From: a virus
Taxonomy: Duplodnaviria; Caudoviricetes
Direction: 5' to 3' (one strand)
DNA: 64,000 bases
IMG/VR virus record: IMGVR_UViG_3300011871_000002
Location: 96,001 to 160,000 of that record
Below, piece by piece: positions 1-64,000 of the stretch. Positions within the stretch are counted from its first letter, which is position 1. The number at the start of each line of letters is the position of its first letter. The position numbers were made by a program, and so were the translations under genes. The notes under the pieces were generated by a model. That model worked only from the letters and a program-made list of their open reading frames with translations. It ran no database searches and had not been told where the DNA came from.

Positions 1-819
1 TGGGAGAGCATCAATGCAATCGCTGATATTGGCGCTGATCTTAGATACGTGAAAACAGTTTCTGTCGAGTACATAGAGCGATTGGGGATCTCCATGCTCT
101 ATGTACCCGACGAGGCTAATTCGTCAACTCAAAAAACCCTCAGCCAAGTCCGCGAATTACTGCATGCCAAGGGGATGGATCAAGTTGACTTTGCCATGAT
201 GCACGGGCAATTTGATTACCAGATTGATGCGCTTTTGGATGCGCATAAAACGCATGATTCGGATGCCTATTTGGCACTCGTGCGTGAATTTATCATGGTG
301 GGCCATGTGCACACCTATAACCGCCGCGGTCGCATCATCCCGCCCGGTTCGTTTGACCGGCTCAAGCACGGTGAAGAAGAAGCCAAAGGCCATGTGCGAA
401 TTCTCACCAAGAAAGACGGCGAACATGAGGTAAGGTTCATTGAGAACAAAGGTGCCAAGCGCTACGTCACTGTGCCGTGTAAAGGATTGGACTTAACGGA
501 AACGTTGGCGCAGGTAGATAAGTACATCAAGGACTTGCCAATCGATTCCTATGTACGCATCGAAGCAGATACAGGCAACCCAGTCTTGACCAATATGCAG
601 CAAGTCGTACTTAAGTACCCTGAGTACAACTGGTCCAAGATTTCCCGCAAAGAAAAGAAAGTACAGGAAGAAGAAGCCGCAGCACTGGAGAAAACCTTCC
701 AGCACGTGGCACTCACGAAAGACAACCTCGGCGACATGTGGCTGGCACGGGTAGCAAAAGCCAATCCTAAACCTGAAGTGCTGGCTGCGGCGCGCCAATT
801 GATCGGGGAGGTATTGTAG
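1..819 (+). CDS. sbcD: SbcD/Mre11-like metallophosphoesterase nuclease subunit (5'-truncated by window edge)
   Basis: Frame is open from base 1. Motifs MHGQF, MVGHVH and PGSFDRL..GEEEAKG match the C-terminal part of SbcD-type phosphoesterases. Position precedes the nvRNAP block as in phiKZ-like phages. Confidence 0.75.
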   Translation, partial: WESINAIADIGADLRYVKTVSVEYIERLGISMLYVPDEANSSTQKTLSQVRELLHAKGMDQVDFAMMHGQFDYQIDALLDAHKTHDSDAYLALVREFIMVGHVHTYNRRGRIIPPGSFDRLKHGEEEAKGHVRILTKKDGEHEVRFIENKGAKRYVTVPCKGLDLTETLAQVDKYIKDLPIDSYVRIEADTGNPVLTNMQQVVLKYPEYNWSKISRKEKKVQEEEAAALEKTFQHVALTKDNLGDMWLARVAKANPKPEVLAAARQLIGEVL

Positions 820-1659
820 ATGTCTCTAGCAAATTACCCAGGCCGTACTACAGGGCAGTTTCCGATCTCGGTGGCCACCAGCTTGGCCATTGAAGCCGCG
901 CTGGGGATGTATCCGGATCGTCCAGTGGACCCACCGCCGATTTTGGACTACGAAGAGTTGTGGATCAACTTGCGCACCTTGTTCCGTAACATCTACGGCG
1001 CGTTTGATAAAGGAGTACCAGAAACTGTTTCAGTAGAAGCGTATGCAGAAGCGCTGGACAGTGAGATGGAGCAGATTTACGAGATCATCACGGGCCGAAC
1101 CAATGGCTTGACCCGCGTGATTTACTATGTTAGCGATTATGCTGACATGGACAAGAAGTACCCCTACGCGGTGATTCGCCGCGATAGTACCGCTAAACAG
1201 AAAATGTTTACGGCCATCATGAAAGACAGTATCGGCATGGTCCTCAAGAAACATCCCAAGGGCAATATCCGTACAGTCCGGTTAAAGCTCAAGCCTGAGC
1301 ATAAAACCAAAGCGATGATCATCACCCACATCGCGTTTGATTTAGTGGCCTACCAAGAATTCAAGGAATTGGTCTTGCTGGAAAGCCACACAGGTGCCAT
1401 TAAGCGACGTGAACAATGGCATACCAAGTATTACGATGGGAAGAATCTGGCGATGATTCCCTTCCGCGAAGACTTCTTGCAAGTTTTCGGTGACAACGAA
1501 TTCTTCCGCCCCACTGACATCAAACTCCGTAAAGAGATTTTGGAAGTGGCGGTAAAGAATCGCTGGTCAGCCATCACGACTCGTGAAAAGATCCGTTTCG
1601 GGATCGAACAACTGACCAATCCTTACGCCAAGGAAATCCTGAGAAACATTCTCGTTTAA
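820..1659 (+). CDS. Conserved phiKZ-like hypothetical protein (gp66-like)
   Basis: 279-aa ORF abutting the upstream stop; LWINLRTLFRN motif; syntenic position between sbcD and chmC. Confidence 0.6.
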   Translation: MSLANYPGRTTGQFPISVATSLAIEAALGMYPDRPVDPPPILDYEELWINLRTLFRNIYGAFDKGVPETVSVEAYAEALDSEMEQIYEIITGRTNGLTRVIYYVSDYADMDKKYPYAVIRRDSTAKQKMFTAIMKDSIGMVLKKHPKGNIRTVRLKLKPEHKTKAMIITHIAFDLVAYQEFKELVLLESHTGAIKRREQWHTKYYDGKNLAMIPFREDFLQVFGDNEFFRPTDIKLRKEILEVAVKNRWSAITTREKIRFGIEQLTNPYAKEILRNILV

Positions 1660-1754
1660 CCATGATCCGGTTAAAGGGTGAAATTTTACTTATGATATTC
1701 ATCATGTAGACATCACCCACACGCCGAAACCACAACAACAGAAGGAGGGCCACG

Positions 1755-2531
1755 ATGGCCGATTTTAACAACCGACCCAAGGCGCCGAAGACGCTGCTGG
1801 ACGACCCATTCCTGCGTCTGACGACCGATTGCCCCACGCCTGCCGGCCAGGGTCGCAAGTCGAAGCTGGCGGTGGTGCTGAAGAAGTACAACCCGCAAAG
1901 CCTGCGCAACCCGCACATGGTGGTCTACACTGGCGATCCCACCGAAAACGACCAGAGCACGGACTACGGCAAGATCACCGCCAAGTTCGACTACGGTAAC
2001 TGGGGCACTGCGATGGAAACCATCGCCGACGCCGTGAACTGGGAACCAGGCGAGCGTGAGATGATCGTCTGCAAAGATACCGTGTTCACCGGCGGCGGTC
2101 AACGTTCGAAAGATCCGCTCCCGCAAGCAACCCTCATCGTCGGCAAGGACAAGGACGGCGTGGTGTGCCTGTCGATCAAGCACTTCAAGGAAAACCGTCC
2201 GGTCATCGTCTTCAAGATGCTGCCACCGCCGAACTTCCACGAATTCAAGAAGGCCGACGGCACGCCGCTGCCGCTGGCTGAACTGTCGAAGCGTTTCGTG
2301 CGTTCCTACGTGCGCCGCATGGAAGGCGTGGTCAAGCATCTGATGGTCACCACCTACGAAGAACCGGCCCCGTACGATCCGAACAACCGTGGCGGTGGTG
2401 GCGGTAACAACTACGGTAACCGTGGCGGCAATGGCGGCGGAGGTAATAACTACCGCAGCAATAACGACGGCGGTAACGGCGGCGGTAGCAGCAACGGCGG
2501 CGACGAATGGGCGAGTGATATCCCGTTCTAA
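1755..2531 (+). CDS. chmC: ChmC-like phage-nucleus-associated RNA/ssDNA-binding protein (phiKZ gp67 / PhiPA3 gp61-like)
   Basis: Strong RBS (AGGAGG). Folded N-terminal domain followed by a Gly/Asn-rich disordered tail ending SDIPF. Lies immediately upstream of the gp68-like gene. Assignment by synteny and architecture. Confidence 0.65.
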   Translation: MADFNNRPKAPKTLLDDPFLRLTTDCPTPAGQGRKSKLAVVLKKYNPQSLRNPHMVVYTGDPTENDQSTDYGKITAKFDYGNWGTAMETIADAVNWEPGEREMIVCKDTVFTGGGQRSKDPLPQATLIVGKDKDGVVCLSIKHFKENRPVIVFKMLPPPNFHEFKKADGTPLPLAELSKRFVRSYVRRMEGVVKHLMVTTYEEPAPYDPNNRGGGGGNNYGNRGGNGGGGNNYRSNNDGGNGGGSSNGGDEWASDIPF

Positions 2532-2553
2532 CAGGGTAGTAAAGTAGCATGAG

Positions 2554-2581
2554 GCTGGGTGGGATTCCACCCAGCTCTTTT
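2554..2581 (+). terminator. Intrinsic terminator
   Basis: GCTGGGTGG-gatt-CCACCCAGC hairpin followed by a T-run. Confidence 0.75.
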
Positions 2582-2604
2582 GCCTTGTGGTGTGTGCTTA
2601 CACT

Positions 2605-2645
2605 AAAAATTCTTAGTCACATATCACGTACATGAGCTGGTAAAC
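2605..2645 (+). promoter_or_regulatory. Putative phage early (virion RNAP) promoter
   Basis: GTCACATATCAC with an AT-rich upstream element. One of five intergenic copies (2616, 7499, 14271, 54953, 59682); resembles the phiKZ early TATATTAC motif. Confidence 0.6.
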
Positions 2646-2666
2646 AGAGTCTTTAGGGAGAGACCA

Positions 2667-4226
2667 TTGAAGATCATCGTCAAGAAGAAGATAGTGGCAG
2701 AAGACAGCGCCATCGTCTCCATTGTACACAACAATGAAGAATTGGACTGGGTGGTGGATTTCTTGGAAATCGCGACCAAGTCCAAGAAGGAGAAGTCCGT
2801 CTTCGACGCCGAGATCGATCCGTACGACCTCATCAATCGTTACTGGGATTCGCTGCCGCGCACCCGACAGGATCAAATCTTTGGCGTGTATCGCGACATT
2901 CGCGATGTGTTCTCGTCGTGCTTCGATTACACGGAAATGACGAAGTCGCTCTTTCCACTGGTGGCGCGACTCATCGAGTTGCACAGTATCGATGAGCTGA
3001 AGAACTGGTCGGACTACCGAAGCGGTGCGCGGATTCCGACCAACGACCCGAAGTTGCTCGTGTCTTACGACATGGTCAACGTCAGCAAGAAACCGCCAGA
3101 AGGCACTTACCGCCTAGAAGACTACAAGTGGTTGATTGCCATCTCGATTCTGGTGCGCTCCATGGTTCCGGTCTGGGGGCTCTACATCGAGCGGGTCAAG
3201 AAAGTGGTGGGCACCAACTTCAAGGAGTACAAGGCGTATCAGCTTCTGAGCCAGTCGGAACTGTTCGAGCACGCGGCCATGCAAAAGCTGCGTGACTACG
3301 TGCGGTTCAATACCAAGCCCGATCAGGTCAAGGTATCGGCGATGCGCAAGGGCTTGTCCACACAAGAGTATTCGGAATGGATGCTCGGGGTGGTGGTGGT
3401 CCGTAAGCTGGGCTGCCTGGACTTGATGGGTGGCGAGTCGAACAACTCGTCGGTCAATGTGCTGTACAATTACATTGGCCACAAACTCAAAAATAGCGAC
3501 AACAGTTTCGGTGGCGCTATTAATGAGAAAAAGTTCGAAGGCCTGAATGGGGAAGGAGAAAACAATCTCTCGACCCTCGAAGGCTACCGGACGCCGCAGG
3601 AGATTTCCCAAGGTAGCATCCTCGCATTCCAAGTGTATGCAGAGAATGTGGTAGCCATGGCGCAGCAAATCTGCCCTGGTATTCCCGCTGCCATGGTGAA
3701 CCGCTCGGTGGGGCACGTGCGCCTACTGCATGGCGTCATTCCAACCAACGAGCAATTGATCCTCATGCAGTTGACGGTCAAGAAAGTGTTGTCGCCGCAG
3801 TCGCTCAAACTGCTGAACCACGAAACCATTATGGGAGTGATGGGGGTGGTGCAGGCAGTGCTGTGGCACAAAGGGTATCCCGATCTGGCTGCTGCGGCAT
3901 CGGCCAAACGGGTGGAGGCGGACAGCATCGGCGGGAGTGACCACCGTTCACGGATTTTGCCTAACCAGCTGGAAGAGTTGAAACAGCTCTACCCGTATGT
4001 CAGGCGTGTGACTGCCAAATCCAAAACCGAGCAGGAAAATGTCGCACAGAAAGAAATCGAAACCATCGAGAAGGAGTTGAGCAAGAAAAGTTGGGCACTG
4101 ACGCTACCTAAGGAATGGGTGGCCGAACTCAACAAGAGTGAAAACAACAGAAGGTACTTTGTACCAAGTAATTTCAGGATCATTCTGGCACAATTTGTCA
4201 TTGCAGTAGCGAAAGGGGAATTTTAA
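2667..4226 (+). CDS. Non-virion RNAP promoter-specificity (sigma-like) subunit, phiKZ gp68-like
   Basis: 519 aa, helical. Length and position (after chmC, before picA and the nvRNAP beta/beta' genes) match gp68. TTG start behind GGAGAG. Confidence 0.65.
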   Translation: MKIIVKKKIVAEDSAIVSIVHNNEELDWVVDFLEIATKSKKEKSVFDAEIDPYDLINRYWDSLPRTRQDQIFGVYRDIRDVFSSCFDYTEMTKSLFPLVARLIELHSIDELKNWSDYRSGARIPTNDPKLLVSYDMVNVSKKPPEGTYRLEDYKWLIAISILVRSMVPVWGLYIERVKKVVGTNFKEYKAYQLLSQSELFEHAAMQKLRDYVRFNTKPDQVKVSAMRKGLSTQEYSEWMLGVVVVRKLGCLDLMGGESNNSSVNVLYNYIGHKLKNSDNSFGGAINEKKFEGLNGEGENNLSTLEGYRTPQEISQGSILAFQVYAENVVAMAQQICPGIPAAMVNRSVGHVRLLHGVIPTNEQLILMQLTVKKVLSPQSLKLLNHETIMGVMGVVQAVLWHKGYPDLAAAASAKRVEADSIGGSDHRSRILPNQLEELKQLYPYVRRVTAKSKTEQENVAQKEIETIEKELSKKSWALTLPKEWVAELNKSENNRRYFVPSNFRIILAQFVIAVAKGEF

Positions 4227-5711
4227 ATGTTCAACAACAATCAAGAAAGAATCATCGTCACCAGTTTCTTGGTGCAGGAGTCGGCTACGTACCAGCCGCA
4301 ATACCGGCGTGAATGGCGCGCCAACGTGGATGCCGATATCCAAGGCATGCTGATCAACCGCTTCAAGAACCTCAAAGGCAGTACCGCTACCGGTGCCCTG
4401 GCTTCGGGTGTTGCTGAAGTGTTCCTGATGCCGGCCAACCAGCCGGGCAAGGAAATCGCGATCAACGGCAACTGGCAGCATCCGGTGTACCGCGCCCTGT
4501 TGACCGTGGAAGTGCATTCGGCAACCGGCCACGTGGTGCGCTTCGTGGTCACGGCATTTAGCGACCCAGTCGAACGAACGCTGGGTGGTTCGATCAATAA
4601 CCGCATGCCGTTCTACATCACCAACATCGTGCAGCTGCGCCAGTTCGTCGATCGCACCAGCGGCATGGCGGTTCCTGTCACGGCGCTCGGTAGTGCCAAT
4701 CAAATTCTGGCCGACAACCGCTTCGGTGGTTACAGCAGCAAGTACGATTTCCGCATGCGTCCGATGGACGTGTTCAGCTACATCAGTCAACAAGCGATGG
4801 ATCTGGACACTCCCCAGACCGACATTTACGACGAGCGCACCGTGCTGTCGCAAACGCCGATCAAGTCGGAAGTGCGTAACGCCCTGCCGAATGCATTCGT
4901 CGGCAAGGTGCTCTCGGCGTACAAGCAAGCGCATGATAGCTCGGGTGAAATCGGTGGCACCGACATGGATCAGCTCTCCGAAGCGCAGGGCTTGATCATG
5001 GAAGCAGAAAGCGCGCAAGACATTTTCCTGCGTGCGCTGCGCGGCATTCGCCGCCATGGCCTGAGCGACACGGTCAGCAACTACTTCACGCTCGAAGAGC
5101 TGGTGGCGCTGTCGCCCACCGAGTGCGTGGTGCGTCCGAAAGTGATTCCGATCACGCCACAGGTGCAGAAGATGCGCGCAGACGGTCCCGGCGAAACCTG
5201 GGGCAAGACGCACGAACTGCAACGCATGGCTTCTTTCATCAAGGACACGATTCCGGCCCTGATGATGGAAAACATGATCATGCGCGCCCACATCAAGTGC
5301 AGCAACCGCACCTTCGTGGATGGCCGCATGACGGCGCAACTGCTCGACTGGGGTACTTTCTCGGACGTGGACGTTTCGGGCCAGATCGTGCAGCTGGAAA
5401 ACCGCATCGTGCGGGAAGTGCTGTTGCCGCTCTCGGAACAAAACACGCGCGGCCTGGAAATCGACATGCTGATGTTCGTCGATAGCGACAGCCGTTTCGA
5501 GATCTCCCTCGATGGTGCACCGAAAGTCGAGTTCGTCTCGCCGACCTTCGCCGGTTCGCTGCTCACGCCGGTACTGACCGACAACCCGCAAGCGGCATTT
5601 ACCATGGCTGGTGCATTCAAGGACCTGGGTGACATGCTGACCGATGCGGCCACGCAGTTGCCAGCGCTCAAGAATGCCTTCTTCCAGATCGGCACGAAGC
5701 GCGCCTTCTAA
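4227..5711 (+). CDS. picA: PicA/Imp1-like phage nucleus protein-import factor (phiKZ gp69-like)
   Basis: 494 aa, translationally coupled to the gp68-like gene; assigned by synteny and length. Confidence 0.55.
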   Translation: MFNNNQERIIVTSFLVQESATYQPQYRREWRANVDADIQGMLINRFKNLKGSTATGALASGVAEVFLMPANQPGKEIAINGNWQHPVYRALLTVEVHSATGHVVRFVVTAFSDPVERTLGGSINNRMPFYITNIVQLRQFVDRTSGMAVPVTALGSANQILADNRFGGYSSKYDFRMRPMDVFSYISQQAMDLDTPQTDIYDERTVLSQTPIKSEVRNALPNAFVGKVLSAYKQAHDSSGEIGGTDMDQLSEAQGLIMEAESAQDIFLRALRGIRRHGLSDTVSNYFTLEELVALSPTECVVRPKVIPITPQVQKMRADGPGETWGKTHELQRMASFIKDTIPALMMENMIMRAHIKCSNRTFVDGRMTAQLLDWGTFSDVDVSGQIVQLENRIVREVLLPLSEQNTRGLEIDMLMFVDSDSRFEISLDGAPKVEFVSPTFAGSLLTPVLTDNPQAAFTMAGAFKDLGDMLTDAATQLPALKNAFFQIGTKRAF

Positions 5712-5756
5712 ACCAACAAGAAACGCCCCCGCACATGGGGGCAGAAAGGAAACACC

Positions 5757-7085
5757 ATGAAGTTGCTGAAATGGTATCAAGAACTGATGAAGGCGCTCGG
5801 TCTGGTGTACGACCAAGACGGTTTCGTCTCGCGCCTGGAAGACGGCAAGCCGGAACCGCTGACGATCAAGGACCAGCGCCTCGTGCTGCCCTACGATGTC
5901 CAGCTGGAAAACCCGAACTGGGAAGGGCGCATCGCCTTCAACCCGCTGTACGAATCGCTGGCTCGCAAAGAGTCGCCGGTCCACGAAGCGATCCGCACCC
6001 AGCTCAACCTGCGCCTGAACACGATCTTCGGCATGATGAATGCGCGACTGGTGAAGATCTCGGGCGACACCGGCATGCATGCTACGCTCACCGCTGACCA
6101 GACCGAGTATCTCGACTACGTCAAGAAGGTCGACAAGCACACGTTCGACAACTACATCAAGCTGATCGATGCGTTTCCTGGTGACCGGGCGTTCGTCAAC
6201 ATCTACAGCCGGCCAGGTGGCATGGTCAAGGGCGAGAAGTTTTCCCGCGCTGCGATCGTCAGCTTCCCGATTTACGAAGCACTGGCCAGCGCCGAGGACG
6301 GTACCATCAAGACGCCGACCAAGAACGTGCGCCTGCGTCCGAAGGACATCGACACCTTCATGCGCATCCTGGAATACGTGATCCCGAACATCAAGGAAAA
6401 GCACCACTACGATGTCGGTAGCGTGTCCAACATGGCACCCACGCTGGAGTCGCTCCTCGCGGCGGCAGCACCAATCTTCCGCTGCCTGAACGACCAGCTC
6501 GACCTGTTCCACGACCGCATCGCGGAAGCGGACGAGCTGAAAACCGAGCTGGCCTGGGTGGACGAACTCGATCGCATCGGCCAGCTCTACACCGAGGCTA
6601 AGCGTCTGGGGATGATGAATGGCAATGAAGGACTGCCTTCCAGCATCAACACGCCGACCTCCAGTGCGGCGCCAGTCGCAGCAGCACCAGCGGCGCCGGC
6701 TCCGACCAAACAGGTCACCATGATCAACCCGATCACGGGTGAACCGGTCAAGGTGGCCGAACCGGCAGCACCTGCCAGTACGTTCACGGCGCCGAACGCC
6801 GCGCCGGCTCCAGCACAAACCAGCTGGGCACAGCCGACGATGTTCACGGGTACTGCACAGCCGTTCCGTGCAGCGCCTTCGACGGTTACTGCCAACGGCA
6901 AGGCCGACATGAACGCCATTCTGGCGAGCAACCCGGCACTGGCGGCGCAGTTCGGCGCACCGGCCCAGAGCTTCCATGGGCATGCCGGCGTGAGCCAGCA
7001 AGAGCGCGTACCTGGCTGGGCTACGGGTGGCGGGATGTCGTCTGGATTCACCTCCGGCTTCAGCACGCCGCGCCGGAACTTCTAA
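5757..7085 (+). CDS. Conserved phiKZ gp70-like protein with Ala/Pro-rich disordered C-terminus
   Basis: RBS AAGGA; strongly biased codon usage; syntenic position. Confidence 0.6.
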   Translation: MKLLKWYQELMKALGLVYDQDGFVSRLEDGKPEPLTIKDQRLVLPYDVQLENPNWEGRIAFNPLYESLARKESPVHEAIRTQLNLRLNTIFGMMNARLVKISGDTGMHATLTADQTEYLDYVKKVDKHTFDNYIKLIDAFPGDRAFVNIYSRPGGMVKGEKFSRAAIVSFPIYEALASAEDGTIKTPTKNVRLRPKDIDTFMRILEYVIPNIKEKHHYDVGSVSNMAPTLESLLAAAAPIFRCLNDQLDLFHDRIAEADELKTELAWVDELDRIGQLYTEAKRLGMMNGNEGLPSSINTPTSSAAPVAAAPAAPAPTKQVTMINPITGEPVKVAEPAAPASTFTAPNAAPAPAQTSWAQPTMFTGTAQPFRAAPSTVTANGKADMNAILASNPALAAQFGAPAQSFHGHAGVSQQERVPGWATGGGMSSGFTSGFSTPRRNF

Positions 7086-7088
7086 AGG

Positions 7089-7133
7089 CGGCATAAAAAG
7101 ACCGATCCCAAAAAGGATCGGTCTTTTTTCTTT
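7089..7133. terminator. Bidirectional terminator with CGGCATAAA motif
   Basis: AAAAAGACCGATCC-caaaaa-GGATCGGTCTTTTT between convergent genes. Confidence 0.85.
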
Positions 7134-7147
7134 GTACTGAACACCCT

Positions 7148-7474
7148 TTATTTCATGGTACTGGCTTGGCGGATCAGGTCGACGACACTAAAGTCGGGAA
7201 CCAAAATTTCGCTTAGGTCTTCGGGAACGACCAACGAGGAGGACAGTTCGTTCATCTGGCGCACACAGTAGTGATATTGCGGTGGGATTTCCAGCGCCGC
7301 AAAGAGCCCGTAGAGGTCACCCTTGAAATGCTCCACTTGCTTTGGTGTGACAGGGATGACCGTATTGCTAGGGTGGTAACGCAACAAGCTCATGTGATCA
7401 TCGATGACGTTTCGGATTGTGCGGGTATAAAACGAGGTAGGACCCGCGTCGTACGCTAGGTTATTAATGTCCAT
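7148..7474 (-). CDS. Small conserved protein, possibly T4 gp53/LysM-like baseplate wedge protein
   Basis: 108 aa with RBS GAGGA. The F.GDLYGL....IP..YH.....N pattern is reminiscent of gp53-like proteins; function is inference. Confidence 0.5.
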   Translation of the reverse strand: MDINNLAYDAGPTSFYTRTIRNVIDDHMSLLRYHPSNTVIPVTPKQVEHFKGDLYGLFAALEIPPQYHYCVRQMNELSSSLVVPEDLSEILVPDFSVVDLIRQASTMK

Positions 7475-7487
7475 GGTTTTCCTCTGT

Positions 7488-7528
7488 AGATATTTAAGGT
7501 TACATATTACCGATCTGTACTGGAAACA
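7488..7528 (+). promoter_or_regulatory. Putative early promoter for nvRNAP genes
   Basis: GTTACATATTAC at 7499-7510, same motif family. Confidence 0.65.
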
Positions 7529-7588
7529 GTACCATTGTCATACAAAGAGTCTGTTGTTACAACACGAAAGAAAAGGAAGACAACACAA

Positions 7589-9736
7589 ATGCCATATGGA
7601 CACAATCCATCAGCACTCTACTACATCAAGACTGAACCCAATGAACTGAGAAGGGAGTTCTTGGGGGTGTGCGGGCTGAATCCATGGTTCGCGCACGATT
7701 CCTCGCCACGTCAGCAAATGTTCGCCAGTCACTTGGGACAGGCGCTGGTGATCAGCGGGGTCAGTCGCCGGTTCTTTCAGACCGGCATGGAAAGGGAATA
7801 CGGGAAGTACACGTTCTCGGTCAAGATGCCTACCACGGGAGACATCATCAAGATCGTGGAACGCTATCGCCGCGGGATCGACGCAGGCCAGGTCAATGCA
7901 TTACAGTGCCCGCAGCGCGTGTTGATTTACGAAGACGAGCGCACCAAAGAAATCGGCTGCATCGATTTGCCTACGCACCCGCAGAATCACCCGTACTTCA
8001 GTTTCGAGTACAAGGCATGCGATGCACTGCATCAACTGGCGGCCGGGAACCGCGAGTCGTTCATGAAGGGCGAAATCTTCTTGGACTCGCCAGCCAAGTT
8101 CAAAGGCGGTCATTACGGCTATGGGTTGGAATGCAACATGGCATTCATCTCGTTGCCAGAGACATCCGAGGATAGTGTGCTGGTCTCGGAAGAGATTCTG
8201 CCTTTGATGTCGTTCAAGATCTACGAACGACGTACGGTGGAATGCGGGCGTGATAGCTTCCCGCTGAACATGTTTGGCACCAAAGACGTGTTCAAGCCGT
8301 TCCCTGAGATCGGCGAATACATTCGTCCGGATGGCCTAGTCATGGCGACGCGGCGCTACAGTGAGAATTCGGCGCTGTTTGAAATGAGCGTGGAAGACAC
8401 CATGAAGTTGAACATCCCGTTCGACTGGCCCTGCTATGCATCGCCTGGCAAGGGCAAGGTGGTGGACATCATCATCTGGCACGATCCGATGAATACTTCG
8501 GGACTCGTGCCGTACGGCATGGATGAAATGTTCAAGAAGTACCACCGTGGCATGCGTGCGTACCATCAGGAAATCTTCAACGAGTGGAAACGTTTGAAGC
8601 GGGCGCGCGGTAACTCGCTGCGCTTGACGCCGGCGATGAGCAACCTGGTGAAAGAATCGATCGCCATGGTGGGCGAGCATAAAGAGCGCATTCACATGCA
8701 TCGCCGCCGCAAGCCACTGGACGATTACACGATTGAATTCGTGATCGAGTACGAAGTCGTACCCACCGAAGGCTTCAAGCTGACGGACTGCCATGGCGGC
8801 AAGGGCGTGATCTGCAAAATCAAGCCAGCCCATGAAATGCCGGTGGATGCAGACGGCCGCCGCGCCCACATCGTGATGGACCCGAATTCCACCGTGTCAC
8901 GGATGAACATCGGGCGCTTGTACGAGCAGTACCAAAATGCTGCGCGTGACAAAGTGCGGCGCGACCTCCAAGCTATGTTAGGGATCGAGCATAAGGACCC
9001 GAGAGCGATCCACAAGGTTACCGAAATCAAGTACAGTGACCCGGAATTGTTCAACCGCGCCTGGGACTACCTGATGGGGTTCTACAAAATCATTTCGCCC
9101 ATCCAGCACAACTGGCATGCGACGGGAGAATACAAAGACCCGCCAGAAGTACACCTCGGCAAGTGTATCGGTGACGACATCTATGTCTTCTTGCCGCCGG
9201 AAAATGAACCAGAGTCGGAACAAATTGTTCACGACCTGCAAAAGTATTATCCGCCGACGTATGGTCCAGTGTGGTATGTGGGCAATTCGGGCCGGCGCAT
9301 CTTGACCAAAGAAAAGGTCATGATTGGTAGCATGTACGTGATGCTGCTGGAGAAGACGGGGGACGATTGGACAGCAGTGGCGTCGGGCAAGACCCAGCAC
9401 TTCGGGGTACTGTCGCAGATGACCAATGCCACCAAGTACCTGCAACCGACTCGCAATTCGCCGATCCGTTCGGACGGTGAAGCAGAAAACCGCATCTTCG
9501 TGTCGTACTGTGGCTGGGAGTTGGCTGCTGAGCGTCACGATCGTAACAACAACCCTGCCACCCACCGCCAAGTGGTGTACAGTGTGTTGACAGCGGATAA
9601 ACCAACCGACATCCAGTGCGCAGTCGACCGTGTCAAGGTGCCGCGTGGTCAGAATCGCCCACTCATGATGGTGAAGCACCTGTTGCAAACCGGTGGTACC
9701 CGTGTCGATTATACCGACGTGGGGTATGTACACTGA
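7589..9736 (+). CDS. Non-virion RNA polymerase beta subunit, C-terminal part (phiKZ gp71-73-like), uninterrupted
   Basis: Beta motifs DSSPRQQM..SH..QA, SEDS, GFKLTDCHGGKGVI, SRMNIG, YVMLLEK. ATG 7589 behind AAGGAAG is preferred over TTG 7535. Confidence 0.9.
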   Translation: MPYGHNPSALYYIKTEPNELRREFLGVCGLNPWFAHDSSPRQQMFASHLGQALVISGVSRRFFQTGMEREYGKYTFSVKMPTTGDIIKIVERYRRGIDAGQVNALQCPQRVLIYEDERTKEIGCIDLPTHPQNHPYFSFEYKACDALHQLAAGNRESFMKGEIFLDSPAKFKGGHYGYGLECNMAFISLPETSEDSVLVSEEILPLMSFKIYERRTVECGRDSFPLNMFGTKDVFKPFPEIGEYIRPDGLVMATRRYSENSALFEMSVEDTMKLNIPFDWPCYASPGKGKVVDIIIWHDPMNTSGLVPYGMDEMFKKYHRGMRAYHQEIFNEWKRLKRARGNSLRLTPAMSNLVKESIAMVGEHKERIHMHRRRKPLDDYTIEFVIEYEVVPTEGFKLTDCHGGKGVICKIKPAHEMPVDADGRRAHIVMDPNSTVSRMNIGRLYEQYQNAARDKVRRDLQAMLGIEHKDPRAIHKVTEIKYSDPELFNRAWDYLMGFYKIISPIQHNWHATGEYKDPPEVHLGKCIGDDIYVFLPPENEPESEQIVHDLQKYYPPTYGPVWYVGNSGRRILTKEKVMIGSMYVMLLEKTGDDWTAVASGKTQHFGVLSQMTNATKYLQPTRNSPIRSDGEAENRIFVSYCGWELAAERHDRNNNPATHRQVVYSVLTADKPTDIQCAVDRVKVPRGQNRPLMMVKHLLQTGGTRVDYTDVGYVH

Positions 9737-9785
9737 TGCGTTCCCCTTAGGAAAGAGGGTGCATGACAATACAAAAGGAGGAACC

Positions 9786-11885
9786 GTGAACAAATTGAAA
9801 CGTATCAGTGCGCGTGCCCTGCTCGATTTTACCCAAGAACAGCTGTGGGAAAATCTGCACGGACCATTTACCTTGGTGTTCGACGATGGTTTCGCCATCG
9901 ACACCAATGCGCGTGAAACCATCTTCAGTGGTTACGGCTGGGAACTGCACCGGCTTTACCGGCAAACCCCGCTGCTGTACAAGCACCACGTGCGCTTCGT
10001 ACTCAATGGTGGATTGCTCAACTCCGACACCCACTTGCTGATGCTCAGTAACTGCATGTGGAGTGTGTATGACCAATACCTGCTGCCAGACTACAAAGCA
10101 CGCCTGCTGAGTAAGAATGAAGAAGGCCAGGTCATCGAAAAGGTAGTCGCAGAAGTGGTGATGCGCGAACACCTGTTCAAGCGGGCGTACGAGTTGACCA
10201 ACTATATTTACAACGACCTCAGCTATCGTTGTGAAGAGTATGTGGTTTCACTCAACATCCTGGACTTCATGGAGATCCTTGCGCACCCCAAAGTGCGCGA
10301 GATCAACAATACCTTGCAGCCGACTCCCACGTCGGTGAACAATGCGTACAAGGTGGTCAAGGAGACGCTGCGCAATGCGCCAGAACTGCAACACAATCCG
10401 CTGGCCAAGGCAGTGCATTCGCGTACTGTGAAAGAAGACCAGCTGATGCAGTGCTTGACGGCGCGTGGTACGCTCACGGACGTGGACTCGTATGTGTTTC
10501 GTCCGCCGGTATTGCGCGGTTACGCACGCGGTTTCCGCAGTCTCTACGAGGCGCTGGTGGAATCGCGTTCGGCCGCCAAATCCTTGGCGTCGTCTAAGGC
10601 CCAGCTGCAAGATGCGGAATACTTCTCGCGCCGCCTGCAACTGATCGACCAGATCGTCCAGAATCTGCACATGGGCGATTGCGGCTCGACCCAGTACTTG
10701 AACTGGTACATGCGACCAGAGCTGAAGGAGGGTGGGCGGGTGGTGCGCAAGTCCGACCTGAAGGGTATGGTCGGCAAGCACTACGTGGACGACAATGGCA
10801 AGCTCCAGACCATTGGCGATAAGGATACCCACCTGATCGGCCAGAAGCTGCGGCTGCGGGCGGTGCGTTTCTGCCGCCACCCTGACCCGTACGGCATTTG
10901 CAGTACATGTTTCGGTGAACTGTCCTTGTCAGTGCCGGCCGGTTCGAATATCGGGCACATGTGCTGTACCCACATGACGCAAAAGAGTAGCCAGTCGGTG
11001 CTCTCGCTGAAACACCTCGACATGTCCTCGGACGTGGATGGCGTGGTCATCGATACGTTCATGCGCAAGTTCGTGCGGGCTTCGTCTGACGAAAGCTCGT
11101 ATGTGCTGGCACCGGAACTGAAAGCGGCAGACTCGGTTAGGCTGATCGTGGCGATTTCGCAAGCACGTGGCCTGACAGATATCCGCGATGTGGACGATGT
11201 GGAAAAGCTGACCCTGTCGCACGTGTCGGAGATGGAAACCATCACCATCGAAACCGCATTGAATGGCATCGCGGCAACCGATGTGGTGCCGGTCAAGTTG
11301 GCTAACCGCAACGCCAGCATGACCCATTACCTGCTGGATTACATCAAGGAGTTTGGCTGGGGGATGGACGATAAGGGCAACTACGTGATTGACATGGGTA
11401 AGTGGGATTGGGACCTGCCGTTCCTGACCCTACCGCCTAAGCATTACAACATGAGCGACCACTCGGCCGCTATTGCGAAGATGCTGGAGTCGACCGTGAA
11501 CGAGGCAGAAGACCGTGACAATAACACCGATCCGTCGGAGTTCTTGCGCGAGTTCCATGACCTTGTCAACGACAAACTCAATGTCAATTTCGCAGTCAAC
11601 GAAGTGATCGTGCTGGGTGTCACGATCCGCTCGGCCAAGGACTTTGACTACCGTCTACCTAAGCCGGGCACGCCAGAAGGTTTGGGTGTGCGTTCCAACA
11701 TCATGTACTACCGTAGTGCAACTGCACTGTTCGCCTTCCAAGGGCACCGCGAGTTCTTGCGGCATCCGACCTCGTACCTGAAGGAGGTGAACAAGCGTCG
11801 TCCAAATCACCCAATGGACGGTTTCATCGCGCCGCAAGAAGTGTTGGCGGCGGAACAGCAAAGGAAAGGTTGGGTCAACGACTAA
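9786..11885 (+). CDS. Non-virion RNA polymerase beta' subunit, C-terminal part (phiKZ gp74-like)
   Basis: Bridge helix (YFSRRL), DCGS, Zn site C..PDPYGIC..CFG, trigger loop (SQSVLSLKH). GTG 9786 behind GGAGG. Confidence 0.9.
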   Translation: MNKLKRISARALLDFTQEQLWENLHGPFTLVFDDGFAIDTNARETIFSGYGWELHRLYRQTPLLYKHHVRFVLNGGLLNSDTHLLMLSNCMWSVYDQYLLPDYKARLLSKNEEGQVIEKVVAEVVMREHLFKRAYELTNYIYNDLSYRCEEYVVSLNILDFMEILAHPKVREINNTLQPTPTSVNNAYKVVKETLRNAPELQHNPLAKAVHSRTVKEDQLMQCLTARGTLTDVDSYVFRPPVLRGYARGFRSLYEALVESRSAAKSLASSKAQLQDAEYFSRRLQLIDQIVQNLHMGDCGSTQYLNWYMRPELKEGGRVVRKSDLKGMVGKHYVDDNGKLQTIGDKDTHLIGQKLRLRAVRFCRHPDPYGICSTCFGELSLSVPAGSNIGHMCCTHMTQKSSQSVLSLKHLDMSSDVDGVVIDTFMRKFVRASSDESSYVLAPELKAADSVRLIVAISQARGLTDIRDVDDVEKLTLSHVSEMETITIETALNGIAATDVVPVKLANRNASMTHYLLDYIKEFGWGMDDKGNYVIDMGKWDWDLPFLTLPPKHYNMSDHSAAIAKMLESTVNEAEDRDNNTDPSEFLREFHDLVNDKLNVNFAVNEVIVLGVTIRSAKDFDYRLPKPGTPEGLGVRSNIMYYRSATALFAFQGHREFLRHPTSYLKEVNKRRPNHPMDGFIAPQEVLAAEQQRKGWVND

Positions 11886-11896
11886 TCCACAAGGGC

Positions 11897-11929
11897 GGAG
11901 GGATGCTTAGTTGGCATCCCTCCATTTTT
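11897..11929 (+). terminator. Intrinsic terminator
   Basis: GGAGGGATGC-ttagttg-GCATCCCTCC followed by ATTTTT. Confidence 0.75.
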
Positions 11930-11972
11930 GGTGCGGCATGTTGTCGTTCGTTTTTTGCAAGAAAGGTCCTCA

Positions 11973-13517
11973 ATGCCAGAACTTCGCGTCCATGTACGCA
12001 CCCATCACATTTTGATTCGTGACATTGCCCTCCGAGCGCGTCCTGCGCTATTGGAGCTGGTGCGTCGGTATTCAGAATTTGGCAGCCAACGTTTGCCCAA
12101 TGGACGCTACGTCAAAATTCACGTGCGTACGTACGCTGCCAGAACTCAAGATTGGCAAGAGTTACGGTTTCACATCAACCAGTTGCCCGCGCTGAAAGAG
12201 GTACTGAAGAAGCACCAAATCGAGGGCGACATGGTGGAATACATCACGACGCCTACCTATGAACCCACGCGGGTCGAGTTACGGATTCTGGATAAATGGC
12301 AGCCGCGCGATTATCAATTGCCGGTGCTGGAATTCATGAACACCCGCAACCCCCCACCTCCGTTTCCGCAAGGTTATACGGCAGCCAAACTGGTGGCAAT
12401 CCAAACCGGCAAAGGCAAAAGCTTTTGTGGGATGAATTCCATGTCCCATTACGGTGCGCGTGCATGGATTAACATCAAGCCCATGTACATCGAGAAATGG
12501 ATTGAAGATGTGCTAAAGACGTACGACATTACGGAAGACGATATCCGGGTCGTGCAAGGTGGTGCGGCAATGATGAAACTACTGGACGATGCGTTAAACG
12601 ATAGCATCACCGAAAAGATCATCATTACCAGTAACAAGACGTATCAGAATTACCTCAAGATGTACGAGCTATTTAGCTACAAGCTCGCAGACCATGGTTA
12701 CGCGTTTCCGCCTGACCAGTTCTGTGAAGCATGTGGTATTGGCTTTCGTTTGATCGATGAAGTCCACCAAGACTTCCACCTGAATTTCAAGGTCGACCTA
12801 TACACCCATGGGCCGGTGTCGATTTCCTTGTCTGCCACACTCACTTCGTACCAGTCGTTCATGGAACAGATGTACGAGATCGCGTATCCGCGTGAAGTGC
12901 GGTATGACAAGATGGAGTATCACAAGTACGTATCCGCGCGTTCCTTGATTTGGGGTTTGCAGTTCCCGCAAAAGGTGAAGTACAAAAACGGCGGCAGTTA
13001 CTCGCACAATGTGTTCGAGCAAAGCATCCTCAAGTACAAGGGGATGACGAGTAACTATCTGGAAATGATGCGCTCTACCATTAACATCGATTTCATGCAG
13101 GATCGACGCGAAGGTGACCGCTGCTTGATTTTCTGTGCATCGATCGACATGTGTACGGTCGTCACGGATTACATGAAGGCTCAGTACCCGAACTTGGATG
13201 TTCGTCGGTACGTAGAGAAAGACCCGTACGAGAACGCAATGGAGCCAGACATCATTGTCTCCACCATGTTATCGGCAGGCACGGCTCTGGATATTCCTAA
13301 TCTGCGCATGGTCTTCATGACCACCTGTATGCAAAGTAAGCAAGGCAATATCCAAGGGTTCGGGCGGTTGCGTTTTATCGAAGGGGTGAAGTTGCGTTTC
13401 GTTTATACGGCATGCGAGAGTATTCCCAAGCAGATGGCTTATCACGAAGAAAAGAAAACCTTGCTTCGTGATCGTGCTTTGTACTACCGCACGGATTATT
13501 ATCGCACGCCTGTATAA
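11973..13517 (+). CDS. SF2 (DExH) helicase, phiKZ gp75-like
   Basis: QTGKGKS Walker A, IDEVH, LSAT, QGFGRLR motif VI. ATG 11973 behind AAAGG. Confidence 0.9.
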   Translation: MPELRVHVRTHHILIRDIALRARPALLELVRRYSEFGSQRLPNGRYVKIHVRTYAARTQDWQELRFHINQLPALKEVLKKHQIEGDMVEYITTPTYEPTRVELRILDKWQPRDYQLPVLEFMNTRNPPPPFPQGYTAAKLVAIQTGKGKSFCGMNSMSHYGARAWINIKPMYIEKWIEDVLKTYDITEDDIRVVQGGAAMMKLLDDALNDSITEKIIITSNKTYQNYLKMYELFSYKLADHGYAFPPDQFCEACGIGFRLIDEVHQDFHLNFKVDLYTHGPVSISLSATLTSYQSFMEQMYEIAYPREVRYDKMEYHKYVSARSLIWGLQFPQKVKYKNGGSYSHNVFEQSILKYKGMTSNYLEMMRSTINIDFMQDRREGDRCLIFCASIDMCTVVTDYMKAQYPNLDVRRYVEKDPYENAMEPDIIVSTMLSAGTALDIPNLRMVFMTTCMQSKQGNIQGFGRLRFIEGVKLRFVYTACESIPKQMAYHEEKKTLLRDRALYYRTDYYRTPV

Positions 13518-13552
13518 AAAGGTGGAGGAGGCAACTCCTCCACCTATGCCGG
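13516..13552. terminator. Hairpin/terminator with TATGCCGG motif
   Basis: AGGTGGAGGAG-gcaa-CTCCTCCACCT with GNRA loop, followed by ATGCCGG. Confidence 0.7.
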
Positions 13553-13576
13553 ACAGTTAAAAAAGAAGGAGTAGCA

Positions 13577-13864
13577 ATGAATACGTACCACGTCCTCATT
13601 GAAGGGAACGTCTTGACCAAGGAGCAAGCAGCAGCGGTCAAGCTCTCGGTAGAGTTATTGTTTAATCGCACCACGCGCTTCTTGCGTGACTATAGCCACT
13701 GGAAGGAGGAACGGATCAAAAAGTATGTGAGTGACTATCTGCACTCCGCAGAAGTCTTGCGTGCCTTTGACCCCAACTGGAGTTGCCCCAATATTGTCTT
13801 TGTTGCGGGAGTAGCCCAGTTAGTCAAACCTGCCGATGAACTATTCGGCAACAAAAATAGCTAA
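13577..13864 (+). CDS. Hypothetical protein (paralog of downstream ORF)
   Basis: RBS AAGGAG; 95 aa; aligns by eye with 13880..14200. Confidence 0.7.
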   Translation: MNTYHVLIEGNVLTKEQAAAVKLSVELLFNRTTRFLRDYSHWKEERIKKYVSDYLHSAEVLRAFDPNWSCPNIVFVAGVAQLVKPADELFGNKNS

Positions 13865-13879
13865 GAAAGGAAAGAGGAA

Positions 13880-14200
13880 ATGGAAATCGAAACCATGCAA
13901 CATACCGTCATCATCGATGGTCACGAACTGAACCCGGCGCAAGCCAACGCAGTGGTACAAGCCATCGAAGACCAATTCAGTCTCGGGCTCGACGAGATGT
14001 ACGACAACGATGTCGATGAAAATGCCAAGATGGATTCGGCGCCGTATCTGCTATCGCTGGCAGAAGTGCTGGCCAAGATCGATCCCGAATTTAGTCCGGA
14101 CGACATCGCCATCGTGGAAGGCGCTGCCGACTTCACCGGTAAACTTTCGGAGTATGGCGTCGATGAAGTACCGGTCGACGATCTGGACGAAATCGAGTAA
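13880..14200 (+). CDS. Highly acidic hypothetical protein (paralog of upstream ORF)
   Basis: RBS AGGA/GAGG; 106 aa; very D/E-rich. Confidence 0.75.
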   Translation: MEIETMQHTVIIDGHELNPAQANAVVQAIEDQFSLGLDEMYDNDVDENAKMDSAPYLLSLAEVLAKIDPEFSPDDIAIVEGAADFTGKLSEYGVDEVPVDDLDEIE

Positions 14201-14202
14201 GT

Positions 14203-14241
14203 CGGCATAAAAAGCTAGGGGAAACCCTAGCTTTTTTCTTT
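14203..14241 (+). terminator. Intrinsic terminator with CGGCATAAA motif
   Basis: AAAAAGCTAGGG-gaaa-CCCTAGCTTTTTT. Confidence 0.85.
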
Positions 14242-14258
14242 GTCATTTTGGTGGATTC

Positions 14259-14299
14259 AAACAAATTATGGTCACATATTCTTTCGGTGAATTGGAAGT
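14259..14299 (+). promoter_or_regulatory. Putative early promoter
   Basis: GTCACATATTCT at 14271-14282. Confidence 0.65.
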
Positions 14300-14343
14300 A
14301 GTAACTTCTATTTGTTCATTTATTCACTGGAGAATTTGCAACT

Positions 14344-15042
14344 ATGACGACCATTATTTACAAAGCTGGTAAACTCTACGCTGACAGCCGCATCACTCAA
14401 GTCGCCCTGAAAGATGGCGAATGGGTTTCGGAGTCGCACAGCGATACCGAAGTAAAGATTTACGAACCACGCCACCTCTACATGGGCGGTAAGCGTATTC
14501 TCGCTGTAGGTATTGCTGGCTTAGCGAGGATGAAACAAATGCTCGAAGGTCTGGATGACATCGCAGAGAAGAGCAGTGGCTTTTTCAACATGGATGATGC
14601 GGATGTTCCTGCCGCTATCCAGGCACACCTGCCGTTCAAAAGTTCCCTCGTGATGGTCACGACCGCCAATGTGTTTGTGATCGAAGCTACCAAGGAAGAG
14701 TACAAGGTGTCGAAGTTTAACCTTGCGCACTACCTTGCAACGGGTAGTGGTGTTGACAAAACACCGCAAATTATCGAGACTGTAAAGAAGGTCTCGCCTG
14801 AAGTGGCCATGGTCGATGCGATGCTGGCCGATAGCGCTACGGGCGGTGAGGTGTCGGTGTGGCAGTACGGCCGTACCGGCATCGAGCGCTATGTGCCGAA
14901 GCGCGCATACTCGAAACTGGATCGCTATATGACGGCGTGGTGCCACTCGATCGCACTGGTGCGCGATGTGACTCGCATGATCATCTCGTTGGCGAAATAC
15001 CAAGCAGAAGATCAAAAGAGCGCTAAGCTGGTTTGCCAGTAA
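14344..15042 (+). CDS. Ntn-hydrolase / HslV(proteasome beta)-like protein
   Basis: N-terminus M-T-T-I-I..G.L.ADS..T, internal ATGSG and D.ATGG: typical of N-terminal-Thr peptidase folds. Confidence 0.65.
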   Translation: MTTIIYKAGKLYADSRITQVALKDGEWVSESHSDTEVKIYEPRHLYMGGKRILAVGIAGLARMKQMLEGLDDIAEKSSGFFNMDDADVPAAIQAHLPFKSSLVMVTTANVFVIEATKEEYKVSKFNLAHYLATGSGVDKTPQIIETVKKVSPEVAMVDAMLADSATGGEVSVWQYGRTGIERYVPKRAYSKLDRYMTAWCHSIALVRDVTRMIISLAKYQAEDQKSAKLVCQ

Positions 15043-15125
15043 ACGCGCGTTAATTAATTAAACAAGAAAGAAGGGAGGGGACTACCCTCTCTTTCTTCAA
15101 ATAACTATTCAAGAAAGGAAGTACC

Positions 15126-15254
15126 ATGCAACACGCACAAAACAATTTCAAAGACACCCAAGCCAAGAACAAAGATGGCTGGGTGATGGTCGCGGTAGCA
15201 GTGTTCGTTCTGGTGAGTGTGTCGGTACTGTTCGCTCACGCGGTGGGGGGTTAA
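15126..15254 (+). CDS. Small single-pass membrane protein (42 aa; not in ORF track)
   Basis: RBS AAAGGAAG; MQHAQNNFKDTQAKNKDGWVMVAVAVFVLVSVSVLFAHAVGG*; fills the gap to the next ORF. Confidence 0.6.
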   Translation: MQHAQNNFKDTQAKNKDGWVMVAVAVFVLVSVSVLFAHAVGG

Positions 15255-15257
15255 ACA

Positions 15258-15692
15258 GTGAGTATGAATTTTAAGGGAGCGTTTCATCAGCTCGAGGCTG
15301 ATCTGCAAGTGAAGGTCTTCGAGGAATTCGTCGTCAACGGTCTTAGTTATAAGAAGATCGATGAAAAGTATGGGTTCGGCGCTGGTCGCGCTAAGCGCTA
15401 TGTGTCGGAGGCGAGTATCATGCTCTGGCGCGGCTACAAGGATTGTGTTTTGTTTCCAGAACCGCACGGCTACGATTCTGGCTACCTTATCCATGAAAAC
15501 AGTAGCCACCATGTACTTGGTAAAATGGGTGATGGTCGGGCATTTTTCCCTAGCCACCGCGAGGTCCATGAAATCGAAGTCCGGAACAACTGGCCCTTTG
15601 AAACGGATAAAATGCGAGAGCAAAAGGACATTTACGCCCACGTGATCTACCTTTACCGGGCGGATCGTAAGAAAACAAAAGAAGCAGCATAA
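15258..15692 (+). CDS. Hypothetical protein, possible N-terminal HTH
   Basis: 144-aa ORF in operon; LSYKKIDEKYGFGAGRAKRY is HTH-like. Confidence 0.55.
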   Translation: MSMNFKGAFHQLEADLQVKVFEEFVVNGLSYKKIDEKYGFGAGRAKRYVSEASIMLWRGYKDCVLFPEPHGYDSGYLIHENSSHHVLGKMGDGRAFFPSHREVHEIEVRNNWPFETDKMREQKDIYAHVIYLYRADRKKTKEAA

Positions 15693-15708
15693 CAAGAAAG
15701 GAATCACT

Positions 15709-16212
15709 ATGTCACAGCACCACATTAGCGCACGCGGTCTGCTCAGTCTTCTGGTGGGTAAAGACATCGGTTGCCCGATCACCTTGGAGAATATCATCGA
15801 AGACTGCATCCATAATCGTGACCGGACTGCCGAACCAAGAATCACCATGCTCAATGGTGACTCCTCGGAAAGTCAAGAAGTAACGATCGCCAAGCAGTTG
15901 TTGCAAAGTCTGGACGAAGTGGGGTACCAAATCGTGCGGAAAGATACCCCCGCCATACCTATTATCGAACCCGACAATCAGCTCAAGCCACTTGAGTGGC
16001 GTCAGTATCACTACAAAGCAAAAGTTGTTGACAAAGAAGGTGTAACCCATCACGTAAGGGGAAGCACCAGGTTTCCTGTCGGAGATAGTGTTAAAGCTGA
16101 AGACATCGTGCGTTCAGTAAAGTGTGCGATTCTTATTAAGCATTTTGAGTCAGGAATAGCCAATGACCTAGACAAAGTCACACTCTTGGAAAACGTCAGG
16201 ATCGACGGTTGA
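15709..16212 (+). CDS. Hypothetical protein
   Basis: RBS AAAGGA; 167 aa; followed by a terminator. Confidence 0.65.
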   Translation: MSQHHISARGLLSLLVGKDIGCPITLENIIEDCIHNRDRTAEPRITMLNGDSSESQEVTIAKQLLQSLDEVGYQIVRKDTPAIPIIEPDNQLKPLEWRQYHYKAKVVDKEGVTHHVRGSTRFPVGDSVKAEDIVRSVKCAILIKHFESGIANDLDKVTLLENVRIDG

Positions 16213-16294
16213 CGGCATAAAAAGCATTTCGAGGAGGACTCCGTAATGGGGTCCTCCTCTTATGCCGCGAAAAGAGCGATGCTCTTTTTTTTTT
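16213..16294. terminator. Nested bidirectional terminator hairpins with CGGCATAA...TTATGCCG
   Basis: CGGCATAA...GAGGAGGACTCC-gtaat-GGGGTCCTCCTC-TTATGCCG, then AAAAGAGC-gat-GCTCTTTT with a poly-T run. Confidence 0.8.
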
Positions 16295-16296
16295 GT

Positions 16297-16770
16297 CTAG
16301 ACGACCGGTTCGCAGTCAAGCCAACCGTAAGGCAGGTAGACCGTGGTCTTGAGAGGTAACGGCCCCAAGATCCGGGAAACTACCGGTTCGACTTCTTCCC
16401 ACCACAGTAGGCCGCCATTGCCACAGCCCGGTGGCGGCATGGCCAATTCCGTGATCCCATATTTCTCATAGTTCTTGGCGATGTCGTTCAACGCCGCTTC
16501 GATCCATTCGATCTTAGATGGGTTCTTCCAGTGCATTTTAGTGGGCATGCACAGGACTTTACGGGTGGGTGAATGGTCCCAGAGGAAGTTTCGGTTCGTC
16601 CTGAAGAAGTAGCCCCGGCAGGCGCGCTTGTACGCTACATATAGCGTCGGATACTGTTCCTTAAACCACTTGGCCACACCTGCTCCCATGACTCCCACAG
16701 TATTGACCGTGCAGGTGATGGTTTGTGCGTCGCTATCGGCGATGCTTCCTTCTACAAAGAAAACAGGCAT
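16297..16770 (-). CDS. Macrodomain ADP-ribosylglycohydrolase (DarG/TARG1-like)
   Basis: VNTVGVMGAGVA..FK..YP, PTK.HWK.PS, PPPGCGNGGL.W motifs; RBS GGAGG. Confidence 0.85.
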   Translation of the reverse strand: MPVFFVEGSIADSDAQTITCTVNTVGVMGAGVAKWFKEQYPTLYVAYKRACRGYFFRTNRNFLWDHSPTRKVLCMPTKMHWKNPSKIEWIEAALNDIAKNYEKYGITELAMPPPGCGNGGLLWWEEVEPVVSRILGPLPLKTTVYLPYGWLDCEPVV

Positions 16771-16785
16771 AGTGCCTCCATGTGA

Positions 16786-17157
16786 TTAAGTGCCAAGTGG
16801 TGGCGCGCTGGCGATGAGCTTGCTATCGGCAGCTTGCTTGGCGCGACATTCTTCGATGATGATCTCCACCTTTTCACGGGGATATTCCATCAACTCTTTC
16901 AGGGACAAACCAGTGTACTTCAAAACATCAAAGGCCATGAAGTCTTTCACGCGCCGCTGGAATGCCCCACCTTTGGAGCTATTCTCAGCGGGTCGAAGCG
17001 TCACAAGTGCGAGTGGATGAACATTGGGCTGATCGTGGTTGAAGATACCAAACACGGTTTCATACCGCTCGCGCATGGCTAACTGCGTGTCCGAAGAGAG
17101 CATCTTCGGTGCCTTCTCCAATGCACTAGCGATCTCGGTGCGCATCGCTAGGTCCAA
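16786..17157 (-). CDS. Conserved small protein; likely the C-terminal extension reached by -1 frameshift from 17208..18731 (gpT / P2 E' / T4 gp51-like)
   Basis: Frame stays open upstream to ~17325, overlapping the 3' end of the 507-aa ORF in the -1 frame. GLSLKELMEYP motif resembles tail-chaperone extensions. Confidence 0.6.
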   Translation of the reverse strand: MDLAMRTEIASALEKAPKMLSSDTQLAMRERYETVFGIFNHDQPNVHPLALVTLRPAENSSKGGAFQRRVKDFMAFDVLKYTGLSLKELMEYPREKVEIIIEECRAKQAADSKLIASAPPLGT

Positions 17158-17207
17158 CTCCGGGTCTTCTCCGAAGTGTGAATGTGCAAGGTGGACCAGT
17201 GGAACCG

Positions 17208-18731
17208 TTACTTCCTCTGGTCCAACAACTGCACTTTCTGGAGGAGAAGGATAAAAAAAGTCGACATCGTGTCCAGCACCATGAAGTTCGGGAACTTCTT
17301 CATCACGGTCGACGGGTTTTCGTAGTCACCGCGCGGAACAGCCACGACCGAGACAGTCGAGTCTTCCACGTACTGCTTGATGGCGTCGAAGAACACCTCG
17401 CTGTACTGATCTGCGCTACTGTAAACATCGAGGGCGTTGTCGATGTCTTCGCGTTCGTCGAGGATATCGGCGCCGACATTGATCTGCTTGACCCAGTGCG
17501 AGAACTGGCGCAAGTTGGTGGCCTTGCCCAGACGCTGGATGTAGGCCACGCGCTGACGCTCGTCGGTGTTCAGCCCGAGCGCCTTGTCGACCATCGCAGT
17601 GATGTTGTTGACCCAGCGGGCACCGTTTTCCAGGTACTCTGCAATACTCGGTACGGACAGCACGAACGAGAGCTGGTCGTTGACGACCACCCGGCGTTCT
17701 TGGCCGCGCAGGAACTGCTCTTGGTAGATACGCAGCGTTTCGCGGTTGACCTTCTGGCCGCGCTGCTTGGCCATGTGGGCGCGCTGGCGATCGGTAATGG
17801 CCAGGTTGTCGGTGATCTGGCAGCTACCCAGTTTGAGGATCGCTTCTTCGGTGATGTATTCACCGTTGTCGTTGATCTTCACACGGCTATACGGGTAGCC
17901 TTGCGGCCAGACCGTGTAGGCCAGTCCCCAGATCAGCAGTGGCAGATCCAGCACACTGATGACTTCGTGATACGAGCGTTCGTGCTCGATCAGGTTGCTG
18001 TTGTAGATGTGCTCGATGGCGAAGTCGGCCAGCACACCAGCGAAGATGGCCGAGTTGTTACCGAAGATCATGCCGTGGGTTTGGCGACCCAGATTGACTT
18101 TCTCTTCAGTCAGCTTTCGATTCAGCTCGACCAGTTCTTCGTCGCTCGGCGCCTTCATCGTGACCCAGATGCCGGTGTGGTACAGCGGGATGGTGAAAGT
18201 AGTGCCTTGGCCCAGCGCTTGACGCACCCGCATCATTGCCGCTTCCCCGGTCAGCTTCTTGCCGTCGCCCGACTGCCAGCTACGCTTGGTAGCAAACAGC
18301 GGGCCGTTCTCGCTCGGCACGTCCTGTACCCAGTAACTGCCTGGGCGGTAAGTGATTTCCGAGTACCAGCTGTCGTAGGGGATGGTGAACATCGCCCGCT
18401 GGAAACTTTCGAGGAAGCGTCGACCCGACTCCGACTTGCCCCAGTCTTCGTTGGGCATGTTGTTGAGCTTGTCGGCGGTCTCGTTGTAGGTCTCGTTGGC
18501 CAGATCGATCTGGCCTGGCGGACGCGGTTGGCCGACCGCGTGCTCGATGAAGATCTCGCGGGTTTGTTCGCAGGTCGGTGCTGCTGCGACTTTTTCTTCA
18601 GGTACTGCGCCGCCGTCGGCGGCATCTTTCAGGGCGGCGTCGTCAGCGACGTTCGGATTTGGAGACGGCAACGGCGCGGCGAGGTCGCCGAGCGATGGTG
18701 CTTGATAATTGCTGTTGTCTTGGGTATCCAC
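17208..18731 (-). CDS. Conserved phiKZ-like protein (gp77-like), putative tail/baseplate-hub assembly chaperone
   Basis: 507 aa, GTG start behind AGGAG; ends ...STFFILL... over a U7 run. Confidence 0.6.
   Translation of the reverse strand: MDTQDNSNYQAPSLGDLAAPLPSPNPNVADDAALKDAADGGAVPEEKVAAAPTCEQTREIFIEHAVGQPRPPGQIDLANETYNETADKLNNMPNEDWGKSESGRRFLESFQRAMFTIPYDSWYSEITYRPGSYWVQDVPSENGPLFATKRSWQSGDGKKLTGEAAMMRVRQALGQGTTFTIPLYHTGIWVTMKAPSDEELVELNRKLTEEKVNLGRQTHGMIFGNNSAIFAGVLADFAIEHIYNSNLIEHERSYHEVISVLDLPLLIWGLAYTVWPQGYPYSRVKINDNGEYITEEAILKLGSCQITDNLAITDRQRAHMAKQRGQKVNRETLRIYQEQFLRGQERRVVVNDQLSFVLSVPSIAEYLENGARWVNNITAMVDKALGLNTDERQRVAYIQRLGKATNLRQFSHWVKQINVGADILDEREDIDNALDVYSSADQYSEVFFDAIKQYVEDSTVSVVAVPRGDYENPSTVMKKFPNFMVLDTMSTFFILLLQKVQLLDQRK
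17253..17259 (-). other. Putative programmed -1 ribosomal frameshift site (U UUU UUU)
   Basis: Minus strand reads ACT TTT TTT ATC in frame 0; the -1 frame continues TAT CCT TCT... to the stop at 16786. Confidence 0.6.
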
Positions 18732-18736
18732 GAACT

Positions 18737-19453
18737 TTACTCCTGTGGCGTCGTGTTGGTGGTGGCTTCTTCAGTGATGGCGTCTGCCGGCGTCTCGGTG
18801 AACGCCACGTCCGACACGACGTTCGGGTCGACCAGTTCTTGCGCGGCCGTTTCAGCAGCCAGCTTGGCGCGGCGGCCTTCGTCGTACATGGCGCCCAGCT
18901 CGCTCAGGGTCATGCCCAGCAGGTTTTGCGCTTTCACGCTCCAGGCACCGTAGAGTTCGGCGATTTCCATCGCGGCCAGGGTTTCCCGGTTGCCGGTCTT
19001 GTCTTTGGCGCGGTGGGCGTGCATGTCGTGGATCTGGTCCAGTTCTTGCTTGAAGCGTTCGCAGTCCGCTTGCAGGATGCGTACACGTTCGTTGAACTGG
19101 CGCTCGTCTTTCATGTGGGCATGGATCGATTTGTCGCGCATGCCGCCGTGGCGCACACCGGGGTTGTTCGGGTCGGGGTAACCGGCGACTTCACCCATCA
19201 TGATCGGCAGCATGCCGTTGCAGGCGCGGTAGGTGCTTTCGAGGTCAGCCCAGATATCGCGCGCCGCTTCGCTCAGTGCCGCGGCTTCTTGCTTCTCGCT
19301 GTCGCTGATCTTGGCCAGTTCTTCTTTGGCCATGCGGCCGACCGGATCGTTCTTCAAAGCTTCGGCGTCGGCCTTGGCTTTGTCACGCGCTTCCTGTTCG
19401 GCGCGTGCTTTTTGCATGTCGCGCAGTTCGCGACTTTTGGACTTCTTGACCAT
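18737..19453 (-). CDS. Hypothetical coiled-coil protein
   Basis: 238 aa; RBS GGAG; biased codons; operon with the downstream gene. Confidence 0.7.
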   Translation of the reverse strand: MVKKSKSRELRDMQKARAEQEARDKAKADAEALKNDPVGRMAKEELAKISDSEKQEAAALSEAARDIWADLESTYRACNGMLPIMMGEVAGYPDPNNPGVRHGGMRDKSIHAHMKDERQFNERVRILQADCERFKQELDQIHDMHAHRAKDKTGNRETLAAMEIAELYGAWSVKAQNLLGMTLSELGAMYDEGRRAKLAAETAAQELVDPNVVSDVAFTETPADAITEEATTNTTPQE

Positions 19454-19616
19454 GATGGCTCCACTTAGGTTTTATAAGGAATGAACGCAAATCATCTGAC
19501 TCAATGGTGGCAGAATCAAAGTGATTGCAGGTGAAATCAGAAGGCCACTGAAAAAATCAGCACTCTCCGCTACTTTATTTAAATCAACAATATTTTTCGA
19601 CACACATGGAGCAACC

Positions 19617-20450
19617 ATGCTCGACCTTCACCGCCAGTACGTGGTAGAAAACGCCACGCCTGAACTCAGGACTGTTATTGAACGGGCCTATGCTATCTTG
19701 GTTACGATGGGTAGCCCTGAACTCGATGACAGTCTCGAAGAACTGATCATGCTCGATACGACCGTAGAGACGGGCGTGACGATGACCCGTATTAACAATT
19801 TGTTACGGGACCTCCAACACGATATGCTCAAACAACATGAAGTTTGGGTCGTGGAAGACGCACCGCTGAGCCTGACCACCGCGCTGCTGGAAGGCTTACT
19901 GAACATCCAAGAATACGAGGACATGGGAAGCGTCTATCGCATCACCACGAGCGACCAGGAACCCGCCGATACGTTCGCTGAAACGATGACGCTGGTGACT
20001 TCGCTGGAAGCGCACAACCTCGTGATGAGTCTGGAAGAAGTGGGGCCGAGCCTCATTCGGCGTCTGCGTGAAATCGCCGGTACCCGTGAAGAAGAAATCA
20101 TCACGGACGAAGAACGAATCGAGCGCGCCAATTACATTAGCCGCATCAACCAGTTCTGCCACTATACCCGTTCGCGCCACTACAAGCTCATTGAGCTGAT
20201 CAAAGGCGGCTGGAGCGTGGGCTACCCCTTCACTACCTATGCTGACCATGTGGGGCGGGAATTCGAAGGCATCATTCCAGAACAGATCGCCAAGGAAATG
20301 ATCTTGATGGCCCTAGCCTCGTGTGATGGTGCCCTTAATCCCCGTACCGTGATCAAACCGAACCTCGAACGGTACATTGCCAGTGTGAACGTGACCACCA
20401 AGGTCGACATCGAGGTCAACCGACTATTACAAGGATTTACCCATGAATAA
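19617..20450 (+). CDS. Conserved phiKZ-like hypothetical protein (gp79-like)
   Basis: ATG 19617 behind GGAG; overlaps the vRNAP gene start. Confidence 0.65.
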   Translation: MLDLHRQYVVENATPELRTVIERAYAILVTMGSPELDDSLEELIMLDTTVETGVTMTRINNLLRDLQHDMLKQHEVWVVEDAPLSLTTALLEGLLNIQEYEDMGSVYRITTSDQEPADTFAETMTLVTSLEAHNLVMSLEEVGPSLIRRLREIAGTREEEIITDEERIERANYISRINQFCHYTRSRHYKLIELIKGGWSVGYPFTTYADHVGREFEGIIPEQIAKEMILMALASCDGALNPRTVIKPNLERYIASVNVTTKVDIEVNRLLQGFTHE

Positions 20451-21753
20451 GCGCGATTTTTTCCTGCGCGCCATGAAAGCAGAAGAGTTTCGCCGGCGTG
20501 CGTGGGTGATCTCTGCTTTCAGTCTTCTCAACGAAGGTGGTGACGCATGGAAGCAAGAAGCCTACCCGTACCGGATCGTGCAGATGCCTACCGGGCACTT
20601 TTTCGTCGATCCGGAAAAAGGCAATGACCTGACCAAGATCGACGACGCCAAGGCCGGCGAGCCGCCGTTTGCGTTCAAGGACAGGATCAAGCTCGCTAAG
20701 GGCGATTTGCCGAATGTGTTTGACAACATCGAAACCAACTACGGTAACGTACTGGCCAACTGTCTGTTGTTTGTCTACCCATTCGGCCACAAGATTCCCT
20801 TCGTGCTGGGGCGCATGAAGCCCCGTAAGCTTGAAGCCATGATTCTGGAAAAGGGCCTGAAAGATACCCCCAAAGAAGGTGCAGTGCGAGACGACAAGTT
20901 TCTCTACGTGGATGAATACAAGAAGTTCGCTGACGCCGCGTTTTCTTTGGTGGCCTATACCCAGCTATGTGTGCCGGCTGCGACGCCAAAGACCTTGGTG
21001 CCGCCGGAGGGCATTCATGAGCTGCGTGACCGGCTCTTTGAAGAAAACAAAGACCGTCTGCACGATCCGGCCGTGATGGCTAAGATCGACGCCGAACTGG
21101 TGGCGTTTGACCGCGCATGGCTCAAAGGTGATCCGGGAGAGAATTACCTGATCACGGACAAGAACATGACGATTACCCGCAAGAAGCAATTCGGCACCAT
21201 GGGCGCGGAAGGTGGCTTGAGCGAAGGCATCAACGTCAATCCGATCCGCAAGTCCTTAAGCGAAGGCTGGGAGATCGAAGCCTTCCCCCAGATGAACGAC
21301 ACGCTGCGGGCAGGTTCTTATAACCGCGGTGCCCAGACCATGCTCGGTGGCGAATCGGTGAAGTGGCTCCTGCGCGCCTCGTCGAATATCAACATCAAGG
21401 AAGGTGACTGTGGCGCTACCTTGGGGCGCCGCTGGGATGTAACGAACGATAATGTGGACCAGTTGATTGGTTTTCACTTGGTCATTCAAAACAAACCGGT
21501 CCATGTACCTGACCGGGAAGCGGCGCAGCAATACTTGGGCAAGAGCGTTGTCATGCGTAGTCCCCAGTACTGCAAACTGCCATTGACAGACTTCTGTGCC
21601 TTTTGCGTTGGCGACCGTTTGGCGGCTAACCCGTTCGCTGCCGCTACTGCTGTGGCTGGCTACGGCTCTGCCTTCCTTGACATCTATATGCAAGCGGGTC
21701 ACGGAAAGAAGCTTACAGTTGCTAAGTTCGACTGGCAAAACGACATCTTTTAA
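20443..21753 (+). CDS. Virion RNA polymerase beta' subunit, middle part (phiKZ gp80-like)
   Basis: GSYNRG..T.LGG, GDCG, RSPQYC.....FCAFCVG Zn site, trigger-loop-like YMQAGH. Confidence 0.85.
   Translation: MNKRDFFLRAMKAEEFRRRAWVISAFSLLNEGGDAWKQEAYPYRIVQMPTGHFFVDPEKGNDLTKIDDAKAGEPPFAFKDRIKLAKGDLPNVFDNIETNYGNVLANCLLFVYPFGHKIPFVLGRMKPRKLEAMILEKGLKDTPKEGAVRDDKFLYVDEYKKFADAAFSLVAYTQLCVPAATPKTLVPPEGIHELRDRLFEENKDRLHDPAVMAKIDAELVAFDRAWLKGDPGENYLITDKNMTITRKKQFGTMGAEGGLSEGINVNPIRKSLSEGWEIEAFPQMNDTLRAGSYNRGAQTMLGGESVKWLLRASSNINIKEGDCGATLGRRWDVTNDNVDQLIGFHLVIQNKPVHVPDREAAQQYLGKSVVMRSPQYCKLPLTDFCAFCVGDRLAANPFAAATAVAGYGSAFLDIYMQAGHGKKLTVAKFDWQNDIF
21724..21753 (+). repeat. Direct repeat copy 1: 3' end of vRNAP gene (KFDWQNDIF*)
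   Basis: 25/30 nt identical to 22835..22864. Confidence 0.85.
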
Positions 21754-21770
21754 GTAAATAAGTAGTTATC

Positions 21771-21828
21771 CACGGTAAAACTCCTCATCTTATGTGCAAA
21801 ATATTTGATTTATAGGAGTTTTACCGTG
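21771..21828 (+). promoter_or_regulatory. Translation-blocking hairpin over HNH RBS/start, with late-promoter-like TATG in the loop
   Basis: CACGGTAAAACTCCT (21771-21785) is the perfect reverse complement of AGGAGTTTTACCGTG (21814-21828); TATG at 21791-21794. Confidence 0.8.
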
Positions 21829-22821
21829 ACCGAAAAAATAGAGGTTATTAGACCAAATGGGTTTTACGATGTTCCTGGAAATGAATTAGTCTGGGTAGCA
21901 CGTAATGGTCGGTGCATGAACCGTCGGACTGGAAAGTTAATCTCGATAACACCAGTACAAGGTGGGTATAAGGTTGTGTCGGTATATTTGGCTCAAGGTA
22001 AGACAGCGACATTCTATCATCATCGTCTTTTGGCTTTGGCGTTTGTTCATCGACCGCCTCGTCATTTTGAGAAAACGTTTGATGAACTTGAAGTGAATCA
22101 TATTGACGGTGATAAGTGGAACAATGACCTTAGTAATTTAGAGTGGTGTACACCTGAAGAAAATGTCGATCATGCCATTCGACTTGGACTGTACACCCAC
22201 GAAGTCATCCTTGCTCGAAATATCTTAGATAATTCCATTAAGCGTTTCCTAGGCGTGACGGGGTGCTCTAGGGCGTTCAATATAGATCACAAAAGGTTGC
22301 GGCGCCATGTCGAATCTAGGTTAGCGGGTTATGTGACGTGTGGGTGGCATGTTTTTAAGTATGACGACAAGAAACCTTGGCCTCGACTCGAAGACGAACA
22401 TTACCAAGAGAATACATGGGAAAAACACTTTGGTATGTGGGTAGCAAAGAAGGTAACAGACCCGAGTAAAATCATTATCTCTTCAACTGTTGCCGGTTTA
22501 TCCCAGATGTTGCAGATCCCCTATCATGTTCTTCGAAAACATTTAAGAAATAAAACAGATGCAATTCTCTTCGATGAATGGGTGTGTTCGTACGATGAGT
22601 TCTCTGTTGAACGTGCTAACGATCGTGCGTCTATCTACATTGACCGCGTTATTTTTCCACCCAAAGATGTTACAGTAAAAAACCGAATCACTGGAGAAAT
22701 CCAAACCTTTGCTAGTCGCAATATTGCCGCGACTTCGCTAGGAGTACATCCAGACAGGATTCGATATGCCCTAAAGGCCAAGGGCGGTGTTATCGGTGAT
22801 TTACAATTTATTGAAGCTTGA
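21826..22821 (+). mobile_element. Free-standing HNH homing endonuclease (NUMOD4/HNH_3-type)
   Basis: HHRLLALAF, EVNHIDGDKWNNDLSNLEWCTPEEN..HA, C-terminal NUMOD1-like HTH; visibly AT-rich versus flanks. GTG 21826 behind AGGAG. Confidence 0.9.
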
Positions 22822-22834
22822 TAAAGAGTTCACC

Positions 22835-22864
22835 AAGTTCGATTGGCAGAAAGATATCTTCTAA
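22835..22864 (+). repeat. Direct repeat copy 2: orphan duplicate of the vRNAP gene 3' end (KFDWQKDIF*)
   Basis: AAGTTCGATTGGCAGAAAGATATCTTCTAA; all 5 mismatches to copy 1 fall at third codon positions. Confidence 0.85.
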
Positions 22865-22914
22865 TCTTGTGTAGGCGACATCGCCACTTTCATTCATTTC
22901 TCTGAGGTATTTCC

Positions 22915-23703
22915 ATGTCCAAAGATCAGCGTCAAAAACAAGGCAACAACAAACCTTCCGCCCAGTTCACGGGTAACCAACCGAAGACGGCCATGAACAA
23001 TGAACAAGACAACCAACACCAGCAAAACAATGACGGTGGCGGCACTGCTGCTGACACTGCAACGCACTCCAACACCGGCGCCGTTCAATCCCAGCAAGAT
23101 CATGGCGGAGCAGCGCCGGCAGTTCAATCCAGCGAAAATCATGGCGAAGCTGCGGCAGGAGCGTCGACTGGCGAACAGCACGACGATGTGACCAGCCGTC
23201 GTGCAACCGAAGAAGAGCAAGACAGCCGCTGGTTCCCGCCCGCCGAACTGTGGGCACGCCCGGCCATCTCGCAGCACGCCAAGGGCCTGCTGGAAGACCT
23301 GCATGCGTACATCGAACGTATGGGGCCGACCTGCCCGATGACCGTCGCCATGGGCGCCACCAACCAACGCCGTCTGTTCCGCACTCTGCAAGGCATCATC
23401 AACGACCTCGACGGTACCGACTTCGACCTGGCCTTCGGCACCCTGCTGAAACTGATCGAGACGCACGCCAAGGGCGCCTTCTACGACCTGAACGTGTACC
23501 GCTTCCTGGACTCGGCAGAACTGACCCTCACCCAATCCGAGCGCCGTGCATTCCGCGACATCCTGAACTTCCTGATCAAGATCGCCCCGGAAGGTTCGCG
23601 CCACCATGTGGTGAAACAGGTGAACCTCGAAGTGACCTTCGCCGGCCGCAGCTTCAGCGAAGACGGCCGTCAGCGCGTGCAGAACTTCTGCCACATCCGC
23701 TAA
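22915..23703 (+). CDS. Conserved phiKZ-like hypothetical protein with low-complexity N-terminus
   Basis: RBS GAGG; strongly biased codons; downstream hairpin at 23714-23739. Confidence 0.7.
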   Translation: MSKDQRQKQGNNKPSAQFTGNQPKTAMNNEQDNQHQQNNDGGGTAADTATHSNTGAVQSQQDHGGAAPAVQSSENHGEAAAGASTGEQHDDVTSRRATEEEQDSRWFPPAELWARPAISQHAKGLLEDLHAYIERMGPTCPMTVAMGATNQRRLFRTLQGIINDLDGTDFDLAFGTLLKLIETHAKGAFYDLNVYRFLDSAELTLTQSERRAFRDILNFLIKIAPEGSRHHVVKQVNLEVTFAGRSFSEDGRQRVQNFCHIR

Positions 23704-23766
23704 TACCTGCCACGATCGGGGCGGTAGTCACTGCCCCGATTCGACTACCATCAAGGGGAGAAAACA

Positions 23767-24588
23767 ATGCATGCGGCTATGCCCGCCTATTTCACACGCG
23801 AATACATTCGTCAAGTGCAAATGGCATTGAATGAGAAGACCAAGATGAATCTGCCTACCACGGGTCGCTTTAATGCGGGTTGGGCAGAGTTACTGAAGCG
23901 GGTGCAGATTGAAAACGGTTTGCTGCCAACTGCCAAGTACGACCAAGATACCCAGGAACTACTCGAACCATTTATCCAGATGAAGTATCTGCAAGATGGT
24001 GACTTCGAGGAAGCCGCAGCACTACTGGGCTGCGAGAAAGAGGCCATCAAGGCCGTCGCGCGCACTGCGATGTACGCTTCTGGTTTCATCAGTAGCGGCA
24101 AGTGCCGGATCACGTTCAAGCGTGAACGTTTTTACCAAGAGTTGCGAAAGCGCTTGTCGGAAGAAGAAATCAAGACGCACGAGCGGCGTAACCCTTCCGT
24201 GGTCGCACCTAATGGCGGCGGCTACCTATGTGACGACTATGAATACGTGCGCTTTTGTGCTGCCGTGTCGATCGACTCATACGCAGCGATGGTCTCGACT
24301 AGCTGGGGGATGTTCCAGTTGCCGGGTGCGAATTACCGCCAGTGTGGCTATACTGCTGTCGCTTCGTTTGCGATGGACATGCAACACTCTGAGCGCCGCC
24401 AGATGCTGGCTCTGGCCAAGTTCATCAAAGCGTCACCTACACTGCTCAAAGCGATCCGGGAGAAGGACTGGAATGCTTTTTGCTTACGCTACTTTGGTGA
24501 CGCCTACAGCCTGTACCAGTACGATCAGCGCATGCGCAGCAGCTACACCGATTTGACCCGTCAACGCAAAGCATCCATTGCTGCGTAG
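23767..24588 (+). CDS. N-acetylmuramidase (DUF3380)-family protein with N-terminal peptidoglycan-binding domain; catalytic Glu apparently absent
   Basis: PG_binding_1-like repeats (VRQVQMALN..TG.F; VQIENGL.PT..YD..T); STSWGMFQ..G.NY..CGY motif. Family AVAxVES reads AVARTAM here. Confidence 0.75.
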   Translation: MHAAMPAYFTREYIRQVQMALNEKTKMNLPTTGRFNAGWAELLKRVQIENGLLPTAKYDQDTQELLEPFIQMKYLQDGDFEEAAALLGCEKEAIKAVARTAMYASGFISSGKCRITFKRERFYQELRKRLSEEEIKTHERRNPSVVAPNGGGYLCDDYEYVRFCAAVSIDSYAAMVSTSWGMFQLPGANYRQCGYTAVASFAMDMQHSERRQMLALAKFIKASPTLLKAIREKDWNAFCLRYFGDAYSLYQYDQRMRSSYTDLTRQRKASIAA

Positions 24589-24590
24589 TC

Positions 24591-24640
24591 GGGCATAAGA
24601 GCCGAGGAAATGCTCCCCGGCTCTTTTTTCTTTTATGCCG
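24591..24640. terminator. Bidirectional terminator with GGCATAA...TTATGCC arms
   Basis: GGCATAAGAGCCG...CGGCTCTTTTTTCTTTTATGCC between convergent genes. Confidence 0.75.
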
Positions 24641-26459
24641 CCATTTCAAGTGGCTGCGCCAAAGTCGACTCGTACGCAATCGGGCCGATGGTGATCGGTG
24701 GCAAGCCTTCGTCCATCAAGAAGGCATCGAGCAGGGTATCGAGTTCTGGTACCTTGAGTAGCACCGTGCAGAATTCCACCGCGTTGGTATGGCCACCTGA
24801 GAGGTTGATACCCTGTTCACGCTGGTCTTCAAAGTCCACACCCTCGATCCGGTGGATTTCACGCACCGTGGTATCTTTCGAGGTATTGAAGACCGCGCCG
24901 CCATTGGGGTAACTCGCGGCCACATCCAGGTCACCCACGTGAATCCGGATATTGGTTTCACGGCTTGGCCAATCTTCCAGCACCTTCAGGCCATTCATGG
25001 CGATGTTCGAGGCCGGTAGCGTACAAATCCAACCATCGAGCGGCACCACTAAACTATCGAGTTCATGGGCCATCTGGTCACTGGTCGTACCCAGCACATA
25101 GTTCTTGGTCTGCACAAAGAAGTGCAGGTTGTCAGCTGAGCAACGCGGCTGGGAAGAGAAGTCGCGGAAGTCGCTCGACCCGGCCATCATCGGCATCGTC
25201 AAGCGCAAGTCGTTGGTCTCTTCGTCCAGTAGTTCTGGCCCCACACAGTCGAACACGTTGTAGATGATGTATTCGAGCGGGTACTTGCTCTGCATCAGGC
25301 GGTGCCATGCCAGCCCACCCAGGTTCTCGGCTTCTTGCACGGTTTTTAGTTTACCGCGACCCTTGAGGTGTTTCTTCTGGATCGCATCCAGTGCGTAACT
25401 TGGCTCATCGGCTTCAGCGCCAGTACGGATGCGCTTATACGCACAGGCATTGTCAACGAAGTAAAAGCCAGCCGGCATGGCAACCGTGTGCCATTGCTCC
25501 ACCCATTTGAGGGGCTTGACCTTGCCCGAGGCCGTCACCATTTTGTTCTTGCCTTGGATGTACTCGAAGTGGCGATACTTGCGTCCGAGTTTCGGGTCGC
25601 AGAAGATTTCCTTGGGATCGATCCCGTTGCGCTCCAGTGTCGCCAAGGTTTTCGGAATATCGTAATTGATGTTCCAGATACCCACAAAGTCAGGTTGCCA
25701 CTCGTGAGCACGCGCAAAGACATACTTGATGATCTGTACTGGACCGTCGACGATCTTCAAGTCCCACTTGATCTGACGTTTTTCCACGTCTTCGGCCATG
25801 AGCTTGTTGAGAAGCTCCTGTAACTGCTTTTCGACATTCAGGTAACCGTTGACGAACTTTCTGTCCACAGCGGTCACGATGCGGTCCCTATAGGAAAGGG
25901 TCGCCATGATGATCTCGGTGCCGTCGCCATTGACCACATCGGTTTCGATGTCGAACACTGCCAAGGAGTTCGGTGTGGTCAGGTTGGGAAAACGCTGTTG
26001 GTAGGTGCGCTTGATCAGGGTGGTCGACTTGATGTCGGCGCCGTAGATGTACGGGTTACGCAGCAGTTGGCGCACCGAGCCACTGACCATGCGCGGCACT
26101 TCGGCCGAGCGTTTGAAACTTGGGTTGCGTGGCTGTGCGGCGATCACACCAGCCATCTGGCGGTGCATCCTGGACTGGGTGCAGACAAAGCGATCCAGTT
26201 TGCTTTTGTGTTCCCACTCTTTCTTTTCCAAGTGATTTTGGAAATTAACCTTGGTGACGTAAAAGGGTCGCTCATAGTTCTCGATCAAGACCGTGCGCGG
26301 TACCTTGCGGCCGTCTTTGAAATGCACCACTTCTTTCACGAGATGATAGTCGATGTTTTGGCCCAGCGGGGCTTCACAAAAGACTACGTGACGCGCTTCG
26401 ATCCCGAGCACGTCCGCCGGTAGGTTCTTCAGGTAGTCAATGAGGTTTTTGATAATCAT
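24633..26459 (-). CDS. Split family-B DNA polymerase subunit with DnaQ-like 3'-5' exonuclease (phiKZ gp82-like)
   Basis: Exo I FDIET, Exo II WNINYD, Exo III YNVFD, PolB motif A-like DLDVAASYP near the C-terminus. Confidence 0.85.
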   Translation of the reverse strand: MIIKNLIDYLKNLPADVLGIEARHVVFCEAPLGQNIDYHLVKEVVHFKDGRKVPRTVLIENYERPFYVTKVNFQNHLEKKEWEHKSKLDRFVCTQSRMHRQMAGVIAAQPRNPSFKRSAEVPRMVSGSVRQLLRNPYIYGADIKSTTLIKRTYQQRFPNLTTPNSLAVFDIETDVVNGDGTEIIMATLSYRDRIVTAVDRKFVNGYLNVEKQLQELLNKLMAEDVEKRQIKWDLKIVDGPVQIIKYVFARAHEWQPDFVGIWNINYDIPKTLATLERNGIDPKEIFCDPKLGRKYRHFEYIQGKNKMVTASGKVKPLKWVEQWHTVAMPAGFYFVDNACAYKRIRTGAEADEPSYALDAIQKKHLKGRGKLKTVQEAENLGGLAWHRLMQSKYPLEYIIYNVFDCVGPELLDEETNDLRLTMPMMAGSSDFRDFSSQPRCSADNLHFFVQTKNYVLGTTSDQMAHELDSLVVPLDGWICTLPASNIAMNGLKVLEDWPSRETNIRIHVGDLDVAASYPNGGAVFNTSKDTTVREIHRIEGVDFEDQREQGINLSGGHTNAVEFCTVLLKVPELDTLLDAFLMDEGLPPITIGPIAYESTLAQPLEMAA

Positions 26460-26601
26460 GGCAGCTCGTCTTCTTGTTGGGCGTGTATTTCGATAATCAC
26501 TATGAGTTTCAGCTACATTTTAGTGTAGCCTTCTCGGTCAGAATATCTACCGAGATTGTTATATTTGACTTTCCTGACTTATACGACCAAAGGACAGCAC
26601 C

Positions 26602-27831
26602 ATGGGCATCATGCGTAACACCAGTCTGGAGTCGATCAATTTCCAATCCCAACAGTTCTACAACGAACTGACGCTGGCAATGGAAGCCATCGACGAACTG
26701 GACCCGAAAAAGGTACCAGACAGCGAACCTGAAGAGCGGCTCAGCAAAATCATCCGGGATTACACCGGCATGAGTATTACGGTCACGTTCGGCCAGCACA
26801 TGCCGTCGATCCGTATTCCTGAAGTAAGCAAAAACAACATCCTGATCCAGAACTACCTGCGTAACTATGTCGATGGTGTCGACGGTCTGGCTGCGCTGCA
26901 AAAGAACGATGGTGTCATGCGCGGCACGGTCGACCTGGTGCGCAACAAAGTTACGGGGGTATTCTCCGAATTCCCAGCCACGCTGCGCATGCCGCTGTCG
27001 ATGGTCAAGAGCAAGTACACCGCGCGCCAAAAGGCCGCGATCGTGCTGCACGAAGTCGGCCACCTGTTCTACTTCTTCGCCTTCATGGCCAATCTCGTCT
27101 CGGTCAACCAAGCTCTGTCGGCGGTGTCCAAAGCCATGGACGGTTCGGGTTCTATCGAACAGCGCGAAGTCGTGTTCGTCTCGGTCAAGAAAGCCCTGAA
27201 GCTGCCGGACCTGGACGAGAAAGAACTGGCCAAATCGACCGACAAGAAAGTCGTCGAAACCGTGATCCTGTCGGCGGTGGCGCGCGAGTCGCGCAGCCAG
27301 CTGGGCCGCAGCCTCTATGACAGCAATAGCTGGGAGTACCTGGCTGACCAGTATGCGGCGCGCTGCGGCGCCTACCGCGACCTCGTCACTGCGCTCGAAA
27401 CGCTGTACAAGGGTTACGGCAACATTTCGTTCCGCTCCCTGCCGGTGTACCTGTTCATGGAAGTGATGAAGATCGGCTTCCTGTTCCTGCTGCCGGTTGT
27501 GACGGTGGTGCTTGCCGCGATGGATGGCAGCGACGCCTCCTACGACAAACCTGGCGCCCGCATGCTGCGTATTCGCAGCCAGATCATCGAGAACCTGAAA
27601 GACCGCGACCTCGACAAAGACGATGTCGACCGTCTGCAAGAAGACATCCGGGTCATCGACAGCGTTCTGCAAGGCGTGAACGACCGCCGCCAATTCTTCG
27701 AGGTGATGTGGGACACGCTCATTCCTTCGGCGCGCAAGGACCGTAATTACGTCCATCTCCAGCAAGACCTCGAAAAGCTCGCCACCAACGAGCTGTTCCT
27801 GAAGGCTGCGCAACTGCGCACCGCCGCTTAA
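26602..27831 (+). CDS. Virion protein with HExxH zinc-metalloprotease motif
   Basis: IVLHEVGH ... EYLADQYA; N-terminal SLE prohead-protease site; hydrophobic segment FLFLLPVVTVVLAAM. Confidence 0.65.
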   Translation: MGIMRNTSLESINFQSQQFYNELTLAMEAIDELDPKKVPDSEPEERLSKIIRDYTGMSITVTFGQHMPSIRIPEVSKNNILIQNYLRNYVDGVDGLAALQKNDGVMRGTVDLVRNKVTGVFSEFPATLRMPLSMVKSKYTARQKAAIVLHEVGHLFYFFAFMANLVSVNQALSAVSKAMDGSGSIEQREVVFVSVKKALKLPDLDEKELAKSTDKKVVETVILSAVARESRSQLGRSLYDSNSWEYLADQYAARCGAYRDLVTALETLYKGYGNISFRSLPVYLFMEVMKIGFLFLLPVVTVVLAAMDGSDASYDKPGARMLRIRSQIIENLKDRDLDKDDVDRLQEDIRVIDSVLQGVNDRRQFFEVMWDTLIPSARKDRNYVHLQQDLEKLATNELFLKAAQLRTAA

Positions 27832-27857
27832 CTCTTTTTTCCTCCAGAAGGATCATC

Positions 27858-28340
27858 ATGAAAGAACTGTTCCACCAATTCGACGCACAGGCGCGTCACC
27901 AGATTCAAGATTCGCTGCTGCGTAGCCGCATTATCGCGGCGGCCGTGGCCACCGCCATCGCCCAGTCGCAACCCCTGCCCAGTAGCGAAGTGGCGCACGC
28001 CAGCGAATACTTCACCAATCACGTGATGCCGGCAGCGATGTCGATCATCTCCGAATTCAACGAAAGCATCGTGTTCGACACGGCCGCCACGCTCGACCAG
28101 ACCCGCATGCTGTGGCAGCTGCGCTACTTCTCGGCATACCGCCCGAACCACCAACTACTGCTGGGTGAAGGAAACTTCTTCACCGCCTTTACCGGGATCG
28201 ACGTGATCGTCTCGGACAACTTCTACGCCTTCATGAATAGCAACGCGGCCGCAGTCGTCAACCTGTCGCTGTTCGCCACCGACATCATCCGTTCGCAGGC
28301 CGCCGCGCAAGTCCAGGCCGCAGGAGTGGCCGCGCGATGA
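27858..28340 (+). CDS. Putative virion protein
   Basis: RBS GAAGGA; 160 aa; within the structural operon. Confidence 0.6.
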   Translation: MKELFHQFDAQARHQIQDSLLRSRIIAAAVATAIAQSQPLPSSEVAHASEYFTNHVMPAAMSIISEFNESIVFDTAATLDQTRMLWQLRYFSAYRPNHQLLLGEGNFFTAFTGIDVIVSDNFYAFMNSNAAAVVNLSLFATDIIRSQAAAQVQAAGVAAR

Positions 28341-29752
28341 ACCAGAGTCTCAATGCCGGCGCTGAGCTGGATGATGAACCAACTGAAACGCCTGTCGAAG
28401 AACTCGACCTGAGCGGCGAGACCGAGCAGTTCGTGGCCATGGAAGCGGCCCTGGCTGACCTGGCGGGCCTGATGGATGAAATCCAAACCACCGGCGGCAT
28501 GTCCAAAGGCTTTGCCATGGAAGCGCACCGGATCATGCCAGAAGTCCTGTCGGCCCCGCCAGAATTCTTCTCGATGTCACCCACCGCCACGCGCTACCGC
28601 ATGTCGCTCGAAGAGATCGACAAAGGCATGTGGGGGCTGATCGCAGCGGCCGTGGCGGCAGTCATCGCGGCCATTTACAAAATCTGGAAGTGGCTCTCCG
28701 GCGACAAAGACGGCGACGGCAACAATGCTACCGCTACGAAGAATGCTGAGCAAAAGGTCGAGGATGTTCAGCAAACCAGTGAAGCCACCGTCGAGATGGC
28801 GGAAGGCATGGTCGAAGCCGGCCGTGAACTGCGTTCGAACCCGATCCAGTTCCAAGGCAAGGACGGCACTGTGCGCTGGAACAGCATGGACCAGCTGATC
28901 GACTCGGTGTTCGTCAACGACGAGCGTTACGGCGAAGAGAAGAAGTTCTTCCTCAACCCGAAACCGATCCACCGCGACATCATCAAGCACGGCAAGTACA
29001 GCGAAGCCATCGGCCACCTGGCCAAGGCCCAGGTGTTCAATCGCGCTGCCGAGGCCATCATGGCCAAGATTCGCCTGCTGCAAGACATCGAGCACCGCGA
29101 CCGCAATGCTCAGGGCCAGCAAATCCCCGGCATCGACAAAGAGCTGAACCAGATCGCCGCACCCATTACCCTCACCTACGAGGGCAAGACCTTGACCTTG
29201 CAGCAACTGGCCAATCTCCTACGCACCAAGCGCGAAGAAGCCGAAGCCAACAAGGACACCCATCGTCTGCACTACGATGAGATGTTCAACGAGGTGGCGA
29301 AAGCCTACAAGAACAAGGAGCTGGTTGAACTGCTCAAGCAGATGGTCAATTATCTGCCAGTACTCAACGAAATGCGCGAGGGTCTGCAAAAGACGCAGGA
29401 CTATGTGGGTGACCTTACCCAAGACGGCCAACCGGGCGGCAACTCGCCCCAAGTCGCGCAGCGTATCCGTGCCTTGATTTCCACCATGCACGAGCAGCTG
29501 GTGGGTTTCACGGCACTGGCCAACGAAGTCGACCACTATGTGCACCATTTCAAGAGCCTCTCGTCCAATACGGTCGGGTTCGGCAAAGAGATCGTGCGCA
29601 AGGTCACCAAGCACATGAGCTTGGCAGAGGTGGAAGAAATTCCAACCGAATGGAAGAAGATCGTGGCTGGTATTGAAGCCACGCTCGATGCCATGGAAAA
29701 GAGCCACTTCCCCAGTGGCGTGCACCGCGGCCTGCGCGGCTTGCTGCGCTAA
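28337..29752 (+). CDS. Internal head (ejection) protein
   Basis: Acidic propeptide with AME/AME/SLE sites followed by an amphipathic helix (IAAAVAAVIAAIYKIWKWL). Confidence 0.7.
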   Translation: MNQSLNAGAELDDEPTETPVEELDLSGETEQFVAMEAALADLAGLMDEIQTTGGMSKGFAMEAHRIMPEVLSAPPEFFSMSPTATRYRMSLEEIDKGMWGLIAAAVAAVIAAIYKIWKWLSGDKDGDGNNATATKNAEQKVEDVQQTSEATVEMAEGMVEAGRELRSNPIQFQGKDGTVRWNSMDQLIDSVFVNDERYGEEKKFFLNPKPIHRDIIKHGKYSEAIGHLAKAQVFNRAAEAIMAKIRLLQDIEHRDRNAQGQQIPGIDKELNQIAAPITLTYEGKTLTLQQLANLLRTKREEAEANKDTHRLHYDEMFNEVAKAYKNKELVELLKQMVNYLPVLNEMREGLQKTQDYVGDLTQDGQPGGNSPQVAQRIRALISTMHEQLVGFTALANEVDHYVHHFKSLSSNTVGFGKEIVRKVTKHMSLAEVEEIPTEWKKIVAGIEATLDAMEKSHFPSGVHRGLRGLLR

Positions 29753-29759
29753 GCTAGTC

Positions 29760-29811
29760 CGGCATAAAGCCCCTAACCCGCCGTGATGGTAGGTTAGGGG
29801 CTTTATGCCGG
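29760..29811. terminator. Bidirectional long hairpin with CGGCATAAA/TTTATGCCG arms
   Basis: CGGCATAAAGCCCCTAACC...GGTTAGGGGCTTTATGCCG between convergent genes. Confidence 0.85.
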
Positions 29812-29818
29812 ATTGGCA

Positions 29819-32716
29819 TCACTCCATCAGGTCAAACTCCACCGACACGTCTTCGCGCGTCACAAGCGTACCATCTGCCAGTGCCACCAAACGCTTGCGC
29901 AGACTGCAACGGTTCGCTTCACTCAGTACCCGCAGCGAAGAGAGCTGTTCAGCGCCACCCAGACCCGAGACACGGAAACTAATCACATCGTCACCGTATT
30001 GCTCGGCCAGTGCTTGGTTAATCGCGCTATCGGCCACCGTGGTGTTTTCCAGCTGTTCGCTAAGTGTTCGGATACTCACCGCTTCGAGCTGCTTACGCAG
30101 TTCGTTATCGCGATAGACCAGTGACGGCACAGCCAAGCGCAGCACGAACGATTGCTCTGCCTGGATGGACTTGGTCAGGCCATTGCCCACTGACACATCG
30201 ATCATTCCCAGTGTCGTTTTCGGATAGAAATAAACACGGGTCTTTTCAAGGACTTTCTTCGACAGGTTGGCCAGATCGTTGACCAGCCAATCCACTACTT
30301 TCTTGGTCAGCTCCTTGCGGTAGTTGACCGTGGTAACGTCATTGGCAAACCAGTAGGTGCCATCGACCATGAACAGGTCAAGCACTCGGCGCACACCTCG
30401 GCCTGATACAGCGATGGGTTTGCCTTCCGTGTCGACTTTGATGTCACCTGCACGGTACTTGTAGACGGGTTCTCCGTTTGCATTGAGTACCGGGGTACCT
30501 GCGGCATGCAAGACATTGAAAACAACCTGGCCGTTGGCATCGAACTGCACTGGCGAGCCGTCGACCAGTTCGTACACATCTTTATCATAGTACAGCGGCA
30601 CATCCACCGCATGCTTTTCGTACTCGGTACCCAGTGTGTAACTGCGGCTACGCGACCACAGGGTTTTGAGGGCGTTGCCGAACTTGATCTTGAGTTTTTC
30701 GTGCGTGACACCCGCTACGACTGCCGGCAAGAACAGCCGCCCCAGTGCTTCATCGATATCGCTTGGCACCCACTGGGTATCCATGGGGGTACTCACCGCA
30801 TACAGGATGTCAAACTCCGTGGTGAGTCCCACGCCAGTCAGGCGCGCTTCATTGCTATACATCAGGAACTTGGTCAGTTGCAGCAAGTTCTCGCTGTTGA
30901 CATGGAAGTTGGTGGCCAGGTCGAATTCATAGATGCGTTCTTCCGATGCATTGCGACCCACGTAGCGACCATTGAGATACGCCCGTTCGCGCTCACCACT
31001 GGGGACAAAGGCCAATTGAACAAAGATTTCTTCATCCGGCAAGTTGCGCACCGTCTCAGACGAGTTAGTGACAATTTGCAACATGTAACCGGAACCCACG
31101 CGGAACACGCCATAGGCGGCGGTGGAGATCTGAAGCAGTGTGGTCGCATTTTCTGCCACAAACGTTTTAGACAGGGCTTCCGGCGCGTCTAAGTGATATG
31201 GACGCAGGTCGAACTCTGTCCCACTACTGTCTAGCACGTAGTGGAAAGGATTAAAACGCCAGTTGGACTGGGATACTGCCAGTGCCCGCTTCTCGGGCGG
31301 CATGGCGAGCAACACATCCACCTCGCTCTTAGAAACCGGCGAGGTCACCCCGTTGATTTGTCGGTACAGCGTGTCAGGCGTGATGGTTAGGGCAGTGCCG
31401 TTGTTAATGACAGTGTCGAGTAAGGCGAGTTTATTCATCTCCACCGACACTGACTCGATCGCGGCTGCCGCTGCTGTCAACAGTTTCTTGTCCGACGGCT
31501 CTGGCATCGGCTTGGTGGCCAAGAATACCCGCTCGGTGATGTTGTCAACTTCGAGCACGACGCCGTAGCCGTTTTGCTCCAGCTTGGTTTCCAGTTGCAC
31601 GGTGGAAATCGGATACTCGATTTCCACGCCAGTCGTGTTCTTTATCACACGCTCGCGCAGCGTGTGCAGCGGAAGCGCCACCGAACCACCAGTGACCGCG
31701 CTAACCGGGAAGGGGATCAGTTGCTGGAAGTTGTTCATCGGGGCGGTGTAGACCGTCTCTTCCGATTTGTCGTAACTCATCCAGGTCACACCGAATTCAT
31801 CCGACGGGTATTCTGCCAGATCCAGTTCCAGCTTGCCGTAAGTCTGGTACAGGTCTACCCGAATCTTTCGGCTGGACAGAATGGTGTTGGTGTAGATCTG
31901 GGGGATACGCACTTGCAACGTTTTGTTCACGACTCGCAGTACTGCGGTAATGACGGTGGGGTCATATACCTGTTCGCTGTGGGTGGTGGCAATTTCTTGC
32001 CAGCCCGTATCGGTTTCTGCGTACACACGTGCGTAATAGAACTCACGCTCGAACGGCATCGCCATGGAGAATTCTTTGCCCAGCGTAGTACTTTCTTGCT
32101 TGGACTTGATTTCGAACTGCTGGGTATCCACAAAGAGCCGCACATACCGCACCCCGTCAACGCTTTCGGCGTACTCCCAATCCACCAGATTCGTATCCAG
32201 CGTCAGGAGCGGCGAGGGTTTGCTGACATCGTACACGATGCGTAAGCCTTCGTGCTGGAGTTGGCTGATGATGATGGGGTACTGCAAGGAAAAGGTGTAA
32301 CCGCCCGCCACGAAGTAGGTGTTGCGTGGGATGACCAGTTTGCGGCTCTTGGTGCTGGGGTCTTCGACCATGCGGTTGAGCAGCTCGTCCTCTGCCACCA
32401 GAATACCAAATCGGGCTTTACTCGGCGTAGCAAAGCGCCCCACATAGTCTTTGTCCGACATGTGCAGGTACAGTTCGCTCTCGGTCTGGGCCAATTGGGG
32501 GTACAGGCGCCGAACGGTAGAGGCGTGCTCATCCATGAAGGCGCTATACAGACAGGCGGCCGACTCGATACACAACACCACTGGATTGGTGGGGTCAACC
32601 AGATTGATGCGGCCATTGCTAATGTCTTGCGCTACTGCCAAGACTTCCCGCATCGCGCGTGTCGGATCGTACTGGTATTCTTGAAGATTGGAAATCAAGG
32701 TTTCGATACTGTTCAT
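29819..32716 (-). CDS. Large virion structural protein, probable baseplate wedge (phiKZ gp87-like)
   Basis: 965 aa; N-terminal DPTNP...(I)E...A....LY.H pattern of baseplate-J/gp6-like proteins; synteny. Confidence 0.65.
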   Translation of the reverse strand: MNSIETLISNLQEYQYDPTRAMREVLAVAQDISNGRINLVDPTNPVVLCIESAACLYSAFMDEHASTVRRLYPQLAQTESELYLHMSDKDYVGRFATPSKARFGILVAEDELLNRMVEDPSTKSRKLVIPRNTYFVAGGYTFSLQYPIIISQLQHEGLRIVYDVSKPSPLLTLDTNLVDWEYAESVDGVRYVRLFVDTQQFEIKSKQESTTLGKEFSMAMPFEREFYYARVYAETDTGWQEIATTHSEQVYDPTVITAVLRVVNKTLQVRIPQIYTNTILSSRKIRVDLYQTYGKLELDLAEYPSDEFGVTWMSYDKSEETVYTAPMNNFQQLIPFPVSAVTGGSVALPLHTLRERVIKNTTGVEIEYPISTVQLETKLEQNGYGVVLEVDNITERVFLATKPMPEPSDKKLLTAAAAAIESVSVEMNKLALLDTVINNGTALTITPDTLYRQINGVTSPVSKSEVDVLLAMPPEKRALAVSQSNWRFNPFHYVLDSSGTEFDLRPYHLDAPEALSKTFVAENATTLLQISTAAYGVFRVGSGYMLQIVTNSSETVRNLPDEEIFVQLAFVPSGERERAYLNGRYVGRNASEERIYEFDLATNFHVNSENLLQLTKFLMYSNEARLTGVGLTTEFDILYAVSTPMDTQWVPSDIDEALGRLFLPAVVAGVTHEKLKIKFGNALKTLWSRSRSYTLGTEYEKHAVDVPLYYDKDVYELVDGSPVQFDANGQVVFNVLHAAGTPVLNANGEPVYKYRAGDIKVDTEGKPIAVSGRGVRRVLDLFMVDGTYWFANDVTTVNYRKELTKKVVDWLVNDLANLSKKVLEKTRVYFYPKTTLGMIDVSVGNGLTKSIQAEQSFVLRLAVPSLVYRDNELRKQLEAVSIRTLSEQLENTTVADSAINQALAEQYGDDVISFRVSGLGGAEQLSSLRVLSEANRCSLRKRLVALADGTLVTREDVSVEFDLME

Positions 32717-33801
32717 GCCGTTCTCCGTTTCTTTTGGCTGGTGTAGATGGACAGCTTTTGGTTATAAATGTCCTTGGGCACCCACCACTCCAATTCGTAG
32801 GTGTTCGGGTTGATCCGGGGATAACCGCGGTTATTGAAAATCTCTAAGAACTCCGCATCGACGCGCCGGTACATGCTCTCTCGATACCGGTTCTTCATGG
32901 TGTCGTTAAAGAGCTGGACAGTGCGATTGAACTCGTAGATGAGCATGTCGTACATGTACAGCGCACCGAAACAGCGGAAGTTAATCGACATGGTGTCATG
33001 GGCGTCGTTGTAGGGCTTCTCGGTGGAGAAGTTAAACATCGCCCCCATCGGCGCTGACACCGGTAGTGCAGCACCGCACGCGGCAATACCTGTGACCACT
33101 GTTTTGGACGCATCCATCGTCAGGCGATAAATGCGCGTTTGGTAGTCGATTTCGTTTTCGATGATGTTCTCGTAATGGGGAACCAGGATGCCTTGGTAGA
33201 TCAAGGACATGTAGTGTATCCACGTAAAGAACAATAGTGTGATAGGACTACCAGGCATGTTGCGAAAATCGGCCGTAATATCGTATGCCGAATAATCCTG
33301 TGCAACGCCATCGACCATCCCCCAGGTCTGTTTATACGCCCCATCAGGGGCTACGTACGTGTCTGCTTTCACATCCGGCCACCCGCTCATGGAGACTAGG
33401 TGGTTAGACAGAAGCGGAATAAACGCCTGCTGGTTATCGACAAAAGGGCAACGGATGCCGTGTTTTACCAACTCTCGGTCGAGAGTGTTGCGGATCGCCC
33501 GCTGCACGCTTTCTTCTTTTGTGGTGAGCAGTGCCGTGAGCTGGCGCGCAAGGTTCAAGTTTTCCGTGGCAAGGTTAAACTTTGGCCGCGTGAAAAACGT
33601 CAAGCCAAACGTATCTTTGTTGATCGGGACGGCAGCCGGCTGTTGTCGGTGATTAATGCCGTAAAAGCTATTACCAATTGCCGCGTCGAGTTCCCCCAGA
33701 CTGGTAGTCTGAAAAACCTGTACCACCGCATCGGGCACCGAATCATAGTCGATCTTTTTAATGATCTCGGCTATGTCAATTCTGTTAGCACTATCGGCCA
33801 T
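32713..33801 (-). CDS. Virion structural protein (phiKZ gp88-like; tail-tube/hub-like)
   Basis: 362 aa; FFTRP.FNL motif; coupled to the 965-aa gene. Confidence 0.6.
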   Translation of the reverse strand: MADSANRIDIAEIIKKIDYDSVPDAVVQVFQTTSLGELDAAIGNSFYGINHRQQPAAVPINKDTFGLTFFTRPKFNLATENLNLARQLTALLTTKEESVQRAIRNTLDRELVKHGIRCPFVDNQQAFIPLLSNHLVSMSGWPDVKADTYVAPDGAYKQTWGMVDGVAQDYSAYDITADFRNMPGSPITLLFFTWIHYMSLIYQGILVPHYENIIENEIDYQTRIYRLTMDASKTVVTGIAACGAALPVSAPMGAMFNFSTEKPYNDAHDTMSINFRCFGALYMYDMLIYEFNRTVQLFNDTMKNRYRESMYRRVDAEFLEIFNNRGYPRINPNTYELEWWVPKDIYNQKLSIYTSQKKRRTA

Positions 33802-33830
33802 CTAAAACCTCATGTAAAAGGAATGGAAAC

Positions 33831-34916
33831 ATGTCAGACAATTCCCCAACCACCTTGGCGTTTGTGCGCTTCATCCAAGACCTGTGGCGGGCCGGTAAAT
33901 CCGACTCGCTGGTCGACTACACCCGTGAATCGCGTGTCGAGCCCAAGCTCTTGATCGCTACCGACGTCCTGTACAACGACATGCTGCCAGACGTATCGCA
34001 GACACTGTTGTCACTGGTGGCAGGCTATTACCTGCAAGCTGTGGCACTGTCGGTCAATGTCGGCAAGATCGAGGTGCACCGCACCCTCGCTAAGCTCAAT
34101 CCGAACCGCAGCGTTTCCAATGACGCCGCCGACTCGCTGGGCTGGCTGATGGCGCAAGAGAACTACAAACACCGCCTGCCGACCTTCGAAGCCAAGGCAG
34201 CACTCGAAGCGATCAGCACTCGCGTGCCCGAGGTCAATACCTTCTCCGTAGCGCGTGACACGCACCGAGAACTTAAGGAGCTGAGCAATCTGTCGGTGGG
34301 GAAACTGCTGATGGTGGATATCAGTGACGGTCTCCATCGTGGGACCATCCCGGTGTCGATCCGTCTGCAAGCGACAAGCCTGCCAACCGAGCGACTGGCT
34401 CATATCTTAGCGATGGGCGCCAAGGACATTTCGGTGAAAGAGCGCTGGAAACAAGTCACTTCCGGCGAGATCGAGATGATGCGCGATTTCCTGCTGTGCA
34501 ACGACCTGGTCGACGAACGCAAGAAGAACCTGCGCGCCGACAAGACCGGCGTGTATGCAGAAATCCTGGGCCAGCGCCGCAAGAACCAATTGTCGGCCAT
34601 CGTGTCGGCCAATCCGTCGGTCGCCACCGCTTCGAACATGGCGATCATCTCGCGCGACACCGCCAACGAACTGGAAATGCTGGTCAACGGCAAGCTGTCC
34701 AACCCGAAAGTGCGGGAACGCGTCTTCGACGAGAAATCGCTGATGATCATGGCAGTGCTCGACACGGCCGATTCGCGCGTGACCTTCTACACCCGCGGCA
34801 TCGCCATGGCCACCGAAATGGGCATCCGCGACCTGCGCGCCGCCAACAAAGGCGACGGCCCGAACGTGTCAGACGTGCTCAAGGCGTACCAGTTGGGGAA
34901 CTCCCCTATGCTGTAA
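33831..34916 (+). CDS. Inner-body/head protein (phiKZ gp89-like)
   Basis: 361 aa; internal AQE/ALE sites; synteny. Confidence 0.6.
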   Translation: MSDNSPTTLAFVRFIQDLWRAGKSDSLVDYTRESRVEPKLLIATDVLYNDMLPDVSQTLLSLVAGYYLQAVALSVNVGKIEVHRTLAKLNPNRSVSNDAADSLGWLMAQENYKHRLPTFEAKAALEAISTRVPEVNTFSVARDTHRELKELSNLSVGKLLMVDISDGLHRGTIPVSIRLQATSLPTERLAHILAMGAKDISVKERWKQVTSGEIEMMRDFLLCNDLVDERKKNLRADKTGVYAEILGQRRKNQLSAIVSANPSVATASNMAIISRDTANELEMLVNGKLSNPKVRERVFDEKSLMIMAVLDTADSRVTFYTRGIAMATEMGIRDLRAANKGDGPNVSDVLKAYQLGNSPML

Positions 34917-34986
34917 TACACAGCAAACAAGTCCTCTTTTCGACCCGTGAGCACTGGGGTGCTCACTTACACAGGTAAAAACTAAC

Positions 34987-35883
34987 ATGAGCAAGATGAG
35001 CGACTTTTTGGCGGGCCTCCTGCCAAACTTCGACAAAGACCGCGTCCTCGAAGACGTGCGTTTGCGTCGTGCAGAAATCAAAGAAAGCACCGAACCGGTC
35101 TACGACGGCGCCGCCCCCTTCCTGGCGAAATGGGACATCAAGTCCAAGGAAGTGAAAGAACTGCAAGTGGCGTTCCAGCGCGTGACGCGGGCACGGGACA
35201 ACATGTTCGTGCACATCCACAAAGCGTTCCCGAACATCCTCAAAAACCTCGACGAAGTCGAAGAGCTGATCACGCGCGTCTACAACGATGAAATCGCTGG
35301 CAGCGGCCTGTCGTACATGAAAGCAAACCTGCTCCAGTTCGTCGAGTGCACGGGCTTCGTGGCGCGCTTCTCGCGCAAGCTGATTTCCTATGTGTTCATC
35401 CACGAAACCGGTCAATTCGAAGAAGGAGGCACCAATGTGGCCGAAAGTCTGACCCCGTCCGAGCGCCAATACATCGAGGCGAACTTCTCGAACTTCTGCC
35501 TGGCTCTGGTGGCGATTTCGGGTAACCCAGCCAATGTCAAGCACGCCCTGAACGACGTGCCCGACATCATCGTCACCGCCGACAACGCCCAGTCGCTGGG
35601 CAAGACCATGGGTGAAAACAAGCTCGACCCGCTGGGGATGCGCTTCATCACCGGCAAATGGTCGCCGATCTACCATGTGCGCATGATGGTGGCCGAATGG
35701 CAAAACGCCCGCTACCGTGAAGCCAAGGAAGAACTGGCTTTGCTGCAACTGCGCAAGCTCAACATGGAGCAGCTCAAAGCTGGTAAACCGGACGCCGGCG
35801 TGCAAAAGAAGATCGATGCCCTGGAACGCCGTATCCAAGACATGACGGTCAAGATCAAGCGCATGGAGGAGAGCAATGACTAA
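34987..35883 (+). CDS. Virion structural protein (phiKZ gp90-like)
   Basis: 298 aa; C-terminal coiled coil; biased codons. Confidence 0.6.
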   Translation: MSKMSDFLAGLLPNFDKDRVLEDVRLRRAEIKESTEPVYDGAAPFLAKWDIKSKEVKELQVAFQRVTRARDNMFVHIHKAFPNILKNLDEVEELITRVYNDEIAGSGLSYMKANLLQFVECTGFVARFSRKLISYVFIHETGQFEEGGTNVAESLTPSERQYIEANFSNFCLALVAISGNPANVKHALNDVPDIIVTADNAQSLGKTMGENKLDPLGMRFITGKWSPIYHVRMMVAEWQNARYREAKEELALLQLRKLNMEQLKAGKPDAGVQKKIDALERRIQDMTVKIKRMEESND

Positions 35884-36478
35884 TCCGCGCCCCGGCTGGC
35901 GGCTGTACACGCGCGGCTTCGTCGGTGGCATTCCTGCGACCAAGATGGAGCGCATGGAGCCGCGTGAGACGCGCATCCACCAAGATCAAGGCCGAATCGT
36001 GATTTCCCAACCAGGTGACAACGACCTGTGCGTGAACGACGAGGTCGAAGAACTGTACGCGTCGTACATCAAGAACCTGCCCGACGTGACGAGCATCGAC
36101 TTTCGCAACAAGGTGCTCAAAGCGGCTCTGCATGCGTTCGGCTCGATGTCGTTCTTCCGCTGGTACTCTGCCCAGCGCGCTAGTCCCGGCATGGGTGACT
36201 TGCAGTACCGCTTCCTTGCCGACACCCTCGGTTACCTGCAAGGACAGCGCCGCAGCATGGATATGCCTATGTGGGAAGACTTGCTGACTGCTACGCAAGC
36301 GGTCGAAACTTCCCCGGTCTATGTGGCAGCGTCCGAGAAATTCTTCGGCGTGCACCCGACCATGTCCAAAGCGGATCGAAATGACGACCTGATCGACGTC
36401 ATCCAGATGTGGTGTTCCCGTCCCAACGGTATTGAAGATTTGCTACAATCTCTTCACTTATTGTTTGGGAACCCGTAA
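35876..36478 (+). CDS. Conserved hypothetical/virion protein
   Basis: RBS GGAGGAG; 200 aa. Confidence 0.6.
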   Translation: MTNPRPGWRLYTRGFVGGIPATKMERMEPRETRIHQDQGRIVISQPGDNDLCVNDEVEELYASYIKNLPDVTSIDFRNKVLKAALHAFGSMSFFRWYSAQRASPGMGDLQYRFLADTLGYLQGQRRSMDMPMWEDLLTATQAVETSPVYVAASEKFFGVHPTMSKADRNDDLIDVIQMWCSRPNGIEDLLQSLHLLFGNP

Positions 36479-36597
36479 ATCACGGAGTCCGTGATTATTA
36501 AATAGTATAGTGGTCTGAATTAAGGCCATGGAATTTACTCGCGAGTAAAGTCTGAACTATCCCATCCAAATCACCTATTGCAATAGGAGCAACACCC

Positions 36598-37935
36598 ATG
36601 CGTAAATTTTTCACTGGCGGTCGCGGCGGCATCATGGCCCTCGAAAACGACAACACCCCTGCTGAATCGGAAGGCGTCGTCGAAGACGCAGCGAACTCCG
36701 CTGAAACCGCCCTGCTGGAAGTGAACGAAGAAACCGCCGAAGGCGAAACCGCAGAAGCTGCCGTCGACGAAGCCGTCGAAGCCGTCTCGTCGCTGGAATC
36801 GTACCTGGTCGCACTGGAAGCTGCCAACGCCGAAGGTGGCCTGAGCCGTTCGGGCGCCGCCGTCATGAACATCGGCCTGGAACACATCTACAGCCGTCTG
36901 GGCTACGAAAAGGGCGAAACCGCCGTGGTCTCGCTGGAAAACTTCGGCCAGAACAGCTCGCGCGCCGGCGCCACCCAGATCGCCATGGAAGGCGTGAAGG
37001 AAAAGATCAAGGAGATCTGGGCCGCCATCATCTCCCACATCAAGAAAGCCATCGAGTGGATCAAGGGCCACTTCGCCAAGATCTTCGGCGCCGCCGAGAA
37101 GCTGGAAAAGCGCGCCAAGGCACTGTCGGAAGCCTCCAAGGGCATCAGCGGCCAGCCGAAAGAGAAGAGCTTCGAGAACGAGCGCCTGGTCAAGGCCCTG
37201 CACATCGACGGCAACATCCCTGGCTCGGTGTCGGCACAGCTGGCACAGATCACCAAGACCGCTGACGCCGTCTTCACCGGCCTGGCCGACTTCAACGCCA
37301 AGGGCGCCGACAAGCTGCTCGAAGAGATGGGCAAGACCGATGGCAAAGTCGACCAGATCGCCGCCATCCCGCTGGGCAGTATCGCCGGCATGGGCGAAGT
37401 GACCAATCCGGAAGGCGCTGGCTTCAGCAAGCCGACCGACGGTCTGACCCTGTACCGCGGCCTGAAGCTGATGGGCAACCGTACCGTCATCGTCGAAGCA
37501 GCGAAATCGGCCGTGACTGGCGAAGCTGCCGTGAACGCCGCATCGAAGTCCTCGGTCGCTGTCGGCGCCTACGACCCGAAAGCCAAAGACCCGACCAAGA
37601 CCACCGTCACCGTCGTCGATCCGGGCGAAGTCGGCAAGATCGCTGACGAAGTCGCTGTCATGGCCCGCGAAGTCATCAAGTACAAGGCCAAGCTGCCGAA
37701 GGCTGGTGACCTGAAGGCCAAGATCGTCGCCGCTGCTGAACGTGCCGGCAAGGAAGCCCTGACCGAAGAAGACAAGGGCAAGGCTGCCTACCACAGCGCC
37801 ATGCAGAAGATCGCGACCAACACCGTCAACAACCTGGACCGCGCGCCGGCTGCCATGGCGTCCTACGTGCTGAACACCGGCAAGGCCGCCCTGGACCTGG
37901 CCGAGCAGTCGCTCAAGCAGTACACCACCAAGTAA
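36598..37935 (+). CDS. Internal head protein (phiKZ gp93-97 paralog family)
   Basis: Acidic propeptide with ALE, SLE, ALE, GLE, SLE, AME sites, then IKEIWAAI...IEWIK helix; extreme codon bias. Confidence 0.8.
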   Translation: MRKFFTGGRGGIMALENDNTPAESEGVVEDAANSAETALLEVNEETAEGETAEAAVDEAVEAVSSLESYLVALEAANAEGGLSRSGAAVMNIGLEHIYSRLGYEKGETAVVSLENFGQNSSRAGATQIAMEGVKEKIKEIWAAIISHIKKAIEWIKGHFAKIFGAAEKLEKRAKALSEASKGISGQPKEKSFENERLVKALHIDGNIPGSVSAQLAQITKTADAVFTGLADFNAKGADKLLEEMGKTDGKVDQIAAIPLGSIAGMGEVTNPEGAGFSKPTDGLTLYRGLKLMGNRTVIVEAAKSAVTGEAAVNAASKSSVAVGAYDPKAKDPTKTTVTVVDPGEVGKIADEVAVMAREVIKYKAKLPKAGDLKAKIVAAAERAGKEALTEEDKGKAAYHSAMQKIATNTVNNLDRAPAAMASYVLNTGKAALDLAEQSLKQYTTK

Positions 37936-38014
37936 TCTCATCGATCCGGCACCGTAGCGGGCACATTCCGCTACGGGTCGTTTTACATCCCTCTCGTATA
38001 AAAAGGTATAGCAC

Positions 38015-39391
38015 ATGCGCCGCCACCTCCTGAATTCCTCCCTGGAAGGTTTCCACGTTCCGGGTACCAACCAGTTCCTGTCGCTGGAAGAAGAGCAAGA
38101 CCTGGTCGTCGAAGCCACCGCTGAAGGCGCTGCCATCGACACCGAGCTGAACGAAGTCGACCGCATGGCCGACATGTCCGACGCCCTCGAAGACCTGGCA
38201 GTCGTCGCCGACGGCATCGCTGGCGAAAACGGCGACGGCGAAGCCACCCAGACCGAAGCCGCCCTGATGGACACCGTCGCCAACGCGGCCGTCGCCGGCA
38301 CCGACGTGGACGCGTCGGAAATCGTCCCCGCCATGGAAAGCCATGGCGGCAAGCGTCGTTACGCGGCCGAATCGATCCGCGAGCGCGCTCGTGCGATCTG
38401 GGAAGCCATCAAGAAGATCCTGAAGCAGGTGTGGGAAAAGATCACCTCCTTCATGTACAAGATCTTCGGCACCATCCCGACCCTGCGTCGCCGCGTCGAA
38501 GACCTGAAGAAGCGCGTGCGCGACAACGGCAGCCGCACCATCGAAGAGAAGAAGATCACCGTCACGAGCGGCATCTCCGCCCTGTCGGCGAACTACAAGA
38601 CCCCGTCGAACGCGGCCGAGCTGCGCAAGAACTTCATGGCTCTGCTGAAGGCGGACCAGGAAATCTACGGCAGCGAATTCGACGTCGGCATCAAGGTCGG
38701 CGAAGCCGTCCTGGACGGCATCAACGACTTCGATCCGGAAAAGGCCGAGGCCACCGCCAAGGACTTCCTGGACAAGGTCGTCGCCGCCATGAAGAAGGAC
38801 AAGGCATCGGGCCTGGCGTCCCACAGCGTGAGTGGCAACCGTTTCGGCGAGAACGTCGACGCCAAGATGAGCGACCCGCTGCTGGGCAACATCAGCATCG
38901 TTCTCAAGATCCCGACCTACGTCGAACACAAGCCGGGTTCGGGTTCGACCCTGGGCATCCTGGAAAACATCCGCGGCTACGGCCGTGAAGTCGTCCAGAC
39001 CTCGGAAAAACCGAAGGACATGCCGAACACCTTCGAGATGTCGACCGCCACCAACGCCGAGATGTCGGCGCTGCTGGACGACGTCGTCGACATGCTGGAC
39101 GTGCTGGAGAAGTTCCAGCGCGGCAAGCGCGCCGACGAGATGAAGAAGCTCAAGGGCAAGCTGGAAACCGCTTCCGACAAGGCTACCGCGGCCATGAACA
39201 AGCTCAACGCCAAGGAAGACAAGGCCGACCAAGTCGCCGTGCCTTACTACCGCGCTCTGCTGAACTTCAACCAGGCTTACGCGCGCTGGATGAAGGACCC
39301 GGCCCTGCCGATGGTCTCGCACTCGCTGGCTTCGATCCGCGGCGTCGTCAACGTCGTGCAGAAGTCGCTGTCGAACTACAAGGCTGCCTAA
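38015..39391 (+). CDS. Internal head protein (paralog)
   Basis: SLE, SLE, ALE, AME, AAE sites, then IWEAIKKILKQVWEKI helix; extreme codon bias. Confidence 0.8.
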   Translation: MRRHLLNSSLEGFHVPGTNQFLSLEEEQDLVVEATAEGAAIDTELNEVDRMADMSDALEDLAVVADGIAGENGDGEATQTEAALMDTVANAAVAGTDVDASEIVPAMESHGGKRRYAAESIRERARAIWEAIKKILKQVWEKITSFMYKIFGTIPTLRRRVEDLKKRVRDNGSRTIEEKKITVTSGISALSANYKTPSNAAELRKNFMALLKADQEIYGSEFDVGIKVGEAVLDGINDFDPEKAEATAKDFLDKVVAAMKKDKASGLASHSVSGNRFGENVDAKMSDPLLGNISIVLKIPTYVEHKPGSGSTLGILENIRGYGREVVQTSEKPKDMPNTFEMSTATNAEMSALLDDVVDMLDVLEKFQRGKRADEMKKLKGKLETASDKATAAMNKLNAKEDKADQVAVPYYRALLNFNQAYARWMKDPALPMVSHSLASIRGVVNVVQKSLSNYKAA

Positions 39392-39416
39392 TCGGCGCCG
39401 CGTAGTAGACGCGTAG

Positions 39417-39456
39417 AAAACCACCCCGATTTCGGTCGGGGTGGTTTTTATGCCGG
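39417..39456 (+). terminator. Intrinsic terminator with TTTATGCCGG
   Basis: AAAACCACCCCGAT-ttcg-GTCGGGGTGGTTTTT. Confidence 0.85.
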
Positions 39457-39514
39457 AGTGTAAAAAAATATGTTGCATAGATTGTTTGGCCCAACTCTTC
39501 ATTAGGAACCCGTC

Positions 39515-39919
39515 ATGACCCCAGTAGACCAGCAATTCTTCTTCGATTCCAACAACAATCGTTTCGGTGACTGCGCGCGCGCTGTGCTCGCTAGTTTGCT
39601 GGACTTGCCACTTCAGGCGGTGCCACACTTTCTGCAAGAGGTAGCCGATACCGGCCACGTCGATGCACCGGCGTTTTATGATCGCATCGATGCATGGCTG
39701 CTTTCCCAAGGATACGAGATCGACTGGCATTACACCCCTCAAGGTGCGTATGCAACCGAGTACTGCTACATCGGTGGTCCAAGCCCTCGCGGTCAAGGGT
39801 TGAGCCATGCAGTCGTTGGACAAGGCGGCCGGGTGGTGCACGACCCACATCCGAGCCGTGCAGGGTTGCTTCCTGGTCAATGGGCGTATGGTTACTTGGT
39901 GCCACTGGCAAAGCGATAA
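39515..39919 (+). CDS. Hypothetical protein with papain/C39-like Cys-His-Asp pattern
   Basis: GDCARAVLASLL ... SHAVV ... VVHDP. Confidence 0.55.
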   Translation: MTPVDQQFFFDSNNNRFGDCARAVLASLLDLPLQAVPHFLQEVADTGHVDAPAFYDRIDAWLLSQGYEIDWHYTPQGAYATEYCYIGGPSPRGQGLSHAVVGQGGRVVHDPHPSRAGLLPGQWAYGYLVPLAKR

Positions 39920-39973
39920 GGGAAGCGCAATTTTATGTAGCTTTCCTTAAACGAACAAAGAAGAAAGTGGATT

Positions 39974-41521
39974 ATGCCAAAGATTAAACAGATGATTCCG
40001 GAAACTGCCAGTACGATTACGCGCCCGATCGTTTTGGAAGTAGTTCGCCAGATCATGGACATGACTGGGATCGACAAGGAGACCACGCAGATCTTCTTTC
40101 CTCGTGAAAATGGCCGCATTGCCCAAGTCGGTTCGACTTTAACCGGTGACGCCCTGCCCAATATCACCAACGCGGTGGAGCGCGTTAAAATCGAGGCCAG
40201 TGAAGATTACCAAGCTGAAGAGATCGGTAGCGTCGCGGTGCACCAACCCGAGAACCGCTTGATCTTCCTGGACAATGATCTCGACACCGTGGTGCGTCCG
40301 GTGTATGTGACGTCGACCATGACGATCAACTTCAGCTACCGGGCAGTAGACCAAACGTCGGCTGAGCGCTGGCGCGATGAAATTGCAGTGCGTATGTCAA
40401 TGATGGACCACCCGCACTTGCTGAACCTCACGTATAGTTACGTGATTCCTGAATACTTCCTCATCATCTTGCAAGAAATCCACCGGTTGCGTGAAGCGAC
40501 CGATGGTTATAAGCAAGACTGGCCGGCTTACTTCAACGACAATTCTTCCAAGCTTTTGTCGGTACTGAGTAACCTCGCCGGCAAAGAGCAAGTGTTGGCT
40601 TTGTCGGAAACCCAGACGCGCGTGCCGGGCATGTTCGACTTTGAAGCGGTACCAGAAAAAGGTAGCCGTGAAGATGGTACGGAAGCCTGGACCATCACGT
40701 TCAGTTACAAGTTCCAATACGCCAAAGCCGTGGCGTGCCAGATGACGTACCCGATCGTGGTGCATAACCAGCCACTGAGCGAACTGTTTCTGCCCAAAGT
40801 ACCTGACACACCTAACAACCACAAGGTGAGCATGAGTGCGTCGATGTATGGCCTCGCGCACTTTGAAAGCGGCAGCTGGTCGCATCCCGAGCACTACCGG
40901 GATGGCTACGCTATTCCCCCCTTTGACGACTTCATTCCTGATTACCAGTTGCCAGCGACCAAGCGGGTGGTGACCAGTTTGGTCTTGATCGATGAAGCCA
41001 AACCAGAAGTGCTGATGAATTTGGGGGACATCGATCCTGCGTTCGCGTTCAAACCAGAAGTCTTGGCCTTCCTGCGCGAAGAAACACCCTCGCTGGCCAA
41101 GCCTTACATGTCGATCTTCAATGTGACCCTGTACCGCAACGTGCACATGCTGCCACCGGAGGCGATTGAAGTACGGCCCAACATGGATGTGGTGGTCACC
41201 AAACTCAAATCGCTGCGGTATTACTACCACGTGCGCCTGAGCATGGTGACAGACCTGCGCCGGGTCGATATGGATGCACTGGATCGCGCCCGCCGTCATG
41301 GCAAGGCACTGGTGGAGATTCTCAAGGCCATCGACCCATCGCTGGAAGAACGTGGCTTGCTGCCGCGTGTCCTGAAGAACAATTACGTGACCCGCGCTGA
41401 TCTGGAAGCAGTGATGCGCGAAATGGAGCGCGGCATTCGTCGTACCGACGAGACCACGATCAAGCAGTTCAACACCGTCCAAACCCTTTTCGTTAAAGTG
41501 AGCGACAATGCCGGTCTTTAA
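39974..41521 (+). CDS. Virion structural protein (phiKZ gp98-like)
   Basis: 515 aa; first of a coupled four-gene block; synteny. Confidence 0.6.
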   Translation: MPKIKQMIPETASTITRPIVLEVVRQIMDMTGIDKETTQIFFPRENGRIAQVGSTLTGDALPNITNAVERVKIEASEDYQAEEIGSVAVHQPENRLIFLDNDLDTVVRPVYVTSTMTINFSYRAVDQTSAERWRDEIAVRMSMMDHPHLLNLTYSYVIPEYFLIILQEIHRLREATDGYKQDWPAYFNDNSSKLLSVLSNLAGKEQVLALSETQTRVPGMFDFEAVPEKGSREDGTEAWTITFSYKFQYAKAVACQMTYPIVVHNQPLSELFLPKVPDTPNNHKVSMSASMYGLAHFESGSWSHPEHYRDGYAIPPFDDFIPDYQLPATKRVVTSLVLIDEAKPEVLMNLGDIDPAFAFKPEVLAFLREETPSLAKPYMSIFNVTLYRNVHMLPPEAIEVRPNMDVVVTKLKSLRYYYHVRLSMVTDLRRVDMDALDRARRHGKALVEILKAIDPSLEERGLLPRVLKNNYVTRADLEAVMREMERGIRRTDETTIKQFNTVQTLFVKVSDNAGL

Positions 41522-42872
41522 TCCCAAACCAACGGCACCACCCGCCGTGACCGAAGCCCCCGCGCGCGCGCTGGCACCGGAAAACAAGAACATCTTGGTG
41601 GACTCACGCTACGTACCCATGAATGCGATCCTTTCGGCCATCGTGGGTACACCGTGGGTGGTGGACTACTATGCCCAAGTGGTGGACAAGGATACGGAGC
41701 TGTCCGGGCAGCAACTGAACCGGCTCGGTATCAACCAACAATACCGCCTGATATCCCAGTTCGAACTGCGGGTGTCGTCGCCACTTGAAGGTAGTCAAGA
41801 TAGCGAGTCCGGCGGCATGGACCTGGAAGGCGCATCCAACGTCTATCCCTGCCTGATTCCCAATAACGGTGACATGTTCTTGGCCGACATCGGCGATGGC
41901 CGGATCGGCGTCTTCCAAGTCACCGACTCGAAGCGCTTGACGATCCTCAAGGGTACCGCCCACGAGATCAACTACAAGTGGGTGGCGTATGCCACCAAAG
42001 AGCGTCTGGACGATCTTAACAGCAAAGTCGTCAAGAAAGAAGTCTTCGTCCATGACTACATGCTGCAAGAGAAGTATCCGTTTGTGGCGACCGAAGATTA
42101 CGAGGCTCGGCTTAAGCTGGCCTTAGCGAACCGGGAACTGGTGCCGATGTACTTCAAGGCGTTTTGGGATGCGGAATACGCCACCCTGACGGTGCCGAAC
42201 CAAGACCGACCCACGTATGATCCGCTTTTGGTCAAAGCGCTCTTGGCCATCGTCGACACCAGCGCTGCCCCTGAAGTCATCCGTACCCGACGTCTCAATG
42301 TCGATGGTGACGAAGCATTAAAAGCAGTGAGCATCTGGGACGTGTTGTTGCAGCGTAGCGCCATGCAACTCCAGCGTACCTTTACCCGCGCTGCCTTGGT
42401 TTCAGCGCGGGCCTTCGATCGTCAGACGCAGCTGGAGAGTATTTGCCATAGCGGCATCCACCATGTGGTCTACCCGCTCGATCCCGAGCGCTCAGTATTG
42501 GCCAGTAAGCTCACACGGCGTAAAACGAGCATCACCGCACTTACCCGTGCCCCAGAAGAAACACTTGGCGAATTATTGCCGGTGCAGGTGCTCAGTGGCT
42601 TGGACAATGTGGACGGCCACGCGATACAGCCTGCGATTCCTGATGCCGCCGCCACGGAGTATTACGTCTTTACGCAGGCGTTTTATGACAATGTCCGCCA
42701 AGAGCAATCGCGCTTGGAAAACCTGGTGCACGATTATCTGAACCACCGCCCCATCGTGGCCGCAGAACTTCTGAGTATCGTGCATGATTATCCCGGTTGG
42801 GAAGCAATCGACCAGTTCTACTATGGCCCGGTCTTGATGCTACTCACACGTGTCGTGGTGGAGAATTACTGA
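41508..42872 (+). CDS. Virion structural protein (phiKZ gp99-like; possible neck protein)
   Basis: 454 aa; PNNGDMF.ADIGDG motif; synteny. Confidence 0.6.
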   Translation: MPVFNPKPTAPPAVTEAPARALAPENKNILVDSRYVPMNAILSAIVGTPWVVDYYAQVVDKDTELSGQQLNRLGINQQYRLISQFELRVSSPLEGSQDSESGGMDLEGASNVYPCLIPNNGDMFLADIGDGRIGVFQVTDSKRLTILKGTAHEINYKWVAYATKERLDDLNSKVVKKEVFVHDYMLQEKYPFVATEDYEARLKLALANRELVPMYFKAFWDAEYATLTVPNQDRPTYDPLLVKALLAIVDTSAAPEVIRTRRLNVDGDEALKAVSIWDVLLQRSAMQLQRTFTRAALVSARAFDRQTQLESICHSGIHHVVYPLDPERSVLASKLTRRKTSITALTRAPEETLGELLPVQVLSGLDNVDGHAIQPAIPDAAATEYYVFTQAFYDNVRQEQSRLENLVHDYLNHRPIVAAELLSIVHDYPGWEAIDQFYYGPVLMLLTRVVVENY

Positions 42873-43474
42873 TGACATGGGTACCGGAAGACCAGCGCGA
42901 CACCCGCTGGTACCTGTGGAACAAGAAGTTTCTGTGTTCGGTACGCTATGGCGACACCTTCACCGTAGAACGCTTGAGAAACCAAGGCATCTACACCTCT
43001 GGTGATCCGTCGGTGGATCGCGCCATGATGAATGAGCGCACCCGTTTTTACCTGTCGATCAACGACATGGTGGAATACTTCCGTCAAGGGATTTTGGTGG
43101 GGGTGGTAAATCGTGAAGACACCGCCAAGATTTACGACTACGTGTCGAATCACATTGCAGCGTTTCGTCGTGAAATTGCGATAGCGTGGGATTTGAAAGA
43201 CATCCCGGTGGAAGACTTGGTACTGCTCGACCAGTTTGCCAGTACGGTGTATGAGCACGCCAAGCATGAGTTCACCAAGGAAGTGGCAAATAGTCTCATG
43301 GCGCGTCGAATGGACGAGATCGTGGGGTTCAGTATCGACAACATTCTCGGCGAAGCCAAGAACGAACCTGTTGTCAACGCTGCGGGCGAAGAAGAAGTCG
43401 ATCCCTATCCCAAGCGCGAGAGCTTGGAAAACTTCTTCAACGAATTGGTGCGTAAGAAACATCGGGGGTTTTAA
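42872..43474 (+). CDS. Conserved hypothetical protein (phiKZ gp100-like)
   Basis: TGATG coupling gives ATG 42872 with GGAG RBS. Confidence 0.6.
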   Translation: MTWVPEDQRDTRWYLWNKKFLCSVRYGDTFTVERLRNQGIYTSGDPSVDRAMMNERTRFYLSINDMVEYFRQGILVGVVNREDTAKIYDYVSNHIAAFRREIAIAWDLKDIPVEDLVLLDQFASTVYEHAKHEFTKEVANSLMARRMDEIVGFSIDNILGEAKNEPVVNAAGEEEVDPYPKRESLENFFNELVRKKHRGF

Positions 43475-44830
43475 ATGGAAATCGAGAACTCCGCTCTTTA
43501 TCGCGATATTCTAAGTGTCATCAATAGTGGAGCGAAACAGGTCCACCACACTTGGAAAGCGACAGTACACATCGGTAATCGGGATGTGGAAGTATTGAAG
43601 GTGGTCGAACGCGACACCTTGATGGAGTTTGATAACAAGTACGCAGCAGAGACGATGCTGGCAGTTGAGGTGGGTCTGGGCACGTACGCGTACCAGTTCT
43701 ATCCCAACCGCGAGCGCTTGGAAATTACGCTGACCCGTTATCCAATCGGTGAAGTGGGTGATGCGCCGAACACCGAGGTAGCCACCGAAACTGTGCGCTA
43801 TACTGCCGTACTGGTTGAATTAGGTGACGTTACCTTGGAAGGCAACACTGCTAACACTGCATCGGAAGAGTCCTTGAACTTGGTTCGTTTGGTGACGGTG
43901 GAATTTCAGTTAGTCGACAAGGTGATGGAACAGCTGCGCGCGATTAGCATTGGCATGACGCCACGTAACGCCAAGATCGAAGACGTGGTCAAGGCTATTT
44001 TGACCAATGTCTCGCAGCAAGTCGATGTAGATGAATCGATGCGCCCCCAAGGGGTATCGATGGTCAAGGCGTCGAACCAAACCAAGTACGACCATGTGGT
44101 GATTGATCACCATGGGATACGCTTGGTGCAACTCCCTGCTTACTTGCAGCAAAAGTATGGCATTTACAGTGCTGGCCTCGGGTATTTCTACCACCAGCGC
44201 CGTTGGCATCTGTACCCACGGTATAACGTGGAACGCGAAATGGATTCCGGTACCAGTTTGACCATCATCAACGTACCGAAAAACCGCTTTCCGGGTAGCG
44301 AGCGGACCTACCAGAAAGTGGGTTCGCACGTGACCATCCTCGCCACCGGCGATGTGAAGATGGAAGACTTGTCGACCATAGCACAACTAAACGCCGGTAA
44401 CGGGGTACGGTTTGTCGATGCGAATAACTTCATGGAAGAGTTCTTTGTCACCAAGAACAACAAAACGGTGGCGTCGCGGGCACGCAATGTCAGTGAATTC
44501 ACCGGAGTTGAACGTGACAACGGCATGAACAATGTCCGTTCGAGTGACAACTACATCACCGCCAATGCGTTTGTGGAGTATTCCAAGTTGGCCGAACGTA
44601 ATGGTGCGTATTTCTCCATGCGTTGGGAGCACTCCGACCAGTCGTTAATTGTGCCTGGAATGGTGGCCAAGATCCTGTACTTGGACAATGGCGAGATCAA
44701 GGAGATTCGTGGTTCGCTCCTAAAAGCGCACCACTTTGATCAAATGGCGGGTGAAGGTTATACCCGCACCCGGTACTATAGCCACTCAGTATTGGTGTTT
44801 TTCGTCGAGCGTTCTTTGCCTGCGAAATAA
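43475..44830 (+). CDS. Virion structural protein, probable baseplate hub (phiKZ gp101-like)
   Basis: 451 aa, beta-rich; synteny; followed by a terminator. Confidence 0.6.
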   Translation: MEIENSALYRDILSVINSGAKQVHHTWKATVHIGNRDVEVLKVVERDTLMEFDNKYAAETMLAVEVGLGTYAYQFYPNRERLEITLTRYPIGEVGDAPNTEVATETVRYTAVLVELGDVTLEGNTANTASEESLNLVRLVTVEFQLVDKVMEQLRAISIGMTPRNAKIEDVVKAILTNVSQQVDVDESMRPQGVSMVKASNQTKYDHVVIDHHGIRLVQLPAYLQQKYGIYSAGLGYFYHQRRWHLYPRYNVEREMDSGTSLTIINVPKNRFPGSERTYQKVGSHVTILATGDVKMEDLSTIAQLNAGNGVRFVDANNFMEEFFVTKNNKTVASRARNVSEFTGVERDNGMNNVRSSDNYITANAFVEYSKLAERNGAYFSMRWEHSDQSLIVPGMVAKILYLDNGEIKEIRGSLLKAHHFDQMAGEGYTRTRYYSHSVLVFFVERSLPAK

Positions 44831-44862
44831 TAAAGGGGAGGCTTCGGCCTCCCTTTATGTCG
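44831..44862 (+). terminator. Intrinsic terminator
   Basis: TAAAGGGGAGGC-ttcg-GCCTCCCTTTA with a variant TTTATGTCG. Confidence 0.75.
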
Positions 44863-44953
44863 CGTGGGTAAATGTGCCCGATACCAACAAAGTAAATTCG
44901 TATTTTATGCCTAACGCGTTGTTTTCTCTCCATTTTTGTAAAGGATGGTCTGC

Positions 44954-45463
44954 ATGATCAATCAAGAGAAGCTGTTGGCGGCCTTAACTGCATTGAATAC
45001 CCCTCCTGTGCCCTTTACGCTGGAGAATGTAGTGCTTTCCCCGCCCACCTCGTTTCCGGGGCCAAATCCATGGAATACGCGAGTAACGATTAGCGCCGTT
45101 CCCGCTAAAGGGTATTCCAGTGGTTTGGACTTTTATTACCACCGTATCGATCTGGCTGAACTGGGCGACCTTGCGGTTGTTTCGGCAGTGCCAGTGACGG
45201 TGGCTGGCATCTTGCTGGTCTTGAATAATGCCAACGCAGCCCTCGACCAGGACCGGGCAGAACTCGATGTCAGCGATTTGGAAGAGATTACCCTTCCGCG
45301 CATGTATGAACACGGCGATGCAACGTTCATCAACCTCACTGCCCGTGCGAACTCCTACGGCTGGTGCGGCGAGAATAACCTCTTGGTCGCGTATAACCTG
45401 CCGGATGTCTCAGAGTTGGAGACGTTCTTGTATCAAACCGCACCGGGATACTTTCCCGGCTAA
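44954..45463 (+). CDS. phiKZ-like virion/tail-associated paralog-family protein
   Basis: NT.VTIS......Y.....Y.RIDL pattern shared with 55929..56468. Confidence 0.6.
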   Translation: MINQEKLLAALTALNTPPVPFTLENVVLSPPTSFPGPNPWNTRVTISAVPAKGYSSGLDFYYHRIDLAELGDLAVVSAVPVTVAGILLVLNNANAALDQDRAELDVSDLEEITLPRMYEHGDATFINLTARANSYGWCGENNLLVAYNLPDVSELETFLYQTAPGYFPG

Positions 45464-45480
45464 TTAGTAAAGGAACGACC

Positions 45481-45933
45481 ATGACTGTAGTAGCTGACAG
45501 TATCAAGAAAATCATCGACGCAGGTGATGTGGCCGATGCATGGGTCAATGGCCCGCCCGACAAGATCATCAATACTCCTAGCGGACCCCTCAAGTCGATC
45601 GCTGGCGTCAATGCGTCGATTCTGGGTGACGTCCTCAACGCCATGAGCGCCACCAGTAATTCGGTGGTCACGATCGGCGCGGGTACCAAAACGTTTTTGA
45701 TCGGGCCCGGCAAAGGCTTTAAAGCTGGACAGATCGTCACGGCTGTGGCGCCTGGCGGCATGTATGTGTCTGGCGCCGTCAGGAGTTACGCGGACAACAC
45801 CCTCGTCCTCGACGTGCTCTCATTTAACGGTGCCGGTACTGCCGCTTCCTGGGCGATTGCTTTCAGTGGCCCGCCCGGTAAGGGTGGCGATAGCGAAGGT
45901 CGCTTGATCACCAAAATGCCGTGGGAAGTCTAA
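45481..45933 (+). CDS. Short tail fibre/spike adaptor-like protein
   Basis: TIGAGTKTF...F.AGQ.V....G.V.SY...L..DV...G.GT..SW.I domain common in tail fibres. Confidence 0.55.
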   Translation: MTVVADSIKKIIDAGDVADAWVNGPPDKIINTPSGPLKSIAGVNASILGDVLNAMSATSNSVVTIGAGTKTFLIGPGKGFKAGQIVTAVAPGGMYVSGAVRSYADNTLVLDVLSFNGAGTAASWAIAFSGPPGKGGDSEGRLITKMPWEV

Positions 45934-45980
45934 GCCACTCTTAGTTTCTTATTTGCACGTTTCAATCGGAGACCATTCAC

Positions 45981-48887
45981 ATGGCCGCAAATAGTTTGAA
46001 AATCACCGCTTTGCACAAGAAAGCCGATATCCTCCTCAAAGGGGACATGTCGGTGGACTTCGAAGAGCTTTTTAACGGGGAATTTTCCATCCAGTTCTTC
46101 ACGACCACGGATGAAACGTTCACCATCAACTCCACCATCTACAAGTTCCTCGATCTCAAAGGTGCCCAGGTCAACGGCCTCGTGGTCGGCGGCCAGCCGG
46201 GATGCTTCCTCAAGCTCGCGCTCGACGTTGAGCAAAAGCTCTGGTACATCGTGGCCAACAACCTGATCAACAACGGCGCCGGCTCCGGTACCATCGATAT
46301 CGACGAAGAGGTACCGCTGGCGCCCGTGGCCCTGCCAGCGATGACGATTCCCGATTACGAAATCAGCCGCAATCGCCGTATCGTCTTGACCCGTAGCATT
46401 AAGCTGGGCAACCCGGTCAATATGAAGCCCGGCAAAAAGCTTACCATCGTGCTCGAACAAGACGCGACCGGTAGCCGCACGGTCGACTACGATAACGCCT
46501 ATGGTTTCGTCGGTGCAGTCAAACCTGACGCCAGTACCACACCAGAAGTATCGGACGTGTTCGAAGCGTACATGCGCAGCGACTGGACCCTCATCTGCGA
46601 CCTGAAGAAAGGTTACGCAGTGATCCGCCCGATCGCCTATGGCTTAGACTTCGCGTACACCATGCAGGCAGCCTACACTGCTTCCCAGGCCAGGGCGGCC
46701 ACTGAAAACGGCCAAAACGTGCTCGTGATTCGTGACGGTTATCGTCTGGAATGTAACGGCTCTGTCGCCTCGCGCCTGCCCAATGTGGACATGCGTATCA
46801 AGGGAGTAAAGAAAGCCAACGGTAAGTTCCCTACCCTGCGTCTGGACAAGAACGATCGACCAGCGGGTGGTAAAGCTATGGTGAATATCGAGGGCGGCCG
46901 CAACGTCACTGTGGAAGACCTCATTATTGCAGGGGCAGCGTCGACCGCCGACGGCAACGGCACGGGTATTTTGTTCAACCCCAGCACCCAGTACGGCCTG
47001 GTCAACCGGGTCTCCCTGCTGGAGAACGAAAACGGCATTCGTACCACCACCGGTCCGACGATCGGCCTTGACATCGTCGATACGCTGTTTGAGCGCAACG
47101 GCTGGTCGTGGACCGATCCAGGGAAAAGCCACAGCATCTACGCGGGTTACCACAAAATCGTGCGCGCCCTGAGAAGTTCCTTCTATGACCCTAGCGATGG
47201 TCACAACATCAAGAGCCGTACCCTGCAATTGGTGCTGCGCCAAGTCTATGCACGTAAGTCGAAAGCACGTGAACTCGACCAATGCGACCAAGGCGTTGTG
47301 CATGTGTACGACAGTGTGTTCTGGAAAGAAAGTAGTGCGGTTCAGAATAACCTGATCGGTATCGGTCACGAACGCCTGACTGGCAAGGGCCGGCCGCAGG
47401 AGTACTTCTTCTACAACTGCTATTTCCACAACGATGTGTCGCCAGTTCGCGATGTGACGTTCCTGGAAAACATGATGGGCGGTAGTGCCTTGAATACCGT
47501 GGCTGTGCACTTCATCGACTGCGAATTCGGCGGCGCCGCTTTGATCAAACCGCAAGGCAACTACGACAGCCTTTTCAAAGGACCATACACCATCACGCTC
47601 ACCGATGGTCCCCTTGGCCCTCGTGTTCCGGTCGGCTCGCCGACTCGCCTGTTCAACATGGCAGAGCGTGATCCGAATCGCAAGACCAATCCAGCTAAGA
47701 TCGAACTGACGCCACTGGAAGCGCTGCCACCAATGACGGAACTGGACCCGATGCCACCGTACCCGACGTACCTGCCGGTACAGGTGGTGCCGCCGCTGCC
47801 AGTCATCGGTGCAAACCAACCACCGGTCGTCATCGTCGATAAGACACCACCGAACGTTACCCTGGAAGCGTCGCACGTGGTGATCACCGAAGCCACCACC
47901 GTGACCCTGACGGCGGACGCGACGGACGATATCGGTATCGCGAAAGTCGAGTTCTACCTCAACGATGTGCTGGTATCGACAGACACCGTCGCGCCGTACA
48001 CGCTGCAACGCGAATTCACCTCAATCGACGACAACGGCAAGCTGTTCGCCTTCACGGCCAAAGCCTACGATACTTCCGACAAGGTAACGACCAGTAACCA
48101 AGTCGTGATCCGGGTCGAGATGCTGCCGCCTGACGAAGTCAATCCGGAAGTGACGCTGACGGTGGACCAAGATACCGTGGTCGAGCCAAGCATGGTGACG
48201 CTGACTGCCGATGCTACGGATGACCGTGGTGTGGATCGGGTGGAATTCTACCGCGGTGAAGAAATGATCGGTATGCGTGATGCTGCACCGTACGAATTTG
48301 CTACCGCACTGGCCTACGCCGACAATGGTTCGGTAACCTTCACTGCGATGGCGTACGACGCTGCCGGTAACGTGGGTTCGAGCAGTGCTGTGACGATCAC
48401 GGTGGACATCCCGCCGCCGCCAGTGACAAATGACCTCGTGCTCTCGGGTGACCTGTTGCAGGCCATGAATGACGCCATTGCCGCAGCTGACAGCGGCGTG
48501 ACTGAATCCGGTAAACGTGTCGCTGCCGCCAACGCACTCATTAATGCGATGGCGCCGAACCACACGCTGTCGATCTTCCGTGATGGCGTGGAAATCATCC
48601 GTGCGGAATTCCCAGCCAAGATGGAACTCTACAGCAATGAAGAGGACATCGGTGTCGCCCTGGGTGAAGTCGGTAGCAGCACTACCTACAAGACCGCCGA
48701 CATCAACACGGGCTCGTGGATCTTCACCATCAAGGGCGGACCGAGCGACATGTCGACCATCGATGGTTCGGTGGGTCCGATCGGTTCCAATAAGGACCTG
48801 ATCCTCGAAGATTCGACCGTCGCAGGTCAAGTCTTCGACCAAGTGGTGGTGTTCCTGCTCCACCCCTCGATCGACGGTGTCAGTTAA
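45981..48887 (+). CDS. Fibre/spike protein: fibre-type N-terminal domain, right-handed beta-helix (polysaccharide lyase-like), Pro-rich linker, two Ig-like repeats, C-terminal module
   Basis: QDATGSRTV; DGNGTGI..NENGI..HSIY..GHNIKSR; two D..PP.V.L..LTADATDD.G...VEFY..APY..AYD repeats. Confidence 0.75.
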   Translation: MAANSLKITALHKKADILLKGDMSVDFEELFNGEFSIQFFTTTDETFTINSTIYKFLDLKGAQVNGLVVGGQPGCFLKLALDVEQKLWYIVANNLINNGAGSGTIDIDEEVPLAPVALPAMTIPDYEISRNRRIVLTRSIKLGNPVNMKPGKKLTIVLEQDATGSRTVDYDNAYGFVGAVKPDASTTPEVSDVFEAYMRSDWTLICDLKKGYAVIRPIAYGLDFAYTMQAAYTASQARAATENGQNVLVIRDGYRLECNGSVASRLPNVDMRIKGVKKANGKFPTLRLDKNDRPAGGKAMVNIEGGRNVTVEDLIIAGAASTADGNGTGILFNPSTQYGLVNRVSLLENENGIRTTTGPTIGLDIVDTLFERNGWSWTDPGKSHSIYAGYHKIVRALRSSFYDPSDGHNIKSRTLQLVLRQVYARKSKARELDQCDQGVVHVYDSVFWKESSAVQNNLIGIGHERLTGKGRPQEYFFYNCYFHNDVSPVRDVTFLENMMGGSALNTVAVHFIDCEFGGAALIKPQGNYDSLFKGPYTITLTDGPLGPRVPVGSPTRLFNMAERDPNRKTNPAKIELTPLEALPPMTELDPMPPYPTYLPVQVVPPLPVIGANQPPVVIVDKTPPNVTLEASHVVITEATTVTLTADATDDIGIAKVEFYLNDVLVSTDTVAPYTLQREFTSIDDNGKLFAFTAKAYDTSDKVTTSNQVVIRVEMLPPDEVNPEVTLTVDQDTVVEPSMVTLTADATDDRGVDRVEFYRGEEMIGMRDAAPYEFATALAYADNGSVTFTAMAYDAAGNVGSSSAVTITVDIPPPPVTNDLVLSGDLLQAMNDAIAAADSGVTESGKRVAAANALINAMAPNHTLSIFRDGVEIIRAEFPAKMELYSNEEDIGVALGEVGSSTTYKTADINTGSWIFTIKGGPSDMSTIDGSVGPIGSNKDLILEDSTVAGQVFDQVVVFLLHPSIDGVS

Positions 48888-48913
48888 GACAGTTGTAACA
48901 ACTAAGGGAAACC

Positions 48914-51538
48914 ATGAAAGACTTTACTTGTGATCCAGTAACAGCACGGGCATTGCGAAAGATTGGCAACAAGGACGACCAGTCCAAGTTCCTTGCCTCG
49001 CAACTGGGACCAAATCGCGTGGTGCGTGCATGGCGTGATCCCAGCCCGACAGCGAAATTCCCTTCCCTGACCGGGGAAGAAATCATCAACGTATCGACCG
49101 ATGGCGCCCTCAGTTTCAAATCGGGCGTGATCGTCAGTCTTGGCCGCTCCGTCAAGACCAACAAAATCTTGGCGGCTGATCTCACCACCGGCGCGTGCGT
49201 CATGCGCATCGAAGGTAACGGATTCTTCGTCCAGGGCACGCTCGGACTGGTCGGTACCGGGGAATTCGATTTCATGCTGGAGGAAAATCCTGATCCAGCA
49301 CGCGGACTCGCCTTTGGTAACAGTGTGGTGATCAGTGGTCCGGAATACATTCCGACGGACAGCACGGTCAAGCTTTATAAACGCCGCCGTCAGTCGCCGT
49401 ACCGGATTCGGGCGTACAACCACAGCAACCCGCATTCGCCGCAACTGATGGCGACCTGTGTCATCGACACCATCGAACCGCCCTTGGTGATGGAAGACCC
49501 GGTGATGGCGGCAGAACTGGGCGACACCATGCCGTACCGCTCGGGACAGGACGCACCCTTCGACAACTTCGTCATGGGCGCGCACATGTTCATCTCGCGT
49601 CCAGAAAACACCGAAGTCGGCGACGTCCAGCTCGAAGAGCTGTTCATCGGCTTTGCGTACCGGGGTCCGTTCACGACCTACCCAATGAATGAGACCTTCA
49701 TCAAGCGTTTGATGTCGTTCAATCTGCCGGCGTGTAAGTTCCACGTCTACGATGAAGACGACAACGAACTGAAGGTGTTCGAGATGAACGACACGATGGC
49801 GATCAATGATCGTCGTCTCAATTCGGGTAACACCCACCGTGGTGGTCGCAATTCGCTCAAAGCGCTGTTCCCGCAGTTCAACTGCGCCATGGCGCTGGTG
49901 TGGCGTAACACCATGCCGAGGAAGACGGACTTCGCCAAGAAGCTCTACCCTGGCATGCTGAACTATCGCCACTCGATGTCCAAGGGTTACTATAGCCTCC
50001 AGTCTGTCGAACCACTGATCACTGGCGGCGCGGGCAATGCCGGTGCCAACGGCCTGGGACACTGGTTCGCTATGGCCAAATGGCCGCAGCCGGATAAGCC
50101 GCAGCCGATCAATGACCCGTATCTGGATAGTGGTCTCAATTCGGTCTATAGCGCAGGCAGTAACGCGTGGGCGATGGGGTGGGGATATGAGCCAGGCGCG
50201 TACGGTGGCCATAATTGGTACACTTCTCCTGGTGGGCCGCGTAGTGATCGCAGCGTCATCTCGTCAGCGCTGGCGATGTATCTGACGTATCCGGATGGTG
50301 TGCGTCTGCAAGACAACATCCCGACACGTGAACTGATCGAACACTGGAACCTCAATTCGTTCAATCACAGTAACCACTTCTACCAGTCGCCAAGTCTGCT
50401 GGATATCCCCCCACACGACGAGCTGTGGAGTGACAAGTGGGGGATGGACGGCACTTACTACGGTAACTATTATCGCGACAAAGCAATTACGATCTCTGGT
50501 GACCAGCGCGAGGGCACGACCCCAAATGCCTTCGACATGGACGGTCATATGTACCTGGCCGGCTGGGGGCGCGACCCGCTGCACAACTACACCAATCGTG
50601 GCTGGGGCGCCATGACCTTCCGTAGTCCGCTCATGGTGGTCGGTTCGATGTTCGACACCATGACCACGCTTATGATCCACCAGTTGCCACAGCGCGACCC
50701 GCGTAGTAACTACGGTGTGCGTACCATGGCGTGGCACTGGTCGCACTTCTCCATCGCGTGGAAACTCGGCACCAAGCACCCGCGTTATGGCTTCTCGCAG
50801 GCGCGTGTGGAAGACCTGTTCGGTAAAGTGCTCGCCGTCCTGTACGAAAAGCACACCAAGCCCGTCTACATCGACATGGAAGACTCGGCGTATGCGCGCG
50901 GTATCCGCCAGCTTGGTCTGGCGCTGGTGTCCAAAGGTAGTAGCTTCGGCGAATCCGGCGGACGTCTCGGTCTGTACATGGGGCACACGCTCCAGGTGTA
51001 CAAGCAGACCGGCTTCTGGCACCGCATGTGCGGCCTCGACCCGCGTTACAAAGCGGCCCTCGAAGGCGTGGTCAAGCAACTCGATACCTTTGTCTTGGGT
51101 AACATCGTGTACGCCAAGGGTCTCGGATACATGTACTTCAATGACATTGGCGATGGCGTCAATCTTGACACCATCCCAGCTAATTGGACGGCGTGGTATG
51201 ACCGCCTCAAGAACGACCCGGCCTGGGATGAGCAAGACTGGGTCACGGAAATCGAAATCGAGAAAGGCGTCAGGACGGTCAGTTTCAAGTCGAACAAAGA
51301 CGTCAGCTACAACCAGTTCGAGCAGTGGGCGCGCATCCACCGCGACTACTTCCCGGAGATTGCTCACCCAGACCTGGAGGCAGCAAACGCCGAATACGAC
51401 CGTTACGCGCAAATCGTCACGGACAAGGTGCTGGCCGAGCCGGATCTCCAGAAGCGTCGCTGGATCGACTACTTCTACCGTTACCCTGGCGTGTCCCCAT
51501 TCAAGGGACCAGCTCCGGGTGACCTGGTCACTGGCTAA
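48914..51538 (+). CDS. Large fibre-cluster protein of unknown function (aromatic-rich, possibly carbohydrate-active)
   Basis: 874 aa; N-terminal ~145 aa resemble the C-terminus of the upstream protein. Confidence 0.6.
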   Translation: MKDFTCDPVTARALRKIGNKDDQSKFLASQLGPNRVVRAWRDPSPTAKFPSLTGEEIINVSTDGALSFKSGVIVSLGRSVKTNKILAADLTTGACVMRIEGNGFFVQGTLGLVGTGEFDFMLEENPDPARGLAFGNSVVISGPEYIPTDSTVKLYKRRRQSPYRIRAYNHSNPHSPQLMATCVIDTIEPPLVMEDPVMAAELGDTMPYRSGQDAPFDNFVMGAHMFISRPENTEVGDVQLEELFIGFAYRGPFTTYPMNETFIKRLMSFNLPACKFHVYDEDDNELKVFEMNDTMAINDRRLNSGNTHRGGRNSLKALFPQFNCAMALVWRNTMPRKTDFAKKLYPGMLNYRHSMSKGYYSLQSVEPLITGGAGNAGANGLGHWFAMAKWPQPDKPQPINDPYLDSGLNSVYSAGSNAWAMGWGYEPGAYGGHNWYTSPGGPRSDRSVISSALAMYLTYPDGVRLQDNIPTRELIEHWNLNSFNHSNHFYQSPSLLDIPPHDELWSDKWGMDGTYYGNYYRDKAITISGDQREGTTPNAFDMDGHMYLAGWGRDPLHNYTNRGWGAMTFRSPLMVVGSMFDTMTTLMIHQLPQRDPRSNYGVRTMAWHWSHFSIAWKLGTKHPRYGFSQARVEDLFGKVLAVLYEKHTKPVYIDMEDSAYARGIRQLGLALVSKGSSFGESGGRLGLYMGHTLQVYKQTGFWHRMCGLDPRYKAALEGVVKQLDTFVLGNIVYAKGLGYMYFNDIGDGVNLDTIPANWTAWYDRLKNDPAWDEQDWVTEIEIEKGVRTVSFKSNKDVSYNQFEQWARIHRDYFPEIAHPDLEAANAEYDRYAQIVTDKVLAEPDLQKRRWIDYFYRYPGVSPFKGPAPGDLVTG

Positions 51539-51603
51539 ATAGTATCTGGGGAGAGTCTCGCACTCTCCCCAGTCCTTTCACAGTCTCTTTATGCGAGGCA
51601 TGC

Positions 51604-54600
51604 ATGGCAATCCCAACAATTGTTGAAGGCTTGAATATCATCGAAGTGGGCCTCGGCCACCACTTCGCCACCGTGGCAGAATACGCCGCTTGGTTGAAAG
51701 ACAAAGACCTCGTCACCCTAAAGGCGAAACTGCTCGTTCATCTGTTCGGCGACGACAACCCGCGCGGCTTGATCCAGCCGCTTAACTCCAGTACAGAGTA
51801 CAACATCGAGTATGCCCCCGGTCCTGGCATGGGCTACCGTGACTTGGCGACGGCAGGTCTTTACGACTACCCGAACGCTGGCGTCGAGTGGCGCATCTAC
51901 GCCAGTAACCCCGAATTTAACGTCGGCGTGAAAATTCGCGGGATGAGAATTCGCTTTCCGGCGGGCAGCCAGACGGCTTACGTCAACATGGGTTACTCGA
52001 AGGGCGATAAGGCCGCGCGCACCACGTTTGTGGACAACCGGATCATGGTGGAGCGCAATACGCTGTCTGCCACCCGTGCGTTCATCTTCGGCCAGAGTTT
52101 TACGTCGATGGACATTCTGAACAACGTGTTCATCAGTATCCATCCTGGCATCATGTTGTCGACCAACGACAACGCGGGTAACGTGCTCGGTAATACCTTC
52201 GTCGCGCGCGACGCTGCCGTTGGCAATCTCTACATGTCCATCGGTAGCTACGGTGGTGCGGGTTTGACCCAGAACAACGCGTTCTACAACTGCGGCCCCA
52301 ATCCGATTCGTTTTTCAACGGACGGGCAATCGCGCCACAACCAAGGTAACTTCCTCAACAACTACACCAACAACGAACTCGATCCGGCGCTGGTGACGGC
52401 AAAGATCGGTCTGATCGTCGACACGGTCAAGCCCTTCTTCCTGGACCCGCTCAGCGATCTGCGGCCAGCGAAAGACGGCGCGCTCTATGGCATGGGTAAC
52501 GATCTGATGCGATCGACCATGGATGCCGCAGGCAGTAACCGTGGTTTCGATCCCGACGTTGGCGCATTCCAGCTCGAACCAGCGTCGAACCTGCCCGTCG
52601 TCGAAGTCACGACCCAAGACCTCCAGGGGCAGATTCTGAAAGTGCAGGCGTCGCTGCTCAATGGCGTTACGCGCGCGACTTTCACCTTGCCACCCGATGT
52701 GAACGATGCTCGCGGCGCTTCGCAACTGGGGCCGTTCGAAATGGCCATCACTGGCGAAGTCGGGGATATCGAGATCACCGTGCCAGTGGGTCAATACGGT
52801 CCAGGTGTGGTGGAAGCTCACAATGCTGGAGGGAAGAAACAGGCTCTTACGCCAAGAGGGACGACTGTGCAGCCCATCAGCGTCTCCGCCTATTTGGCTG
52901 ACCATATCGGGATCGCCAACTCGGTGCTGGCCCGTGGTCGTCCTGTGCTGCCGGTCTTTGTCGGCAATGGTCAGGTACCTGATACCAAGCCACCCAAAGT
53001 GCAGCTCAGTGTCAATAGCCAGAGTTTCATCGCCAAAGGCGCGCTGACCCTGACCGCAGCGGCATCGGACAACCGCGCCGTTACGAAGGTCGAGTTCTAC
53101 CGCGGTGCAGAACTCATCCATACGACGACGCAGGCACCGTACGTGCATAACGTGAATTTGACGAACGCTGATAACGGCGAACACGAGTTCTCGGCCCGCG
53201 CCTACGACGCCGCAGGAAACGTCGCCACCACGGCTGTTTCAAAGCGTGTCAAGGTGCGTATCCCGCCGGATGGTTCGCCTGTGCCAACCATCGTGGCAAT
53301 GCGGGTTGTCGCGCCAGCTGCCACCAGCCCGCGCCCGTATGTGGAAGTGGAATTCTCCACCGCCATGGACAAGGACGACGAGTTCGATTTCCCTGGCCAA
53401 GCATTTATCAGTGCCGGCCCCCACTTCCACATCGTCGGCACGGAGTGGGTGAAAAACAGTGATCGGAAACTGAGCCTGATTTTCGAAGAGTACTCGTACC
53501 CTCTCAAGGATTCGACACTCTCGGTTTCCTATACCAAGACCGTCAATGGTGGCTGGCGTAGCGCTGAAGGCGTGCTGGTGGAAAGCTTCTCCGAATATCC
53601 TGTCGAGACGGCGACGTCGGACCACCATACGGCTACCTACTCGCAAACTGCTGACGGCAAGGTACCCGGTACCCCGCTGGCAGGAACGACCTGGGATGTG
53701 GGTGGTGTGGTGTGGCTTCCGAATAGCCATTTTGTTGTGGGTAACGAAGGCGACTTCGTGCCGAGCGACGCTACCACTGGTCCTCGCATCAACGGCGGTA
53801 TCTACCAGCGTGGCAATTTCGAAAGTAAGCAGTGGGCGGGGGTGAGCATCTGGTATGCGCAGTCGTCGTTTGATGTGTCCTTCGTCAAGCGCACGCTGGA
53901 AGACTCGCCGTACGGCATGTTCCTGCTGGGTAAAGATACTACCGATACCGACTTCGGTCCTACCGGTGTGAAAGTTGAGGTCAACAATGCCGGCACGCTT
54001 ACGTTCGAACAAGCATCAAGCACCGTCGTGCCGGGCGTGTACGATCCGATTCCAGGCACTGCTCTGGAAGTAGGAAAAGAGTACACCCTCTCGGTGTGTC
54101 GTCACCTGAGTGGTACGGGTAACTCGTTCGCGGTGCAGTTCGGTGAGTCGGTCAATGGTGAAATCACGAATGTGATGCACTCTTACCACTTCCAACTGAA
54201 CGCAGCACCCGTCGCCTTCGATTACAAGTACAACAAGGTGTACACCATCAATGCGGCCGGTCCGTACGCCAAAGCTGTTCGTGTGGGTGGTAAATCGCGC
54301 AGGACGGATGCCAAGAAAATGGTGTATCCGAAACTCGAAGTGACCGATGCGGCAGAAACCGCAATCGTCCAAGGTGTGACCGCCAGTGGCACTGGCCCCA
54401 TCACCTACACAGGCACGGGGCAGGCTTTGACGGCTGTGCCGGGCATTGTGCTGAAGAAGATGTTCGCCAACAACGTCTTGTCGACCAAGCGCAATGACAA
54501 CGGCATCGCCGCTACCCTCGGCGCTACGGTCGAGAATATCTATCTGGGGATTGCCGTGTCGGGCGTGAAGGACACGGTCGATGCTATCCGGCCAGTGGAG

Positions 54601-54885
54601 AAGATGCTGATGGCGCTGCGCGCAACCAGTATCGGTGGAAAGTACGAAGTGTACGTGGCTGCGCGTCGCCGCACGACGATCAAGTCGATGTCGGTGGAAG
54701 CGGGCGACCAAGTACGGGTCCGCACCGTGGGTGAGGACATCATGTTCGAAGTCAAGAAGGCGGCCGGTGATTGGGTCATCCTCTATCGCCAAACCATGGC
54801 ACTGGGTGGCCGGGCGGACAACTATCTGGTGGGTCAAATCCTGATCCCGATGGGTTCGGTCGTCACTGACGTACGCCAGAAGTAA
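51604..54885 (+). CDS. Fibre/spike protein: beta-helix, Ig-like repeat, SwmB-like domain
   Basis: NN-rich beta-helix ending PDVGAFQ; DTKPP.V.L..LTAAASDN..VTKVEFY..APY..AYDAAGN repeat; VSYTK....RSAEG...SF. Confidence 0.7.
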   Translation: MAIPTIVEGLNIIEVGLGHHFATVAEYAAWLKDKDLVTLKAKLLVHLFGDDNPRGLIQPLNSSTEYNIEYAPGPGMGYRDLATAGLYDYPNAGVEWRIYASNPEFNVGVKIRGMRIRFPAGSQTAYVNMGYSKGDKAARTTFVDNRIMVERNTLSATRAFIFGQSFTSMDILNNVFISIHPGIMLSTNDNAGNVLGNTFVARDAAVGNLYMSIGSYGGAGLTQNNAFYNCGPNPIRFSTDGQSRHNQGNFLNNYTNNELDPALVTAKIGLIVDTVKPFFLDPLSDLRPAKDGALYGMGNDLMRSTMDAAGSNRGFDPDVGAFQLEPASNLPVVEVTTQDLQGQILKVQASLLNGVTRATFTLPPDVNDARGASQLGPFEMAITGEVGDIEITVPVGQYGPGVVEAHNAGGKKQALTPRGTTVQPISVSAYLADHIGIANSVLARGRPVLPVFVGNGQVPDTKPPKVQLSVNSQSFIAKGALTLTAAASDNRAVTKVEFYRGAELIHTTTQAPYVHNVNLTNADNGEHEFSARAYDAAGNVATTAVSKRVKVRIPPDGSPVPTIVAMRVVAPAATSPRPYVEVEFSTAMDKDDEFDFPGQAFISAGPHFHIVGTEWVKNSDRKLSLIFEEYSYPLKDSTLSVSYTKTVNGGWRSAEGVLVESFSEYPVETATSDHHTATYSQTADGKVPGTPLAGTTWDVGGVVWLPNSHFVVGNEGDFVPSDATTGPRINGGIYQRGNFESKQWAGVSIWYAQSSFDVSFVKRTLEDSPYGMFLLGKDTTDTDFGPTGVKVEVNNAGTLTFEQASSTVVPGVYDPIPGTALEVGKEYTLSVCRHLSGTGNSFAVQFGESVNGEITNVMHSYHFQLNAAPVAFDYKYNKVYTINAAGPYAKAVRVGGKSRRTDAKKMVYPKLEVTDAAETAIVQGVTASGTGPITYTGTGQALTAVPGIVLKKMFANNVLSTKRNDNGIAATLGATVENIYLGIAVSGVKDTVDAIRPVEKMLMALRATSIGGKYEVYVAARRRTTIKSMSVEAGDQVRVRTVGEDIMFEVKKAAGDWVILYRQTMALGGRADNYLVGQILIPMGSVVTDVRQK

Positions 54886-54940
54886 GACGCCAGGGTGTTG
54901 TTAGATCGCTACTAACCCACCCGCGTGTTTCCTAGGAGTG

Positions 54941-54975
54941 AAAGAATTCATGGTCACATATTCTCCTAGTAGCGA
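54941..54975 (+). promoter_or_regulatory. Putative early promoter
   Basis: GTCACATATTCT at 54953-54964. Confidence 0.65.
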
Positions 54976-55099
54976 ATGGCAGTATGCATTCGTTGTTTAG
55001 TATCAGAGTGTAAATTTTAACAGACATTCTGTTATCTTGTGGAAGTATTGACAGTCCTGTCGGTACTTCATTTACCTTAACCAAAATAGGGAGCTACAA

Positions 55100-55549
55100 A
55101 TGGTGAAAAGCCGTTTCGAGCGACTGGCAATGCTGGCGTTTTGTGCCGCTATCTTCGCCCTGTCGCTGTTCAATCCATCGCCGCCCGGCACGGGCTTCGA
55201 CCAGAGCGCAAAAGCCACAACCGTCAAGACCTTCCAGCTCGGTTTCCTCGGCACCGTCGCCGACGCCGAAACCTCGGCCATCGCCACGGCACCGGCGTCC
55301 GCCGACCTGCACGAACGATTGCGGTCGGTCATCAACGAGCAAGCCCATGTGATCGCCTTCACCAGTACCGCGACCGACCTGATCGTCGACGGCGCGTCGA
55401 ACCCCGCAACCTTCCACCGATTGCGTACCGACGCTGACTTGAGCTACGACATGACCGCTGCTGCCTCGATCGACAACGACCACGGCCTCGGCGCCGGCCA
55501 CCTGGGCGGGCGAAGTTCGCACCACACCCACGTAGACCTGCTGACCTGA
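55100..55549 (+). CDS. Secreted/membrane-anchored hypothetical protein
   Basis: RBS AGGGAG; N-terminal K/R plus hydrophobic stretch; strong C-ending codon bias. Confidence 0.7.
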   Translation: MVKSRFERLAMLAFCAAIFALSLFNPSPPGTGFDQSAKATTVKTFQLGFLGTVADAETSAIATAPASADLHERLRSVINEQAHVIAFTSTATDLIVDGASNPATFHRLRTDADLSYDMTAAASIDNDHGLGAGHLGGRSSHHTHVDLLT

Positions 55550-55832
55550 TCGCCGACCGGCCGGCCGGCGGGGGCTCAAAAGCGCCCCGCCCGCATGGCC
55601 CACCGTTACCCGCAAGAGTCGGGTGACACAACTTGAAGCGCGCTCTCCGAGCCAAGAGTGCGGCGGTTACCGCGCTTCAATTTCTCCAACCAAATCCCAG
55701 CGCCTGGAGACGCTTAACCCATCAGTCGCTCGCGCCGTGCAACAAAGGGCTGCGATCGGCGTCTAACCTGATAAAGATGGAATCGGTGTGCCGGCCTCAC
55801 CCGGCACACCGGTTACCTAGTCACCTACCTTA
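55550..55832 (+). ncRNA. Candidate structured ncRNA / 3' UTR
   Basis: Six consecutive stems, including TTGAAGCGCG/CGCGCTTCAA and CGGTGTGCCGG/CCGGCACACCG, plus a possible pseudoknot; no credible ORF. Confidence 0.45.
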
Positions 55833-55865
55833 ATAAAGCCGGGGCATTGCCCCGGCTTTATGCCC
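55833..55865 (+). terminator. Terminator with TTTATGCC
   Basis: ATAAAGCCGGGGC-att-GCCCCGGCTTTAT. Confidence 0.8.
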
Positions 55866-55928
55866 TCCTGGTAAATGAACGTTATCCTATGTCAGATTTC
55901 CTCCCGCGTTTTTCGCATAGGTGCCACC

Positions 55929-56468
55929 ATGTTCGTTTCCGATTTCACCAAACCTCCCGAAGAAGTGGTAATTGACCTCATCAACTTCGATAACGGGACT
56001 GCATTTACTCCGGCCACCCTTTCGATGGCAGGTTCTCCTGTGGCTATTCCCAAAGCCCCTCCTGCGTTTCGTAACACGGAGATTCGTGTCACGCCCAGTT
56101 CGCTCACGCGCAAAGTAGGAACAGCACGGGTGTACTACAATCGCATTAACCTAGCGGACGTGCCGGGATTTTTGCGTAGCACTATCTTTGACTTGAATCC
56201 TCAAGCCAAACGTATTCGCGATGTGATTCCGTTCATCAATGAACGTTACCGCATCAACTTGACGCCGCTTGATTATGTGGATGCTGATTTACCGCAGATA
56301 ACAGCGGTCCCACAGTCGGTGACGATCCAGGTCACACCTGAAGCACTGGTGTACATCGGTTCGCTCGACATCCAGGTCAAACTGGACCCAGGGCAAGGCA
56401 TTCCGATCGGGACGGTCACTGCGAACCGGTATCTGGATATCTTCCGCTTTGTGCCGCACACGGCATAA
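55929..56468 (+). CDS. phiKZ-like virion paralog-family protein
   Basis: LIN.DN; RNT.I.V; YNRINL; IN.RY.INL..DY.D; L.YIG pattern; paralog of 44954..45463. Confidence 0.65.
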   Translation: MFVSDFTKPPEEVVIDLINFDNGTAFTPATLSMAGSPVAIPKAPPAFRNTEIRVTPSSLTRKVGTARVYYNRINLADVPGFLRSTIFDLNPQAKRIRDVIPFINERYRINLTPLDYVDADLPQITAVPQSVTIQVTPEALVYIGSLDIQVKLDPGQGIPIGTVTANRYLDIFRFVPHTA

Positions 56469-56502
56469 AAAAAGGCAGAGGAAACTCTGCCTTTTATGCC
56501 GG
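56461..56502. terminator. Terminator with CGGCATAAAA/TTTTATGCCG arms overlapping the stop codon
   Basis: AAAAGGCAGAG-gaaa-CTCTGCCTTTT. Confidence 0.85.
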
Positions 56503-56570
56503 ATGGTGGAAAATACTTTACACAGTTATCTCATGTTAGTGGGATAAGCCGCATTATCAAGGAGCTGAAT

Positions 56571-56921
56571 ATGGGTGACATTGTGGGTATCGGTAATCAG
56601 TTGTGGCAATGGTTTCAGCGTAAGCGACCACCCGTGAAAGTGCTAAAAAGCGAAGAATACACCTATCACTGGGAATACGACTCAGCCCGGCTCTGGGGTG
56701 CTCATGCCATTGTTGTATGTGAGCGTGAGTTATGGAGCACAGTTACGCACTCCGAGTTCATGCTGAAGGTCAATCACCCTAAGCGCTTGCGGCGCAGCAG
56801 TGAGTACCAAGAAGCAAGTCTGGAAGTGCTATTGGAGTATTACGAAAAACAAGGCCTGCGTGTTGTATCGCTTACCGTTATTGGGGAAGACGGTGAGCAA
56901 GAGTTTTTCCCCCTAGCGTAG
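56571..56921 (+). CDS. Hypothetical protein
   Basis: ATG 56571 behind AAGGAG. Confidence 0.65.
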   Translation: MGDIVGIGNQLWQWFQRKRPPVKVLKSEEYTYHWEYDSARLWGAHAIVVCERELWSTVTHSEFMLKVNHPKRLRRSSEYQEASLEVLLEYYEKQGLRVVSLTVIGEDGEQEFFPLA

Positions 56922-56957
56922 TTTAACAAACATAACCAAGAAAGAAGGAGAAATACC

Positions 56958-57506
56958 ATGTTTCCATTTCACCGCAACAAGAAGCTGGCTCTGGAAATCC
57001 TGTTCCACACCGCGTCGAACGATCATCCCGAACACGGCACCATCGTGGCCAGCCACAAGGGCTTCGGCCTGAACAACGCCACGGTGCGCTTCTCGATCGT
57101 CGGTGCCGATAGTGTGTTGCACCTCGACCGCGCCCTGTTCAACCACATCCTCGACGAGGCCGAAAAGGCCGGCTTCGTGGTACAGCGTCTGCGTTCGTTC
57201 GTGGGCGTCGCGAACACGCCAGTACGTACCCAGGTGTCGTCGCAACAGGTACGCGAGCATGTCCGCAGCACCCCGAACCACCAGGCCCTGTGTCGCCACT
57301 ACGAGGAACAACGCGTGACTAATAACCAGTTCGTACCGGCGCCCAAGGCAACCGTGCTCGACATGTCCGGCCTGGTGGTAGCGTCCGACCGCTACCACCC
57401 ACTACATCCGGCACATCCCGACCACAAGGCCGAGACATCGGTCCATCCGGCATACCCGAGTAAAGGTATGCCGTACGACCAGTTCAAAACCTCGGCTCCG
57501 CGTTAA
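56958..57506 (+). CDS. Hypothetical protein with His/Pro-rich tail
   Basis: RBS AAGGAG; biased codons. Confidence 0.7.
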   Translation: MFPFHRNKKLALEILFHTASNDHPEHGTIVASHKGFGLNNATVRFSIVGADSVLHLDRALFNHILDEAEKAGFVVQRLRSFVGVANTPVRTQVSSQQVREHVRSTPNHQALCRHYEEQRVTNNQFVPAPKATVLDMSGLVVASDRYHPLHPAHPDHKAETSVHPAYPSKGMPYDQFKTSAPR

Positions 57507-57509
57507 ACC

Positions 57510-57857
57510 ATGGGTACCAAACTATGGAAAGGCTTCTGTGTGTTCATGGCAGAAGTTTGTGCGTTCCTCCTGCACGTGGCTGAAAAGGACGTGACGGTGG
57601 GATTGTGCGTCAACATGGACCCGCGCAAAGCACACGGCGTTGCTTCTTTTGTTGCGCCCTATGGCTGGGAGTGCGTGCCGTTTGTGGTGGACCGGCCAGA
57701 TAACCTCGTCAAGCCAACCAAGGCGGTGGTCAAATCGATCTTCGCGCAATTAGCAAGGCTGGGTTACCCGGTGACCGAGATCGAAATCAAGGTCGGCAAA
57801 GAAGTGCGCGTCTACAACCACGCCCGTACCGCGCCACTCGTGGTGCAAGCCATCTAG
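57510..57857 (+). CDS. Hypothetical protein
   Basis: 115 aa; closely packed in the operon. Confidence 0.6.
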   Translation: MGTKLWKGFCVFMAEVCAFLLHVAEKDVTVGLCVNMDPRKAHGVASFVAPYGWECVPFVVDRPDNLVKPTKAVVKSIFAQLARLGYPVTEIEIKVGKEVRVYNHARTAPLVVQAI

Positions 57858-57868
57858 AAGGAGGTAGT

Positions 57869-58309
57869 ATGGATTCTGTTGAGAGGAAAACCAACGCACA
57901 ATGCGCTGCGGAATGGCGGGCGAAAGGACATACCGAACAACCCAAGTATCTCGGCGAAACCCCTGTCGACACGGCGACCCATCCTGAATTCAAGGACAAG
58001 ACCGCAGTTGACTGGGCGATCGACTTCGCAGTTGATGGCTTGCTGACGGATGGCGCGCACCATAAACACTCGGCACTCGTGCAGGTGGTACAAGTACTGA
58101 CGGGAACGCCGGTACACGTCACGGAGGCCAAGTGGGAAGATGGTCAACATGAATTCCGTGAAGTCATGGGTGAGCCGTCTCAGGAGTATCGTAGCTTGCT
58201 TGACGAACTGAAGAAGCAAGACTGCTGGGTGGAGGGTGCATTCCTCTACCAGCGTGTCCCTGAACTCAGGCAAGATCCGAAAGGCTACGACGAATTCGAC
58301 GACGACTAA
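57869..58309 (+). CDS. Hypothetical protein
   Basis: RBS AGGAGG; DGAHHK motif; followed by terminator 58324-58358. Confidence 0.7.
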   Translation: MDSVERKTNAQCAAEWRAKGHTEQPKYLGETPVDTATHPEFKDKTAVDWAIDFAVDGLLTDGAHHKHSALVQVVQVLTGTPVHVTEAKWEDGQHEFREVMGEPSQEYRSLLDELKKQDCWVEGAFLYQRVPELRQDPKGYDEFDDD

Positions 58310-58380
58310 GTCGCTGTACTAAGAAAGATACCCGGTAACGCGGGTATCTTTTTTCTTTGTTCAAATCTAGGAAAAATAAC

Positions 58381-59640
58381 ATGTTTGAGACCCTTGGCCT
58401 GTACATGGCCACCTATTCGAAAGCTGTAGCAACCAACCCCATCCTTGCAGGGTTTGCGCTCTGGGGCACGGCTGTTTTGTCTTACCTGCTCAAGAACTTA
58501 CCGCGCGCAATCTGGAACTCCCTGTCGCGTTCCATGACTACCACGGTGGAAATGAACAATGCCGGTTACAGCGGCAATGAATTTCACTTCACGATGTTCC
58601 TGATGTGGTTTATGAAGTCGCCGTGGGCTAAATGGAGCCGCACCATCTATACTGGCCGTGGCTTTACAGGAAACGGTGGAGATTCGACAGTGGTGGGTCC
58701 TGGCATGGGGCGCCACTTCTTCTTTCACAAAGGGCGTCTCTTCTGGTTCAAGAAGTCCCAGATGGAATCTGCTGGAAGCGAGCGCAGCAAAGAAAGTATC
58801 TCGATCACCACGTTCGGGCGCAGTCACAAAGCCATGCTAGACTTGATCAAGGACTTCGAATACAAGCCGAGCAACAATAACGTGGCGGTCTACGAGTACC
58901 ATTCCGGTAACGGTTGGTCCAGTGTGACTGACATCGTAAAGTCTCCCCTCGAATCCATGTTCATCGAGCCAGAGATTCTCGACAAGCTGATTAAATCGCA
59001 CGACCAGTTTGTGCACGAGAAAGAGTGGTACCTCAACCACGGCATGGCGTACAAGATCGCCACGCTCCTCTTCGGGCCACCGGGTACGGGTAAAACCAGC
59101 ATCGTCAAGACACTTGCCAGTTACTACAACCGTAACGTGTGCCTACTCGACTTGAGCGAGATGAGCAATAAGTCGCTCCAGCGTGCACTGGCGACGTTGC
59201 CACCGAATTCAGCGGTTCTGATGGAAGACGTCGATGCGGCCACCGATGCCGTGGAAAGCCGTGAAGAGAAGAAAGCCACTGGCGGCATCAATCTATCGGA
59301 AGTCACGAGCCAGCTGACGCTGGCGGGCTTACTGAATGCGTTAGACGGCATCATCCCACTAAACGACGTGATGGTGTTTCTGACGACGAACAAACCCGAG
59401 AAGCTCGACCCGGCGTTGACTCGCAAAGCACGGGTGGACTATTCGTTCGAGATCGGTTACATGCGTGATCCGCAGATTCATGCTTTCATGAACTACATGT
59501 ACAAGGACGCAGAGAAGTTCAAGCTCATCGAGTTCCCACCGGCGCCGCGCTGTGACGTGCAGGCGGCGTACAAAGAGAACTCGACGTCGGTAGAAGGCTT
59601 CATCAAACAACTGACTCCGCCCGTGAAGTTGGCGGCATAA
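58381..59640 (+). CDS. BCS1-like membrane-anchored AAA+ ATPase
   Basis: N-terminal TM; BCS1_N-like PG.G.HFF.HKG region; GPPGTGKT, LMEDVD, LAGLLNALDG, TTNKPEKLDPAL.R..RVD. Confidence 0.85.
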   Translation: MFETLGLYMATYSKAVATNPILAGFALWGTAVLSYLLKNLPRAIWNSLSRSMTTTVEMNNAGYSGNEFHFTMFLMWFMKSPWAKWSRTIYTGRGFTGNGGDSTVVGPGMGRHFFFHKGRLFWFKKSQMESAGSERSKESISITTFGRSHKAMLDLIKDFEYKPSNNNVAVYEYHSGNGWSSVTDIVKSPLESMFIEPEILDKLIKSHDQFVHEKEWYLNHGMAYKIATLLFGPPGTGKTSIVKTLASYYNRNVCLLDLSEMSNKSLQRALATLPPNSAVLMEDVDAATDAVESREEKKATGGINLSEVTSQLTLAGLLNALDGIIPLNDVMVFLTTNKPEKLDPALTRKARVDYSFEIGYMRDPQIHAFMNYMYKDAEKFKLIEFPPAPRCDVQAAYKENSTSVEGFIKQLTPPVKLAA

Positions 59641-59693
59641 AAAAAGACAGGGGGAGACCCCTGTCTATTAATTTTTTTGCAATCACATATTAC
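59633..59693 (+). promoter_or_regulatory. Terminator hairpin (CGGCATAA motif) followed by a putative early promoter
   Basis: AGACAGGGG-gaga-CCCCTGTCT, then ATCACATATTAC at 59682-59693. Confidence 0.65.
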
Positions 59694-59724
59694 CGTTTGG
59701 TGTCCACTCTAGGAAACAAGAAAA

Positions 59725-60369
59725 ATGAAACTTAAACGAGGCGTTTTCATTACGCTAGAAGGACCAGACGCATGCGGTAAAACTACCCAGTGTGATCATC
59801 TAGTGCAGCTGTTGCAACAAAAAGGTTACACGGTCGTACGAAGTCGCGAGCCGGGCGGTACCCCATTGGCAGAAAAACTGCGTAGCTTAATCATTCACGA
59901 ATCGATGGACCCGCTCGCGGAACTGTTCTTGTTCTTCGCATGTCGGGCAGATAACGTCGAAAAGATCATCAAGCCAGCCATCGCGCGCGGCGAAGTGGTG
60001 GTGTTTGATCGGTTCGTGGATTCTTCGATCGTGTTTCAAGGCTATGGTCGCGGGCTGTTAGAGCAAGCGTATAAACTCAAGGAGTTGTTGTTCGAACGCA
60101 GCAAGATACGCATCGATCACACACTCTACTTCGATATCCCGATGGAGGAAAGTTTCCGTCGCTTGGCGCACCGGAGTGGTGAAGATCGGTTTGAAAAAGA
60201 AGTGGCCGATTTTAAAGCCCGCATTTTCCATGGATACCAGGAAGTCATGGATGAAGTGGAACACCGGGTTACTCGCATCGACGCTGGCGGCTCGATTGAC
60301 GAAGTAAAAGCACTTGTCGAAGAGTGGGTCGAGAAATTTGTCCAAGAACATCCATTGATGGAGAAGTGA
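59725..60369 (+). CDS. tmk: Thymidylate (dTMP) kinase
   Basis: FITLEGPDACGKTTQ, REPGGT, ELFLF.A.R, DRFVDSS..FQG.GRG, DRFE. Confidence 0.95.
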   Translation: MKLKRGVFITLEGPDACGKTTQCDHLVQLLQQKGYTVVRSREPGGTPLAEKLRSLIIHESMDPLAELFLFFACRADNVEKIIKPAIARGEVVVFDRFVDSSIVFQGYGRGLLEQAYKLKELLFERSKIRIDHTLYFDIPMEESFRRLAHRSGEDRFEKEVADFKARIFHGYQEVMDEVEHRVTRIDAGGSIDEVKALVEEWVEKFVQEHPLMEK

Positions 60370-60753
60370 ATGGCTGAAGGAAAGAAAATCAAGGTAGGAC
60401 AATGTCGCGTCAAAAGAATGCGCGAAGGCGGAGGCACCTCCATGCCGTGGACGTGGCAGGAGTGTACGGTCTGCGGTGCGCATGAGGACGAAGAGTGTAA
60501 GCTCTCCGAAGATGCAGTAAGTCGAGAGATGACAAACCGTATTTGGACGGCAGAGACTACATGTAGATCCTATCCGGAAGTAGAATCTGATACGAGAATT
60601 TTCGTAAAGGAACTGTTACGTCAAGAACGCATCAAAACGGGGACGGATAGCGTTAAAGACACAAAAGAAAATCCTCTCATTTTGCTTATCGTTCTTTGCG
60701 CTTTCGTTGCCTTAGGCATTTTGGGTGGTGCTTATCTGTACTGTAAACGATAA
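60370..60753 (+). CDS. Hypothetical protein with CxxC motif and C-terminal TM helix
   Basis: CTVCGAH....C; LILLIVLCAFVALGILGGAYLY. Confidence 0.6.
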   Translation: MAEGKKIKVGQCRVKRMREGGGTSMPWTWQECTVCGAHEDEECKLSEDAVSREMTNRIWTAETTCRSYPEVESDTRIFVKELLRQERIKTGTDSVKDTKENPLILLIVLCAFVALGILGGAYLYCKR

Positions 60754-60764
60754 GGAGAAATGTC

Positions 60765-61133
60765 GTGTTCGCAATTGGCATACGTTTTACGGGCTACAAT
60801 GTCAGTAGCATCGTGGAAGGCAAAAGCATGGCTCAATTTTCGGGCGGCTGTTTCTATCTGTCCGCTCGATTACCGCGCACAAACAAGAGCCCTTGCTGGG
60901 GCTTGACCCAGCACGGTGAAGAACCAACACTCTTCAAGGGGGTGGTGGAAGCCACCGAAATGCTTCAAGATGCATTGGCGTGCCTGACAAAGTACGAATC
61001 CCACGGGGAAGAACTCCGCGCGGCCTTGCAAGAAATTATTGAAGAGATTCCGCAAGGCGTGAATTACTGGACTTTGTTGGAAGTAGTGAAATTCCAACCT
61101 ATCGTTCTCGATACCTTCGAGTTTTCTTTGTAA
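60765..61133 (+). CDS. Hypothetical protein
   Basis: GTG start behind AAGGAG. Confidence 0.6.
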
Positions 61134-61153
61134 TCCATTATCATCTAGAAAGA

Positions 61154-62824
61154 ATGAACATGAAGCAATACACCGATCTCGTTCGTAAGTGCCTGACCCA
61201 AGGCAACATCCGTACCGACCGCACCAATACCGGTACCATCTCCATCTTCGGTCCCCAGATGGAGTTCGACCTGTCCAAGGGCTTCCCGCTCGATACCGGC
61301 CGCCAGCTGTTCCTGCGTGGCATCCTCGAAGAAAACTTCTGGATGCTGCGCGGTTCGACCGACAACAACGAGTTGGTCGAGCGCCGGGTCCACATCTGGG
61401 ACGAGTGGTGCAATACCGAAGTCGAATTCGATGACGATTTTGATAGTCGTCCTATTGTCTACGTAGAGCCGCGCATTAAAGATTATACGTCATACTACAA
61501 ACCTGATTCTTCTGGCGTTTCGGCACCCAACGGAACAATTGATGATAAGCTCCGCTCACAATGGATCAAAATGATGGATCGTTGTTATAATCCGTCCGCA
61601 CATAACTACAGGTACTACGGAGGTCGCAATATCTTCGTTGACGCGCGTTGGCATATTCTTCAAAATTTCATCAACGATGTAAAACAACTTCCCAACTGGA
61701 AGCACAAACTGGCAGACTGGAACAATTATAATCTCGACAAGGATTATTTTAGTTCCAACTGTTATTCCCGAGAAACTTGTTTGTGGCTCAGTAAGCAAGA
61801 AAACGGCATCTATGGTTCGACCAATAGTACCATTATTGTGGTATTCCCTAATGGACATGTTGAACTGTTTATCAGTGTTTCACAATGTGCCGAAGAGTTG
61901 GAGGTTTCGCGGAGTTCGGTACATCGTTTTACAAAAAGCGTACCTGAAGTTCTGAAAGGTGAAAATAAGAAACTTAAAGGCATTCGATTCGGTATTCTGA
62001 GTCAACCCTTCCGTTATGCAATTCCAAAAATTGGTGATCTCGGTCCTATTTATGGAAAACAGTGGCGTTTTTGGGGAGAAGAAAAAATCACCAAAGCTAC
62101 TGTGTTGGAAATCGTCAACAGTAACCTCAATGACGAAGTTCAAATGTTTACCGAACTTAGTAATCTTTTCAAAAATAACGGTATTCATTATTATTCGATC
62201 GCGCAGCGTATCGGTATCGCCGAAGACATGCTGGCCGCTGGCGTGGCCGAGAAGTTCACCCAAGCTGATCTGGATGAATTGAAAGCGTATTGCCAAAATA
62301 CCCAAAGCGAAGAAGGCGCTGCACTTACTGCTTTCGGGAAAGAGCGCGTGAACATGCGCCTCGCCCGATTCGGCATCCCGAAAACGACTACCCGCCGCGC
62401 CACCATCGACCAGATCACCAAGCTGATCGACGACTTGAAGAAGCGCCCCAACTCGCGCCGTCACGTGGTCTCGGCGTGGAATGTGGCTGCTCTGCCAGAC
62501 GAGTCGCTCACGCCCCATCAGAACGTGATGGCTGGCAAGATGGCACTGGCGCCGTGCCACGCGCTGTTCCAGTTCTACGTGGAAGACCGCAGTATTCAGG
62601 ACATGGTCGCGGAACTGCCGGAAAACGTACAGCAGGAATTCAAGTGGTTTAAGAAGGACAACGACCTGATCCACCTCGCTCAGGACATGCTCAGCCTCGA
62701 TGCACTTCCGCAACCGGCGTACTACGAAGCGATGTTTAACTTCGAAAAGCGTGAAAAGCTGATGTCATTCTTCTCGGAGCGCGGCATCAAAACCAAGAAG
62801 CTCTCCTGCAAGCTGTACCAGCGT
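61154..62824 (+). CDS. thyA: Thymidylate synthase exon 1 (contains an in-frame HNH endonuclease insert)
   Basis: [63 protein letters not shown]. Confidence 0.9.
61412..62032 (+). mobile_element. HNH-family homing endonuclease inserted in frame within ThyA (~207 codons)
   Basis: W..M.DRCYNP....Y.YYGGR.I.V..RW...NF..D, LDKD.....YS.ETC.W....EN, C-terminal NUMOD1-like HTH; AT-rich; lies between IWDEWC and GDLGPIYG. Confidence 0.8.
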
Positions 62825-63084
62825 TCCCATTAATCTGAGCGCCCTCTAGGAGTAATCCTAGTTGAATAATCTCTCTAATTGCTGGGAAGTCTCTTTGAGA
62901 CAATCAGCAGCGAAGCTCCTATACTGGAGAACGTTCAACGACTAGCTGAAAAGCGTAGACCCAAGCGGGTCGAAACGGGAGAGGTCCTCAAATCGAGGAT
63001 CGTGATATAGTCTGCTCTGCATGGCGACATGCAGCAGTTCGTAAGAGAACGGGGAAAGCCTAGCGAACTTTCTCGAACATAATG
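62825..63084 (+). ncRNA. ORF-less group I intron (IA-type) in thyA, 260 nt
   Basis: 5' exon ends in U (CGT), intron ends in G. IGS TCTGAGCGC (62834-62842) pairs with both exons. P AATTGCTGGGAA, Q AATCAGCAG, R GTTCAACGACTA, S GATATAGTCT; P7.1/P7.2 hairpins. Splicing restores YQR|[12 protein letters not shown]. Confidence 0.92.
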
Positions 63085-63399
63085 TCAGGAGACATCGTGC
63101 TGGGGGTGCCATTCAATATCGCTGCTTACGCCGCCATGACGATGATGATTGCGCAATGCGTCGACATGGTGCCGGGCATGTTCATCCACACCTTCGGCGA
63201 CGCGCACATCTACAAAAACCACATTCTGCCCAACGCCCAAGGCGAATCGATCCTCACTCAACTGGAGCGGGAAGAGCGCCCGCTGCCAAAATTGTGGATC
63301 AACCCAGAAGTCAAGAACATTTTCGACTTCAAGTATGATGACTTCCGGCTGGAATCGTACCACCCCCATCCGAAAATCGAATATCCAGTAGCAGTTTAA
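63085..63399 (+). CDS. thyA: Thymidylate synthase exon 2
   Basis: [45 protein letters not shown]. Confidence 0.92.
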
Positions 63400-63443
63400 T
63401 CGTCCGCGCCGCCGAGCAATCGGCGGCTTTCCTAGGGAAGAAA

Positions 63444-63941
63444 ATGAAAAAGATTACCATTGTCGCTGCGCTTGATCAACGTGGCGGTATCGGAAAGGCC
63501 GGGGCACTTCCTTGGAAGCTCCCAGAAGACCTGCAACACTTCAAGTGCACGACCGCATACAGTGCCATGATCATGGGGCGCAAGACGTTTGAGTCGATCG
63601 GGCGGGTACTCCCGAATCGCCGTCATGTCGTCGTCACGCGTCAAAAGGGTTGGTCGCATCCGGGCGTGGATGTGGCGCATTCGCTGGAAGAAGCCATCGC
63701 CATGATCAATGACTTGCATGTGTTCGTCATCGGCGGTGGTGAACTCTACAAGCAAGCCCTGCCGCTGTGCGACTACATGGTGTTGACGCACGTGTACGAC
63801 ACGTTCGACTGCGACACCTTCTTCCCGGATTTCAACAGGGGTGAATGGTCGGGGCGTTTCACGGTCGACCATGTTGACGCCGAATCAGGCACACGGTTTT
63901 GCTTTGGTTACTGGCTGCGTCAAGTCGGAGGAAAAGGATAG
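63444..63941 (+). CDS. folA: Dihydrofolate reductase
   Basis: GIG..G.LPW.LPEDL.HFK, IMGRKTFESI, LPNR, VIGGGELY, DTFFP. Confidence 0.95.
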   Translation: MKKITIVAALDQRGGIGKAGALPWKLPEDLQHFKCTTAYSAMIMGRKTFESIGRVLPNRRHVVVTRQKGWSHPGVDVAHSLEEAIAMINDLHVFVIGGGELYKQALPLCDYMVLTHVYDTFDCDTFFPDFNRGEWSGRFTVDHVDAESGTRFCFGYWLRQVGGKG

Positions 63942-64000
63942 TGAACCAGATTCAAGAAGAAGTTGCACGCGTGGTCCACGAAAGTGGTAATCGCGATCCA
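63941..64000 (+). CDS. Start of a hypothetical ORF (truncated by window edge)
   Basis: GTG overlapping the folA stop, behind GGAGG/AAGGA; frame open to the window end. Confidence 0.45.
   Translation, partial: MNQIQEEVARVVHESGNRDP

Follow-up and report, generated by a model that had tools for sequence, protein, structure and literature searches.

The window analysed in this work is a stretch of 64,000 nt that corresponds to positions 96,001 to 160,000 of the IMG/VR record IMGVR_UViG_3300011871_000002 (Caudoviricetes). The locus at 61154-63399 on the + strand is a jumbo-phage thyA gene that is interrupted by a 208-aa in-frame insert (hereafter the module) and by a 260-nt group I intron. The features of this locus are as follows.

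61154-62824, + strand: thyA exon 1, 557 codons including the module; PF00303 match in three stretches (E 1.1e-49)
61154-61408, + strand: N-terminal core of ThyA up to IWDEW; host-type composition, GC3 0.84
61409-62032, + strand: in-frame homing-endonuclease-like module of 208 aa, two-domain, without stop codon
62033-62098, + strand: conserved ThyA segment GDLG..WRFWG of donor-type composition, GC3 0.27; read as co-converted host exon
62099-62200, + strand: seg2, a loop segment of ~35 aa ending in ..LFKNNGIH; GC3 0.41-0.43; alignment A1
62201-62824, + strand: host-type rest of exon 1, containing IDQI..SRR and the catalytic Cys in LAPCH
~62201-62404 (seg3) and ~62654-62790 (seg4), + strand: clade-specific helical loops in exon 1
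62825-63084, + strand: ORF-less group I intron between LYQR and S; RF00028, 81 bits
62831-62833, + strand: TAA, the stop of the unspliced thyA frame
63085-63399, + strand: thyA exon 2, 104 codons plus stop; PF00303 match (E 2.3e-35), model positions 169-266

The ORF at 61154-62833 runs through the module, which is placed between IWDEW and GDLGPIYG. The predicted spliced product has 557 + 104 = 661 aa, which agrees with the ~661 aa proposed in the first-pass annotation of this DNA. The Pfam model PF00303 (Thymidylat_synt) matches on either side of the module and in exon 2, with 169 bits for exon 1 and 122.5 bits for exon 2 against a curated cut-off of 24.3. The matched model positions (1-140, ~104-157, and 169-266) amount to a match to the whole ThyA fold. 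The catalytic Cys (PCH), the dUMP-binding Arg (DRT.., SRR), and the Asp/Asn of ..GD..L GVPFN.. and GDxHxY were all found in P0001/P0003, and all of them are invariant in alignment A4.

Between an N-terminal and a C-terminal strand, the module has an HNH-like domain of atypical kind (residues ~43-135) followed by a NUMOD/HTH domain (~136-198). It matches PHROG 2081 'HNH endonuclease' (E 5.6e-33) and the Pfam family PF22083, I-HmuI NUMOD-like (36.1 bits against a cut-off of 27). This PF22083 NUMOD-like/HTH domain makes up the C-terminal part, and no AP2 domain was matched in the insert. The profile search of the PDB with the insert matched only the C-terminal domain of I-HmuI. The PDB sequence search with the insert alone returned no match, and NCBIfam gave no informative name for it. 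The locus had been described as harbouring a full HNH endonuclease. The HNH-like domain and the NUMOD/HTH domain bear out that description in part, but none of the Pfam HNH families matches the insert at E<=10, and an invariant L-D-K-D (D110, K111, and D112 in module numbering) stands where HNH has Asp-His in all 41 aligned module copies (41/41). The Lys replaces the general-base His of the HNH/His-Me finger in every copy examined. We refer to nuclease activity as predicted, given this invariant Lys in place of the catalytic His and the missing match to any Pfam HNH model. The module also has no translation start of its own before residue 55, where the first in-frame ATG/GTG/TTG lies within a helix.

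The L-D-K-D is also kept by free-standing relatives of the module and by gp59 of phage ICP1. The HNH-like domain is homologous to gp59 (hhalign 97.3%, E 2.2e-11, 84 columns), with ..RCY.. and LDKD common to both. The gp59 gene belongs, together with gp115-116 and gp209, to the IPA-HNH homing endonuclease genes (HEGs) of ICP1-like phages, whose homing activity is without experimental verification (Barth, Dunham & Seed, 2023; PMC10448857). The ThyA module and the IPA-HNH proteins share the atypical N-terminal HNH-related domain, and their divergence is such that the Pfam HNH models recognise neither. However, the IPA-HNH proteins are free-standing and have a C-terminal AP2 domain, whereas the ThyA module is embedded in frame and has an I-HmuI-type NUMOD/HTH domain. 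I-HmuI itself (PDB 1U3E), the HNH nickase encoded in the SPO1 DNA polymerase intron, retains the canonical HNH His, whereas the ThyA module has no surrounding intron and has Lys in place of His.

The insert had been proposed to be neither an intein nor an intron, with a length of ~207 aa. This proposal is borne out by the continuous ORF, and the insert is without intein or intron signature at the level of sequence. No Hint/intein Pfam model matches it, and Rfam at E<=1 gave nothing in 60500-62790. The insert begins with Cys, yet it ends in ..IPKI followed by GDLG, without His-Asn and then Cys/Ser/Thr. Its 208 aa are wholly occupied by the two nuclease-type folded domains, which leaves no room for a splicing domain.

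The base composition sets the module apart from the surrounding gene. The GC content of the AT-rich tract is 0.41 against 0.57-0.58, and the GC3 of the insert is 0.40 compared with 0.84 and 0.74-0.81 in the flanks. The low-GC3 tract extends from 61409 to ~62200 and takes in 66 nt of conserved thyA, so that donor-type GC3 reaches ~170 nt beyond the module across conserved thyA codons. Up to 61399, the window and the insert-less relative L019 are 77.9% identical in nucleotides, and the DNA similarity to the insert-less relatives L019/L021 returns at 62216-62219. The similarity between the window and the module-bearing relative L020 is unbroken over 61148-62188, and the window differs from L020 at the right junction of the cassette. 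The segment seg2 occurs in only one subgroup of module-bearing ThyAs. Judged from its composition, the module is foreign. The AT-rich overhang past the module looks like a co-conversion tract, as had been suggested for the tract to ~62200. Read from these junctions, seg2 is the right end of the imported cassette, and the cassette in the window comprises 61409 to about 62200.

The sequences for the comparison of ThyA homologs were collected by similarity to the query. The module is in frame in ~70 divergent ThyAs. No other copies of it were found in the 218.7-kb record. The megablast search of the locus against cultured phages returned short intron-core matches and nothing more, and the thyA loci returned by the 557-aa protein among viral contigs were all distant (30-42% identity) and were set aside. 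A search of sequencing runs returned no RNA run, and one marine DNA run contains 6% of the sampled words. The two relatives L020 and L019 differ in the presence of the module (present in L020, absent in L019). Their flanks share 92% and 89% nucleotide identity, and their middles (982 and 532 nt) are unalignable. The module is scattered over the ThyA core tree (117 rows) with at least 20 changes of module state, and the tree exhibits starred sister pairs of module-bearing and module-less ThyAs and of site A and site B. In the module tree 7 changes suffice, and the copies group by insertion site, with two ThyA loops used. The 13 hosts of the module clade of the window (99*), a clade chosen after the trees had been viewed, were rejected as one core clade by the AU test on a 42-row core set under LG+G4 (p-AU 9.5e-8). 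The pairwise identities of insert and core are weakly correlated (Spearman 0.18). The module is under purifying selection, with a dN/dS of ~0.09 and dS saturated. The modules of the window, L020, and L027 are old relative to one another, with saturated dS, so that no very recent homing event has been caught among them.

Free-standing homologs of ~195 aa that have the same ends as the module sit between unrelated phage genes, and one of them lies within the interruption of the DNA polymerase gene of Staphylococcus phage Romulus. Enterococcus phage vB_EfaM_A2 (ThyA of 491 aa), Tenacibaculum phage PTm1, and Bacillus phage Kioshi have module-bearing genes whose annotation reads simply 'thymidylate synthase', and such genes also occur in the bacteria Calidithermus chliarophilus DSM 9957 and Demequina iriomotensis. 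In both bacteria, the module-bearing ThyA is the sole PF00303 match, and that of Calidithermus chliarophilus has its module at site B. In the family of Calidithermus chliarophilus the module is present in 2 of the 20 ThyA-bearing genomes. The module is thus sporadic among close relatives, incongruent with its host gene, and flanked by host sequence that appears co-converted, which is the behaviour of a HEG. On the comparative data, the module moves from one thyA gene to another in many phages and in some bacteria. Both the insert and the intron vary among related thyA genes, and the insert is not a fixed ancestral feature of genome-typical composition.

The module-less P0012, P0018, and P0021 have a 68-114-aa filler in the same loop. 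It was considered as a decayed module and rejected, because it aligns poorly with the module (13-19% identity) and resembles the helical '..GIP(K/R)..' units of which seg3, seg4, and the 258-aa loop of P0116 also consist.

The intron that had been noticed ~800 nt downstream of the insert, 260 nt long and ORF-less, was confirmed, and thyA is thus doubly invaded as had been claimed. RF00028 matches with a score well above its gathering score of 50 (E 2.8e-20). The bounds 62825-63084 are consistent with a P1 of 6 bp that has U.G at the 5' splice site, with a P10 of 5 bp, and with G as the last intron nucleotide. Excising exactly 260 nt restores the thyA frame after LYQR and makes the gene collinear with the intronless L021, where the 34-nt gap of L021 is 7+27 nt. 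The same intron in L019 and L020 holds a 260-aa I-TevI-like GIY-YIG ORF, and the 5' and 3' portions of the window intron align with this ORF-bearing intron. The T4 td intron with I-TevI (GIY-YIG) and the thyA introns of Bacillus phage beta22/Bobb (PMC4528723) are likewise group I introns in phage thyA. The relatives resemble T4 td in their GIY-YIG ORF, whereas the window intron differs from it in being ORF-less and 260 nt long. We read the window intron as a second invader in its own right, which lacks an ORF and belongs to a td-like family whose other introns have their own GIY-YIG endonuclease. The module and the intron are present or absent in all combinations across ThyAs, and their occurrence is independent.

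The module is probably a site-specific, non-splicing, in-frame homing element with a putative nuclease activity (probability about 0.72). The insert would be a complete homing-endonuclease-type protein that combines a domain of the kind found in ICP1 gp59 ('IPA-HNH') with an I-HmuI-type HTH. It would occupy the variable small-domain loop at the surface of ThyA in frame, stay in both RNA and protein, and be translated as part of a working enzyme. The earlier proposal of a passenger domain that stays unspliced in a permissive loop is supported at this level. The cassette would spread when a module-bearing thyA converts a module-less allele through break-induced or recombination-mediated gene conversion, which would carry flanking thyA sequence along with the module. 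By inference, the module would cleave or nick the empty sites in thyA on its own, and the fusion protein would remain unprocessed. The structural model of P0007, a homolog that is 57% identical to the window protein, predicts that the module is compatible with the ThyA fold. The full-length AF2 model has a pLDDT of 90 and a pTM of 0.85, and the modelled ThyA core superposes on E. coli TS with a TM of 0.95 and an rmsd of 2.1-3.2 A.

The high pTM could also reflect functional integration of the domain, and it bears on a different explanation. The module might be an exapted domain, a catalytically dead HNH-like/HTH DNA-binding module that was recruited by ThyA, for example for tethering dTMP synthesis to DNA or for regulation of its own gene, with the patchiness resulting from ordinary thyA recombination plus losses. 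The replacement of the catalytic His by Lys in all copies, the low dN/dS, the fixed domain orientation predicted by the P0007 model, and the two bacteria that retain the module in their sole PF00303 ThyA are in favour of this explanation. However, the LDKD domain also occurs in free-standing ORFs with unrelated genes on either side and within a DNA polymerase gene that is interrupted, as is typical of HEGs, and it is homologous to the gp59-type HEGs. The lineages of the module go with the insertion site and not with the host, the module is present in just a tenth of the ThyA-bearing genomes of one bacterial family, and the window copy has foreign GC3. The invariant charged D-K-D triad also suits an active site more than a relic. 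We consider an exapted domain unlikely.

The two remaining explanations are far less probable. The first-pass annotation had suggested collaborative homing. In this scenario, the in-frame nuclease would target the intron site, while the ORF-less intron would give immunity and hitch-hike with the nuclease. Such homing has a precedent in the psbA intron of cyanophages and F-CphI, a free-standing nuclease, and the window and L027 do pair the module with an ORF-less intron ~800 nt downstream. This suggestion is not supported, because the intron family has its own GIY-YIG gene in relatives, both without the module (L019) and with it (L020). Moreover, many module-bearing ThyAs are without the intron (e.g., P0007-P0011 and P0020), several module-less ThyAs have it (P0012, P0043, P0095, and P0104), and the site-B modules of bacteria are in frames that are uninterrupted across the C-terminal half of ThyA. 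Collaborative homing is therefore very improbable. The associated idea that splicing sets the ratio of nuclease-only to bifunctional protein found no support either. Removal of the insert through a splicing mechanism that acts on RNA or protein and went unrecognised is hardly credible. Nothing positive speaks for it beyond the general expectation that an essential enzyme usually gets its insertions spliced out. This removal is opposed by the missing ribozyme and Hint signatures, by the end of the insert, by the two domains that account for its whole length, and by the frame kept in the divergent hosts. The genuine intein of the relative P0014, which lies elsewhere, at the catalytic Cys, is canonical in look.

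The proposed in-frame homing element differs from the known in-frame insertions. Inteins are likewise sporadic, in-frame, HEG-bearing insertions in conserved enzymes, but the module has no Hint domain, splice-junction residues, or space for a splicing domain. The ShiLan domain is an insertion in mycobacteriophage DNA methylase genes (Arsenault, Gosselin & Gogarten, 2025; PMC11855218). It resembles the module in being a sporadic in-frame insertion with no detectable intein or intron that is predicted to stay as a projecting protein element and is HNH-associated. However, the HNH of ShiLan lies in another reading frame and its in-frame product is a hairpin-like loop only, whereas the thyA insert is itself the endonuclease-like protein, reads in the frame of thyA, and would become a domain of the enzyme on translation. 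The two insertions also differ in their host gene, which is thyA for the module and a non-essential methylase for ShiLan. No published description of such an unspliced in-frame thyA module was found in the literature.

To our knowledge, HEGs have been thought to persist in essential genes solely within self-splicing introns or inteins, and otherwise to lie beside genes or to split them. A permissive loop that accommodates the nuclease as an in-frame 'guest domain' without splicing might be a third, widespread residence of HEGs in essential genes beside introns and inteins. Each ThyA-specific lineage would have one of the two loops as its target, and phages and bacteria would exchange these lineages. 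The fusion would be bifunctional, being a working thymidylate synthase whose obligate dimer presents two Lys-type HNH-like nickase modules, and these could jointly make the double-strand break in the module-less thyA of a co-infecting competitor. We put forward this wider proposal tentatively and give it a little less than an even chance.

The unspliced module in ThyA would represent a little-described mode of selfish-gene life inside an enzyme. A whole endonuclease-type protein appears to be tolerated as an enzyme domain, yet it has the population signatures of a mobile element, namely foreign composition, presence and absence in near-identical alleles, and lineages that go with the site and not with the host. 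Should the nuclease be active, the module would exemplify a new residence strategy for selfish genes, provide natural cases of large domain insertions that are tolerated by thymidylate synthase, and define a family of HNH-like nucleases that contain Lys and have their specific targets in thyA.

The source record (IMG/VR, 218.7 kb, 82% complete by CheckV; the window is its bases 96001-160000) is of a size and completeness that make it a jumbo phage. The thyA of the window is housed in a nucleotide-metabolism cluster with the following features.

59725-60369, dTMP kinase (tmk)
61154-63399, + strand, thyA
62825-63084, + strand, group I intron without an ORF (RF00028, P1/P10 pairing, collinearity with the related locus L021)
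63444-63941, DHFR

Two small ORFs of no assigned family (60370-60753 and 60765-61133, both + strand) fill the interval between tmk and thyA. The former is Cys-rich and has a hydrophobic C-terminal end that is probably membrane-spanning.

The thyA frame is a single open frame (61154-62833, + strand) that starts as ThyA and departs from the fold past IWDEW. It exhibits 208 extra residues at 61409-62032, and ThyA then resumes at [15 protein letters not shown]. The Pfam family Thymidylat_synt matched three stretches of exon 1 (E 1.1e-49) as well as the ORF downstream of it at 63082-63399 (E 2.3e-35, model positions 169-266). The in-frame insert between IWDEW and GDLG that was proposed in the first-pass annotation is upheld by this single frame with ThyA on both sides. 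A single group I intron was identified by Rfam between both ORFs (RF00028, 81 bits versus a gathering score of 50). As read from the sequence, P1 pairs exon ..GCGU/UC with intron GAGCGC with a U.G at the splice site, P10 pairs intron UCUGA with exon 2 UCAGG, and the terminal intron base is G. Intron removal gives the exon junction LYQR/[11 protein letters not shown]. Collinearity with the intronless L021 needs the removal of exactly 260 nt, where 7+27 nt of the window equal 34 nt in L021. The spliced ThyA has 661 residues and all ThyA catalytic motifs. Both the 260-nt ORF-less intron and the product of ~661 residues were therefore as first annotated.

The PHROG 2081 profile ('HNH endonuclease') covers insert residues 43-194 (E 5.6e-33), and PF22083 (I-HmuI NUMOD-like) covers residues 143-194 (36 bits, cut-off 27). 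The insert matched none of the HNH, Hint and intein families of Pfam and no Rfam family even at E<=1, in agreement with the annotation of the insert as neither intein nor intron. The AF2 model of the insert, built from 41 homologous inserts, is of high confidence (pLDDT 91.3, pTM 0.83), and the homing nickase I-HmuI is its only significant match in the PDB fold search (E 7.6e-4). A strand-strand-helix element in HNH register is predicted at residues 107-134 of the N-terminal domain. Lys occupies the position of the HNH catalytic His, and L-D-K-D is invariant in 41/41 copies. The annotation as a full HNH endonuclease with NUMOD HTH is partly borne out by PHROG 2081, PF22083 and the I-HmuI fold, and is an overstatement in view of the unmatched Pfam HNH and the Lys. 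The 'IPA-HNH' homing endonuclease genes (PMC10448857) have ICP1 gp59 as a prototype. The module matched gp59 in profile comparison (probability 97.3%, E 2.2e-11, 84 columns) with RCY and LDKD motifs common to both, which places the nuclease-like domain in the gp59-type atypical HNH-related family. The nuclease-like domains are alike, whereas the module pairs its own with an I-HmuI-type HTH instead of AP2.

Dozens of ThyAs of 450-620 aa were identified with exon 1 as the query. Among 117 classifiable proteins, a sample drawn by similarity to the window query, the module is located at site A (after IW..W, as in the window) in ~37, at site B (after GPxYGxQWRxW) in ~36 and at neither in 44. Scanning 1.84 billion representatives without a profile identified 608 proteins at E<=1e-10, and ThyA-embedded forms are most of the best 150 of these 608. 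Free-standing ORFs of ~195 aa match the module at both termini (..VEVEPR.. at the N-terminal one) and have unrelated phage genes as neighbours. Another family member lies within an interruption of the DNA polymerase gene of Staphylococcus phage Romulus (NC_020877.1). Within this locus (L029:95-2782 and 3025-3669), the polymerase gene has an annotated intein and a second interruption after ..AFGLIYG; the latter contains a 214-aa ORF of the LDKD HNH-like/NUMOD family, with no Rfam intron at the gathering threshold. The cultured phages Enterococcus vB_EfaM_A2, 163, Bacillus Kioshi and Tenacibaculum PTm1 have module-bearing thyA annotated merely as 'thymidylate synthase'. A motif-pattern search of GTDB species genomes matched 11, all (11/11) within ThyA-family frames. 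In two cultured bacteria, Calidithermus chliarophilus DSM 9957 (NZ_KE387027.1, L036) and Demequina iriomotensis NBRC 109399 (L041), the sole PF00303 match is a ThyA with a site-B module. Of 20 ThyA-bearing genomes in the Calidithermus chliarophilus family, the gene is uninterrupted in 18 and holds the module in 2.

Site-B inserts (e.g. P0066:100-200, P0079:100-200) extend beyond site-A inserts at the N terminus by ~80 residues (..IEP..ETPF..G..F....G.Y.V..). This extension resembles the beta-rich N-terminal part of the longer relatives that are free-standing (PHROG 2081 profile positions 1-100). The thyA relative P0014 (JGI metagenome protein, 791 aa) was invaded three times; its invaders include a site-A HNH-like module and a canonical intein (Hint + LAGLIDADG) at the catalytic Cys (..PPC/H..), and its frame stops just past LYQR like those of intron-bearing alleles.

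The ThyA core tree, with insert columns left out, requires at least 20 changes of module state. It exhibits well-supported sister pairs with and without the module (P0008/P0082, 97; P0006/P0042, 99) and a site A/site B pair (P0156/P0067, 99). The module tree requires just 7 changes for three labels, with site-A and site-B copies apart and free-standing forms interleaved near site A. For the 13 hosts whose modules form the window's clade (support 99), a single-clade grouping was rejected on the core data (p-AU 9.5e-8, delta lnL 358; reduced 42-row set, LG+G4, clade named after the trees were seen). Across protein pairs, insert identity and core identity are weakly correlated (Spearman 0.18); between P0015 and P0041, for instance, identity is 78% in the core and 36% in the insert.

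The N-terminal core has a GC3 of 0.84. The value drops to 0.40 across the module and 0.27 across the 22 conserved ThyA codons that follow, is 0.41-0.43 over ~35 further codons and returns to 0.63-0.81 beyond them. Expression level cannot account for this step because all stretches are within one ORF. The AT-rich tract past the insert was correctly annotated to ~62200, and the imported tract spans 61409 to ~62200. With this foreign GC3 and patchy distribution on the core tree, the module is not an ancestral feature of all related ThyAs and appears to be mobile.

The related loci L020 (P0005, with module) and L019 (P0012, without) are 92.4% identical over the 250 nt preceding the loop and 89.2% over 881 nt past IDQI, and their middles (982 versus 532 nt) are unalignable. 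Alignment of the window to L020 is unbroken over 61148-62188. Between 62216 and ~62400 the similarity is instead to L019 and L021, which have no module (82-90% nt), and the window's loop segment at 62201-62404 is 53-58% identical in protein to L019/L021 and 24% to L020. The right junction of the window is unlike that of L020, therefore the right end of the cassette varies by lineage, as variable co-conversion tracts would give. The module has a dN/dS of ~0.09 (dN 0.20, dS saturated), and its dN versus the related locus L027 is below that of the enzyme core, which marks the module as a maintained protein and not a decaying passenger.

Across the ThyA sample the loop after IWDEW varies in length, from 3-6 residues in E. 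coli-like forms through 54-114 in many of the phage proteins to 258 in P0116. The intronless full-length homolog P0007 (57% identical to the window protein) was modelled in place of the spliced window protein (pLDDT 90.1, pTM 0.85). Superposition of the ThyA core of this model on E. coli TS gave a TM of 0.95 and an rmsd of 2.1-3.2 A. The ThyA clade of the window has two more large helical loop insertions of host-type composition (62201-62404 and 62654-62790), each terminating in ..G(I/V)P(K/R)... Similar units occupy the IWDEW loop of module-less relatives, with ~4 repeats in that of P0116.

The window intron aligns closely with the same-site introns of L019 and L020 in its 5' part, as far as P5/P6, and again in its 3' part from P7 onwards. 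The L019 intron middle encodes, at the LYQR/S site, a 260-aa ORF with GIY-YIG, NUMOD3 and I-TevI DNA-binding domains (L019:4346-5128, + strand). An ORF lies at the equivalent position of the L020 intron (4126-4437), cut by the contig end and with no domain call. The copies of the window and L027 have no ORF, and the window intron resembles those of L019/L020 minus the ORF-bearing middle. All four combinations of module and intron presence were found among the relatives. The first-pass annotation suggested that the in-frame nuclease and the ORF-less intron may act together in collaborative homing. This is very improbable, since the same intron has its own GIY-YIG ORF in L019 and both elements occur independently; with no tie between them it is unsupported. 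From these comparisons the intron is a td-like invader independent of the module, and its family has an endonuclease of its own. The other part of that annotation, an unspliced in-frame passenger in a permissive loop, is supported at its core.

Catalysis is the weakest link because Lys replaces the HNH His. An exapted DNA-binding domain in place of an active homing nuclease, which this replacement favours, therefore keeps appreciable weight, although it is unlikely. An endonuclease module inside ThyA was not described in the literature searched, and neither a jumbo-phage survey (PMC7824862) nor a Bastille-group TS paper (PMC4528723) mentions one. Among published systems the ShiLan domain comes closest, likewise a non-splicing in-frame insertion, but in a phage methylase with the HNH encoded out of frame (PMC11855218). 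The best explanation (probability of about 0.72) is that the module is a homing element of the gp59-type HNH-like family, site-specific, in frame and not spliced out, with putative nuclease activity. A functional thymidylate synthase would tolerate it in a permissive loop, and the ORF-less group I intron downstream would be a separate element.
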